A DNA stretch of 63,971 nucleotides, filler included, from Reticulomyxa filosa (lineage: Eukaryota; Protista; Foraminifera), in assembly GCA_000512085.1 (NCBI GenBank). It is 15 parts of 15 records of this genome, joined end to end, with 100 filler letters (N's around TTAATTAATTAA, not from the genome) between each part and the next. Parts side by side here need not be neighbours in the genome. Positions count along the whole stretch, not along the records: positions 2,423 to 10,317 come from ASPP01033337.1; 14 more parts are not named here. One strand, written 5' to 3'. Positions 1 through 63,971 of the stretch are shown here, one piece after another (the first letter of the stretch is position 1; the number at the start of each line of letters is the position of its first letter). A program made the translations under genes and the position numbers. The notes under the pieces were generated by a model. The model saw only the letters and a list, made by a program, of their open reading frames with translations, did no database searches and was not told where the DNA came from.

Positions 1-383
1 TCTTTTTTCGTCCTTTGGATGTTTCTTTTCATCATCATCATCATCATCATTGTCTATTTTTACAATTAATTTTTATTTATTCTAGTCTTTGCAAGAATCA
101 AAAAAGTAATTTTTTTTAAAAAAAAAAAAACAAAACTGGGAATGGAATGAGCCAAAAAGATAGCTGACTGAGTTTTAAATGCAATATTTAATTGCCCATT
201 ATCGACAATATCTTGCCCATTGCTGTCAGTAATTTTAAAATGGAGTGAAGCGTTTTTTGTTTCGTCATTGCTATTGGTGTCAACAACCTCTATCGCTTGC
301 TCTTCCAAATTTGTCAGTTTCAAGGAAGCAAGGGCTACTTCATGCATCTCCTCTTTAACACGAACAAGGGATTTGTAAGACAT
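1..383 (-). CDS. 5' part of a PB1-like N-terminal domain + acidic linker protein, paralog of the caspase-like gene at 43985-44665 (runs off the window start)
   Basis: ATG at 383 gives MSYKSLVRVKEEMHEVALASLKL...FKITDSNGQDIVDNGQLNIAFK, which aligns with MSYKAFAYFEGKMHEVLLASLKL...FKIIDNSSQEITNDEQLKTAFK at 44665. A phase-1 GT-AG intron (136..54) sits at the same position in both, followed by NNDDDDDDEKKHPKDEK. Confidence 0.7.
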
Positions 384-1202
384 TTTTTTTAGACCTAAAT
401 TTGTTATTAAAAAAAAAAACAACTGTTTTCACTCAGTTTTTTTCAAAATCCTTTTCCATTCTCGTTTAACACCTTATGCTTGTATATCTAAAAATCTTTC
501 AAAAACAACACGTACTATTTTGTGAACTCTCAAGGAACATTGTTTGAAAAAAAGTCCAGATTTATATAAACTATTTTTTCGTTTTATAGACCAAAGAATT
601 TTCTACTCAAAATCCGGAGTTTTTTTTTTTGGAGTTTTTTTTTGGAGTAATTTTCGGAGAAGATGTCTCTTTTCTTTTTTGAGAGGAACCAGTTTTGCTT
701 CATTTTGTCTGATATTTCTTATTCAATCAATTTTGGCTTCACATAGTAGACGTGTTATTCGAAACAGTAACACTGCGCCTTTTCAACGCGTTTTTTCTTT
801 TGACACTGGCAAACAAAACAAAGGATAGAAAACAATGTTTTCTTTCTCAGGTATGATAAAAAAAGCAAATTCATTACTGCCAGTTACAAAAAAACAAATG
901 CAATATTTCTTTCATGGTAGTCATTTGCAGAAATATTGAAGTCTTTGCAGAAAAGCAATTTTATGACGTGCTTTTTTTGAAAAAAACTACAAACCTTTTG
1001 TTAGCCGATCAGATAACGTAAAAAAAAAGGCTCATTTTAAAAAAAGGTTAAAAAAAGAAAATAACCAACAAAATTAAACGTTACGTTTATATAAATTATT
1101 GGAAATGTTGTACACAAAATGGAAACTTAGCAAATTTGCATATATTAGTGATTGTTTTACTCACAGAAATTGAATAGTCCAATTCGCATTTTTAACTTCA
1201 AC

Positions 1203-2322
1203 CTAAGAAAAAAAAATTGATTTATTTTGTTTCCTTTTATCATTGTAAATCAATGTCTCTTTATCATTTTCAACAAATGGTAAATCATTAGCGATACTAC
1301 ATGCCACTGCAAGTTCAATATCAATTCTTCTTTTGAGTCTTTTAGAAAGAAACATACAAAATAAATTGATATTGTGATTACAACAATTCCTTTTCACAAA
1401 CTCATCTCTTTTCTCTTTGTATTTTTGTTGATTATTATATCGAATTTTCCATTCTTCAAATTCAAATAACATTTTAAATGTTTCATTGATATCTCTATTA
1501 GAACAATAAACAAATGCAACAAAAATAAGATTCAAATCAATAGAATGACCCCACATTGCACTTATTTGCATAGTCTGTTGAATATACTGATTATACAGTA
1601 ATATTATTTGCGTATATTCATCTTCGCTCTCTACTTTTGCATTCCATGCAGATTGTTCTTTATTGAATATCACCAGAAGTACTTACATGAGTTATGAAAA
1701 ATCCTGATTTTATTTCTTTAATATTCTCCAATCTCACATTTTTCAATTCACAATATAATTCCATTTCACTTTCTTCTCTTCTTTCATGGGATTTCAAAAT
1801 ACTTATGGTCTCAATCAAAAGAAGATTCAAATAAGGCCAATTATGATGTCTAAATTGTATTTGATCTATTTTTCAATGTACTTGAACAATTGGATACTGA
1901 GGAAGATGTTTGTAAATGTCATGTAATAATACATTTTCATTATTCCTTTTTGATGATATTGCTGGTCTACAGTTAACATATATCAATTCGTCTGCTCCAA
2001 ATATGAAATTAATTCTCACTTGTAATATGTCTGCTATATGATCAACTCCTTGTCTCAAAGTCATTGAATATGGGCTCAATGGCCCTTTGTGTGCTACATT
2101 ATCTAAAGCTTTCCAAATAACATGGAAAGAGTTGAATGTGTAACAATTCAACAATTCAACAATTGTGTCATTTTAAAAAGATTGAATCGTACAATCGATA
2201 ATCAATAATTGATAAAGATATGTATGTGTGCTAGCAATATCAATATTATTATGCCATTGAATATTAACATTGAATTCTAATGATGATATTTTTGGATTTC
2301 CAACTTGTAATGATTTTATTTT
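1203..2322 (-). pseudogene. Degenerate member of a lineage-specific gene family (unknown function)
   Basis: Protein-like ORF pieces 1873-2154 and 1203-1673, plus upstream KIKSLQVGNPKISSLEFNVNIQW, are separated by stops and frameshifts (e.g. VQVH-TGA) without clear splice sites. Confidence 0.5.
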
Positions 2323-2422
2323 NNNNNNNNNNNNNNNNNNNNNNNNNNNNNNNNNNNNNNNNNNNNTTAATTAATTAANNNNNNNNNNNNNNNNNNNNNN
2401 NNNNNNNNNNNNNNNNNNNNNN
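2323..2422. other. Artificial contig linker (44 N + TTAATTAATTAA + 44 N), first of 14
   Basis: Identical 100-bp linkers with stops in all six frames at 2323, 10318, 14385, 21081, 22453, 25829, 27433, 32845, 35329, 39477, 42498, 43885, 45066 and 53686 (start coordinates). Confidence 0.99.
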
Positions 2423-2713
2423 TTTGTTTGATAGAATATCTAAAAACAAATTGTATTCGTTGTGCAGCTTTCATGGTTAATTCCTTTTTTTATTTGATCT
2501 TGCCATCGTCGTACGTTCAATCAACTTGTAAATCGTCGAAGCTCATCATAATTTTAACAAAAAATGTATAATCATCTTCCAGACATCCAAACACCATTAA
2601 ACCTAAAAAACAAACAAGCACCCGTTAAAAGGGTCCGTTACGTCAAAAATAATAAATTTCATATTATAATCTTGAACTGCACATTAACTTAGCCAAAGTG
2701 GCAAGGCTAGCCT

Positions 2714-5700
2714 ATGACAGATACTTTTTTTACGAAAGATTCAGAAAGGTATCAAAGAACTCTACACGAAGAAACAACAAAAAAACTGAAATATTATTAC
2801 AAATCGCAAGACAAACTCGCCCCTTTATTTGATGATCCCGAACAATCTATTGACACTTGTTACATTCAATTGGCTCTTTTAAATCAAACAATATTTCGAC
2901 AAAGAAAGGAACAATGGACAAGCACATTAGATTATTCATTGACCTATGATACTGGACAAGAAACAGTGGAATTGCAAGACATTTGGAATGAAACAGATGA
3001 ATTGGAAATACATCACATTGGCATTCGTGGAGAAGCAGGAAGTGGGAAGAGTGTGTTAACACAAAGAATCGCATATCTATGGGCAAATCATCAATTATGG
3101 AATGATCGATTTCAATGGTTATTGCACATTCCATTTCGAAAAATTGCTCACATTTTTGATAACAACAAGAAGAACATAAAATATCAATGGTTGAAAATAA
3201 TGAATGAATTGAATATTCCACAATGGATTACAGATGATACAGATATTGTGTATTCAAAGAATGGATTATTGATATTGGATGGATTTGATGAAATTGCAAA
3301 TGAATTGAATCAAAAACCTGGAATGCAAAAATGGTTACAATATTGTATTGATAATAGAAAATATAGTATAATTATCACAAGTCGTCCAAATGCAATGTGT
3401 TCATATTTGAAAAATCCAAGATTATTGAATGTCATTGGATTTCAATCACAAGATATTCAAAAATATATTCATTCATATTTTCAAAATATTTCAAATGACT
3501 GTAGTGATCATTATTATTATGCAGAAATGTTGATAAAAAAATTGAATGATAATCCACAATTGAAATTATTGAGTCATATTCCATTATATTTGAGATTGTT
3601 TTGTTATTTCACAAGACAACAAATCATCAACGAACAAAAAGAAAAAGAAGACCTTCGAAGTAAATCGGATTTGAATGAATTGAACAATATTCCAATATCG
3701 AAATTGTATAAAAAATTTTTGGAGTGTTATATGAAATGGAATTGGATCAAACTTAATGGAACAAAAAACAAATTAAATGGACAAGATATGTTCAATACAT
3801 TTGAAATGGAAATTGATTATTTGTCACATCTTGCATGGGAAGGATTAAAATCTGGACAAATAATCATTTCATGTAAAATACAACAAAAGGTATTGAATAT
3901 CATCAAAAGCAAATATCCACGTGAACATATTTCAGTGATGTCTCAATGGTCTCGAATCAATTCATTTGGATTTTTACAAGGACAGGAATCAATGAATCCA
4001 TTTCATCCAATTGATTCAGTGTATTTTCCTCATTTGACATTTCAAGAATGGTTTTCTGCTTATTATTTAGTGGATTGTTTGTATCAATCAAATGAAACGA
4101 AAGAGCATCAAGAAGTATGTTCTATTTTAATGAATGAACAATTTAATCCAAAATATTCAACGATGATTCCATTTATGGCTGGAATGTTGTATGACAATAT
4201 TGAAAATGGAAAAGATCGATCAGGATCTGGTTTGTTATATTTTTGGAAATTATTACATTCTTCACCGCCTCAACTCACTCCTATCAATCAAATGATGTTA
4301 TTTGTCCATTGTTTGGATACTTGTAAAGCAGACACAGAAAGTCCATTTCTTTCATTAAAACTCAAATGTTATCATGAAACAGTGATTAATTCATTTAAAT
4401 CATGGCTCATTGCTTGGATCAATTTTGGCAAAAATAAATATTATACCAACCGTTACATGAACAGATCATTAAATAAGATGATGAAAACGCATTTACCCAC
4501 ATTGCAGTATGTTCTTGTTCATCGAGATATCCATTCATGGATTATTGACCAACTCACACAATTTAAAAGCATGATATTAGAAATACAAAAGAAAAGTTTT
4601 ATTAACAACATGAGATTTGGAGATGAATTTTCTCTATTACCATACTTATGTATCTCTACAGAAACATTAGATATTGTTTTGCAATGTTTCGAAGCTAGCA
4701 TTCGATATGACCTTTTCAATGTCGATATTGCGCGATTGTATGGAGAAGCATCAATGAAATTGAAAGAAGATCAATTGGATAGCGTTCTTAAATTTTTGAC
4801 TATTGCCTTGTTTGAAAAAAAAAAGTATGATAAGGCTATTTGGTCACTTAAGGCAATAGTACCAAAATTGAATGAAAGACAAGCGAATGACGTTTTTCAG
4901 TTTTTGATGAATAAGAAAGAAATTTGGAACTATTTGCAGACTTGCTTGCATTGATAGCAGTAAAACTGAGTGGGCAATACTTAAACGATGCATTCAAAAT
5001 TTTGATCACACTCCCAAGCTATGAAATTCCGTATTCTGAATTCACAACACTCGTAATAAATTTACTTGAGGGAAAATGGAATATGATGTTTTTCAATATT
5101 TGCACAATACATTAGATAAAACAGATATATGTTTCAGTAAATTGTATGCAAAAATACTTGAAAATGTAGCAATGAATTTGAAAGGAGAACATTTGGACGT
5201 TGCTCTCAGGTGTTTTATGAAAAAATTACATAACAGATTGTATTCTAATGGATATTTTACAAAGGTATTTGGAAAAATTTTATTAAAATTGAATGAAGAA
5301 CTATTACCTTATGTTCTCCAATGTTTAATGGATGGATTAGAATATAAAAACAAATATATACGCCAAGAATGTGCAAAATTGCTAGGAACATTTTCAATGA
5401 AATGGAATCAAGTCCAATTGAATAGTGCTTTCAAATGCTTGATGAATAGATTAAATGAAAATGCCCATTGGACATATATGAACTCCATTGAAAAAATTTT
5501 ATTACGATTAGAGGAAGAATATTTGGATACAGCTTTTCAATGTTTGATTGATGGATTAGACAATTACAAACAAAGTATTCGCAACGTGTGTGTTAATTTG
5601 TTAGCAGTATCATCAATGAAATGGAATGAAACGCAATTGAATAAACTGCTTATGGAATTGATAACGAAAGTATCAAAAGATAGAAATAAACATGTTCGTT

Positions 5701-8434
5701 ATTCATGTGCAAAAGCAATTCAAAAACTCTTATCATATTTGGATAATAAACAAATAAATGAGGCATTTGGATATTTAATCCATGGATTGAAAGATAAAGA
5801 TAAAAATATTCAAAGTTCATGTACAGAATCACTTGGAAAGATTACAGATAAATTGAATAAAATTCAATTAAATATTTCATTTCAATGTTTGATGAAGAGG
5901 TTGAATAATAAGAATGAAGATATGTTAGTTCGAATGTCATGTGCAGAATCCCTTGGAATAATAGCAATGAAATTAAATGAAACACAATTGAATGATGCTT
6001 TGATATGTTTAATGGATAAATTAAGTGATGAAAATGAAAATGGATTTGTTCAAAAATATTGTGCATATTCGATTGGCAAAATCAATGATAATATTTGTAT
6101 TATTGTATCATTGAAACAATCACTTGAAACAGTTCTAACAAAATTCAACGAAAAACGATTCAATGATACTCTCATGCTATTGTTCAATGGACTCAAAGAT
6201 AAAAATGAATATGTCTGTTTGGATTATGTAAATGAACTGGAAATATTTTTATTGAAATTAAATGGGCAACAATGGAGTACTGCTTTTAAAGTTTTGATTG
6301 ATGGACTCAATGATAAACATGAATGTGTTTGCCACTTATGCGCCAAAGTAATTGAAAAAGTAGCATTGAAATTAGATCAAAAACAAATTGATGAAGCATT
6401 TAACAATTTACTTTGTTTTAATCATAAAGATTATTATGTTCGTTATTTACTTATGAGAACATTTAGGGCACTAGCATTGAAATTGGATGAAAGAAAATTA
6501 GATAAAATATTAGAATGTTTGCTGAATGCACTCAATGATAGAGATACTTTTGTTTATTATGAATCATTTGTGACAAAATTGAATGATAAGCAATTGTATT
6601 TATTGACAAAATATCGTCTGCAGGTTTTGAAAGAGGGTAGAGGAGAACGTCAAAATCTGTCAAACATGCCAGATGACATGTGGCAGCGTGTTGTAATGCA
6701 TGTATTGAAAAGGATGTATCAACGACAAAGAAAAAGAAGAGCAAATTGATTGACAAGGAATATTCACAACAAAATCAATTAAACGAAAGCAAAGAAATAA
6801 ATAATAACAATGATATTGGATTGAAACTATTGGCATTTGGTGTAATGATATATAGCCCTCGAATTCAATTTAATTTAAGTTATGATAAAAATATTATTAA
6901 TTCTGATGCTTTCAAGACATTGTTACAATATTGCAATAAACAAGCCATTCAATGGGGATTGCCAATAGAACAAAGATGGAATGTTGATGATGAAATTCCA
7001 CTTCCTTTTTGTACAAAATTTCTCAACACAAATAAACATAAAGATCGTTACAATATTGTTTGTGAATCAACACGATCAGGTGATATGTCTCAATTGAAAT
7101 CTGCATTGAGGCATCATCACATCAACATTAATGATGCATTCAATGAACATGGGCACGCTCCATTGGCTCTGGCATTACATTACAAACATTGGGATATTGC
7201 TCGCTATTGTATTCAACAAGGTGCATGGATTGATGTTAGAGGAGGCGCATTCAATGAAGCCACTCCGCAAACACCTGTTGAATACATTGTCAAGAACATT
7301 ATAGAGAGCGATAAAGTGGATAAAAATGAATATTTGGAAATGGTGAACATGGGTAAATGGATATTGAGACAACGAACAATACATCCAATGAAACAAATTG
7401 AATATACAATCGATTATGTGAAAGATAAATTGATTGATGAATATGGTTTAAGCAAAGTAATTGATGACAAAAGTTATGAGACATTATTACTTGAAGGTGC
7501 AGCATTTTTATTGGGAGAAAATCAAACTGAATTAAAAGATTTATTAATTAATAATAGTTTATTGTATTGGGGAGCCAGTCGAAATATTATATATATAAAA
7601 CCTGAAGATTGTAAAAAACAAAGATTTGACGAAGGATGGCATCCAATTCCATTTCTTGCTTTTCGAATATTTTTGTTATTTGAAATATGTGTTCGACTGA
7701 AGCGAGAAAAGAGAAACTTAGTTGAATTACCAAAGAATACAACATTTGAACAAATATATGAAAAAGGAGTGAGAGAATTGCAAGTGCAATTGACAACATA
7801 TTGGGATTATCTCACAATTGAAACATTTGAAAATAAATGTCCAGAATTAATTGAAGATTGGAGTTGGAGTGTGGTGGATCGTTTGATGACTTTAAAACCG
7901 ATATCATCAAATGGATATTGTGAAATGAGTTTGATGGTTGGTCATTGTGTGTATTTAAGTTTATGTAAAACATCCAAATTGATTTTGGTGAGAATTGATA
8001 ATCGATGGATGAAAACAGTTCCGTCAAATACTCCTCATCCCAAGAATGGAGATATATTGATTCAACCATATTTGGTTGCATATTTTCAATTGAATGGTTC
8101 GAAAATCAATAAAAATAAGTTATGGTTGAAGGAATATATCAAAAATGCAATAATTTTGAAAAACGAGAAAAGTAAGAAGAGTATGAGGCATTTGTATTGT
8201 AGTGATAAGAGATCACACAATGATTTTCCTCTTCGTGAGGGAAGTCTACCATTGATTGTGAAAGAATGGCCTTATCGTCCAATACAGAAAGATACAAATA
8301 ATTGTTATTTGCGGAATCACAATGTTGGATGTCGAATTCGTTTAGGTAATGCGATTTATCGATGGTTTCATGACCAAGAAATAAAGAGTTCTGTATTTTA
8401 TGCGAAAAATTACAGCGCTGCCGTCCAGAAATAA
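2714..8434 (+). CDS. NLR-like protein: NACHT NTPase + HEAT/ARM repeats + ankyrin repeat + C-terminal putative cysteine-protease domain; intronless, split by three -1 frameshifts (~4915, ~5072, ~6708)
   Basis: Walker A GEAGSGKS (3029-3052), Walker B LLILDGFDE (~3266-3292), sensor IIITSRP, HIPLYL, winged-helix YFPHLTFQEWFSAYYL. Many ~40-aa HEAT-like repeats (VRxSCAxxLGxIxxKLNExQLNxAFxCLMxxL) in 4700-6600. Ankyrin NEHGHAPLALALHYKHWDIARYCIQQGAWIDVR (~7142-7240). ORFs 2714-4954, 4924-5115, 5076-6749 and 6680-8434 overlap and continue the same repeat pattern. Confidence 0.85.
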
Positions 8435-10171
8435 GAGGATCAGGCAAGTTTGCAAAAAAAAGGCAAACATAATCGATTTTTCCTATAAAAACAAGCGTTT
8501 AAAATAGCTACGAAATTTTTAAGATAATTTTGCTTTTTTAATGAAGCACCTCGAGATAATTTTGTTTGAAAGTTTTTTAATTGATAAGTATGTGCACCAA
8601 GAAAATAAACACATCTAATATGCTTATACATTTTTTTTGGAATTTTTATGTGTTTTTTTTTGTTCCTGGACGGCAATATTGCAATTGCTCTTATTGAATA
8701 CAAAACCTTTATTTTCTTCATTACGAAACCATTCATAAATTACATCATCTAAACGAATTCGATATCCAACATTGTGGCTTCGCAAATAACAATTATTTGC
8801 ATCTTTCTGTATTGGACGATAAGGCCATTTTTTCACAATCGATGGTAGACTTCCCTCACGAGGAGGAAAATCATTATGTGATGATTTCTTATCACTACAA
8901 TACAAATGCTTCATACTCTCTTCATTTTCGCTATTTTTCAAAATTATCGCATTTTTGATATATTCCTTCAACCATAACTTATTTTTATTGATTTTCGGAC
9001 TATTCAATTGAAAATATGCAACCAAATATGGTTGAATCAATCCATTTTCATTTTTGGGATGAGAAGTATTTGATGGAACTGTTTCCACCCATCGATTATC
9101 AATTCTCACCAAAATTAATTTGGATGTTTTACATAAACTTAAATACACACAATGATCTTTGTGACCAACCACTAAATTCATTTCACAATATCCATTTGAT
9201 GATATCGGTTTCAAAGTCATCAAACGATCCACCACATTGCGGCTCCAATCATCAATTAATTCTGGATATTTATTTTCAAATGTTTCAATTGTGAGACAAT
9301 CCCAATATGTTGTCAATTGCACTTGCAATTCTCTCACTCCTTTTTCATATATTTGTTCAAATGTTGTATTCTTTGGTAATTCAACTAAGTTTCTCTTTTC
9401 TCGCTTCAGTCGAACACATATTTCAAATAACAAAAATATTCGAAAAGCAAGAAATGGAATTGGATGCCATCCTTCATCAAATCTTTGTTTTTTACAATCT
9501 TCAGGTTTTATATATATAATATTTCGACTGGCTCCCAAATACAATAAACTATTATTAATTAATAAATCTTTTAATCCAGTTTGATTTTCTCCCAATAAAA
9601 ATGTTGCACCTTCAATTAATAGCGTTTGATAACTTATTTCATCAATTGCTTTGCTTACACCATCTTCATCAGTCGATTTATCTTTTACATAATCAATTGC
9701 ATATTTAATTTGTTTCATTGGATATATTGTTCGTTGTCTCAATATCCATTTACACATTTTCATCATTTCCAAATACTCTTTTTCATTTACATTACCATTA
9801 TTATTATTTTTCTCTTTTATAATTTTCTTGGCAATCCATTCAACAGGCGCTTGAGAAGTGACTTCATTGAATGCACCTTCTCTAACATCAATCCATGCGC
9901 CTTGTTTAATGCAATAACGAGCCACATTCCAATTCTTACAATGCATTGCCAAAAGCAATGGTGTGCGTCCACGTCTATTAAATGCATCATTAATGTCAAG
10001 GTGATGACGTTTCAACGTGGATTTCAATCGAGACATATCACCTGATCGTGCTGATTCACAAACAATATTGTAACGATTTTATGTTTGTTTGCGTTGAGAG
10101 ATTTTGTACAAAAAGGAAGTGGGATTTTATCATCAACATTCCATCTCTGTTCTATTGGCAATTTCCATTGA
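6949..10171. repeat. ~1.5-kb inverted repeat (6949-~8434 vs ~8661-10171) with ~225-bp spacer
   Basis: Direct alignment of the + strand with the reverse complement; e.g. 7570-7808 matches ~9298-9536 with a single mismatch. Confidence 0.95.
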
Positions 10172-10221
10172 CTGAGTGTTTTGTCAAATTGTGGATTGTT
10201 TAATCTAGATTTTTGTGACAT
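8624..10221 (-). CDS. Stand-alone ankyrin + putative cysteine-protease protein, inverted paralog of the 3' part of the NLR-like gene (one frameshift near 10078)
   Basis: ORF 8624-10036 is collinear with ORF 6680-8434. Homology extends to ~10171 (QWKLPIEQRWNVDDKIPLPFCTK). Upstream of that is unrelated sequence with an ATG at 10221 (MSQKSRLNNPQFDKTLS). Confidence 0.75.
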
Positions 10222-11152
10222 ACGAAACCTTATTCTTGTATGAGACAAATCCCAAAAGGGCGCTGTCAAATTTTTTTGTATGAAATCAAACGAGAATGCG
10301 AACGGTTTTTTAAAATTNNNNNNNNNNNNNNNNNNNNNNNNNNNNNNNNNNNNNNNNNNNNTTAATTAATTAANNNNNNNNNNNNNNNNNNNNNNNNNNN
10401 NNNNNNNNNNNNNNNNNTCAATATAATTTCTAGTTAAATATGTATATAGTCTCAAAACTAGCTTATTTTTTAATATTATATTATCTCGTTTTAATGGATA
10501 TAGTCTTATAAACATGACATCGTCTTCATTCAGGTAAAATGAAAATTTTCTTTATTTTTAAATATATTCGTTTATTTGTTCAAAGTTTGTGTAGAAAAAA
10601 TATTTAACTTTTTCTTTTTTGTTGCAAATTGAAAAAAAAATTACGTCAGTTTACGTACATGCCACCAAGGCTGAACATTTTTTTGTATCAAATTAGCAAT
10701 AGTGTAAGCGCAAGTTTATTGTTTGAGTTTGTTTTCAATGAAATTTGATATTATTAAGTTTAAAAAAATTTTTACTTTGAAACTCACTAAAAAGAATCAA
10801 AAAAAATCTATATCTGACCATCGTTAGATAGATCTCACAGAAACCAACAACTATCAAGATACTTCAGTATATCAACAAGATTGTTAATTTTGACACTCAA
10901 ATTTCGATTTTCTTTGAAATGAAATTCGTTGCTCAACATACCATTGTGCTTTACTCTTTTGTATAGTTGTGCTTCTGAAAATAGCTTACCCGCATCCGTA
11001 ATGCAAGTATCTTGCAATCGAAAATATATCTCAAACTTTTTGTCAACAAAACTTTAAAATTATTATAATAATGCCACTTTTGGTTACATTTACTCTTTCC
11101 GTTCCCTTCAAAAAAACATTTGCGAAGATGGCAACTTTTTTTGCTTAATGGT

Positions 11153-13915
11153 TTACTTAGAACAATTAATTTCAATTAGCAGCAATTCAACAATGTACGA
11201 TCTCAATTTTTTAATTTGCTCGTCTGGGAGTTGTTTGCCTTCACAAATACTCTTAATTTTGTTTTGGATTTCCAACGACCTTTCTTGATTTTCGTTGAAA
11301 GACATGTTTTTGACTAAATCATAAATCGCTTCAAATTCTTTTAATCCCATATTCTTAACACATTTCCTGTTTAGTTTTGTTAAATTTAAACTTTAATAAT
11401 ATGAAACACATTGAATTTTTGTGATTGTTGATTTTTTGCAGTCAAATATTAACTTTTTTATGTGTTCAGCTCGAAGGGCCAATTTCTCTGCAAGAGTACC
11501 ATCAGATGATTCACATGAAGTCTCTTCAATTACATCAGTGTGTTTTATGCATAAATGCGAAATTTCATCTCTTTCTTTTTGATTTTTTAGCTTATATTGA
11601 TTAGTATTATTGATAACAACATTGTTTTCAGAATTGTTTTCTCCTTCATTACAATTCATTGACATTTGTTTTTCTTGTTGAAGTAACATTGATTCAATAT
11701 CTAATTCAGAGTCTTGAGGTTTTTTTGACTCCGAATTTTGAGAGTTGTCACTTGCATTCGTATTTCGAGATGCGTCTGTATGCTGACATTTTTGCCCAGC
11801 TAATTCCTTCAATTTCTTCTTGAAATCTTGCATTTGTTTTCTGTATTCCATGAGAGTTTTGTGCAAATTTTCCATTTCCATTTCAACAAGATTGTTTTCA
11901 CTAATGTCTTCTTCACCTTCTGTTCTCGAGTCTTTGTGCACCAAGACAGACTCTTCAGTAATTGGTAAATGAGGAGTAGCTCCATGGTTCTCAGCGAGGA
12001 TATTATTAGATGTTACAAATTGCTCGTTTTGTTGATTCGAAGACTAAACATTGGTAAGTAACAGATTAATGAGACATCTACAAAAAAAAAATGGCTTTCA
12101 CAAAACTGTTATTTTAATTTGAGTTGGAGTAACAAATTGATTGCCTCTTTGTTGTGCAAGTTGATTTGGTTGTAATGATATTTTTTGATTGAGATCAGAG
12201 CTTTTCTTTTCTGTAAATTTTTCAACTTCAATTAGTTTAACAGGACTTTCTGTCTGTTTTTGTGAGAAGCGGTCATCTTTCAGACGGACAGGGGTTTGTT
12301 TTGAACTTTTACGTTCATTGCCCTTTTCCAGATCGAGATCATCTCCTTTGTCATGTGTAAGTACTGTTTCTCGCCGAACTGGAGATGAATGAGCAGATTG
12401 TGCTCGACCACGAATGTTGGTGTTCTTTTCTTGACTTTTTAGCGCGTGCTTTTTTTCAAGTTCATTTAAGCGTTGTTGTATTCTCTCACGAAGTTGTTTG
12501 AATTGTTTCAGCATATCATATTCCTTTTTTTTTGATTTGTTAATGCGACTTGGATTCCAATCAAATGTATCATTTACAAACAACGACAAATATGAAAAAA
12601 AAAGTAAGCAACTTGACCGTCCAAGCAGTTCAATTGTTCATGAATATTTTGTTTTTTCTTTGGAATGTAAAGACGGTGGTAGCGTGGAGCCACTTCTGCT
12701 GGTGCTTTTGGAGCTACAGAAAGGGGGTAGTTATTATCTCGATTTAATTCCACTTTCTTTTTGCCATGTGAATTACTATTTAAAAAGCTATCACTTTGTC
12801 GATGAACGCGACAAACATAGCCTCCATCTTTTTTAATATTGGAATCTTTCTTTGTTGGATCATATTTTTGAAGTTGTTTGTCACCAGCTCTGATTACCAT
12901 TATCTAGTAAGTATAACATATATCATAATTTGGAACAGATTTTTTTTAGATAGCTATATAAAAAGAAAGTAACTCTAACTTGTTTGTTGTCATGTTGATT
13001 TGCGTCGTGCTTCTTAATGGCACACGCTCTTTTTTGTGAATGGCTCTGATTTTCATCAATAATATTTGATGCTAATTCTTTTTCTCTATTTTTCAGACAT
13101 TTAGACAACCTTTTTTCGTTCTCCAATTGTCTAAATCTCCGTTCTTGCCTCAATTTTAGTAGCTCCATATCTAACTCCAAATTTAGTTGATACTCCTTTT
13201 GTACGAATTTATCGAGCATGCTTATATCAGGATTCCCAATTGCGTTTTCTTTTTTCCTGCTTTGTTTCTTTTGTAGATAGGTCACACTCAACTCTTCCAT
13301 TTTGTCAAAAATCCAATCCATATGTAATTCAGTGCGAATTTGAGATTCCAAATTTTTTTTTAAGTTTGTTCTGCCATTCTTCCATGTTTGTATTTGTGAT
13401 ACGCAGAAACACAATAATCTCGAATGCTGGTTTTAAAATTCTCAGTTTTTACTAAGATATCATTGAGAAGAGGACGATTCGTGGGTTCAACATTCAAAAA
13501 TAGATCAATTAGTGCTAGTATTTCGCTGGAATAAGTTGAAGTGGAAATGGGTTCGAACTGACCCTTTACAATTTTTTGTACCAATAAACCAATATTATTT
13601 GTATCAAATGCGTGTCGAAATGTGAGAATTTCATACAATACACAACCTAAGGACCATATCTATAACATATACAAAATGTGAGAATTTCATACTATACACA
13701 AGCTAAAGCTCATATCTATAACACATACAAAGTATGATAATTTATTTTTGAAAAAAGAATTTTTTTGGAATATATGTTTAACATCAGATTTAAAATCATA
13801 TGAATTTCCTTTAAATACTTCTGGGACTCATACAGTAAGGAGTTCCAATCATTGTTTGTGCAAACTTGCTTGACTCTGTTAAAACTTTTGAAATGCCAAA
13901 ATCTCCTAATTTCAA
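11153..13915 (-). CDS. NIMA-related (NEK) kinase, partial and multi-exon: kinase C-lobe, coiled-coil region and NEK1-like C-terminal helical domain; N-lobe not found (possible pseudogene)
   Basis: LKLGDFGISKVLTESSKFAQTMIGTPYCMSP[E]VFKGNSYDFKSD (one extra C near 13823), IWSLGCVLYEILTFRHAFDTNNIGLLVQKIVKGQFEPI...RP, coiled-coil exons 12923-13414 and 11393-11944, and C-terminal LRAEHIKK...MGLKEFEAIYDLVK...IVELLLIE. Confidence 0.75.
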
Positions 13916-14859
13916 GGCCAAAAAATATAAAGACTTTTTCCATCAAGCATGCTGGGAAAAAAATTCTTTTTTTTCTCTTTTCAAAAACAAAAAAAATAGA
14001 ATAGATAAAGTGGACAAAAGTAGACAGTATCCACATAAGAATGTATTTTGTTGTTGTTTTGTTACGTTTTATTATTGCTGTTTCTTCTTCTTGCCATCTT
14101 TGTTCATATCTTTTCTTTTTATTCAATTATCTATTTTGTATCGTTGTCATCGTTGACATTCTGTGCTAACTCCTGTCTCTGTCTGTGGGTTTTGCTTTCC
14201 GGACAACAGAAGTGTTAATACCACGTTCACATTGCACAAAAGCCCAAACACAACACGCAATATATCGATACTGTGCGTTAAAAATTGAAGAATTGAAGTG
14301 TTGCGTAAAAGTGCTGATGTTTCGTTGAGATTTTTTCTTTTCTTTGAACATGGTAAAGCATGTCGTAGATTGTAAGTGAGTTCTNNNNNNNNNNNNNNNN
14401 NNNNNNNNNNNNNNNNNNNNNNNNNNNNTTAATTAATTAANNNNNNNNNNNNNNNNNNNNNNNNNNNNNNNNNNNNNNNNNNNNAAAAAGAAGGGGAAAA
14501 AAGAAGGGGAAAAATGAATGGGGAAAAATGGGAGGGAAAATTTTTATTTGATAAAAGAAAAAATAGAAAAATAAAAAATGATAAATTAAAAAAAAAGAGA
14601 AAATTAAAAAAAATGAAAAATTGTTGGAAAATGAAAAATTAAAAAATTAAAAAAAGTGACAATTGAAAAAAAAGATGAAAAAGAGATAAAAAAAAAAAAG
14701 AATAAAAAAAAGATAAAAAATGGAAAAAAAAAATGAAAATGAAGAAGAAAAAGAAGAAGGCAAAGAAGAACAACAGCAGTAGCAACAGCAGTAGCAACAG
14801 CAATAACAACGACAGCAGCAATTTAGGTCGTTCGTATCGAAATGGACCGTGTGATAGTG

Positions 14860-17440
14860 AGCTTGCGAGACTTTGGGAAAAGAGAGCGCAGACGAACAAG
14901 TGAAGCCAAATCGTTTGAAATTTGCGTTAATTTTATTTAAGCAAAACAACAATATATGAGCGTAGACTGATCGCCCAAATAGTATACGTGCGCATATGCG
15001 CAACTTTGAATTTTTATCGTGAGTATGTGGAATCGAATGGCTTGAGTTTGTCGAACAAGAGCCGATTATCTTTGCTGTATTGGAAATGATCGTCAGTTCG
15101 ATAAAGCCAAAGTGTATTAATCATTACAAGAGTGACGATAGTGGATGGACTTCATAGCTCAAAAATGTAGTGGAATAGTTGGACAAGATTCTCTTGGTTC
15201 AATTCCGGATATCTAAAACTTGGTGACGTCAGACGATGAATACAAGATCTCCAAGAAAAAAAAAGACGTTGTATATCGCGTAAAGTGGAGGAGTTGTGCG
15301 AAACTCCGCCAAGGCACAGGCAAGCAAGAAGATGATAACGACGAAGAGAAGAAAGAGAACACTGAAGCAACATCACGTTGGATGTTTTTTAAAAAACCTT
15401 TAGCAGATTTTGCTGAGTTTGCGCATTTCTAGATATGCAAAGTAATTCCATAACCAAAGTCGCCACTCGCGGGCGTGGACTAACTTGACATATCGCGTCC
15501 CGATGGAAAGTTCAGAGCAAGTGTGGTAACCCGAAATACTTGAAAAACTTGTTTGTCATAGCACAGGTGTACACAGGTCTCTTCGAATAATTATTGGATT
15601 GTCAAAGCGCCAAAGACAGCGTCGAACTGCGATCTGCAGGTACCAACAACAGTGGAAACTCGTCGTAATGAAATGGCGCAAATTCGCATAGAAGGAATCT
15701 TAGCAACGAATACACACAAGAATAAAAATTAATAAATAAATAAGAATTGTGCTACCTCACTCTTTAGATTGCGAATAGAATAGTTTCTTCTTTGCGCGGA
15801 AATTTACAGTACATCAAACGATACCGACATTGTGATATTGCAACGGCGGCAGAGAAGAAATGGAAAGCGAGGAAAAAAAGAACGTTGAATTTGTTAGGAA
15901 ATACTTGTTCACGGTGACCACCACATTGGGAGAATGTTCCATATAAGAGTGGTTAAACTTGGTGGATGAATTGTGCGGAGTTTCTCAAGACATTGGCAAT
16001 CAAGAAGATGGACACGATGAAGATGAAAAGGAGAAAGAAAATATCAAAATAATATCGCGCTGGGTCTATTTTTTTCATAAAAAAAAAACTTGTGTGACAG
16101 CTTCACTGATTGTGGTTATGTACTAGTTCTTCACGCTCGTGAGTACAGACTTTGCGTATTTCCAGACATGCAATACCTTCCAATCAACGAACGAGCGTGG
16201 TAACTCGAACAATTGAAAGAAATGGCTTGCCATCAACGTATGTGCAAACAAGTCTACGAGGATAATTGTTGGCTTGGCACAGCGCCAAAGATGGCATCGA
16301 ACTGTGATCTACCAGCGCTAACGAGCAAGTGAAACTTTATCGCCAGCAATCAAAATGCAATTTTTATGACGACCACTTTATCAACACATGACGAAATTGG
16401 GAACTCATGTCGAAACTTGTTATGTGCGTACGCACGTTCGCAGCTTTGAATTTTGACACGTGCATATGCTGGTGAAAGGAATCGTCAGAAACGAATTCGC
16501 TCGAGAATGAAAAAAAAAGAATGTTATTCTACCATTAAATTGCCAATTGAAGCATTGGATGTACTGGAAATACCTGCGCAAAGTATGTCTCTCATCAAAA
16601 GGGAGAAGATTTTTTTCAAGCAAGACGTCCATATGCTCTCGTGAAACAGCCGAACAAGATTTTCCGAGATCAATCCCGAAAAGTTGGATCTTAGTGCAAC
16701 CAGAGGACAAAAGAAAGTTCACCAAGAAGAAAAAAAAAAAAGAAAGAGGTGGTGACACGTGCAAAGTGGAAAAGATAATGTCACAATGGCGATAGAGAAG
16801 AATTGGAAGACGATGGGAAAAAAAGAACGTGGAACTTGTTAGTAAATACGTATTCATTGCGAGCGAGAAAACCACTACATTAGTAGAACATTCCACGTGA
16901 AAGTGGTTCAACTTGGTGAAGGAGTTGTGCGAAACTCCGTGCAGACATTGTCAACCAAGAAGATAAATATAAGGAGGGTGATGAAGATAAAGAAAGAAAA
17001 TATCGAAAATATATCGCGTTGGACCTGTTAAAAAAACAAAAAAAAAATCCCTTCTGCCAGATGTACTGAGTGTGGTTATGTACTGGCTCTTCACGCCCTC
17101 GAGTGAAGATTCGCATGTTTCCAGACATACACTACCTTCACATAGAGCGAACCAATCAAAGAATGAATATGTGTGTGAAAAAAGTCTTGCAGTGATAATC
17201 CGAACAATTGAAAAGAACTTGTTCGCCATCGACGAGGTCTACACAAGTCTCTGACACTGTGCCAAGCCAATAATTGTCTGCAAAGAATCCGTCGAACTGC
17301 GATTTACAGACTCCAGCGAACAAGTGAAACTCGTTTGTTATAGAAATAATGCTAATTATTTATGTCGAAACTGGTTGTGTGTGTGTGTGCGTGCGCACAT
17401 TCGCAACTTTGAATTTTAATCGTGCGTGTGCTGCTGATGT
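14860..17440 (+). repeat. Three to four diverged tandem copies of a decayed coding-like unit (~0.7-1 kb)
   Basis: Recurring blocks: GCGCAyATkCGCArCTTTGAATTTT-like (~14990, 16430, 17393); GAGTTGTGCGAAACTCCG...CAAGAAGAT-like (~15291, 15968, 16922); GTCGAACTGCGAT...CAAGTGAAACT-like (~15621, 16296, 17291). No long ORF survives. Confidence 0.75.
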
Positions 17441-20400
17441 GAAGAATGGTGAATTCGCAAGTGACAAAAAAGCATTGCAGCCAGCACTCTATCTTTTCGC
17501 AAATTATCATTTTCTGGCTTAGTTTGGCAAAGATTATCGGCTCTTATTCGACAGACGCAAGTCACGTGACTCTTGCAGTGATAGTCTCCGAGATCGACTA
17601 TGAACTACGGATGGAGTGTTGGATGCGACGCAGTAGTAATCTCAAAAATCGTCGAAATATGGCAATCAAGAACGAATACGTCGAATAACGAAGAAAGAAA
17701 TACGAATGGTACATTCACTCCATCATTAAATCGTCAATCCAAATATTATCAAAATGGACGCATGATGATGGGTGCAGAAATTTCTAAAGTGATCATTATC
17801 CAACGCCAATATGTCCCCCCCCCTCTTATCGTCATAAGGGCGGCAAGAGTGGATGAACGTCGTATTTAGAAAATATCTATCATATAATAGCATTGGAATA
17901 TTTGAAAAAAGTTGTCCGAATTCAATCGCAGATAATTTTTTTTTTTGGTAAGCTTGCTTTTGTAATCTGACAGCACCAAAATCCAGAAAGAAAGATGTTA
18001 GAATACCTCGCAAAATAAAAACGATATCGACATCACGTTATCGCAACAGCAGCGACTGTGTTGATCGAAGACAAAGATGTGGACGTCATAGTAAACAATT
18101 ACATATTGCGACCGAGTAGGCCACTATCATATGGAATCATTCTCTCGATGTTGCTGTGGTTCCAATTTGGTGTGTGAGTTTTGCGATACAAGAAGAGGAA
18201 GATGAGATGTGATGATAAAGAATAATGAAAAAAAGTTCCGAGGCCATGTGATCGTTGGATTTGTTTTAAAAAGATTGTTTGCCGATGTTCCTTTGATTGT
18301 GGCTTATTCACATCCACAAGTGGCGACTTTGTGCATTCTTAATATGAACGAATTTCACATAGTGCGCCGCTCAATGGAAGCTACTGGATGGACTTGACAA
18401 TGTCAAGCGCAGTGCCAACGATAATGATAACGACGATAACAATAACGCAGTTCATGTTCTCCTCTATTCATTTGTCAATTAATTCAAGACGTTGGACTGG
18501 CGTTATGTGCTTCAATACTTGGGTAACACTGCTGTTGGTGTGCGCGGAAGATAGCTAATGCTATTGCGCCATTCATTACAAAAAACAACAAGATCGTGCC
18601 AATCGATAAATGGATCGACGATTCAAAAGTTGCTCCATCATCTGCCGAATGAAACAAAAGTTGGATATTTGCGATGTGTTGGTGGCGCTGGGCCCTGCTG
18701 AGTACAATATTTTATTCAGCAGTCGGGCCCCTCCTCCCCTCTATCTTCTTTTTCGTCTCTCATCTATCCTCTCTCTCTCGTCTCAAAGAAGTGGCTGCTA
18801 ACAAGACCGCTACTCAAGAAATGGTCGCTCTAGGGAAGAGTCTTTCAGTGATAATAGCTTCCTGCAAGTCACAGTCAATTGTCCCAAATAACGGAATACT
18901 TGGTGGAGGCATTGTCATTGAAACCAACGCGCACATTCCAACACAAGAGCTCAAGGTACTTCGTTGGTCATTTGTGTGTATATATCTTTCCAGTTATCTG
19001 ACGCTATAACTCGTTCTTGGGTCCATTGCTTGAAAAAGTTTTTGTTTTATGTGCACATATTTGATATAAAACATCTTTATAACGTATTTTTATTATTTAT
19101 TTATATTTGTGGTACGTGTTGCTTGAAATTTTTGAATAGATCTTTGAAGGTATGCAAATGGAAATGAGCAAGTTGTTGCTGTTAATATCACTGGTTGTGC
19201 TGAAGTGAATCCCCAGCAACAATGGTGATGATAATGGCGACAGCGTGCATTGATCATGGATCGTGGTGTTATTCTTTGAATAACGTATAATTTGGAAAAA
19301 AAGGTCCATATCGGTGTAATATGCTAATGATTGATTGAAAGGGTGAGCTGCGCAACCTGTATTCCAAGTTATAACATTTTTTTATAATGTGATTGGAAAA
19401 AACTTAAAACATATACGATGAATACACAAATATAACATAGGTCTCAACGAATACAACACATGTCAATCGAACATTGGAAAGTTGTTGTTGCGGTGCCAGC
19501 TAAAAAGGTGAGTGAAGTCAAATAATGCCAAGTTTATGGCATATCTGATTGCAAGTATTGATACTTGCCTCAAATATTGTTTGTTTTGTCTCAATTGTAA
19601 TTTTTTTTAAAAATAATTTCAACATCTTCTCCAGCTCACCTAATTTCTTTCTCATCAATCATATCAATTGTAAAATTTCTGAATTTTAATATTTTAAATC
19701 TAAAAGAAAGTTCAAATCGAATCTATCTTTATATTTTCGTTTTCACTTGTGTCTTTGAAAATAACTGGAATTAATTGAGTGTGACAATATGCAATAGATT
19801 CTTCATTGTTTAGAGTTGGTACTAAGAAAAAAAATAAGTGTTCTAAAAGCGCCACGTGTAAGCGTCGACAATTAATCTAAGATAGCACATGTTTTCCTCA
19901 GTGTCATTGCAATCTTTCAATAGTGAATATGTCATTTCGAATTCAAAGCATTCTTTCATCAAAAAGTAAATACAAAGCAATATGATAATACAAATCACAA
20001 ATCATTATAAAAAAATAAAACAGTATATTTATAAGCTTTGAAAATAAAAAATACTTAAAAACAAAAATTGACGTTTTATTTATCAATAAAACGTTATTGC
20101 AATAATCCTCAAATCGCGTAAACAAAGCTTTAGATTATTTGTAATTTCAACGGTATATTTATTACAAAATATTGCAATTACTATTTAGGACAAAATAAAA
20201 TGAACAAATAAAAATATAATTAACGCATTGTAAAACATGCAAATAATAGATAAATTATAATAAATACAAAATTAAATATTAACAATGCGTGTTCACTCGA
20301 CGATAGTCAGTGCCACAAGTGCTGTCGTCCAACTCTAAACAGAGTCATTGTCCAAAGAAGAAGAAAAAGCAGGAGAAGCAGAAGGAAGTGAACAGATGCC

Positions 20401-20757
20401 TCAAGAAGGAAATCATTAAGCAGACCGCCGGCTTACAAATCGAACTACAGCGATATTACAAATCCTCAGTCTGCAATAATTACATAATTCAAATGTTGAT
20501 AAAAAAATGTCATTGACCAACAAATTAGTCAATGTATATTATCAAAATCAACTTATTGCACACCAAAAGGCTTGTGATCCCACATGTCCAACTCTTGCTC
20601 TAATGAGAAGCTCCGCTCACCTGAGCCGTTGCCGGCCATTTGACTGTGCCGTTCGTGGCATTGACCGAAAAGCCATGTCCCTTTGACAAACTCAATGGTG
20701 AAATACTTTTTGCATTTACATTACCATCACTTCTATTGGGTCACAAATGTTGCAATT

Positions 20758-20980
20758 TCAATTCGATAATTTCGCCGTCGTTGAGTACGAGTTCAGTTTG
20801 GACAATTGTGGGAACACTTTGTGAATATCTTTCGTCGTCACAAACAGTCCATAGCCATGTCTTGTCGAAAAATTGTATTTTCCATCATGGCCTTGAGCAA
20901 GTGATTTATCCAACTCAATTCCAATGCTTTCATTGTCATTGATTCCATTTTGTGAAATATAATGAACCGTTCCTTTTATA
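20758..20980 (-). CDS. CAP-Gly domain exon (partial gene, 5' end beyond contig)
   Basis: IKGTVHYISQNGINDNESIGIELDKSLAQGHDGKYNFSTRHGYGLFV matches the CAP-Gly pattern G-V-Y...GIELD...(K/H)DG..F....G.FV. A degenerate second copy (SVNATNGTVK) lies near 20640-20670. Confidence 0.7.
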
Positions 20981-21676
20981 TATGTATACATATATGTATA
21001 CATGTATTATATGTGTACATATTTTCATGTGATTTATTCATTTGAATAAACAAAATAAAATTATAAATTCTAAATGATAANNNNNNNNNNNNNNNNNNNN
21101 NNNNNNNNNNNNNNNNNNNNNNNNTTAATTAATTAANNNNNNNNNNNNNNNNNNNNNNNNNNNNNNNNNNNNNNNNNNNNAATTTGTCAACTCTTTTCTC
21201 CAGATCAGTGTATCCAATTTTTTGATCACTTTTATTCTCTTATTTATTCAATTTTTGTTTTTTTATTGAATCAGACAGAAGAAGAGAACTATTCGTATTA
21301 CACCCAAGCGTATGATCTGGTGTGTTAAAGTATTTTTTTTAATGCTGCATGTAAAAAAATGTACTATGTTAATCATTTTCAAAAAAAGATAATCTGCAAA
21401 TGGAAACAAATATTACAAAGTCAAAAATATGTAGTTGGTTTGTCAGTAGAAAGAAATCGGTATTGCATAATTTGCTCAGCAAAATATATCGCACATAACT
21501 AACCAAGAAACAACACGACAGCAAAAGGAGTTCTTCGGGGGTGGTCTCATTAATCTTTTTCTTGGTTAATCTTGAGATTGTATATACCCAATTTTGTATT
21601 GTCCCCCTGGACCAAGTCATTGTTATTATTATTATTATCATTGTTATTGCTATTGTCATTACCATCATTATTGTTG

Positions 21677-22452
21677 TTATTGTGATGTCTCTGAAAGGAA
21701 AATTACTTGAATCATCGGAAAGACTTGGACGATGGAGCGGTGATGAGATAGTAAGGCAATTCTCAATGATAAATATGCACTTGTCCATCTCTGATTAAGA
21801 TTATAAGGAAAAGTCATTGCAATAATCACACTATTATTCAATGTCACAAGCAACGAGCGTCTGATGCAGCTATTGCTGTCAATCCATGTTGCCAGAGTAT
21901 ACGTATTTGCTCGAGCTTTGGATATTTTCCTTCTTTTATAATTCGACTCCACATGAAATCTCCTCTCTTGTTCAAGTATGTCCACACTTGAATCGGTCGT
22001 CTCATGTTTGATGTTTGCATGCCTTGGGTTGTATATTTGGAAGTAGTCCAATTGCAAATGCCGGATTCGAGAGAGAGTGTGTTGTAATTCTAGACCACTC
22101 GAGTAAAAATTGTTCTTGCTTTTATTATTATAATTGTTGTTATTGTAATAGCCATTATTGTCATTGTCATTGCTGTTGTGATTAATCAAACGATTCGGTT
22201 GGCCGTATTCTTCGTTTGCGTGCATCATCACTTCCACATGTATCGATACTTCTGTCGCTGTTGGGTTTTTTTTTTTTTTAACACCCTCTAATTAATATAA
22301 GGAAAACACGTCATGTGGCTCATTATTATTTTTTTTTTTTTGTAAAGACATTTTTTTAACTGGGGTGGCCAGATTGTTGTGATTGAACAACTCCGGCATT
22401 TGATAACCTTTTCTATATTTTTCAAACGTATCCAACATAAAGTCCAAAGTTT
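21677..22452 (-). CDS. Hypothetical Asn-rich protein, partial
   Basis: 186-aa ORF 21677-22237 with a poly-Asn tract, plus a probable upstream exon at ~22360-22452. Confidence 0.4.
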
Positions 22453-22899
22453 NNNNNNNNNNNNNNNNNNNNNNNNNNNNNNNNNNNNNNNNNNNNTTAA
22501 TTAATTAANNNNNNNNNNNNNNNNNNNNNNNNNNNNNNNNNNNNNNNNNNNNATAAAATAAAAAAAAAAAAGTGTAACTTGATTACATGCATAACACATT
22601 TTTTTAGGAAAATTGTCATATTTGTGTTCAATTTTTTTGGATTTATCATTAACAAAATATGGATAAAAATTATTGGCTTTATTGTTGTGTGGAATATAAA
22701 ATGTTATTTTTTTTCAAAAGTATTGGATGGAGTCTTACGCGTTTTTAAGTATGTACGTTTTATTAATTTAATAACCGTGTTGAAATTTCTGTTACTGTTG
22801 CTTTTTTGTTAAGAATTAACGAAAGTTAGCCTGGAATTCAACATTTGACTTTTTTCAAAAGTTTGAGGTGTCAAACACGTGAATAACAGAAGATATCAA

Positions 22900-25429
22900 T
22901 GTGTGCACTGTTTTTTTTTGTATTACTGTAGCGTTGAAGAGCTTTGGAGCTGTCATGTATTTCCAAAACGCCGAGATGGAACATCCTAATACGCATGAAA
23001 GATGACATAAAAAAAAAAATGCTGTCGTAGCATATGTTCGAAAAATTCCAAACAAGACTAAGGAAAAAAAAACAAGTGTTTACACTTTTCAGCAGAGAAA
23101 CACAAGAAAATGTACAACCAAGGAGAAAAAAAAAAAATTTGAATAACAACAAGAAAGAAGTTTTTGAACTGCTCAAATGTTGAAATGAATGCAAAATCCA
23201 ATTGTTTTATTGTTTGATAGGGATTAATGTACGGTTAATATTTGTACTCATAAACGCCTGTTGGTGGTACTCGTTTGGGGTCCACCTTTCTCTGAGCAAT
23301 GCTCATAGTTCTCTTGCGATTCATCGTGTCAATATGCATCAGCCACAAATCTCTGATTTGATCTCTGCCGTCGCACAGATCACAACAGTATATTTTTAAT
23401 ATGTTACACTGACAAAATAATTTGGGAAAAACGAACAAATAAAAAAAATAAAAAAAAAACCAAACGAATCCATTTGAAAATGATGGAAATTTCCGTCTTT
23501 CGTTGCAAGGAAAAGTGAAGACGGAAGAGATTCAATTGTGACAGTAACATTATGACCATTTCGCTTCAGAAAGTTGATGCATCTAATACAGAACATTGCA
23601 GACAAGCAAAATCAAGTTTAAAAACAAAACAAAATAAAATAAAATAAAGCAAAGACACGAAACATGTTGGGTTCAGTTCCAGCGACAGCATCTTCGACGT
23701 GAAGAATAGCTCTATGTTACAAACGTGAAGAAGCAAGACACGAGAGGTGTATTAACGTGAAGTAGCAAACGAACGTAAGATAAGATTTTGTATGACTTAA
23801 CATTGCATAAGAAGCGAATGCGTCTTGAAATTGAATGGACCGCACTCCATGGAGCTGTGCATCGGATTTGAACTTTTCAAATTGTCCTTGGTTCTATCAA
23901 TCATTGTCGCAATGTTCGACAGTATAAGTACAAAAGTGGACATGAGACTCAAGGGACTTTCTCACACGATTTTTATACAAAAGAAGTGCTTGCGAATATG
24001 TGTATATATGTGTATATATGTGTATATATGTGTGTGTTTGTTTGGGTATAACCTACCACCTACCACAAAGAAGGAAATGGAAGGAACCAGAGAATCATTT
24101 TTGGTATTCATTAGAAAAGCAGGTCTTTTTTGTGCGGTTGTGGAACTCGGCAATGCGTCCAGCATTGCAAAGTACTTTGGTTTTCGTGTGACAATACTAG
24201 GAGATAACAAATTGGTGGCAATCAATCGAACGGTGCCATTTATCAATGGACTCAAGCTAACAAATTAATCCAATAAAACATATATACATATATATATATA
24301 CATATATATATATGTATATGTATATTATAACCGAACTGATATTGTTTCGTTCTTGTAACAACAGCAATGACGGTAGATCCATCTTCGGTATTGAAAGCCA
24401 CTTGTTTGGACGCGTTTTTGGAAGCCTCTCTGTCGCCTGAGCTGTTTGTTTTGGCGGTTTCTTTTTTATCTTTTTTGGTTGTGTCCTCCGACTTGGTACG
24501 CTCTGTCGGTACTGGTGGTGCTGGCGTGGCCGGCGTTACCGGTGTTATCGGCGTTGGCGTCGGCGTCGAAGACTTGGTCTTTGAACTTTCGACGACATTA
24601 GCAGTGGCAGTGTTGATCTTGATGGATATATTTCCATTGGTATTGGTATTGGTATTGATATTGGGATTGGTATTGGGATTGGTATTGGTATTGGGATTGG
24701 TATTGATATTGGGATTGAGATTAGAATTGCTGTTTGTAGCCGAGTGTGTATGAGTGACTTCGGCAGAAGGTGACACCGGAATCGCTTTAATCTCAGGCTC
24801 TGGGATTGGTTGCTTGCTCCACTTTTGAAAGCGTGACAAGAGTCCGCCAATGCCTTTGCTTTTTTTCTTGGGATTGGCCGTCGCAGACAGATTGGCCAGC
24901 GCCGACGCCGTGGTCGCGTCTTTGTCGTCTTTGTCGTCTTCGTCGCCTTCCTCGTCCATCTTTTTGTTGATTTGGATCGACTTGATTCTGGCACGTCCTA
25001 TCAACTTGTCCAACTCCGCGCCGTTGCCAGTCTGTCCTTTTGCACCCGTCTTCGTGGCACCGGCGTCGACGTCTGCGCCTTTCAATGGCACTTCTTTTGT
25101 CTTTGATTCGGACGCATTGGATTGTTTATTATTATTATTATTATGGTTTAATTGCAGTTCACTTGTATCTACCCATTCATCTTCGCTATTTTCATATTCG
25201 TCCACTTCCGCCTCGATCTTCACATACTCCTCACCCGCCGGCACTGGTGTCGATGCTTTGTCCTTGTCTCTTTCCTTCTCTTTATCTTTCTTTTCGTCTG
25301 CGTTGGAGGGCTCGTTACGCTTGGTTTGCAGCTTCGGTGGTTTTTCATTGTTTTCGCTGCGCAGTGTGTCCTTTTGTGTGTGTGTTCGATTTGTGTCCAT
25401 TCGATTCACTTGCTTTTTTTTTTCCAATA

Positions 25430-25467
<38 letters not shown>

Positions 25468-25828
25468 AAATTTCAAAATCAAATCAAATTAAATTAAATT
25501 TTTTTTAAAAATAAAAGCAAAAGGTAACTAGCAAATGTTTCATACGCGTGACTTCATTTTCCAATCGCTTGTTTTGTGTTTCGTAACTGTCACATTGGTC
25601 TTTCCACTTTTTGACGTCTTTTTTAAGGGTGTTGACACTGGACAGCTCACTCGTTAATTGGGCGAGCTTCGCTTGCAACGTCTTGACTTCATTGCGTAAT
25701 TCCGACTTTTCCAAGTTGCTTTGGTTTTTCAACTCTGCAATTTCTTGCTCTTTGCTATCCATTTGTTCCGCCAAATCCACGCATTCTTTTTCCAATTGGT
25801 TGGCATCCTCATTGCTATTTGTTTTTTT
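22900..25828 (-). CDS. Multi-exon protein: coiled coil, long low-complexity region (NTNP/TP repeats), possible PH-like C-terminal region; partial
   Basis: Coiled-coil exon 25505-25795, 391-aa ORF 24252-25427, exon 23962-24255, and KIYCCDLCDGRDQIRDLWLMHIDTM (~23330-23400), which resembles the C-terminal helix of a PH domain. Confidence 0.5.
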
Positions 25829-25928
25829 NNNNNNNNNNNNNNNNNNNNNNNNNNNNNNNNNNNNNNNNNNNNTTAATTAATTAANNNNNNNNNNNNNNNN
25901 NNNNNNNNNNNNNNNNNNNNNNNNNNNN

Positions 25929-26525
25929 ACAAGGACAAGGACAAGAGAAAGAATCAAAATAAAAGTAAAAACAAGAATAAGAGCAAGGACAAGGACAAGG
26001 GCAAGGTCAAAAGCAATGGCAATAGCAACAACAATTCAGACAATGATGAAACACTTTGCGAAGACACGGAAATGATGAACTTACTTTATCCAAAGCGCAA
26101 TTATTCTCCCAACAACGACCAATTGATGGTCTTGTTAGGTGGACAAGCTGCTTGCTCTTCCAACAAAGACGATGGTCATGACTCACACGACACCGAAAAA
26201 AATGTTTCTATGCTGTGCGCATTATCTGTTCAAACAGTTTAACAAAAAAAAAAAAAAAAACGAGGATTGAGGAGAAAGAGGAGGAGGAAAATAAAATCAA
26301 ACTTTGTTGATGTCGAAACACAGAGTCACCAAAATGCAAAAAAGATGGAGCCAGAAAAAGAAGAAAAAGGACTTTTTGCCACTGCAAAGGCATTATTGAA
26401 GCACTCTGCCTTTCAAAAACTCAAAGCACAACAACCAAAGCAAAATACATCAACAAATCAAAAACAAAGCGTATGACAAAAGTCCCTCATTGCTTACTGT
26501 CAAAGATAGCAAAAGGTAATATACA

Positions 26526-26576
<51 letters not shown>

Positions 26577-27432
26577 GTATATGTATATACATATGAATTG
26601 ATCTGTATAGAGTGGTCGAGGACATGGTAATGTCCCCAGACGGACGCTATGCAGCTTTGACAGACTCGTTAGGCAGAATATCAATATTCGACTGTGTCAG
26701 TTTGAGATTGGTACGACTTTTCAAGGGCTACCGACACGCACAGGTGGGATGGGCATTTGTCAATTCGGACGTGTTGGAACTTACAACAAGTGATATCAAA
26801 CCTCGACGACCGCGGCCTCCGGACACAGCAGCATTGGAATCACTGCCCGCTATATCTCCAGCCGAGGATGACCTTCCGAAAAACCATGACTTTTTCCGAT
26901 CTCAAAATGTAAGCTCGCCATTGTCATACTACGAAGCGAACGGTAATACCGCAAAGCAGACACCCACTCCAATCCCTGCCACGACCCCACTGCAAATGCT
27001 AACTCCAATTCCAATTGCAATTTCAACGCCAACCGCATCTCTCTCCTCGTCTGCACGAGGAACCTCAACTGCAACTGCAACTGCGACAGCTACGACCACA
27101 AGGACGCCCGCTTCTGCATCAGCAACTCCTCTTCCGACGCCCCTGTCACCTCAAAATAACAACAACACCGTCAATGGACATGACTCGCCACGTCGCTGCA
27201 ATCCAACGGATTCCACTCACAAGTCCGCTGTGGCTTCAACTTATGCCAGAGTCCACTTTAATCTCCCGAGCATTGTCATTGACCCCGACACGATACATTC
27301 GTCTCATTTCGACCCGTCCACCCCGACCATTGAACAATACCGTAAACACCGAATTAAAAGCAGGAAAAGAGCTAACGATCTGATCGATATAAAGTTTTGA
27401 CCTTTGTATTGTACATACATATATGTATATAT
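25929..27432 (+). CDS. RAB3GAP2: Rab3 GTPase-activating protein non-catalytic subunit (RAB3GAP2)-like, partial
   Basis: VEDMVMSPDGRYAALTDSLGRISIFDCVSLRLVRLFKGYRHAQVGW matches the conserved RAB3GAP2 N-terminal motif SP...AA.TD.LGR...D.....VR.(W/F)KGYR.AQ.GW. Upstream exons are separated by a (TATATG)n intron. Confidence 0.8.
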
Positions 27433-27674
27433 NNNNNNNNNNNNNNNNNNNNNNNNNNNNNNNNNNNNNNNNNNNNTTAATTAATTAANNNNNNNNNNNN
27501 NNNNNNNNNNNNNNNNNNNNNNNNNNNNNNNNAAAAAAAAAAAAAAAAAAAAAAATGAAAAAAAAAAAAAAAAAAACATAACTTCATCATTCTTGTAGTC
27601 TTCTTTTTCTTTGTTCTATTTGAAATGAATGATTCACGGACAAAATAAATTTTTTTTTTGTGTGTAGTATTCAT

Positions 27675-28712
27675 TTAGTCAATTTTATTTTCATTTTGTT
27701 TTGCAAGATAATATAACAAATTACAATTCATATTTACCACATTATCATCTTCTTTCATTTGTAGCTCTTCCTTTTCTTTTTTATTCATCCATTCCTCCAC
27801 TCTCGTTTTTATATGTGCTTCTCCACACATTACATGCACCCATTTATTATCTTCACTCAATATTGCAGCACTAGCAGCCGTCTTAAACGGTAAAGTAGGT
27901 TTAAATGTCGTCCACTTCTTTTCCTTTATTGAATACTTGTACACTGAGTTTGAGTACTCAGAATAGTTGAGCAATCCTCCAAAAAACAAGATGCAATTAT
28001 TAACATGCACATAAGCATATCCACTGAACCCTGCAACATCATCACAAACAGGTAAATCTTTACATGTCAATTTATTTTTATCTTCGTCATATTTTATCGA
28101 TAGTCCCGCCTTTTTACAAAATAACACCATTTCATTGATTTTATTTGCTGTTCTTAATACGAAACAACTATTGCCATTAATCGGTAACTTGCTATGATTC
28201 ACATATTCACATGTATTTAAATCAAGCACGCTGATATTATTCGGTTCGTATGTGATGAACAACAAATTATTATTGCTTCCACCAATCAATGCACGTGGTT
28301 TTGAATAACTGTCTAATTTCTCAAGTATAACGGGTTTGTTTTGTTTGTCAGTGAATTCAATCCATTGATTGTTGTCTTGTGAAATATATTTTTCTTCATC
28401 CCAAACACTCACATATTTCATTATCAATATATGTTTTCCTCCATTTCCTTGTCCAAAAGACAACAAAGTGACATCATTTGAATCATTGTTATTTATAATT
28501 TTCACCACACTTTCTGTAGTTGTAATATACTGTGGATAATAACAAACAAGTTTGTACTTTTGTTTCACTGTATGATACGAATACCATGCACGTCCACAAA
28601 TGAGAATTTCGTCTTTGTGAGCGACACACTGACCACTACAACGGTCAGGCAAAACAGGTAAAGTAAGAAAAGGGTTCTCCGTATTAGTTGCTATTTGGCT
28701 CTGGTTTCCCAT
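27675..28712 (-). CDS. Kelch-repeat (beta-propeller) protein with MGN N-terminus (possible myristoylation)
   Basis: 345-aa intact ORF with QCVAHKDEILICG, RALIGGSNNNLLFITY and YAYVHVNNCILFFGG...NSVYKYSIKEKKWTTF kelch motifs. Confidence 0.8.
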   Translation of the reverse strand: MGNQSQIATNTENPFLTLPVLPDRCSGQCVAHKDEILICGRAWYSYHTVKQKYKLVCYYPQYITTTESVVKIINNNDSNDVTLLSFGQGNGGKHILIMKYVSVWDEEKYISQDNNQWIEFTDKQNKPVILEKLDSYSKPRALIGGSNNNLLFITYEPNNISVLDLNTCEYVNHSKLPINGNSCFVLRTANKINEMVLFCKKAGLSIKYDEDKNKLTCKDLPVCDDVAGFSGYAYVHVNNCILFFGGLLNYSEYSNSVYKYSIKEKKWTTFKPTLPFKTAASAAILSEDNKWVHVMCGEAHIKTRVEEWMNKKEKEELQMKEDDNVVNMNCNLLYYLAKQNENKID

Positions 28713-29075
28713 TTTTGTTTCTGTTGAATAATTTCAAAATTGGAGTTAAACAAGGTTTTCTAAATTAAAAACTCCAAAAGAATTTTCTTGTTTTTTAAAG
28801 TTTGTTGAAACAAAAAATTTCATGACAAAAAAAAAATGAAATTTGAAGTCGTTTTAGTTGATTTTAAATTATTAAGAACAGAAAGTCTTGATTGAACCAC
28901 ATGTAAATTGATGGCAATTGTATGAAGTTTTGCACCTATCTGGAAAGCATGCTTTACTTTTAATTTTATAAGTTAAAAGCGTTTCTCTTGTGAATGGTCC
29001 CCCCCTTTGCATGACACATTGTGAAAATCTATTTGAAATTTGCTTACCCATTGCTACATAATAAGTTTTAGAAAA

Positions 29076-32000
29076 ATGACGTTGTGGGCAGGTTGTTTGC
29101 GGGTATTGATTCTACACTTGCTATTCACTGTCGGGTACGCTCAGGTTACTGGGGACCATATCACGATCCACGTGGTAGCCCATACGCATGATGATGTAGG
29201 TGAGTGTTTCCAATCCAAACTGTATCCATATGCATTGCACGTTTTTTGAGAAATTTAGCAAAGTGTAAATAACGTCGGTGTTTGCAAGAGAATCACAATC
29301 CCAAATAATAAATAAATAAAATTTAAAAAAATATAATTAGGTTGGTTGATAACAGTGGATGAGTACTACATTGAAGAAGTGCAATGGATATTGGATACAA
29401 TGATCCCAGTGTTGTTAGACAATCCCGAGCGTAAGTTTTCCTATGTGGAGCAAGCATATTTTTCGCGTTGGTGGAACGAACAAACGGCAAGCACACAAGA
29501 AAAAGTTCGACAGTTGGTGGCAAATGGACAGCTGCAATTCAACTTGGGAGGTTGGGCAATGAATGACGAGGTGCATTTTTTTTTCATTATTATTATTATT
29601 ATTATTGTTTAATCCTATAACACATGCATATTCAAAATAACATGTATACGTAATATGTATACGTAATATGTATATAGGCATGTCCGACATTGTCCGAAGT
29701 GGTACGACAGATGACTGATGGACAGCAATTCATATTGAGACAATTTGGTGATAGCGGCCGTCCGACGGTGGGATGGCACATCGACCCGTTTGGACACAGC
29801 TATGTGACGGGAGGACTGTGGAGCGAGGTGGGGTTTGACGCCTTTGCGATGTGGCGCATCAATTACAGGCAGCAAGAGCAGCGACAGCAGCAGCAAAACC
29901 TGGAGTTTGTGTGGAAGGGTTCGTCGTCATTGGGAGATCAGGGTTACATTTGGGTCCATCTATTTGTTAATTTATATATACACATATGTATACGTATTTA
30001 TAAAAAAAAAAAGAACCCCTTTTTTTTAAAAAAATTAAAAGTTACAAAAAAAAAAAAAAGAACCCCTTTTTTTATTAAAAGAGTTCACAAAAAAAAAAAA
30101 AGGAAGATTCTGGGTATTGTGCACCCAATGAAATATCGTTTTATTGGAGCACTTTCATTCAAACGGACCCTCGACTCCCTTCGTACCCAACAAACTACAT
30201 CCAACTAGCCGAGTCGCTGATGGAGGATGCACGCACGCGCAGAAATTGGTACCGACACGAGCACGTGCTGATGCCCTTTGGATGCGACTTTGCGCATCAG
30301 AATGCGTACCAGTCGATGACGCAGATGGACAAGTTGATGGAGTACATGAACAGCAACGCGACGTATAACGTGACAATAACGTACTCGACGTTTGCGGAGT
30401 ACGTGCGAGCAGTGAACCGATTGAACCTGACATGGAGCTTGGAAAGCACTGATTTCTTTGCGTACGACGACAGCCCGCATGCGTGGTGGACGGGCTATTT
30501 CACGTCCGTCCGCAGCTCAAACAATACATTCGCAGTCGCGAGAACGTGCTGCGACCCGCCGAACAGTGGTTTGCATTCGCCCAAGGATTGGACCTGTTCC
30601 GATTGTATCCCGATGTTTTCAATCAAACGCTCATCCTCAACAACATCACCTATTTAAGGAACGCCTTGGATTGTGCGCAGCATCATGATGGCATTAGTGG
30701 GACGTCCACACAAAGCACGACCAATGACTTTATGTACATGCTTCAACAAGGAACTGATGTTCAGTTGTTGTTTTGTTTTTTTTTTAAAAAAAAAAAGGGG
30801 ATGTCAAAAATGAACTTTTATTAAAAAAATGATAATAATAATAATAATAAGAGAGTGCTTCCATTCACCGAACAAGTCGCTCCTTATTATTTGAAAAAAG
30901 GCTCAAACATCCCGACATTAGTGAGAAATGAGTCGTTGATCAGCTCGCTGAGCAATGACAATGTGTTGGTGGTGGTGCTGTACAACTCGCTGGCTTGGGC
31001 AGTGACGGAAATGGTCGAAATTGGCAGCAACGTCTCCCAGGTGTCGGTGTTCGACTCCGGTGGAAATGAAATTGTGTCTCAGGTGAACCAGGTGACGCAA
31101 TATGCACAGCCGTTTTCCACTCCTTGTCATTACATCATCTTCTTTCAGGCCGCTTTGCCACCCTTGTCGTTCTCCACCTTTTTTGTCGCACTTGCCGATT
31201 CCGATATTGCGGCTTCTCGTTCCAGCCTCGCCAAGGTCCATCGTGTTCAATCCTTGTCTTCTTATTCCATTGGCGATGCCTACTACTCCTTGAATTTCTC
31301 CGTCGATTCGCAAAACCATGGCGTGTATTTGACCGGCTTGTACAACCGCGGCCTGGCCAAGTACTTCCCTTTGAACAATACCTGGGCACAATATATTTCC
31401 ACTGGCGGATTGTATTCCGATGGATTACAGGTGCTTTTTTTTTCCCTATTCCTTCTGTTTGTTTTTTGCTTTTTGTGTGTAAGATGTGCTTTTTTTTTAA
31501 AAAAAAAAGAAAGAGGAAGGAACTGACGAAAGGGGTTTTCCTCTTTTTTTTTTTTTTTTTTTTGATGAAAGACGATGAATGAATGAAAAACATGTTAGGA
31601 CTCGGGACATTATATCTTTCGGCCGGCACAAGATAATCGCTATACCCTTGCCAGTTCCACTGGACTGACAGTTGTGAACACACTGGCATTTCGACAGCCC
31701 TTTTCGAGTGCTCAGCCGGCCCCGGGCTTCATTGTCGCCGCTCACGGAGATGGGCAATATAACGATACCTTTGTCCCAACTGTGTGTGGATATGACTTGG
31801 GCGTTGGCAACTTCACGTATCGATACCATCGAGTGGACGGCGGGTCGTATTGGGGACAAAACCCTTCCATCGACTTCTTGGTCTTTGATTCCAGTCAAAA
31901 GAATGAGTCATTTCACTTTAATGCAAAACAGAGAACAGTTTTGTGGAATTGTCAATACTATACAATATATACGTATACATATGTAACCATATACATATAT

Positions 32001-32844
32001 GTACATATGAAATGAGCAAACTTATAAATGAACAGTACGGAACCGTGTCTGTCAGTGCGAAACAATCGCAAAGTCAAAAGGTGAACATTGCCTTTTCAAA
32101 AGGGGCTTATTTGGAGACGCCAGCACTGGTCGTGTCGGTACGCGGTAGTGACTGTTCCTCGGGCGCGAGCTATGCAGCTGTCATTACTTCCATTGACACC
32201 AATGGGGCCGATGTAATGATCACGCGCATCGACTCCAACAGTAATTGGGACGAAGATGTGTTTTGGATTGGTTTGCCTGGAATTCGATGGAAAGTTCCAA
32301 TAATGGTATATGACCATTCGTGTTGTTGCAATATAATATTTTTTTAAATCGAAATAAATAAACATATATGCATATACATATATAAATTTACATCAGCTTT
32401 ATTTTCCAATGGAAAAGCGACATTGACAGTGCCAGCGAATACAAACAGTGTAATAAATATAAACTTTACGTTTGGCAACTCGAGTGACTTTGTGGTGAAT
32501 GAGCCAGTGGTATTGTACTCGCTGCAGCAGATGACCCCCAATCCCAATGGCGGGACTGTGTACAATGTGGCGACTACGAGTGTGTACAATGGGAAGAAAG
32601 GCTTTGGGCTGAATGTGTTCCCAGTCTCTTCATTTACAACCAGCGTCACGTATCAGGTCACATTTTTAGCATTTGAAAGAAATGTGCTGTATCGAAGCAT
32701 TAATCCTCCTGTCGATGTTGTCTTTATTGAAGGCCCATTGGTTAGTGAAATGCAGCAAGTGTGGCAGGCCAATTACTCACAGACTTATCGTGTGTTCAAT
32801 GTTGACTCCGACGATTTCAAATACGTTGATGTTTCGTTTGACTT
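29076..32844 (+). CDS. Glycoside hydrolase family 38 alpha-mannosidase (lysosomal type), multi-exon, 3'-truncated by contig end, with a large internal insertion
   Basis: Signal-peptide-like N-terminus; Zn motif HTHDDVG|WL; GQLQFNLGGWAMNDE; nucleophile motif WHIDPFGHS; PFGCDF; WWTGYFTS[R]P; AQHHDGISGT; VLYNSLAW; SGHYIFRP; GPLVSE. GT-AG introns, e.g. 29200-29340 and 31431-31598. Confidence 0.93.
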
Positions 32845-34207
32845 NNNNNNNNNNNNNNNNNNNNNNNNNNNNNNNNNNNNNNNNNNNNTTAATTAATTAA
32901 NNNNNNNNNNNNNNNNNNNNNNNNNNNNNNNNNNNNNNNNNNNNATCTCCATAAAAAAGTATGAATGGTTGTTTTCATTTTCCATTCATTTCTTTGAAAC
33001 TTTTTAATCATTTCAAAACAAGAAACCTTTTCTGTGATCATAATATTTAATAACTAAACAAGCATAAAATGATTTATTTCGATAATGAAAAAAAAATATT
33101 TTTGACTGAACTATGATTATGATAGTACAACCCAACAATATACCCATTATGCGAAATAATATAATATCAAAAATGAGATGGTCTGGTAACTCAAAGAGAG
33201 CATGCGTCTGCCACGAAATGTGGTATCCAAAGACGAATGTTGGAGTGTTTTGCACCAACAACATGTTGGAGTGTTTAACATCAACAGCATTTATCTGAAA
33301 CAATTCTCAGAAATGATCAGAGGCATAGTGACAGTTTCCATACTAAAGTGCCTTAACAGTGATATAAATCTTGATGAAAACTCAGGCAGTTCGCATAGAT
33401 GTGAGTGCAAGTCTCACCCAGACTAATATATAATTTTTTTTTTATTAACAAAAATAAAAGAAAAATGATTAAATACTTTCTCTAAAGTAAATGTCTTTAC
33501 CAAAAAAAAAAAAATATTATTTGAAAGAATGTCCGAACAATCTGTCAATTTTTTAACAATCTTTATCTTAGATATATTTTCGATTTTGCAAAGTGTTAAT
33601 ATCAAATAACTTTGTTAGTACTGTGGGACGTCAGCTGCACTAAATGTAATACGAAAAGTTTTCTACCTGAATTAGTTTTTTTTTTGTCAAGAACAGCAGA
33701 AGGAGTTGACAAAAATATTTTTGTAATGAGTTAGTTGTTTGAGTATTTCGAATTCAAACACTATGATATCAGAAAAATATTTCATAAAGCACAATGATTA
33801 TTAAAAGAATTGAGAAAAAAACCAAAAGATCAACAACCAAAAGCCCACAAACGTGAAGTTGTCTAAAGGCAATGAACAAAAAAAAAGGAAAGATTACTCT
33901 ACCAAAAACTCATCAATTCCACAATTACAAAAATATAACACGAGTTGTCTTCCACTGAACGATAAAATGGAAAAAATGAAAGACAAATAACAAATGTATT
34001 ATTTTTCCCCTTCTTCCTCTCTGCTTTTTCTTTTCAATTTCTTTTATCAACAAGTTTGTGTCCTCTGCAAACAAAAAAAAAAATCAAAAAGCGTGGCTGA
34101 GAAATGCACGTGGAAGAGGGAAACAAAAAAAAGAGTTTGTGTGTTACATTTAATTTTTGTAGCGGATAAAGTAGCGCTCTATCAATGGTCAATGACAAAA
34201 AAGGCGA

Positions 34208-35328
34208 TTAATCCTGTGCAGAAGGTATCATCATCAAAATATCCGGATCGATACTGGCCAACAAAGCATTCCGTTCCCGAGTTCCTTCAGACGATTCATC
34301 TTCCCATTCTTGTTCTTCCTCATCGTCATTATCATTGTTTCCATCGTCGTCATGATTACCTACTGACCCATTTTGTTGTTCATCTCCTTCCTCATCTCTT
34401 CTTCTATCAACATCACTATTTTGATGTTGTAAGACAATATCAGCATCGAGAGTGTCGTCGACAGGATGTGGAGTGATAGTGGACGTCGTCGAAAGTTTAG
34501 AGCGAGTGTGCTTGCGACTGTGGCTATGATGATCATTATCGTGATCTTGATCATGATCGATATTGACATTGGTATTGGTATTGGGATTGAGATTGTGGTC
34601 GTGCGATTGGTTAGACTTTATCGGTGAAATGGTATGTCTGGATCTGAAAGAATGGCTTTTTTTACGCGAGTCGAACGTGCAGAAGGGGGAAGATTTTTGA
34701 AAAACGTTACAATGGTTTGTTTATCATGTTCCGTCATCCCAACGCTCGGTTGTGTTCGCAAAAAGTGTCCATCGATCATAGGTCCGCTCAGTCCAAAGTC
34801 GTCCACAATTAGGTAATTGTATACATTGAAGTTTTGTGCTTTCGACCGCCACACTTTCATGACTCGTTTTGTCGACGAAGTAGGCACTGGCGAAAGCGTT
34901 GCTGCCAACGTGCGTGCGTTGCCGACAGATCCTCCATTTGTCGCGTGCTTTTCATCGTCGTGGTCGTCGGCATCATCCTTGCTATGTACGTTGGAAGTCG
35001 CGGGCTCATTCCCAACACTGCTGTTATTGTCATCGCTGTCCTCGAGTACGTGGGGCTTGCCACATGCAGGCTTTGTCGTCTTTGCAGTGGACACGGGTGT
35101 GTTTGTGATTGTAATCGTCGGCATGGGTAGCTTAATGAACACTTTGGGATGGACGGGAGTTGTCACATTGTCACGGGATGAGTGTGCGTGACCATTCGTT
35201 GTCGACAACACTGTTTTGCTTTCCACTGGGGAGAGCGAAAGTTTGTGTTGCAAGTGAGTCGTTGCCGATTCGTGAACTTTTCCACCATTTTTATTTGCAT
35301 TCTCGTCCTCGTTTTCTTTTTATTCGTA
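34208..35328 (-). CDS. Hypothetical low-complexity protein, 3' part
   Basis: 211-aa ORF 34618-35253 continues after an apparent frameshift into a His/Asp/Glu-rich tail ending MIPSAQD-stop near 34208. Confidence 0.45.
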
Positions 35329-36174
35329 NNNNNNNNNNNNNNNNNNNNNNNNNNNNNNNNNNNNNNNNNNNNTTAATTAATTAANNNNNNNNNNNNNNNN
35401 NNNNNNNNNNNNNNNNNNNNNNNNNNNNCGACTTATGGCGACCCATCAAGGTAAGATTTTATAAATATGCTCTTTTGCTTTTGAACAATTTTCTTTATTT
35501 GATAGATTACTTGAATGGAAGGAAAGATACCAAATTTAGTTCTACCAACGCCGACTTGCCAACACGCAAAATTGGAGATATTATTTCAAAAATTAAAGTC
35601 TGAATTCCCCGAGAAAGTAGCAAAATGAACAGAAATATTTTGACATCAATTAAATCAATTGGTGTGTTCGAAGAAAAAAATATAGGCAAATCAATTTGCT
35701 AAATTGACTTAATTGCAGTGTTGCAAATGTAGTTTTTTTTGTTATTTTATTTTTAATTATTGTTTCAACAATTTTTTTATTTATTATTTTTTTTTGGTCT
35801 AGTTGAGTCATTGATCAATCCAATGACAATTTTAATTCTTCAAAATCTGATACAGTATTTGTTGCTGTTTTTGAATTTAATCACAAAACTGTTGTAGAAG
35901 TATTTATTCATTTGATTTTTCCATATATTTTATAGGACAACTTGAACATCACGAAATATCCTTACATATTAAAAAAAGTGATTGGTGGTGAAACAGCTCT
36001 TGTTTTGGTATTTTTGTTTCAAACAACGATGATTCGAAAATGGTACTCACATGTTTGGAATCCTGAAGAATATAGAACAAGTGAGGAAAGTGGAATAAAG
36101 AAACAAAGTAAAAATTAAAGAATTGGATGTAAGTGTTAAACGAGTGAGAAAAAACGTTCTTTTTTTGTGTCGCA

Positions 36175-38400
36175 AAAACTTATGAAAGTGATGTCACTGA
36201 ATAAAACGTTTTAGCCAACTCTTCTTTGAAAAAAACAATTACAACTCAAATTTTAACTTTAGTTCGTTAACTTTGACAAAAGTTACTTTCCAAAAAGTTC
36301 AGGGTATATGGTATTTGATTTAACACACATTTGGACTGCTCAAAAATATCAGCCATATCGTTTCTTATTTTTGATTTGTTATTAAATTAATAAAAAAAAC
36401 ACAAAAATTTTATTTTTTTCTGTAATGATAATAAGTTATTTTAGTTAGCGAGTTTTTTTTAAAAAATACCCTTGAAAAAATATAGAAAAACAATCAAAAA
36501 CAATAAATAAATAAAATTGAAAGCAAAATATATCATTTTTACAAATTTTTTTGTGGTTGAGCAAAACAACTTTTTTTGATTTAATTATGGCAAAAATCGA
36601 AGTTTTCGTTCAGTTATTTTGTTTGATATTGGGAGAGCCCCCTTTGGGTAATGTTGAAAATGTCGTGTTGCGGAAATTTTGAGACCTCGGCACAGAAAAC
36701 AAAGCATATCAACGTGTTGGAGGTTTGTGATTTTGAATACGAAGAAAGATTTGAAAGTTGTTTCTTCGACACGTTTCAAACTCTTAAGAATGTCGGCAAG
36801 AACGAAGAAAAGAAAAAGATTTAATACGAAACGAGTAATTGAAGAAGGAAGAATACAATGGTTTTGCAGTATGTAAAAGCTACTCGTACGCTCACCATTT
36901 GCGAGAATGGTTGGATGAAAAAAAAATATGGTGCGAATATGAGCGATCAAGCGTCACTCGCAATGGATTGGACGTATCCAAGCTGACCAAAAAAAAGGCC
37001 CACGGAATGGTGACGAGATCTCGCACTCTTCGCATTTTTATCATATCAGCAATTAAAGACTTGATGAATGCAGTTTGGTTTCAAGTTTTTTTTTCTTTTC
37101 TTTTTTTAGGCGCAAACAAAAACTTTTTTTTTACGTATATCCAAAAAAGAAATTTTTTTTAATATGATGAAATTATTGATTGCAGAATTTTTTTGGCAAT
37201 GCTCAAGGATTGGATAAATTCTATATGAGATTCGTATGGACAGTAAGGGCATTGTCTAAAAATATTTGGATTCAAAGTAATCGTCGAACGAAGTGGTGAT
37301 CAATGTAAAATTGATGTCTTCACGGGAAGAGTCATATAGAACGAAAATGAAGCGTTAGGAGAGTGGAATGAAAGAAACTTTAAAAAGTGATGTTGCTGAA
37401 TAAAACATTACATCAAAGCACTCTTTGTAAAAAACAACTACGACTCGAATTTTAACTTTGGTTCGAAAAAGGTTACTTGCTGCACTTTCCAAAAGTTCTC
37501 AAAAACACAAGTAGTTTCTTTTTTTATTTTTTATTTGTTGCCAAATTAATGAAGAAAATACAAAAATTTGATTTTTTTTTTTATAATGATAACAATTTAT
37601 TTTGATTACCTAGTTTTTTTAAAAAATTCATTGATGGAAAAAATAGAAAAAAACAATCAAAAACAGTCAATAAATATAATTCAAAGTAAAATATACCATT
37701 TCAACAAATTTTTTTGGTAATTAAACAAATGAACATTTTTTTGATAAAATTATATAAAAAATTGATGTTTTCGTTCACTTATTTTGTTTGATATAGGGAT
37801 GGACCCCTTTGGGTAATGGTGAAAATGAAGTATCTCACAAATGTTGAGGCCTTGCCACAGAAAACAAAGGATATCACGGTGTTGATAGTTCATAATTTGG
37901 AATATGAAGAAATCTTTAGTAGTTATTGTGTTGACGCATCTCTGGCTGTTAAGAACTCAAGCAAATCGAAGATAGCAATGAAGAAAAGAAAGAAGTTGCT
38001 CAAGATACGAGAAATTGAAGAAGAAAGAAGCGCAAAACTTTTGCAGTTGCGTACAAACTATGCACGTGCAATCAAATAAAATACAAGAGTGATTGGATTA
38101 GAAAAAAATTGTAATACGAAGCATGGTCGTCCAAATGCGCAAATCGTGGTGGAATTTGACGTATTCAGTTCAACAGACTGCTGTCTTCCAGCTAGAAGGA
38201 AGCAATCTGCATAAGTGAATTGATGACCAAAGAAGTTTGATTTTTAAGTTTTTTTTTTTTGAGTGTGCAAACAAAAATTTGTATGTTTACGTATATCTAA
38301 AAAATAATTTCTTTTTTTTTTTATATGCTAAAATTCTTTGATTGCCGATTTTTTCTGGTGCTACTTATGAATTGGATAAAGTTTATGGAAGCATTGGATC
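36175..38400 (+). repeat. Diverged direct tandem duplication (~1.2-kb period) carrying two decayed gene copies
   Basis: AAAGTGATGT..CTGAATAAAAC (36186/37384) and GTTTTCGTTCA.TTATTTTGTTTGATAT.GG...CCCCTTTGGGTAATG.TGAAAATG (36602/37767). Predicted peptides MLKMSCCGNFETSAQKTKHINVL vs MVKMKYLTNVEALPQKTKDITVL, both interrupted by stops. Confidence 0.85.
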
Positions 38401-39576
38401 AAACAAAGATATATGATGTCCATACGTCAAGAAACTAGATTTCGTATAAGTTGGTATCATACAGAAATTTTGACTACAATTTGTCACCGTTTTGTTTTTT
38501 CCAATATCATTGTTTAATCAAATTTTGAATGTGTTTTGTATACATATAACTAGAAGAATGAATTGACGGAATAAATCAACGTGGTGATTGCAGAAGAGAG
38601 AAAAAGAGAATCAAAGAATAAATGAGTACAGAAATGGAAGCTTTGATTGTTTATATCATTGTTGATTACACATTGTCAAGCGATTGCTCATCAGTCTCTT
38701 TGTATGAATGTTAAATTTTCTGTGCATTTGTGATTTGTGTTATATTATATAATAATCTTTCAACGAAATTTAAAAAAATAGATTTACAATTTGTCAAATA
38801 TCTTGTGCTTCGAATGCTAATTTGGTTATTTCAAACACGAAAATATCATTTAATGCACAATCACAAATGATATCAATATCAATTTTATCAATCCTTGACA
38901 TTACCTAAGCATCAATTAAATCAATTGGGACGTGAAGAATAAACTAAAATCATGAGCCAATCAATTTGTTAAATTACTTCAATAGCAATTTTGATAAAAT
39001 TTGAAGTGTAATTTTGTTATTATTGTTATTGTATTTTCAATTGTGTTTGTTTATATAGTTTTATCATTTCCTTTGGCTTTGTTAAGTTACTGATCCGTGT
39101 AACAACGATTTTAATCCTTTCAAATGTGGCAGAATATTTAATAAAGGTATCAGCTAAATAATTGAATAAATACAATTTAATTAAATACTTGTAAAAAGGA
39201 GGATTTGCTGTTTTGGGTCTAATCATGGTGCTGTTACACTTTCCTACATTCTTTTACAGAACAACCTGACAAACCAATGGAATCCTTAAATATTAAAAAA
39301 AAGTGATTAGGAATATGGATGATTCTATTAGTGAAACAGCTTCTGCTTTGACATTTTTGCTTTAAATAAAAATACCAATTTGAAAGTGGCACTCACATAT
39401 TTGGAGGAGTCATGGAGAATAGATAGTAAAGTGTCAAGGAGAGTCGAACAAAGAACACAGGACACTCAAATAAAAANNNNNNNNNNNNNNNNNNNNNNNN
39501 NNNNNNNNNNNNNNNNNNNNTTAATTAATTAANNNNNNNNNNNNNNNNNNNNNNNNNNNNNNNNNNNNNNNNNNNN

Positions 39577-40887
39577 AAAAAAAAAAAAAAAGGGGAACAA
39601 CACAAAAAAAAAAAAAAAAAAAATGAACCATGAGAGACTGATTTTCCAAATATTGGATAGTTTTTTTGAGGTGTCGATCGTTTTGAATGGCGGCATTAAA
39701 CTCGCGTTGGATGGACTCGCATTGCGTTTGTAGCTGCGTTTTGTCCGCCTGCAGCGCCGCAATTTGCGTGTTGCAAGTGTCAAGACGCTCTTGCGCTTGT
39801 CGCAGTTGAGCGGACACGTTTTCACATTCGTGTTGCCAGTGAGAAATGGATTGTTGCATTTCCTCCCTCTCCACATTTATCAACTGTAGTTTGTCTTTGT
39901 GCGTTCACATATACATACACATATATGTATATGTATGTGTGTATGATGACGTATTAAAATGTCACAGAACATCATTTTCAAAAAAAAAAAAGGGGGATAC
40001 ACATACAAAAAAAAAAAAAGGTAGAAATTGTCAATATGTACTCCCCCCCCCTCCCTCCTCCTCCCTCTTCTCTCTCTCTCTCTTCCAACTCAAATATATC
40101 CAATGTACCTTGATGGTTTTGAACGAGTGTATTGACCTGCTGTCGCAAGTCTTGATTTTCGAGCATGATCACCTCACACTTATGACTCCATTCTCAATCT
40201 CTTGTTCCAGCTGGCGTAACTTGGGCTCCATTTCTTTGTTGCACTTGGCTTCTAATGTCTGATTTTCCTTCGCAATTTGCTCAGTTGGCCCTACTTTTTT
40301 TTTTTTGTTGTTGTTGTTGTTGGATTGTTTGTTTGTTTGTTTGTTTGTTTGTTTGTTTGTTTGTAAGACAGTGCTGGCACTGAAGAGTGCAATTATTTGG
40401 GTTACACACTGGCCTCAGTGTTTACTGTGGCAAAAAACGCAATCCCTCTTTGCAAAACTAGTAATTTCGCTTGAATCGTGTTGTTCGTTTTTGATTGGTT
40501 GTCGTATTCTTTACGTAACTCACCCAATTCCATTCGCAGACTTTTCTCGCTTTCCATCTTGCTTTCGCTCAATTGCTCAAATATCTTTATTTTTGACTGA
40601 TCAAACAATAAACCACACAAACATTTTACTTTTTTTTTTTTTTTTCTCCCTACGAACGTACTCTTCTTCCAGGTGTGTGTATATCCAGTGAATAACAACA
40701 AAACTGCAAACCTTCAGAAGCTCAATTTCTTTTTGTTGCTCTTCATTCTCCTGTTTTTCAGCTGATTCTCTTTCGTCAATACCACCAGTTGTCCTCGCAC
40801 TTGCTCCAACAGTATCCGCAATGAGTGCTGCAGATCATCCCTTGGCACATCTTGCAGCTTCCTATTTCCTGATTGATCTGAGGCCAT
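39577..40887 (-). CDS. Coiled-coil protein, multi-exon, partial
   Basis: ATG at 40887 (MASDQSGNRKLQDVPRDDLQHSLRILLEQ), then heptad-rich exons 40402-40590, ~40090-40290 and 39630-39883. Confidence 0.6.
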
Positions 40888-41450
40888 TTTTGTTTTCTCT
40901 TATTCTCTGACTGTGATAAACTTGCGTTTTATACTAAGAGTTTGATCAAACAAATATTTTGATCAGAAACTTTTTTCCTATTGGCTTGGTACCTTGTGTT
41001 TTTTAAAAAAAACAAATATTTTGCTCTGTTTGCGTTTTTAATTCGTCTGATTTGCGAATTTAAAAAATATTCTCCAATGGTGGAGGAATAATAATTAAAA
41101 AACAGCACATTTGTAAATGTCAAAGTCTTTAACGTAAACTATAACGAACAAATGAAACGAAGCACAGTGGAATAAGACCAGAGCAACATATACTAGAGGC
41201 CAATACTAGCAAAGAGATATGGATTAGTAAATTGTGTTACGGAATTTTTTGGGATTAGATCAATCTGTAGTCCTTTCTCAAGCGAGAAGGTCGATAGCGT
41301 TAAGCCTAGTAAAAAAAAAACTAAAAAAAGAACAACAAACAAACAAGAACGCCCCCCCCCCCCATTAAAGCCCAATAAAAAGAAAAACAAACAAATTGAA
41401 ACATTTGCTAGTAAAGGTGAATCAAACAATTGATAAAAGAAGTATGATTA

Positions 41451-42350
41451 TCAAGGAGAAAAAATGGCTTCTCCAATGGCATCAAAAATGGTGTCTTGGC
41501 CAAAGATGATGCCGCTATTGTCATAAAAGAAGCATGCCAAAAAACTTTCAGGAACAGCATCGACAGGTTGTTGATTTCGTGTATGGCGCATTTCAATTGC
41601 GAACATGGAACGTAAGTGATCTAGAGTATTACACATATGATCAGAGAGATGGTCAAAATAATAACAAGCAAAGGAACATATATAAATATAAAGTATAATC
41701 AGTTTGTAAACGAAACATTTATGATTCCACAAACGCACTTTGTCGTCAATCTCCTCACATTTGAAATCTTCACTGTTATATAAAAGCAGACAAACGCGCA
41801 AGCGCGGTCGAAGTTCGCCCACTTGTTGTTCCTTTTCTTTTGCAGAGGCAAGTTTGGAGTGTCTGTCGACGTCCTTTTGATCGCAGTATCCCTCCTCTTC
41901 CTTGTTCTCCTCTTCCTCTTCCTCCTCCTTGTCGTTCAGTTCGTCCATGTCATTATCCGAAGCGTACAAGCGCTGCACCTTGCCTCGAATCTCTTCCTTG
42001 CGCGGACGAGGAAAAGGCGCCACTTCGACGGCAGCTGAGGATAGCCGTCCAAAGTCCTCGTGTGGATATATAGCGGCGATCATATTTGCATTGGCATTGG
42101 CATTGGCATTAGCATTAACATTAACACGGATGACGTTGTTTGGAACGCATTCATGAGCGACATTTGCAATCGCTTGAATGTCCTCCTCGCAATCCATTCC
42201 CTCTTCCATGACACCTATCCCAGGAATGCGGAGGCCGCCGTGTTTTTTCACTGTCGACTTCAGCTGATAGTTGGCACTGAGGTCGGCACCAATGCACAGC
42301 CATTGCTGCAAGGTATTGTCATCGTTAAAATCGATTATCGGAATCACACA
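41451..42350 (-). CDS. Hypothetical protein, 3' part (acidic and NA-repeat tracts)
   Basis: 298-aa ORF with coding-like composition and a probable read-through intron at ~41625-41735. Confidence 0.5.
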   Translation of the reverse strand, partial: CVIPIIDFNDDNTLQQWLCIGADLSANYQLKSTVKKHGGLRIPGIGVMEEGMDCEEDIQAIANVAHECVPNNVIRVNVNANANANANANMIAAIYPHEDFGRLSSAAVEVAPFPRPRKEEIRGKVQRLYASDNDMDELNDKEEEEEEENKEEEGYCDQKDVDRHSKLASAKEKEQQVGELRPRLRVCLLLYNSEDFKCEEIDDKVRLWNHKCFVYKLIILYIYICSFACYYFDHLSDHMCNTLDHLRSMFAIEMRHTRNQQPVDAVPESFLACFFYDNSGIIFGQDTIFDAIGEAIFSP

Positions 42351-42629
42351 TCCTATTTATTGTTTTGGCAGTCATTCATACTTACTATTGAATATTGATT
42401 ATATATATATATATACATATATATATATAATCATCAATTGCGATACGTATACACACATATTTATATACATAAATATATAAATATATATATATATATANNN
42501 NNNNNNNNNNNNNNNNNNNNNNNNNNNNNNNNNNNNNNNNNTTAATTAATTAANNNNNNNNNNNNNNNNNNNNNNNNNNNNNNNNNNNNNNNNNNNNTAT
42601 ATAAATGTATATGTATATACATATACATT

Positions 42630-42667
<38 letters not shown>

Positions 42668-42699
42668 GATTTGTATGGGTTTTTTTTTTTCTTCAACTT

Positions 42700-43507
42700 G
42701 AGTCATCCAACCCATTAGCAAGGTGGGGGCGTGCTCTGGCTCAAAATACTCATCCAAGCGCGGATCTTTCCCCAGTCCGTTGGACAGGTCCTCCATTGCC
42801 TTTGCGCGGAAATCCCAGTCCGCTTCGCGGGATGCCAGCTTCCCACAGAGCACTCCTGGCTGCATATTCGCAATGTTCACTTTGTTTATCATAAACTCAT
42901 CCACGCTGAACGGCATTCCCAACTTTAATCACATTTTAACAACAAACAAAATCTCTTTTTGCTATTTGGAAAAACTTTTTTTTGTCCCCCTCCCCTCTTC
43001 TTTACGTCCGAAAAAAATAAGGTGATGTTTGTGCAAGTTTAAATATTTGATTTAATTGAATTGGGTTTGGCTTGGTTAGATTATATTATATTATATTATA
43101 TTATATTATATTATATTATATTATATTATATTAAATTGTAACTGAAGCGGCCAATAAAACTCGTTTCATCATCATTTTGGCTTCCAAGGGGTTGCTCAAA
43201 TCGCCAATGGTGATATTGCCAATGCTCGTGTTGAAATCGCTCTTGATTTTATCCAATTCGCGCAACAAATCATTCAGTTTGTTTTGGTCAAACGAGTCCC
43301 CACCAAAGCAGGCATTCATTAATTTTTCCGCAATCAATGGATTCATCGTCACACCACGTTCTTTCATATTCTCCACTAGCTTGTCTTATTTATCACCATA
43401 TGGCACGTGTATACGTTGGATTCCATATGCATTTATGTATACATATGTGTGTAATGATACAATATATACATATTTTAGATAGAATTTTATTATTATTATT
43501 TTTTTTG

Positions 43508-43542
<35 letters not shown>

Positions 43543-43822
43543 TACCTTTGTCAATGACTTTATTTTCTCCAAAATTGGACACTGCCTGCCAAACAGATGT
43601 TTTGGAATCGCTAAGGTCTCGGTCGAGCAGTGAGCGACGTCTTCTACGGTCTTCATTACTATTGTTGCCACTGTCCGAACCCGACTTCCCATTCTTCGGG
43701 TCGCCCTTCTTGTTCGCTCGCGTATTTTCCTGCTCAATGCGCGTCTTCGCAGATGAAAAGTTCAAATTTCTGTGGTCCCCTTGTGGTTGCTGGGACACAT
43801 GCAATGCGCCCACTTGCTTCAT
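42700..43822 (-). CDS. Multi-exon protein with possible CLASP/TOG-like HEAT domain start; partial
   Basis: Exons ~43543-43822, ~43160-43376 and ~42700-42922. KLASREADWDFRAKAMEDL...LLMGWMTQ resembles the first TOG/CLASP-N repeat (DW..R..A...L). Confidence 0.45.
43079..43131. repeat. (ATTAT)n microsatellite in intron
   Basis: About 10 perfect pentamer copies. Confidence 0.9.
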
Positions 43823-43841
43823 TTTCCACCATATCTCCGCT

Positions 43842-43874
<33 letters not shown>

Positions 43875-43984
43875 TTTTTTTTCTNNNNNNNNNNNNNNNN
43901 NNNNNNNNNNNNNNNNNNNNNNNNNNNNTTAATTAATTAANNNNNNNNNNNNNNNNNNNNNNNNNNNNNNNNNNNNNNNNNNNN

Positions 43985-44665
43985 CCACACCATATAAATA
44001 TTAATGAATCATAATTCTTTTCACTATTATTTGTTTTAATTAAGTTATAATAATGATAAGTTAAAAAAATATTTAAGTCATTTAATGTTAATGATTCGGT
44101 TTCATGTTTATTTGGATCATATGTACAATACACTTCATATCCATACACATCTTCAAATAAATTTCGAAACTTCATTAAATCTACTTTCACTCCAGGCAAA
44201 TACTTTAAATTTTTATATTTTGCAGCACCAGTTAACAGTACTAATGGATTTAAAATACTGTGATGCTCATCATCGCCTTCTTCTTCCTCTTCTTCTTTTT
44301 TTTCATCTTCTGGATATTTCCTTTCGTCGTTGTTATTGTCTATTGTATCGATTAATTGTTATTTTTAAAATTAACAAGTAATAAATAACTAAATAGAAAA
44401 GAAAAACAGACATACCAATGAGATGAACAAAAAAGAAAATATCTTTCGCTTTAAATGCAGTCTTTAATTGTTCATCATTGGTAATTTCTTGACTACTATT
44501 GTCAATAATTTTAAAATGTGGTGTAGAGTTCACTGTTTTATCATTGCCATTTTTGGTGTTGTTAATGATCTCCACCACTTTTTCTTCCAAGCTTTTTAAT
44601 TTCAAAGAGGCAAGTAGTACTTCATGCATCTTTCCTTCAAAGTAAGCAAAAGCCTTGTAAGACAT
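43985..44665 (-). CDS. PB1-like domain + acidic linker + caspase-like (peptidase C14 / clan CD) domain, truncated by contig end just before the expected catalytic His
   Basis: After splicing intron 44415..44340 the frame reads DNNNDERKYPEDEKKEEEEEEGDDEHHSILNPLVLLTGAAKYKNLKYLPGVKVDLMKFRNLFEDVYGYEV...YDSLIFIWCG|, matching the metacaspase/caspase pattern ALL.G...Y....L.G...D......LF....GY.V...D.L.F...GHG. Confidence 0.75.
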
Positions 44666-45267
44666 TTTTTTGTTTTAGTTCGCAGTTATTAATTATGATG
44701 AAAAAAAACTTGAAAAGTTCTGTGCGTGCTCCAGTTTTTTTAAACTCACTTTAGCGTTTTTATTTTTAGTATATATAACAATTAATTTGCATTTATAACA
44801 CTATTCTTTTTATTTTATGGAAAATGAAAAACTACTCCAACTTTGCACCTAGTTTTTTCTTTTTTGGAGTAGAATTTTTGGTTTTTGGAGGGGAAAAGTA
44901 GGTTTGGTAACTACAGCTTTGGGATTGCTTGAATTCATTTAATACAATATTTCTGTTTCATTTTCATAAACTATTAATTTAATGTAATTTGTCATTTTCC
45001 ATTTTTAACTCAAAAGTACTAATCGAATATAGCATATATGGACAAATTTTCTCTTTTTTTTTTTTNNNNNNNNNNNNNNNNNNNNNNNNNNNNNNNNNNN
45101 NNNNNNNNNTTAATTAATTAANNNNNNNNNNNNNNNNNNNNNNNNNNNNNNNNNNNNNNNNNNNNACTTTATTCTACGCATGGACGGATTTGCGAAAATG
45201 AGAGCGATGCGTCATATCTCTTAGTGTGTTTCCAATTATGTATTTTTCATACAAGAATGAAACAGAC

Positions 45268-45780
45268 ATATTCTTTTGCATTACTTTTTGCATTGTGTAC
45301 TGCTTGTATTTTCTTTGGCATTGATTTTGTTAAGTTTGTGCATATTTCTTTGTCATTTTAATTTAAATTGTTTCCAGATTTTTTCTTTTGATCTGAATGG
45401 TCCATTTTTGAATAGTTTCGTTTTCACTATCCATCACATATTTTCGATTTGGTTCAGGTTTGTAGATTTGGAGTGAAATTCAATACTTTGATAGCGTTTG
45501 TTCAAATTATTTTTTGCTATAATTTCTGTGTGGCTAGTGACATTTTCTTGCTGAAATATTTAATTTTCATTATCTCCTAAACCCCAATTAATGCTTTTGA
45601 GCATTTCATCAACTAAAATTTTTTGTAAATATATGAATTTACATATCAATTGATGTTATATGCATAAACAGGTCTTAACACTCCAAAGCAAGACCACACA
45701 ATTATGCTTCCACTATCAATTTGATATTTTTATGATGAACGTCAGCTTCGTTTTACACAAACATTTATGACTTACACAAA
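45268..45780 (-). mobile_element. Tc1/mariner (DD34E-type) transposase relic
   Basis: Reverse strand reads SGSIIVWSCFG, VNSYIY..ILVDEML, IFQQENVTSHT, FHSKSTNLNQIENM*WIVKTKL, NLTKSMPKKIQAVHNAKSNAKEY. These are decayed forms of GGSVMVWGCF, FQQDNAPxH, WPxxSPDLNPIENLW and SMPxRxxAVIxAKGGxTKY. Confidence 0.85.
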
Positions 45781-47258
45781 ATTGTTTTACAACTTTGCGC
45801 AAACTCCAGCACTGACTCAACAGCTCAACAGCAAGTCTTTTGTTAAAATTCTCAGTCCTTTAGTAATTTTCAAAAAAATAATTAAAAAACTCAATATTGA
45901 ACTACATTTAGCTTAAAAAAAAAGATAAAAATAAAGTATACAATATTGAAACAATTAGCAAAGATTTAATAAAAAACTAAATTCAAAATGATATTTAAAA
46001 AGTACACGATTTGTAGATTTTTTTTTTAAATAAAAAAAATTAGGTCTGAATGTTGTTTTTTCATGTAGAAAATCAATCATGCCATTTTAGGTGAACTTTA
46101 CTTTGCATTCTACTGTATTTGTGTACTAAGTGATAAATTAAATGTTTACTTTGTCTTGTATATTTCTATTGATATGCTAAATATGATTTTGAATTTCCTT
46201 TGGAATTTTCGAATATGACATATTTGTTTTTTTGTGTATTTCCGATTATATTGTTCACGTGCTGGCCCAATGTTTGCATTTTAAAAGTGTTTCGTAACGT
46301 GAACATATATTTGTGCCATTTTGCCTTCTTCTTTTTATTATAAACACAAAACAGATAATATATCAAATCAAACTCCTTTAAGCAAATATTTTCTTCAAAA
46401 ACTCACAATGAATTTGATAAAAAAAAACTGTTTCGTTGACACAGCATTGCTGTATGTGGTCTCATGTTTGCATATAATAGTATTATATTTGATCAGTTTG
46501 AAAACTGAAAGGTGTTCCCCTTAATTAAAGCGGTTGATAAGAAACATTGTTGCACGTAACAACGGCAATAACAATCAGCTAAATTTCAAATCGGATTACA
46601 TAAGCCACAGTGATAAAACTTTCTATAAAAATATCTTATCTTCAAGTATTGATTTCAGCACAACTATAGAACCGATTAAGATGGACTGGATGTTGAATTA
46701 GATCATTTATAAATTGCATGTAATATTGCAGCCAAATTACCGCTCTTAAATATTAAGCGACAATATATAACACTAAACTTACGTAGTAGTATATAACAAA
46801 AAATAGGAAAAAAATTTACAATATGGAAAACAATGATATGTATATCAGACCAAAATGAAAATATGCTAGACCACGCAGTAAATAATTATACAAAAGTGTA
46901 ATTCAATTGGAAAAAATAAAATATGAATGAAAATGATATTCTAGTGAAATAAATCATTTTGTAGTAATGCTATACGGACAAAGGATCAATATCTTAAAAA
47001 GGAATTTATTAAATCAAATATTACTTAAATTGCAAAAAGTATAAGTATAGGTCCAAAGCAATCATCATAAACAACTTAACTCAATAAACGATGCAGCTAT
47101 TGTTTCTTACTTGTAAAAACAAAACAAAATATTAGTCATATTGCGATGCAAAAAAAAAATGTATATGTACAAAAAATTGTCTTTGTTTGTAACAAAAAAA
47201 AAAAAAAGGGAAAAGTAGTAGGGGGGAAAATTTGCTGAAGAGCAGATCAATACAAAAG

Positions 47259-48944
47259 ATGTCGGCAGAATCAACATCAACTCAAGAATCAGCGGATGGC
47301 CAAACAAAGAAATTGGGTATCGAGAGCCGTTATATATTCAAGAATACGTTGGGGAAGGGTGCGTCATGTCGAGTGATGTCCGCAGTGTTGAAAACAGACA
47401 AAGCGCAAAAACTGGCGATAAAAATAATGTCGAAAGAGAGGAAGCTGTCGACAAAGTTGTACGAGCTAGAGCGCGATCTGTTGTTAGCATTGAGCGAGAA
47501 CGGGAAGAAAGAGCACAAGAACGTGGTGAAATTTCTGGGGAACGAAGAGGACGAGTATAACTACTACATAATGACAGGACTATTGGAAGGAGGCGAGTTA
47601 TTCGACCGAATAGTGAGCAAAGAGGAGAAATACATAATTACGGAAAAGAAAGCAGCGCAGTTGGTGCGAAGCATGTGCGAAGCGATCCAACATTGTCACG
47701 AGCATAACGTGGTGCACCGAGATTTGAAGCCTGAGAATTTCGTGTTTGCATCAGTAGAGCCGGACTCGAACCTAGTATTGATCGACTTTGGATGCGGTAC
47801 GTTGTTGGACACGAAAGATGTGAAAAAAGAATACGAAAACCTGGTGGGCACAGCGTATTACCTGGCACCGGAACTGGCGTGTTTGGCATTGAGCAAGTCG
47901 AGCGAAGGCGAAATTGCGAAGAAGTACGCACCTTTAGTAAAGCCGAGAACGGGAGATGTGCTAAAAGCCAGCGATGTGTGGAGCATTGGAGTGATTGCAT
48001 ACGTGATGCTGACAGGGACGGCCCCGTTCCGTGGTCGCACGAATCCGCAAATCTTTGAATCGATCGTGAACCAAAAAGTGACGTACCCCGAACAAGACGT
48101 TCGGTATAAGACCCCTTTGAAGTTGAACCCGGCGTTCAAAGACTTTATCGAAAAGGTGCTCGTCAAAGACCCAGCCAAGAGACTCACCATTGAGCAGTGC
48201 ATTCGACATCCTTGGGTGCAGGGCATCGAGGCCAGCAATTGGAAGCTCAATAGTGATGCCATCAACTTCCTGCGCCAGCTAAATTACCAGTCCAAGCTGA
48301 AAAAAGAAATCACGCGCGTGCTGGCTGCCAACATGTCTCCGGAGTCGGCTGAACAGGTGCGTCGCCATTTTGTTCGCTTGGACACTGATGGCGATGGCTA
48401 CTTGGACGCTGGTGAACTCACGTTCCTTCTGCTGGATATGGGCTATGCCAAAAGCAGGGCTTTGCCAGAGGCTTTGGAAATCATCAAACAGGCCGATCTC
48501 AATAACGACAATGTCATCGACTTTGAAGAGTTCAAGGCCATTTGGTACCGCAAAATCCTCAGCACCAACGACCAGTATATCAATCGCGTCTTCAACGTCT
48601 TTGATGCCAACGGTGATGGCCAAATCGACGTCAATGAACTTAAGAGTGTTCTCATGCCTGATGACGATGACGACGATGACACCATGCCCAAGAAACAGCA
48701 GCAGACCAAAGAGGATGAAAAGGCTCAAGAGGACAACGACAACAAAAACTCCTCTGGAGGAGATAATGATGATCATCTCTCCAATCAACTCAAAAATCTT
48801 ATGCTCATGATTGAAGAAGTCGATGTTGATGGTGACCATTTAATCTCACTTGACGAATTCCGAAAAACGATGAAAGAAGATATGGAGAAAACTGGATTTT
48901 CCTTTGGTAATTTTAATGTCGGTGGGTCTGTTCGAGACAGTTGA
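47259..48944 (+). CDS. Calcium-dependent protein kinase (CDPK): kinase domain + four EF-hands, intronless
   Basis: LGKGASCRV, LAIK, GGELFDRI, HRDLKPEN, DFG, GTAYYLAPE, DVWSIGVI; EF-hands DTDGDGYLDAGE, DLNNDNVIDFEE, DANGDGQIDVNE, DVDGDHLISLDE. First ATG at 47259. Confidence 0.95.
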   Translation: MSAESTSTQESADGQTKKLGIESRYIFKNTLGKGASCRVMSAVLKTDKAQKLAIKIMSKERKLSTKLYELERDLLLALSENGKKEHKNVVKFLGNEEDEYNYYIMTGLLEGGELFDRIVSKEEKYIITEKKAAQLVRSMCEAIQHCHEHNVVHRDLKPENFVFASVEPDSNLVLIDFGCGTLLDTKDVKKEYENLVGTAYYLAPELACLALSKSSEGEIAKKYAPLVKPRTGDVLKASDVWSIGVIAYVMLTGTAPFRGRTNPQIFESIVNQKVTYPEQDVRYKTPLKLNPAFKDFIEKVLVKDPAKRLTIEQCIRHPWVQGIEASNWKLNSDAINFLRQLNYQSKLKKEITRVLAANMSPESAEQVRRHFVRLDTDGDGYLDAGELTFLLLDMGYAKSRALPEALEIIKQADLNNDNVIDFEEFKAIWYRKILSTNDQYINRVFNVFDANGDGQIDVNELKSVLMPDDDDDDDTMPKKQQQTKEDEKAQEDNDNKNSSGGDNDDHLSNQLKNLMLMIEEVDVDGDHLISLDEFRKTMKEDMEKTGFSFGNFNVGGSVRDS

Positions 48945-49569
48945 AAAAGGTCATTTTGTGGAAAAGTTCAATTTTTATGCTTTATTTTTTATCCTTTTTT
49001 TTCCCCTATGCCTTTTTTTTCTTTTGTTTTTGGTGTAAACTATGCCTGTTCGTCTTTCAGCATTTCTTACCCTAATCCCATTTACAATTCCTCTTTTTCA
49101 AGTATGGCTTTTCTGGTTCTTTTTTCCTTCTTGCTCTCCCTTTTGTGACATGTCCAGTGTAAAGACTTTTCTCACTTTTTTTTTTTTTTGCAATCAATGC
49201 ACAATTTTTTTTTTCTTGCGCGCAAAAATTCTTTGTTACTGCTTCTATCAATACTCATCAGCAAAATCCGTCCTTTTTTTGCTCTTTTCGTGCAGATATG
49301 ATTGTTAACCAAAAAAGATAGCATATAATGGACAAGCTCAAACTCTGGTTGAAAAATTTTTGTCATAAACGATAGACAGTAAAAAAAAATTATTCAAAAA
49401 TAATATGCTGTTATTGGTTATAAGACAACAACTTTTTAGGCAAGACTTTATTCACAGTAACAAAAAAGTAAAAATACTCTGAAACAAAAGTGGATGCTTT
49501 TAACTCATTGTAGTACGTAAAAGTGTGCCCCCTTACTCGTTTCAAGTTCTTGGCACTTTGCCAGAGAAA

Positions 49570-50598
49570 ATGCTTCATAAACTTGGCCTCTTGTTTGTTT
49601 GTGTGTTAATGTTGGATTATGCAAATGCAAAAAGCCCTACAAGATTTCCCACGACACAACAACCTACAAAACTCCCTACCTCGTTCCCAACACTCCAGCC
49701 AACACAACCAAGTGTAGAACCGACATACGAGCCAACCAATCTTCCGACAGCATTTCCAACAACTTCTCCCAGTTTACGCGATCTGTAGAACGAAAGTGAT
49801 AAAAAAGTTACACGCATACATATTTGATCGAGAACGCATTGCCGTTGCTTTAATAAAAAAAAAAAAAACAGCTGTCACTTTGGGAAAAAACGAGGAGGTG
49901 ATCATTGACGTATATGTCAATATGACAGGCGATGAAATTGTCGATTTATGTGACAGCAAATTGAGCAAACAGGAGCAGTCGTTGTTGAATGCATTTACAG
50001 ACGCTTCTGGTGTCAATAGTGATGAAATTGATAAAGTAACTGCAAAAAATTTAAATAATTTCTTTTAACTGGAGATAAGTGCAATAAAGTTTGTTTATTT
50101 TTGAAATAGACAACAATTACGGACTGTGAAAATAACAATAACAACGTTATATTGAAGTATGAAATGCGCAGTGACAATAGCATAGCAAAGAATACAATCA
50201 CTCAGAGGATGAAAAGTGGCATCTTTTTATCGGTCTATCAAGAGCAAATTAATTTCATATTCACTTCTGTGATTGTAACAAATGCTAACATTACTAACAT
50301 TCGTGTTAGTCCGAAAGAAAAAGCTACTCAAAATCTATTTGCTAATTTTTTCTCAATCTATTTTGGACTTGGCGTAGCTATTCTTATCGCATCGGTTTTG
50401 TGGTGTCTGTTGTTGCATGCAAGCGATCACGACGATGAGGCACGCTTCAACCAGTTGCAACACGAAAAGAGTCAATTCGAAGCGAAATATGGAACAATTG
50501 CAGAAAACTCTAATGAAATCACCAACAAAATGATTCAAATGGTGGAAAGCAAACAAACTGAAACAGAAGCCGAGGTCCAAAAGTTAATTTCAAGATAA
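49570..50598 (+). CDS. Type I membrane protein with signal peptide, Pro-Thr (PTxx) mucin-like repeats and a single TM helix; multi-exon
   Basis: MLHKLGLLFVCVLMLDYANA signal; SPTRFPTTQQPTKLPTSFPTLQPTQPSVEPTYEPT repeats; TM segment FFSIYFGLGVAILIASVLWCLLL in the last exon. Confidence 0.7.
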
Positions 50599-50999
50599 TA
50601 TTGTGCCGGCTTGATATCAAATTGTAAATACATAAATGATACACATTTTGGCTGTGTGTTGATAATATTTTGATTTTTTAAACTGAACATAGTACTAAAA
50701 ATGCAAAAAAAAAAAAGAATATGCATTGTTTTATTGTCAGTTTAAAAAATATATATCACTTCATAATTATTTTCAACTTAATTGAAAAAGTTGTTTTTTG
50801 AAGGAGATACAAGCGCAAGCGTTTTACTTCAACACAATTAAGATTTTAAGTTTATTTTGAATGATTATTATTTGTGTTATTTCCATTTGGAACATACAGT
50901 AAATTTCAAAAATTTTTTCAATATAAGATAATATTGTGAAACTGTCGTTCTGATACACAAAAATTTAAAGAAGCAAAATGAAAACATGTTAACTTTTAG

Positions 51000-51900
51000 A
51001 TCGATATAATTGACATTTAGATTTTTCATGTACCGATATATTTAGTCGGAAAATTTTGAAGAAATTTCTATGAACAGCAATAAAGCAGTTAGAAGTTGAA
51101 GAATAATATTAACAATGCAACAAAAGATCATTTAGCATTGAAAAGAACAAAGACATATAGTGACAATGTTGAAGATGAAAGATTGCAATCAAATTAGAAC
51201 AAAAACTTCAAAGTTCAGACAGAAAGTAATATGTTATTTTAGTGCAATCTGAAAATAAACAAAAACTTGTACATGAAGTAAAGTTGAAAGATTTAGTAAC
51301 TTGACAATTGTGAAAGTAGTATTTGTAAAGACAGTTAATGTTTAAATAGCACTCAATGAAAAGATTATCACTATTTGTTTTAATAAAGCAAAATTAGAAA
51401 TTTTTGACTAGTGTCTATGTCATCCAAGATCACATTTTATAAAATGCAGAAAGTGTTTCAATTTGGATCATTTTGCAAAAGATTACAATAATTAAAAAGT
51501 ATACAAGTGTTGTGGAAAAAGAAATACATACATGAAAATTGTTATAATAGAAAAAATCCAAGATTCCAGAAATATGTGTTATGAAAATTCGTCATGCAAG
51601 TAATTCAATATTATATCACGTGATTCAAAAAACAAGAAGTGCAATTGGAGGAAGGTATCTATAAGAGAAAAGAAAATAATTGATAAGAAAGAAAATGTGA
51701 AAATTAGCATAAATTCAAAAAAAATACAAAGTTCAGAATCACGAAAATAAAAGCAGAACAAACGAACAATCGAATAAGAAGAATGAAAACAGAAATAGTA
51801 GTCAAAATAAAGATCAATATGATGAAATAAGAGAATTACAAGCAACATTGTAGCAATTATTTCAACTTTTCATTCTAGTTTAATAATGGTGATAATGTTT
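51000..51900 (+). mobile_element. Non-LTR retrotransposon (LINE) ORF1/gag-like relic with three decayed CCHC zinc knuckles
   Basis: 51423-51650 translates (with two frameshifts) as PRSHFIKCRKCFNLDHFAKDY NN*KVYKCCGKRN-H..ENC YNRKNPRFQKYVL*K..HASNSILY, the triple Cx2Cx4Hx4C arrangement of LINE ORF1. Boundaries approximate. Confidence 0.65.
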
Positions 51901-53805
51901 GAATAATCGATAATAATTTCTTAACAAATCTTTTGAAAATTGAATACTTTAAAATTTTTGGTAAAATTTGTCGTTTTGTTATATATTCGTAGTGCAATGT
52001 CCAATTTGGACCAGATGCTTTTCAACTTGCTTTTGTTTGCACTTTGGGGTATATAGTTAATTGCTAAAATCAGTGATAAGTTGATGATGAAGCAAGTATT
52101 TGTCTGACACATTCATTAAAAATTTTATCCTTTTTTTTAAAAAAAATTTGATTAATTTTTTCATAGATGCGTATTATCTGTGATTTATGTTATTTTTTGA
52201 TTTAACTATTACACTTTGCATAAGTCTTTAGCAGTCACTATTAATGAGTAAAAATATCTGAACTAATATTTTTGAATATTGATTGTTTTTAACAGCAGTA
52301 AACATTTTTATTTAATTTTAAAGAAATTAAAAATAAATTACTGAGCATATTCGACAATTTTGTTGAAATTGTCGTCCATCCAATTTCACTGTTCAAAATC
52401 AGAAGCCATTTTCGAAATATCCTTTACACTTCTTTCTCTGACTGTTTGTTACACGACTAATTGCACTTTATGAGTTGTCTTAAATGGCATATGATTTGCG
52501 GTGCTGCGTTTGCTTTTTTCTTGATTGCAGTATTCATTATTTCACTTTTTCGTTTCATCAGGACAATGATCAATCTCGAACTATCTTTAAAAGTATGTGA
52601 ATGATAGAAAAAGTTCTCGAATGCAATGCTGTCGTGAAAAAGTAACAATGTTTGATTTGGCTAACTAGTTTTTTACTTTTTCAATATTATTTCATCCAAA
52701 ATCTAAAGAGCTATCATTTTAGATAAGTCATTTGGAATTGTACCAAATATTAAATAAACCAAAGGTTCACCACAATAACGAAGTGTAGCAACGTCCTGAA
52801 GAAAAAATAAATGACATCACTAGAATTTTTTACCAGTATTTTCCTGTTAGTTGACAAAACTGGTGGCTTCTTCTCTTTGAATTTTGGGGAACAAAAATTT
52901 CAAAGTTGTAATTTTTAGGGTTGGGGGAATTGTTATTCCTCCTTGCCGTTTCTTACGGCTTTGGAGGTTTAGCAAGGGTTGTGGGTACCTGGTATAATAT
53001 GGAAAAAACTTGTCGGGTCTGGTGTGTTAAAGCAGTTTTTTTATACGTTTTTTTGTTTTGTGTGTTTGACACTCTTTGATTGCACGAAGCAATTGATAAA
53101 AAATTGTTATTGTGCATTGAGAAAATTTAAAATCACATGGGGGATAAGACACTGAAAACACTCAAATTTAGGTAAAGTTGGGAACAGTTTGAACAACTGT
53201 GTTTTCTGGAATGAAATAGATTCAAGACAGACAAGAAAGAGCAGGCAAAATTGAAATGTTGCACAAAAAAGAATAAAGAATCTACGAAGATTTTTTTTTA
53301 GAGCCAAAAAACCTAGCGAGGATTTTTTTTAAAGCCAAAAAAAAACTTGGTTTCAGATTTTGCGATGAGTTTATCTGCGCTTGGAATCCATTGCTTTTTG
53401 GCCTGTTTTAGCACTAATTTTAGTTAGTATTAAATTTTTATACAACTAGTTATACCACCTATTTGATGAATTGTGGTTTATCTGGAGGGAAAAAAAGCGG
53501 GTGAAAAATATTGCGAATAGCCATGAAAATGGATAATTTGATTTGCCTAGGTACACAGCGTAGTCTATGAATACGTTCATTTATTTGATAATGTAAACCA
53601 ACAATTGTGTGTTTGTTGTTATTTGTTGTCTCTTCCTTCTCCTTCAAGGAAATACTTGTACAGGATCGTTTCTCCATGAAATTCTNNNNNNNNNNNNNNN
53701 NNNNNNNNNNNNNNNNNNNNNNNNNNNNNTTAATTAATTAANNNNNNNNNNNNNNNNNNNNNNNNNNNNNNNNNNNNNNNNNNNNGAAAATTGTCATAGC
53801 AACAT

Positions 53806-54958
53806 TCAAAGTTGCTGACAGTCACTTTGTGGCGAAGGACTCAACGGGTCGAAAATACCACTAAAAAAATCATATTTGCTAAAATCATAAATAAGTGCTA
53901 ACTTCCAAGGTATTTGTACGGTATACAATTGTATGCTTTTCCACGCATTTTCGCCCAAAACGCTGCGCAATGACTGCTTGCACAAATTGATGGTCATTTG
54001 ATTGATAATGCGTTGTTTGGCACATTCTCGCAAAACTTTCCAACCACCATCAAGATCAACCAAGCGTATATCAAACTTGTCGATAAGTAATTTGGGCAAA
54101 ACGCTTAAATCCATAGTCATATCCTCGGGAATGAATTGGTCTGTGTCATCTCCTTTCCAATTATTATTTTTATTGTTATGTTCACTTGTTGATTGAATTT
54201 GTTGTTTATCAATCAACTTTTCCTTTTGAGTTGTCAAAGGTGGCAACGTGATTATTTGAAAAGGTTTAACATTTTGAGGTTGGGCTTGTGACAAGTTGTG
54301 TGCCCCTCGGACGGAAGTAACTACGAAGACTTCTTGGCCCATTTCATTGTTTACAAAATAATTGCATGAAAATAACTGAGGGTTCCCTGTTTGACTTAAG
54401 ATGATTATGGCTGGAAATTTACGAGGCCGCAAAACGTAAATACTTTTGCGTATACTCACGCTGTTGTGACAACACATTAATGATGCCATTGTCAAATGGC
54501 AACACATGTTTCCAATGTTCGCATAAATATTGAAAGTAATGATAATGACCTTTCCAACCATGCTTTGGAGTACTTTCTATCATTAGCGAATTACTTCCTA
54601 ACATCACCGCGTCACATAAGGCATAATGGGTCGCCAAATGAATCGAATCCACTGGATTTTTATTCGCTATGCTGCAGCTACTTGGAGCACCCTCAAAATA
54701 ATAACACCATTCACTGCTTTTAATCAGCTGGTCCATAGTCTGAAAATTCGCTTTTTTGTCCAACACTTGATCGCATGCAAACTCCATCTCCTTAGGACGA
54801 ACAACTGATGGGTTGAAAATATTCGCGACCTTATCGCTGTAATTAAGAAGTGGAAAATACCCCAGTGGAAAGTACTTGTGCATCGCAGAAACTAATGGAA
54901 TTTGAAACAATGGCTTTGGAGTGCATTTCAACGTTTTTTGGCATAATACGGAAGTCAT
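53806..54958 (-). CDS. RibD C-terminal-like (DHFR-fold pyrimidine reductase) protein, intronless, one frameshift at ~54432
   Basis: SIANKNPVDSIHLATHYALCDAVMLGSNSL, RKFPAIIILSQTG and MDLSVLPKLLIDKFDIRLVDLDGGWKVLRECAKQRIINQMTINL match the RibD_C motifs D......RA.ADA..VG..T, VT.SG and DL...L..L....I..L.VEGG..L...F....LIDE. Removing one T from a TTTT run joins the two ORFs. Confidence 0.75.
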
Positions 54959-55220
54959 TATGGTAATACAGTAGGAGACAGCCCAGGAACAAGTAAGGTA
55001 CCAAAAACTTGAAGGAGGCGAAGAACGTTCCCGGTTTGTTTTTCAGTAATATCTATTTATGTTTTGCCCTAGTGTTGTATAGTTTAACACGTTGTAAGCG
55101 CTTTCAGCATATTTGTGATATTTTTTGAAAGGCAGCAAATCAGCAGTTCTTAGGGGTCAATCTACCGAATTTTTAAATATTGTTATAATTTTGACTTCTC
55201 CCAATATTTAAGTGAAGCCA

Positions 55221-57113
55221 ATGTCACGAAAACCAACTATTTTAAGTGTAGAGCATATTCGAACCCGTGTGATTGAAATTTTCACAGCTCATGAGCCAGC
55301 ACAAGTGGAAAGTGTTGACGAGCTGATGCTAAAATGGAGAGGAAAAGAGAACGATTTTCTAAAGACTTTATGTGAAAAATATAAAGAGCCCTGTAAGCTT
55401 TTTGAAGAACTAATAATTTTTTTCTCTTGCTTCTATTTATTTTTAATCCAAATAGTACTCAAAACAACTTTTGCGTATGAAAGATCAAAATAAAAATGAA
55501 GCATACACGCACCCCCGCACAATTTAAGCACACTGAACAAATATGCACTAAGAAACAACAGCTGTTATGCCTTGTTTTCAACAGTCACTGCAATGAAACC
55601 AATTGGAATAAAAGAACAATATACCATTGGCACGAAGCTTGGCACGTTAAGAATACAAAAAAAAGAGATAGAACAAAGTTCAAAAGAGGAGCAAAAAAAA
55701 AAAAATGCACATACATAACATTAGTGGCGGGTTTGCAGTAGTGCGCAAATGCAAAGACAAAAACACAAAAATGGTTTTTGCATTGAAAATAATCAATAAA
55801 AAGAACTTGGACAAAGACGATTTGGCTATTTTAGACAGAGAAGTGAAAATTATGAGAATAGTTTAGGAGAAAAAAAATTTGCTGATTACAATATTACCTT
55901 TATATATTATATAACATTGTTTTGCTTCTTTCTAAAATTGTATATTTACGAATGAATATTTAAACAAGAGAAGAGGAATGAAATGGGATGGATGTGTGTG
56001 CAAATTGTTGTGAAATAGGTACATCACGATAATATTGTGAAGCTTCACAATGTATTTGACAGCAAGTCCAAAATGTGTTTGGTTTTAGATTTGTTGGATG
56101 GTGGGGAACTATTTGATCGTATTATTGAACAAGGACATTTCACCGAAAAAAATGCTGCTCATTGTTTTGGTCAATTGGTTATGGCTTTGGACTATTTGCA
56201 TCAAAGACAGATCGCTCACCGAGATCTCAAGGTACCGTTGTATTTTTTTTTTTAGTAATAAGAGGAGGAGGGGGGAAAAGAACAAAAAATTAGAGAAAAT
56301 GAGAAAAAAACTATGAAAGGTTTACAAACAAACAAAACATTTCCAGCCAGAGAACCTGTTGTTTACAAAAAAATGTGCCGATAAAAATGTATACGTAGCA
56401 GAGGAATGGAATATGAAACTAATCGATTTTGGTTTGGCAGGGTCATGTAAAAATCAGCTATTAAAAACGCCATGTGGCACTCCGAACTATGTTGCGCCTG
56501 AGATTTTGAGAAAAGAAAAGTATGGTGTCTCGGTCGACATGTGGTCCGCAGGAGTCATTTTATACATCATGTTAGACTGTCTGTGTCATCCAATCCAAAA
56601 CTTCTTTTTTTTTGAAACACACGCGGAACGTGTGAGTACATAACAATTTTCAACTTCCAATTTAAACAAACAAAACTAGATTGTGTGGGTTTCCACCATT
56701 TTACGATGAAAACGAAGACATGACACGACTCTATCGCAAAATTAAAACAGCAGATTTCGATATGCCCAGTCCTTATTGGGACAATGTCAGCACTGATGCT
56801 AAAGATTTGGTTAAAAAACTGTTGGTACCTGATCCTACTAAACGTCTTACGTCGGCTGCTACTGTAAAGCATCCGTGGCTGCAAGGAAAGGCATCAGATC
56901 AAATAATGGGTGCAGAACAAAGATTCCAATTGAAACGATTTCAATATGTTCGCAAACTTCGAGTTAATCTTTTTATACTTTTTGTTAGCTTTTTCTTCTT
57001 CTTCCGTTTGACATCTTGTTTTTTGTGGATGTTTCCTGTTTATTCGATAACAGAGAGGTGTACGCTGTGTGCTGGCTGTGTTGAGATTGATCGAAGCACT
57101 GAAACAAAGTTGA
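55221..57113 (+). CDS. CaMK1-like Ser/Thr kinase, multi-exon, with small N-terminal helical domain
   Basis: Exons give YTIGTKLGT|GGFAVVRKC..FALKIINKK..EVKIMR, GGELFDRI, HRDLK|PENLL, DFGLA, TPCGTPNYVAPE, DMWSAGVILYIML|CGFPPFY, PYWDNVSTDAKDLVKKLL and a CaM-binding-like tail RKLRRGVRCVLAV-stop at 57113. Confidence 0.92.
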
Positions 57114-58253
57114 AACTGCAAAACAAAAAAAGAAAAGGAGAAGAAGAGGGTCGGGGTGTGACAAATAAACGAATATGTAAATGAATTGGTTTTTCGTTTT
57201 CTTGTAAATGCCAAAACCAGTATCTGTCAGTGCATCCACTAATTGATCTTTTTCTTCGCTATCTTGTTGAAGAGAAACATTGTTGTTTTTTCATTATTTC
57301 AAGGAAAAGTTTGGTGAAAGTTTTGTTGCAATTGAGTTTCATTATTAACGGTTGTGTTGTTTTTCTCACAAATCTTGCAATACGTCGTACTTTTCTCTGA
57401 AATAATTTTTTTGAAAAAAAATCGCCATCTTTCTTCTAAAAAATGTTTTATTTTCCAAAACATGGCGCAATTGTTCACGCACTTGGAGCACAGTCAAAGC
57501 ATTATGTTACTAGCCAATTGTTTTTAAAGTAGCACCCGAGCACACATATAATCAATAGAGAGTTTAACAGTCGGACCGTACCTTTTGTACGGTATTTCGA
57601 ACATTTTTTGTTTAATCTGTTTTTGCTCAGAGTACTAAGGAAGGACAAAAAACAAAAATCAATACTATACATGCAAAAGGATAGATCTCTACACAAGGAC
57701 ACTTTACGTTTGCCTGTTGCTACTTCACTACGATATCTTTTCTACTAGAAGCACACATTTTAAAAAAAAAAGGAAAAAAAAAAAGAATTTTATGGGGGTG
57801 CCACTTTGTAGTAATAAATTCAATAACATAAATAACAATCGACATATCTTTATCAATTTACAAGTCATCTAATTTTTTCATTAAAAAACGTTTTCGATTA
57901 CTTTTTTACAGTTTCAGAACAAAATATCTTTTTTGCAAAACTTGATGATAAAGAGGGAAAATGGTCTCAATAACAAAGATATAAATTTTTAAAAACAAGA
58001 CAGCACAAGAATGAGTAAGAGATGTTTTGTTTCGATAGATTTGACACAGTAAAATCAAGTTTGTTCAAACGAGACGTGAGCCGTTATAATTCTAACAACA
58101 CAAACTCCTAAATATAGCAGCTAGGGAATGGTAGCAACAGCAAGGAAATAATTGCATTCTTTTTTTAATCTCTATAGTAGAACTTGGAAGACTAGCTCTA
58201 ACCTTTTTTTAGTAGCGAAAGGAAAAATATAACTGAAAATACTAGTTTAAGCA

Positions 58254-61200
58254 ATGAATACCGAAAGAGTATTGGATTTGCAGTTTTGGCCTGTGTCCAA
58301 TCAAAATTTTTTTGCTTCTTTTCCTCATCCTCCGCACCATGACGCCAGACTGGATCGCAGCCATGTCGGATCGAGAGGTCATTCTAGGGCGACATCGTCC
58401 TCGATTCGGGGGTACCCTATGGTGAGTCAAAGTTGCAATGAAATTCCGGCCTTAACAAATTTTGTGTTGGATTCTCAAAAGACAAATATAAAAGGAGAAG
58501 CATGCATCATGCCGATTTCAAGCAAAAACGAGTATTTAAAGCCTTTATCAAACGTTGACCGAAAAGAGCCAATTACATGCCATCGTGGTACGTCTTCAGT
58601 GTCGACGTTGTCATCTTCGTCGCTATCGTCCCTCGTGTCATTGTCCTCGTCGTCATCTTCTTCCCCTTGCGTTATGAGCACAACGAGATCCCCAGGATCT
58701 TCGATATTTATCTGCCAACCAGACCAAGGTACGAGCACGAGATGCGCACATGCAATAAGCAACGAAAGATCGCCGAAGATGCATGCAACAGGATATGACA
58801 ACATGATCAGTACACATAATAATAACAATAGCAGCAGCAGCAGCACGAATAAATTGATGGAGCACTCACGTTCAATATCATTTGCTACTACGACATCAAC
58901 AAATGGAAGAGAAGAAAGCAAATTGAATTCGCATCATCAGCACAAATCTATGGGGTCGTTGTGTTCGTCCGAAAAAGTATTACACACCTTTGGCAGGAAA
59001 ACGCTTATACGTGAGGAGGGGGACATATGCCAAAACCCTGCAAAAACAAGTCCAGTGTTAGGAACAAGTGGCATCAACGGACATCGAAATGGCCATCACA
59101 CGAGCAATGACATGAATGGCTTTTCACGACCTCCTTCATTCGCAGGTCCAGGTTTGCAGCATCATGGAATGACTGGCAATGACGTTGCCAAACAGACGGA
59201 CGAAACATATCGCTATTGGTATCACCAATTGGAGCATGTCCAAAGCCTGCCAGCCAATACGATCCTAACCACCACGTCTCCGGTGAGATCCATCCACCAT
59301 TCTAATGACACGCATGGCATCGTTACTCCCAGTTACGCACATTCGTTCAGTCCCCCTATCAACCACGCCTGCTCTCGGTTTCATCCGTCATCCAATCACA
59401 ACAGTCGTGGAGACGTTGCCCCCAGATTCGCCCCTGTCCCTCCCTCTTCCTCGCCTGTCCCCATTCCAACCAAGTTTGCAACTGGTTCAATTCACGCCAT
59501 CACCACTACCACTAACACTAACACTAACACTACCACTTCTATTAACGCTAACACCACTACCGCGAGAGCGACCTTCCACCATTATGGCGCAAAATGTGAT
59601 TTTTTCTCGTCCCATTTGCCCATAGTTTTGTGTACGTGTGTTTTATATATATGTATGTATACATATATATGTATATATGTATATATGTATATGCTTTCAT
59701 AAAACTATAACGTTGCTGGTCAAGTGTGCTCGTGCATCACCGGAACGAGATCTCAACACAAACAAATATCATACAATTCAATACAATATATTTGTTATTG
59801 TTGTTGTTTTTGCATTGTTTGCTTTGTCTTCTTTCGTTGTCTGTTGCTAGCAACAATCCGCGTCCAAAAAAGTGACGTGTGTCACAAAGCCACAAAATTG
59901 CTCGATTGTTTGCAGTCGTCCCATAACAACTGCGGCAATGGCAACACTTCCAAAAGTTAAGAAAAAGAGAAACCTAGAGACAGAAAGAGAGTGCTTCTAT
60001 AATCTTTCAGATGACACAATAAGGCGTATAAACAATAATAAAATGACGACTTGGAAAGTAGACTTGCACTTGCAAAACACGAGCGAAAAGTGGACGACAA
60101 CGACGACGACGACGATGACGACGATGACGACGATGGTGAGGGAAGCGGACAAAGAGAGCAAAGAAGAGCAAGAACACGACTGCGAAGCGGAGGAGACGGA
60201 AGTGGAAGTAGAGCTGACCGACGAAAACAATACAACAAGCAAAGAGGAGTTGTCGTCTGCCCCAAATTCGGACGTGGACAATGATGACAATGATGGTGAT
60301 AATGACGACGATGATGAAAATGGTAATGCCAATAGCAATAGCAATAGCAATAGCAATAACAATAGCAATAGCAATAGCAATAACAATAGCAATAGCAATA
60401 ACAATAGCAATAACAATAACAATGACAATGACGAGGTGAGACATGGGTGTCCATTGAACAAATATAACTCAAAAAAACTCAACAAAAAACAATCGATATG
60501 TCCAGAACAAAACAAGTCAATGAAATATGCGACCTTTGCAATGGAGACCAAAGACACAGCTCACAGCCATCTCCACAGTCCGAGCTATAATAGCAGTCAA
60601 CACAAGCATATTGGAAGCGAGGATTGTAACGTAGTCGTTAGTCACAAGCAACTAGTCGCAGCAGTCGCCAGTTTGCAATTAACGCCCTTACCGGAATCGA
60701 CTTGCACAAAGTCTGGTCATGAGCCCAAACCAGCGGAGAAAGGAGAAGAAAAGGGACTCGAGCTATTGAAAGTAAAGTGTAACAACACATCTTCTGACAA
60801 GTTCATTACCAATGACAAGCAATTCCATATTAACCATGTCAACAAAGATATCGTCGATCATGGCAATTCCACCAAACGGCCCAATTGTCCTTTCCAATCG
60901 CGAAAGCTTTTATTCTTGGATGTCGATGGAGTATTATTGACACTGCATCAACAGCGGCAATTTAAGAAGCATCTTCATCACATGAGCGAGCGAGGCGAAC
61001 AAGAAAAACGCCAGTCCAGCTCGACCAAACCCAAAGACAATGTCTGCTTTGATTCCGAGCGCTATGAAAGAATGAAGCATATTTTTCATCACACGCAGTG
61101 CGACATTGTTGTCAGTAGTAGCTGGCAATTTTATGAGCAACACTTGCAATCATTGACGGAGTTTTTAGAAATGTGCGGATGGCGAAAAGATCAAATTCAT

Positions 61201-62134
61201 CGTCTGGTTACTTTATTGCCCGATCAGTTGACCAAAGCCAAATACGAAAGACCGCCTTATTGCAAATCAAGGTTTACAAGCTTTTTCAAAAAAACAAAAA
61301 GAAGAAAGAAGGGGAGGAGTATTAAAAAAAAAAACTTTTAACTTTTGGAAAGTTCTTTTTTTTTTTTTTATATGCAATGCTCCCAAAAAAAAAAATCGAT
61401 TGCAACAAAAAAAAAAAAAAAAAAGGGACTTGGGGATGACTTGTGTATTTGTATGGGAAAAGAGCTGAAGCAATAATGCGCGTAGTGACATACTGGAAAG
61501 ATCACATTACACACTGGGCAGTACTAGACGATTTACCTCTGTCCCATTCCACGGCGGTGTACGTGGCAGAAGAGAAAGCAGCACACGAAGTTGCACAACG
61601 ACTGACGGAGATCTACTTGTCCAGCTTCCACTTTTCCCCCGGCCATGTGCATGCGCAACAAGTCACTCCGTGGGTCCAGGACCACTTTTTGAAACAGTTG
61701 CGGATGAATCTGTTTTCATGGCGATCCTGTTTGTTTGGATACGAAATGTTTGACGAACACACGATTCGTCACGAAGTCCGGGCGCTGTTGAACAACGCAC
61801 CTTTAAACAACTGGATTGAAAGCACAACCAATCAATATTACGATATTTTCCATACATTTGTAAACATTATTCTATCTTATGTCCGTTCCAATCAAGATAC
61901 TCAAGGCCTGCCTGCAATCGCCCCGTATTTTGTACATACTGACCAATTGGTGGGTTTGTCCCAAGAAAACACCAGTTTTGTTTCTTTTTTTGTATAACTT
62001 TGGCACATTGCTTTACAATCTGTCCTTTTTGCATAATCTTGCGGGTATGTACTCCTTCACATGATTATTCCATAGAACGTGTTGTAGAACTCTTGACCAT
62101 CAGTATTGTTCGTGAAAAAATGGGTGTCGTTTGA
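58254..62134 (+). CDS. Large low-complexity protein with C-terminal HAD phosphatase of the Swiss-Army-Knife RNA-repair type (HAD_SAK); multi-exon
   Basis: Motifs KLLFLDVDGVL (~60904-60936), DIVVSSSWQ, RAEAI, WAVLDDLPL and FVHTDQLVGLS follow the HAD_SAK pattern FLD.DGVL/IV.SSSWR/R..EI/..LDD/FV.T....GL. Linking ORF 58254-59702 into the same gene is inferred. Confidence 0.75.
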
Positions 62135-63971
62135 GATTCACTCAAGCTTTTATTTTATTATTTCATTTATGCCTTTTTTTTTTTTTTTCCTTCCTCTCTT
62201 TTCACTCTTCCTCTCTCATCTGTCTTCCCTTTTCTAATGTACTTTTTTTTTATCTTTTTTTTTTCTTTCTCCGTTTTCTGAACATCTCCTCTCCCTCTCC
62301 TTTTTTTTTTTGCTTTCATATCCTTCCTTTTGTCCCTCCATTGTCTTGGTTTGATCTCTCCAAATCATAAGGGAATATTGGGAGGAAGGAGAAACATCAG
62401 AGCACAAGTAGTCTTTATGTACCAAGCTATACAATGTGAGTGGTACTTTTCCCTCTTTCTTTCTATTTTCTTTTTTTTACCGAAGGAAACCATACATCAA
62501 AATTGACATTTTTTTCATGGATCAGCTTATTTTATGTTTTTTTTGTTTGTTTTCCTCTGGGTTGTGTATTTGGACTGTGATATCTCAAGTGCTTTTTTTT
62601 GTAATGTGACTTTCTCGCTATTCTTGTGGTTGCTTTTATTCACAAAATACACAACAAAATATGCAGACACTTAAAATACCAAAAAAAATCATAAACATAC
62701 CAGCAATCAAAATGGCTTGATGCCTTTGTTGGCTATTTTGTTGTTATCGACTTCATGTTTATGTGTTTAATTACGTTTTTGGGTTTTTTGTAAATGAAAA
62801 CTATAAAAAAGGAAGAGTAATAAGTGTCCCAACTGAAAAAAGCAGCCAAGTTCAGTGCAGGTCTTGCCCCCTTTTTTTTCTTTAGTCAATTCTAATTTGT
62901 TGTAATAAAGTTTGGCAGAGTATACATCCATCAGATGCTTGGAAGTGGACGCGATGTTCTTCGTCTTATGGAGCGTATTGCTCCACAATTACAAGTTGGT
63001 GGGATATGTCATTTCCTCTTTTCGTTCTTTCCACTCTTTCCTTTTTTTAAAAAAATCAACAAACAAATTAGAAGACAGTATCAAAATCGGAGGAAATTGA
63101 GAAGCTGAAAGTGGATTTAAGTTCGATCAACCAAGGAATAATGTTAAGAAAGAAGAAGAGAGGCGGAACAAGGGAAGAAGAAGGAAGGAAAAGGGGGGAA
63201 GGGGAGATAAGAGGAAGAGAAAGGAGAAAGAAGAGAGGGAGGAGATGGGAAAAGGAAGTAAAATAAACAAAAATAAAAACGAAAAACAAAGATAAATAAA
63301 AAAATGGTGGATGAAATGTATTGAAACAATTAGGTTGTATGCGGAGGAAGTACCCTCCTTTGCGTTTGACTCCTTTTTGACCAATTGTTATAAGTATCTC
63401 TCATCGGATAACGTGCATGAACGCATTGAAAGTTGACTCATTACACTTTTTTAATAAAAGACAAAAAAATGAACAAAAGAATAGAAAAAGTGAAATGAGA
63501 AAAAAAAAATGTTCCCTCCTCCGTCATTTGACTAAACAATTTTTTTTATTTTTATTTTTATGTATGTCACTACATTTTAAATACAAATCAATGGATTAGA
63601 TTGCATTATTCAAATTGTGAGGACTTGTCTTCATGACAAAAAAAGCATCCATTCGGGTTAATCTTTTTTTTTTTTAAAAAAAAGATGATACAATGATGAA
63701 ACGTGTGATTGACACTATTTTTATCACATGTGCTTAGATTGCTTGTTAAATTGGAAACAAACACTACAAAAAAAAAAAAAAAAAATTGTGGATTTTGTCA
63801 AGTAATATTTTGAGCTGCTTTTTAGATGGATTGTACCAATCGATAAATTTGGAAATTGGAATGACACCCTTCGAGACAATGTACGAACGGATTGATCTGT
63901 TGTCTTCTGTTGTCACCTACGCCATCAACTTCATCACCGACGAGTCGTACAGACACGACGCTGTGCAAACA

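Follow-up and report, generated by a model that had tools for sequence, protein, structure and literature searches.

The + strand gene and its inverted duplicate

The window, the whole stretch of DNA analysed here, is 63,971 nucleotides long. On the + strand of one of its contigs, which encodes RFI_33979, there is a gene of Reticulomyxa filosa that is spread over four open frames. Together these frames match the intact paralog L014:2012-7696 (1,895 aa) in colinear order, and thus they form a single gene with three frame changes. The first frame (2714-4954) corresponds to paralog residues 9-746 and encodes an N-terminal region of about 100 aa, a NACHT NTPase (approximately 3020-3487), and then a helical region. 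The Pfam NACHT match (residues 103-258 of this frame, 3.3e-20, 73 bits) is above the Pfam cut-off. The NACHT motifs are intact, with Walker A as GEAGSGKS (3029-3052), Walker B as LLILDGFDE (3266-3292), and TSRP at 3377-3388. Homology of this frame to the intact paralog stops at 4915. The first frame change, from the frame of 2714 to that of 4924, was located by three-frame translation and inspection of the DNA in an A/G-rich run (4915-4954).

A short middle frame (4924-5115) follows, with one or two HEAT-like repeats. A 38-aa repeat pattern (KL..Q.NDAF..L) runs on across the frames through this stretch, which covers paralog residues of about 747-832 that the other frames leave uncovered. Three-frame translation and the DNA place the second frame change at 5070-5115, near gggaaaatgg. 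Next is a HEAT-repeat array (5076-6749; paralog residues 833-1386) with a period of about 114 nt. It gave many Pfam matches, to HEAT (6.5e-17), HEAT_2 (1.6e-13), and related ARM/HEAT families, and the direct-repeat families D1-D4 were found at 4726-6555. The third frame change is where two open frames overlap (6680-6749), in an A-rich run of a low-complexity, lysine-rich linker. The last frame (6680-8434; paralog residues 1387-1895) holds the linker, about two ankyrin (ANK) repeats (approximately 7050-7240), a helical region, and a C-terminal domain with conserved His, Asp, and Cys. The ANK match is weak in this copy (residues 157-187, E 0.024) and clear in paralogs (PF12796/PF00023). The NACHT-HEAT-ANK layout of the original prediction is found again, with NACHT and HEAT matched in the gene itself and ANK weakly there and clearly in its paralogs.

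The last 1.5 kb of the gene is present a second time as an inverted copy that ends at about 10175. The arms of the inverted repeat (6946-8434 and 8660-10174) are 82-92% complementary, as expected from the tail-to-tail pair that had been predicted. On the minus strand, an intact 470-aa open frame with an ATG start (8624-10036) encodes about two ANK repeats and the full domain. The remainder of the duplicated segment (10037-10174) is out of frame with it, with the frame change at KHK / RYNIV, so that roughly the first 46 codons of the duplicate are not in the frame of the ORF. The arm at 10078-10174 is a 91% match to 6946-7042. The duplicate is bounded by an unrelated dispersed repeat (10176-10317), which runs to the contig end and recurs on other contigs at over 30 sites with 80-95% identity. 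On the three contigs examined, no NACHT-family member was found beside this repeat. The minus copy is the nearest relative of the + copy (tree support 95). An ANK-domain copy is present next to the gene, and the stand-alone neighbour that had been predicted is a partial inverted duplicate. A role for it as helper, decoy, or substrate, also part of that prediction, is conjecture.

It is possible, though somewhat doubtful, that the two copies in the window no longer function and are left over from a repeat family with rapid turnover, of which intact paralogs elsewhere may act. Three frame changes interrupt the + gene, the dispersed repeat cuts the minus copy short and its first codons are out of frame, stops are present in about 50 of the 150 family matches, and a look-up of sequencing runs for expression data listed none. 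Between the two local copies dN/dS is 0.53 (dS 0.20), which indicates that constraint is only moderate. However, this ratio is well under 1, the 470-aa ORF is intact, no stop codon is found inside any long frame, and the catalytic-type residues are all present in both copies. Furthermore, all three frame changes are in A/G-rich runs, which are common sites of assembly errors. The frame changes may represent either true decay of the gene or mistakes of the assembly close to base runs.

Conserved residues of the C-terminal domain

The domain (7604-8431) contains a GH...RIDN hairpin (7943-8002) and a Gln-x5-Cys motif (8285-8305). In the 6680-8434 frame, the candidate general base is His422 (7943-7945). 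Asp440 (7997-7999) is 18 residues on and is followed by an Asn (8000-8002). Gln536 (8285-8287) is the candidate oxyanion residue and Cys542 (8303-8305) the candidate nucleophile, both inside IQKDTNNC (8282-8305). The minus copy has His at 9154, Asp at 9100, Gln at 8809, and Cys at 8791-8789, with IQKDANNC at 8812-8789. Translation agrees with the original prediction on these positions, on the retention of all four residues in both copies, and on a 9-nt deletion near the His. The + copy lacks HKD just before the His, whereas the minus copy and other paralogs possess it.

Conservation was surveyed with hmmalign in 75 domains, consisting of 16 paralog translations from loci and of database matches down to about 20% identity. 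The His is kept in 72/75, the Asp and the following Asn in 73/75 each, and the Cys in 71/75. Gln is found in 62 domains and Glu in eight more. The arginines R234 and R350 (counted along window:7292-8431) are present in 73/75 each. In alignment A2 (39 sequences, mean identity 21%), the His, Asp, and Asn columns are invariant. Some paralogs lack the His or the Cys (L018, L020/P0007, and P0019). The His/Asp/Gln/Cys pattern is far beyond chance. A survey of homologs had been suggested with the original prediction, and it found the four residues largely retained and in the order of clan CE, as had been claimed.

Predicted fold and relation to clan CE

No Pfam, NCBIfam, or PADLOC model represents the domain, and a PADLOC search of the NACHT-HEAT-ANK protein gave no match. 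Pfam PF02902 (C48) was found at 15 other places in the R. filosa genome, none of them in this family's domain. When the domain was compared with the genome's own C48 domains by hhalign, the probability was 0.2%. Membership in C48/Ulp1 by sequence is therefore not supported. Against PDB sequences, there was no HMM match at E up to 10.

The predicted model of the 276 aa is a confident one (pLDDT 88.4, pTM 0.87). Its best VIA-align matches, each covering the whole domain, are two effectors of Legionella pneumophila, AnkH (6mca, Z 13.2, 209 aligned, rmsd 3.3) and AnkD (7ew8, Z 12.6, 212 aligned, rmsd 3.7). Two further structures of AnkD/LegA15, 7kj6 and the GNP-bound 7xql, have Z 12.5. These proteins are the only strong structural matches. 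The resemblance is structural only, with 9-12% identity, and none of the Foldseek E-values for the model is significant. Much of the weak tail that follows (Z 3.5-5.1, 121-154 aligned residues) consists of clan CE peptidases, among them XopD (5.1), NopD (4.6), SENP7 (4.4), NEDP1 (4.3), SENP5 (4.0), I7L (3.9), Ulp1 (3.7), and SENP3 (3.7). In the model, the His is ahead of strand 117-122, the Asp closes strand 126-132 (the return strand of the hairpin), and helix 234-247 begins with the Cys. The predicted fold is that of the AnkH (LegA3)/AnkD (LegA15) cysteine-protease-like domain, which is remotely clan CE-like. The structure check proposed earlier turned out in favour of a CE-like fold, through AnkH/AnkD and with the candidate triad residues on the hairpin and the helix start. 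On the strength of this fold and the weak CE tail, the putative CE-clan (Ulp1-like) protease of the original prediction appears to hold at the level of fold and motif, but not as C48/Ulp1 membership by sequence.

AnkH (6MCA) is like the R. filosa domain in several respects. ANK repeats stand before the domain, the order is His-Asp-Cys, and the three residues are at a strand start, the end of the return strand, and a helix start. The motifs of the AnkH family, rGHa, D/NRg, and GNCSWANV, resemble the R. filosa motifs GH.xY, R[IV]DN.G, and GNC...HNVG, sharing GH, DN(R), and GNC...NV (PMC6712400). The authors of that study assigned the AnkH domain to a clan CE-like fold with XopD as the closest match, and no protease activity was detected in vitro (PMC6712400). 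AnkH differs in that it is a bacterial effector of 460 aa that is secreted and carries a cap domain besides its four ANK repeats, and it has only 9% identity and no HMM-level similarity to the R. filosa domain. The R. filosa module, in contrast, is at the C-terminus of a nuclear-encoded NACHT-HEAT protein of 1,900 aa, and about 50 residues are inserted between its Asp and its Cys.

LegA15 (7EW8/7KJ6/7XQL) likewise has ANK repeats plus the domain, and its Gln...Cys motif is conserved (PMC9757750), with no sequence-level similarity detected between it and the R. filosa domain. LegA15/AnkD was reported as an atypical GTPase that needs its Cys and not its His (PMC9757750). Binding and hydrolysis of GTP are reported to require C361, Q356, K367, R291, and R408, with little effect of H268A (Chen et al., PMC9757750). 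The R. filosa domain could likewise be a nucleotide-binding or hydrolysing module of this type, or another Cys-dependent module such as an acyltransferase, and serve as a regulatory or signalling part of a STAND protein. The match to GNP-bound LegA15, the residues on which GTP hydrolysis depends in that protein, and the two conserved arginines of the R. filosa domain are consistent with this. Clan CE includes acetyltransferases (YopJ), and a language-model search gave a weak lead to YopJ-type proteins (0.78, under the tool's 0.9 line). Nevertheless, a function other than proteolysis appears unlikely. LegA15 has Asn in place of the triad Asp and reportedly can dispense with its His (PMC9757750), whereas in R. 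filosa the His, Asp, and Asn are almost invariant. With such conservation, a dispensable His would be hard to explain. In addition, the order of His, Asp, Gln, and Cys and their secondary-structure positions are those of CE hydrolases. Members of clan CE (C48 Ulp1/SENP, XopD, NopD, NEDP1, and I7L) have the same order, with Gln 5-6 residues before Cys. The R. filosa domain differs from them in its distance of about 100 residues from Asp to Cys, compared with about 45 in Ulp1.

Gene family, bacterial relatives, and possible function

In the 101.9-Mb assembly, 381 candidates yielded at least 150 scored family matches. They are on well over 100 contigs, with open frames of up to 1,895 aa, and all close matches are R. 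filosa proteins. The full protein of about 1,900 aa is composed of a short N-terminal region, NACHT, a helical region, the HEAT array, a linker, about two ANK repeats, a second helical region, and the domain of about 270 aa. A literature search gave no published description of this NACHT-HEAT-ANK-domain architecture, which the original prediction had also not recognised. A nuclear location of the family is supported by an intact paralog on contig C11739, which adjoins a gene for an Mtr4/DOB1-type helicase. Taken as a whole, the + strand gene is probably best explained as belonging to a nuclear gene family of the foraminifer Reticulomyxa filosa that lacks introns and has undergone massive expansion.

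The same architecture was found in Ca. Jidaibacter acanthamoeba (WP_039458693), a Midichloriaceae MAG, a Pseudomonadota MAG, and a chlamydia-like TARA scaffold, in proteins of 1,497-2,220 aa. Some of the chlamydia-like and Rickettsiales bacteria with this architecture are known amoeba symbionts. In the chlamydia-like P0050 and the 2,220-aa L021 gene, the pre-NACHT/NACHT part is colinear (27-28% over about 600 aa, E 2e-60 to 7e-62) and homology extends into the ANK/C-terminal part (E 2e-40 and 1e-48). For the Pseudomonadota protein P0120, the alignment has 24% identity over the NACHT region (E 4e-27) and is only weak over the domain (E 0.009). The uncharacterised bacterial NACHT-(HEAT)-ANK-domain proteins have the same domain order and similar length, and differ in being single or few copies, whereas the R. 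filosa copies number at least 150 and have their own clade. That chlamydia-like and Midichloriaceae bacteria also have the architecture suggests that the gene was transferred and that the family then expanded in the foraminifer.

A contig that itself came from a bacterial symbiont or contaminant, with a bacterial effector or defence gene, is very improbable. The ORFs are intronless with GC of about 30%, the nearest relatives outside R. filosa are bacterial, and the host was sequenced along with a Midichloriaceae symbiont (PMC10847448). However, so many matches, on well over 100 contigs, far exceed the DNA that a 1-2 Mb genome could hold. The R. filosa copies also form one tight clade (support 100) with 50-80% identity among themselves and about 30% to the nearest bacterial proteins, and the linkage to the helicase gene argues against this origin as well. 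Of the protist immune-like STAND receptor that had been predicted, the NACHT STAND protein of a protist stands, but the architecture is not restricted to protists.

Similar to animal, fungal, and bacterial NLR/STAND NACHT proteins, the family has a NACHT with intact Walker motifs followed by a long repeat array, and it shows lineage-specific expansion with many broken copies. It differs from them in that no N-terminal effector domain is recognisable, HEAT repeats take the place of LRR, WD40, or TPR, and the candidate enzymatic domain is far C-terminal. Among NLRs, it is unusual for an enzymatic output to lie C-terminal to the repeats. We infer that the HEAT/ANK repeats would bind a ligand and the NACHT module would oligomerise. 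The putative C-terminal thiol hydrolase, activated or concentrated in this way, could then provide the output of the switch by cleaving a bond of peptide, isopeptide, or similar type, possibly in an immune role. Deubiquitinase or deSUMOylase activity, as originally proposed, is conjecture.

The ANK-domain module could instead be a sensor or bait that resembles effectors of intracellular bacteria, or binds their host targets, and reports to the NACHT switch, with the duplicate as free bait. It is in the C-terminal position that NLR sensors usually occupy, some paralogs have lost His or Cys, and stand-alone ANK-domain proteins are present in intracellular bacteria, one of them adjoining an OTU-domain protein. 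Still, we consider this quite unlikely. Most copies keep the catalytic-type residues, which a pure bait would not need. The domain is also found N-terminal to NACHT, the effector position, in P0102, and elsewhere with ANK or TPR alone, which argues for an output module.

The NACHT-HEAT-ANK gene and its inverted partial copy

Positions 2423-10317 of the window correspond to one contig (C33337) of the 101.9-Mb Reticulomyxa filosa assembly, which has 50,809 contigs. This piece has a GC content of about 30% and codes for RFI_33979. Four open frames are found on its + strand, 2714-4954, 4924-5115, 5076-6749, and 6680-8434. A tblastn search with an intact paralog of 1,895 aa from the same genome (L014:2012-7696) aligned all four frames in order along a single gene. 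The reading frame of the + gene therefore shifts three times, near 4915-4954, 5070-5115, and 6680-6749, and an A/G-rich run lies next to every shift. The frames were left unjoined and searched piece by piece, with the intact paralog serving as a full-length substitute.

The first frame (2714-4954) encodes a NACHT domain (PF05729) that scores 73 bits (E 3.3e-20), which exceeds the Pfam gathering cut-off of 26.7. In translation, Walker A (GEAGSGKS, 3029-3052, pattern GxxxxGK[ST]) and Walker B (LLILDGFDE, 3266-3292, pattern hhhhDGxDE) are both intact. Pfam matches and direct repeats both identify a HEAT array in the third frame (5076-6749), repeating about every 114 nt. ANK repeats then follow at approximately 7050-7240 in the fourth frame, where the Pfam matches are weak; paralogs and bacterial homologs show them clearly. 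By its domain score, its Walker motifs, and its C-terminal repeats, the protein is an NLR-like STAND NTPase. The stretch of about 100 residues ahead of NACHT had no Pfam match, and no N-terminal effector or adaptor domain was found there. The long C-terminal stretch of the fourth frame was also without a Pfam match. It holds the candidate output domain, which is C-terminal, unlike the N-terminal effector domain that NLRs normally have. The original prediction did not recognise this architecture as described, and a literature search that did not cover the R. filosa genome paper likewise found no description of it or of the R. filosa family. With its new output domain, this STAND/NLR-like protein would represent a new NLR-like architecture in Rhizaria. 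To our knowledge, innate immunity has scarcely been described in this group.

The + gene is paired tail to tail with a second ANK-domain copy, as had been proposed. The arms of the inverted repeat, 6946-8434 and 8660-10174, are 82-92% complementary, and the two copies are mutual nearest relatives in the tree. A comparison of 449 codons gave a dN/dS of 0.53 (dN 0.104, dS 0.198). The dS is very uneven across three segments (0.49, 0.07, and 0.18), which suggests gene conversion between the copies in the middle part. On the minus strand, an intact frame of 470 aa with an ATG start (10036-8624) contains ANK repeats and the full C-terminal domain; the roughly 46 codons with which the duplicate begins (10174-10037) are read in a different frame. 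The second copy had been taken as a stand-alone gene. This agrees with the intact frame, and the description has to be narrowed to a partial duplicate that, as read from the sequence, could encode a stand-alone ANK-domain protein. Near 10175 the duplication gives way to a dispersed repeat of some 140 nt (10176-10317) that extends to the contig end. Other contigs carry more than 30 copies of this repeat at 80-95% identity, often at contig ends, and it probably caused the assembly break. A full-length minus-strand gene that continues past the contig end was ruled out, since the last 140 nt are this unrelated repeat. One of the two main rival explanations is that this particular locus is decaying. 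The three frame changes speak for it, and the candidate catalytic residues that both copies retain speak against it.

Conserved residues and predicted fold of the C-terminal domain

The catalytic-type residues that had been predicted were all recovered by translation. The + strand encodes His 7943, Asp 7997 (18 residues on), Gln 8285, and Cys 8303. Their minus-strand counterparts are His 9154, Asp 9100, and the Gln-to-Cys stretch 8809-8789. The three-residue deletion beside the His of the + copy is also present. When 1.84 billion representatives were searched with a profile, 137 proteins were identified. Across 39 aligned domains, with a mean identity of 21%, the positions that never vary are the His, the Asp, the Asn that follows it, a Glu, and a Tyr. 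Gly-His, Arg-x-Asp-Asn, Gln, Cys, and a Gly-x-x-x-Arg occur in 90% or more of them. The conservation also extends to 75 domains placed on the family HMM, which retain His (72/75), Asp (73/75), Asn (73/75), Cys (71/75), and Gln (62/75, with Glu in 8 more). This is the catalytic order of clan CE/C48, in which His comes first, then Asp/Glu/Asn, and then a Gln soon followed by the Cys. A few members have the candidate His changed to Tyr, or the Cys changed to Ser, Gly, or Ala. These are the R. filosa paralogs L018:3100-4134, L020:2524-3588 (P0007), and P0019, together with P0039, and they may be inactive variants or relics.

The domain had been put forward as a putative Ulp1-like protease. Membership of Ulp1/C48 by sequence did not hold. 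The domain is without a model in Pfam, NCBIfam, and PADLOC, and the window frames had no Peptidase_C48 match at E up to 0.1. The PF02902 profile matches 15 other places of the R. filosa genome, none of them in the NACHT-HEAT-ANK family. A comparison of the domain with this genome's own C48 domains by hhalign gave a probability of 0.2%, a weak test with an alignment of six sequences, to which a further search added nothing beyond the query. Profiles from three alignments of domain homologs (A1, A2, and A4) and three single homologs were searched by HMM and phmmer against PDB sequences at E up to 10, and no match to AnkH or LegA15, or to any other PDB sequence, was found. True Peptidase_C48 domains occur in at least 15 places in R. 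filosa, on contigs C8665, C20725, C5268, C19194, C12827, C4014, C34871, and others. Several are near-identical frames of 135 aa, and they form a small family apart from the NACHT-HEAT-ANK one. In P0097, a bacterial ANK-domain homolog, residues 180-237 match ubiquitin chains weakly by phmmer (E about 4e-5). No single stretch passes and Pfam gives no support, so this match is probably spurious.

Structure prediction was more informative. A first model of 380 aa, built from paralog sequences only, had a pLDDT of 71 and matched AnkH (Z 9.0) and AnkD (Z 8.1), two Legionella effectors. A second model of the 276-aa core (7604-8431), built from 44 diverse sequences, had a pLDDT of 88.4 and a pTM of 0.87. 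In this model, the His is immediately ahead of strand 117-122, the Asp is at the end of the return strand 126-132, and the Cys is residue 1 of helix 234-247. By register, His and Asp would face each other across the hairpin. An exhaustive VIA-align search placed AnkH first (6mca, Z 13.2, 209 residues aligned, rmsd 3.3, chain 140-381), then AnkD (7ew8, Z 12.6, 212 residues aligned, rmsd 3.7, chain 177-424). After a large gap came XopD (5.1), NopD (4.6), SENP7 (4.4), NEDP1 (4.3), SENP5 (4.0), I7L (3.9), Ulp1 (3.7), and SENP3 (3.7). A second look with VIA-align gave LegA15, which is AnkD, at Z 12.5 (7kj6 and 7xql) and listed SENP2, SENP5, Ulp1, SENP1, and I7L again. With Foldseek against PDB, neither model had a significant match, and LegA15 and AnkH appeared at E 0.4-1.5. 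An ESM Atlas fold search and a language-model search returned nothing usable.

For the CE fold that had been predicted, the results are mixed. The predicted model matches AnkH and AnkD over the whole domain, and the secondary-structure positions of its His, Asp, and Cys fit CE peptidases, which recur as a weak tail; bona fide CE structures score low (Z 3.5-5.1). Because the family has no sequence link to PDB, no C48 match, and a negative hhalign result, we class the domain as AnkH/AnkD-like, with a putative CE-like fold that is remote, and do not place it in Ulp1/C48. The fold appears to be shared over the whole domain, yet homology to AnkH or AnkD was not detected by sequence.

Comparison with AnkH and AnkD

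AnkH has the triad H243/D258/C324, and its family motifs are rGHa, D/NRg, and GNCSWANV (PMC6712400). Compared by eye, without alignment, the R. filosa consensus GH.xY, R[IV]DN.G, GNC...HNVG resembles these motifs. As in AnkH and AnkD, ankyrin repeats are N-terminal to the domain. The AnkH triad is required in vivo, protease activity was not detected in vitro, and the domain is absent from MEROPS (PMC6712400). For AnkD/LegA15 the triad H268/N290/C361 has been proposed; according to a later study, GTP binding and hydrolysis need C361, Q356, K367, R291, and R408, and H268A has little effect (PMC9757750). The other main rival explanation is a non-protease chemistry of the kind claimed for LegA15. 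The 75 domains conserve the Cys and two near-invariant arginines, whose correspondence to catalytic C361 and to the GTP-binding residues R291, K367, and R408 of LegA15 is hypothetical. Protease or isopeptidase chemistry, considered by itself, has about an even chance of being correct for the domain.

The AnkH/AnkD fold has been an orphan of two Legionella effectors with disputed protease-like or GTPase activity. Predicted fold and motifs now link it to a wide family, which offers many natural variants for probing its chemistry. In the full protein, the HEAT and ANK repeats would sense a ligand, NACHT would drive oligomerisation, and the C-terminal thiol hydrolase would then be activated. We consider this whole picture of a NACHT-HEAT-ANK switch somewhat probable.

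The family in Reticulomyxa filosa and its bacterial relatives

The closest database matches are all R. filosa proteins, labelled 'NTPase', 'NACHT domain-containing', or 'hypothetical'. When the last 244 residues alone were searched against the R. filosa genome, at least 150 of 381 candidates were scored matches, and about 50 of 150 scored matches contain stops. The longest open frame of the family is 1,895 aa and has no intron. A maximum-likelihood tree groups the R. filosa copies in a single tight clade (support 100), and the intact paralog, on contig C11739, adjoins an Mtr4/DOB1-type helicase gene. R. filosa harbours a Midichloriaceae symbiont (PMC10847448). The copies are too many for a small bacterial genome, form one tight clade, and have this Mtr4-type neighbour; the family is therefore nuclear and is not from the symbiont, and bacterial contamination was ruled out on the same grounds.

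Homologs outside R. filosa that have a name or context are bacterial. Candidatus Jidaibacter acanthamoeba has a NACHT-ANK-domain protein of 1,882 aa and a fragment, and a Pseudomonadota MAG has a NACHT-HEAT-ANK-domain protein of 1,879 aa. Candidatus Protochlamydia amoebophila and a Midichloriaceae MAG are also represented. The NACHT fusion of the domain is present in chlamydia-like and Rickettsiales bacteria and, with copies in the hundreds, in a foraminifer. The closest non-foraminiferal relatives have about 30% identity. They include three tandem NACHT/HEAT/ANK-domain genes on TARA scaffold_487 (L021:1-14893), together with genes for EF-P, HU, RNase E/G, a TLC nucleotide transporter, and an Hc1 histone-like protein. 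The pairing of the TLC transporter with Hc1 is known from Chlamydiae, and the scaffold is from a chlamydia-like genome with its own small family expansion. Another relative at about 30% is encoded on a bacterial contig that carries a split pair of NACHT and HEAT-domain genes.

Through the pre-NACHT stretch and NACHT, the chlamydia-like proteins align colinearly with the intact protein of R. filosa (27-28% identity, about 600 aa, E 2e-60 to 7e-62), and the ANK/C-terminal parts are also homologous (E 2e-40 and 1e-48). In the midpoint-rooted ML tree, the R. filosa clade is nested in bacterial sequences and adjoins a Rickettsiales NACHT clade. This position and the colinear homology suggest whole-gene transfer, most simply from a bacterium to the foraminifer and followed by expansion, subject to the tree's root and to the provenance of its metagenomic entries, both insecure. 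It would probably be an instance of protists and their intracellular bacteria exchanging whole genes. The analysis establishes an expanded nuclear family that has bacterial counterparts and combines NACHT-HEAT-ANK architecture with a conserved His/Asp-Asn/Gln/Cys domain of predicted AnkH/AnkD fold. A fuller scenario is doubtful. In it, the foraminifer and an intracellular bacterium would have exchanged a complete NACHT-HEAT-ANK-thiol-hydrolase gene, the bacterium being chlamydia-like or of the Midichloriaceae, to which the symbiont of R. filosa belongs. The gene would then have multiplied into hundreds of copies that form an innate-immune-like repertoire of receptors, with a C-terminal CE-fold Cys hydrolase as output. 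AnkH and AnkD would be free-standing effector modules that are elsewhere wired to STAND switches. If it were true, the AnkH/AnkD fold would belong to a broad family and its biochemistry could be tested in context.

The domain occurs in varied contexts. It is N-terminal to NACHT, the canonical effector position, in P0102 (L034:350-3136), and it is also found combined with TPR repeats or only with ANK. Such modularity is in keeping with an effector or output module. The P0102 gene is followed by an AAA_14/DUF4143 ATPase gene. On a bacterial contig (L035), about 3.7 kb separate the ANK-domain protein P0083 from an OTU-domain protein of 865 aa (L035:1667-4264 and L035:8001-10043), and these surroundings look effector-type.

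Some R. filosa paralogs (L007, L008, L009, L013, and L017) extend about 100-150 residues past the domain. On contig C15901, the extension of about 146 residues (L013:8430-8867) matches nothing in Pfam, and a shared motif, ...VQ.YFD...F..Q..., closes it. Other paralogs, the window copy included, end directly after the domain. Beside a family member on contig C12889 are a Kelch-repeat ORF and a caspase-domain ORF (Peptidase_C14, E 1.3e-16) at L015:2281-3516 and L015:4170-5147, and these neighbours may form a gene cluster for conflict or cell death.
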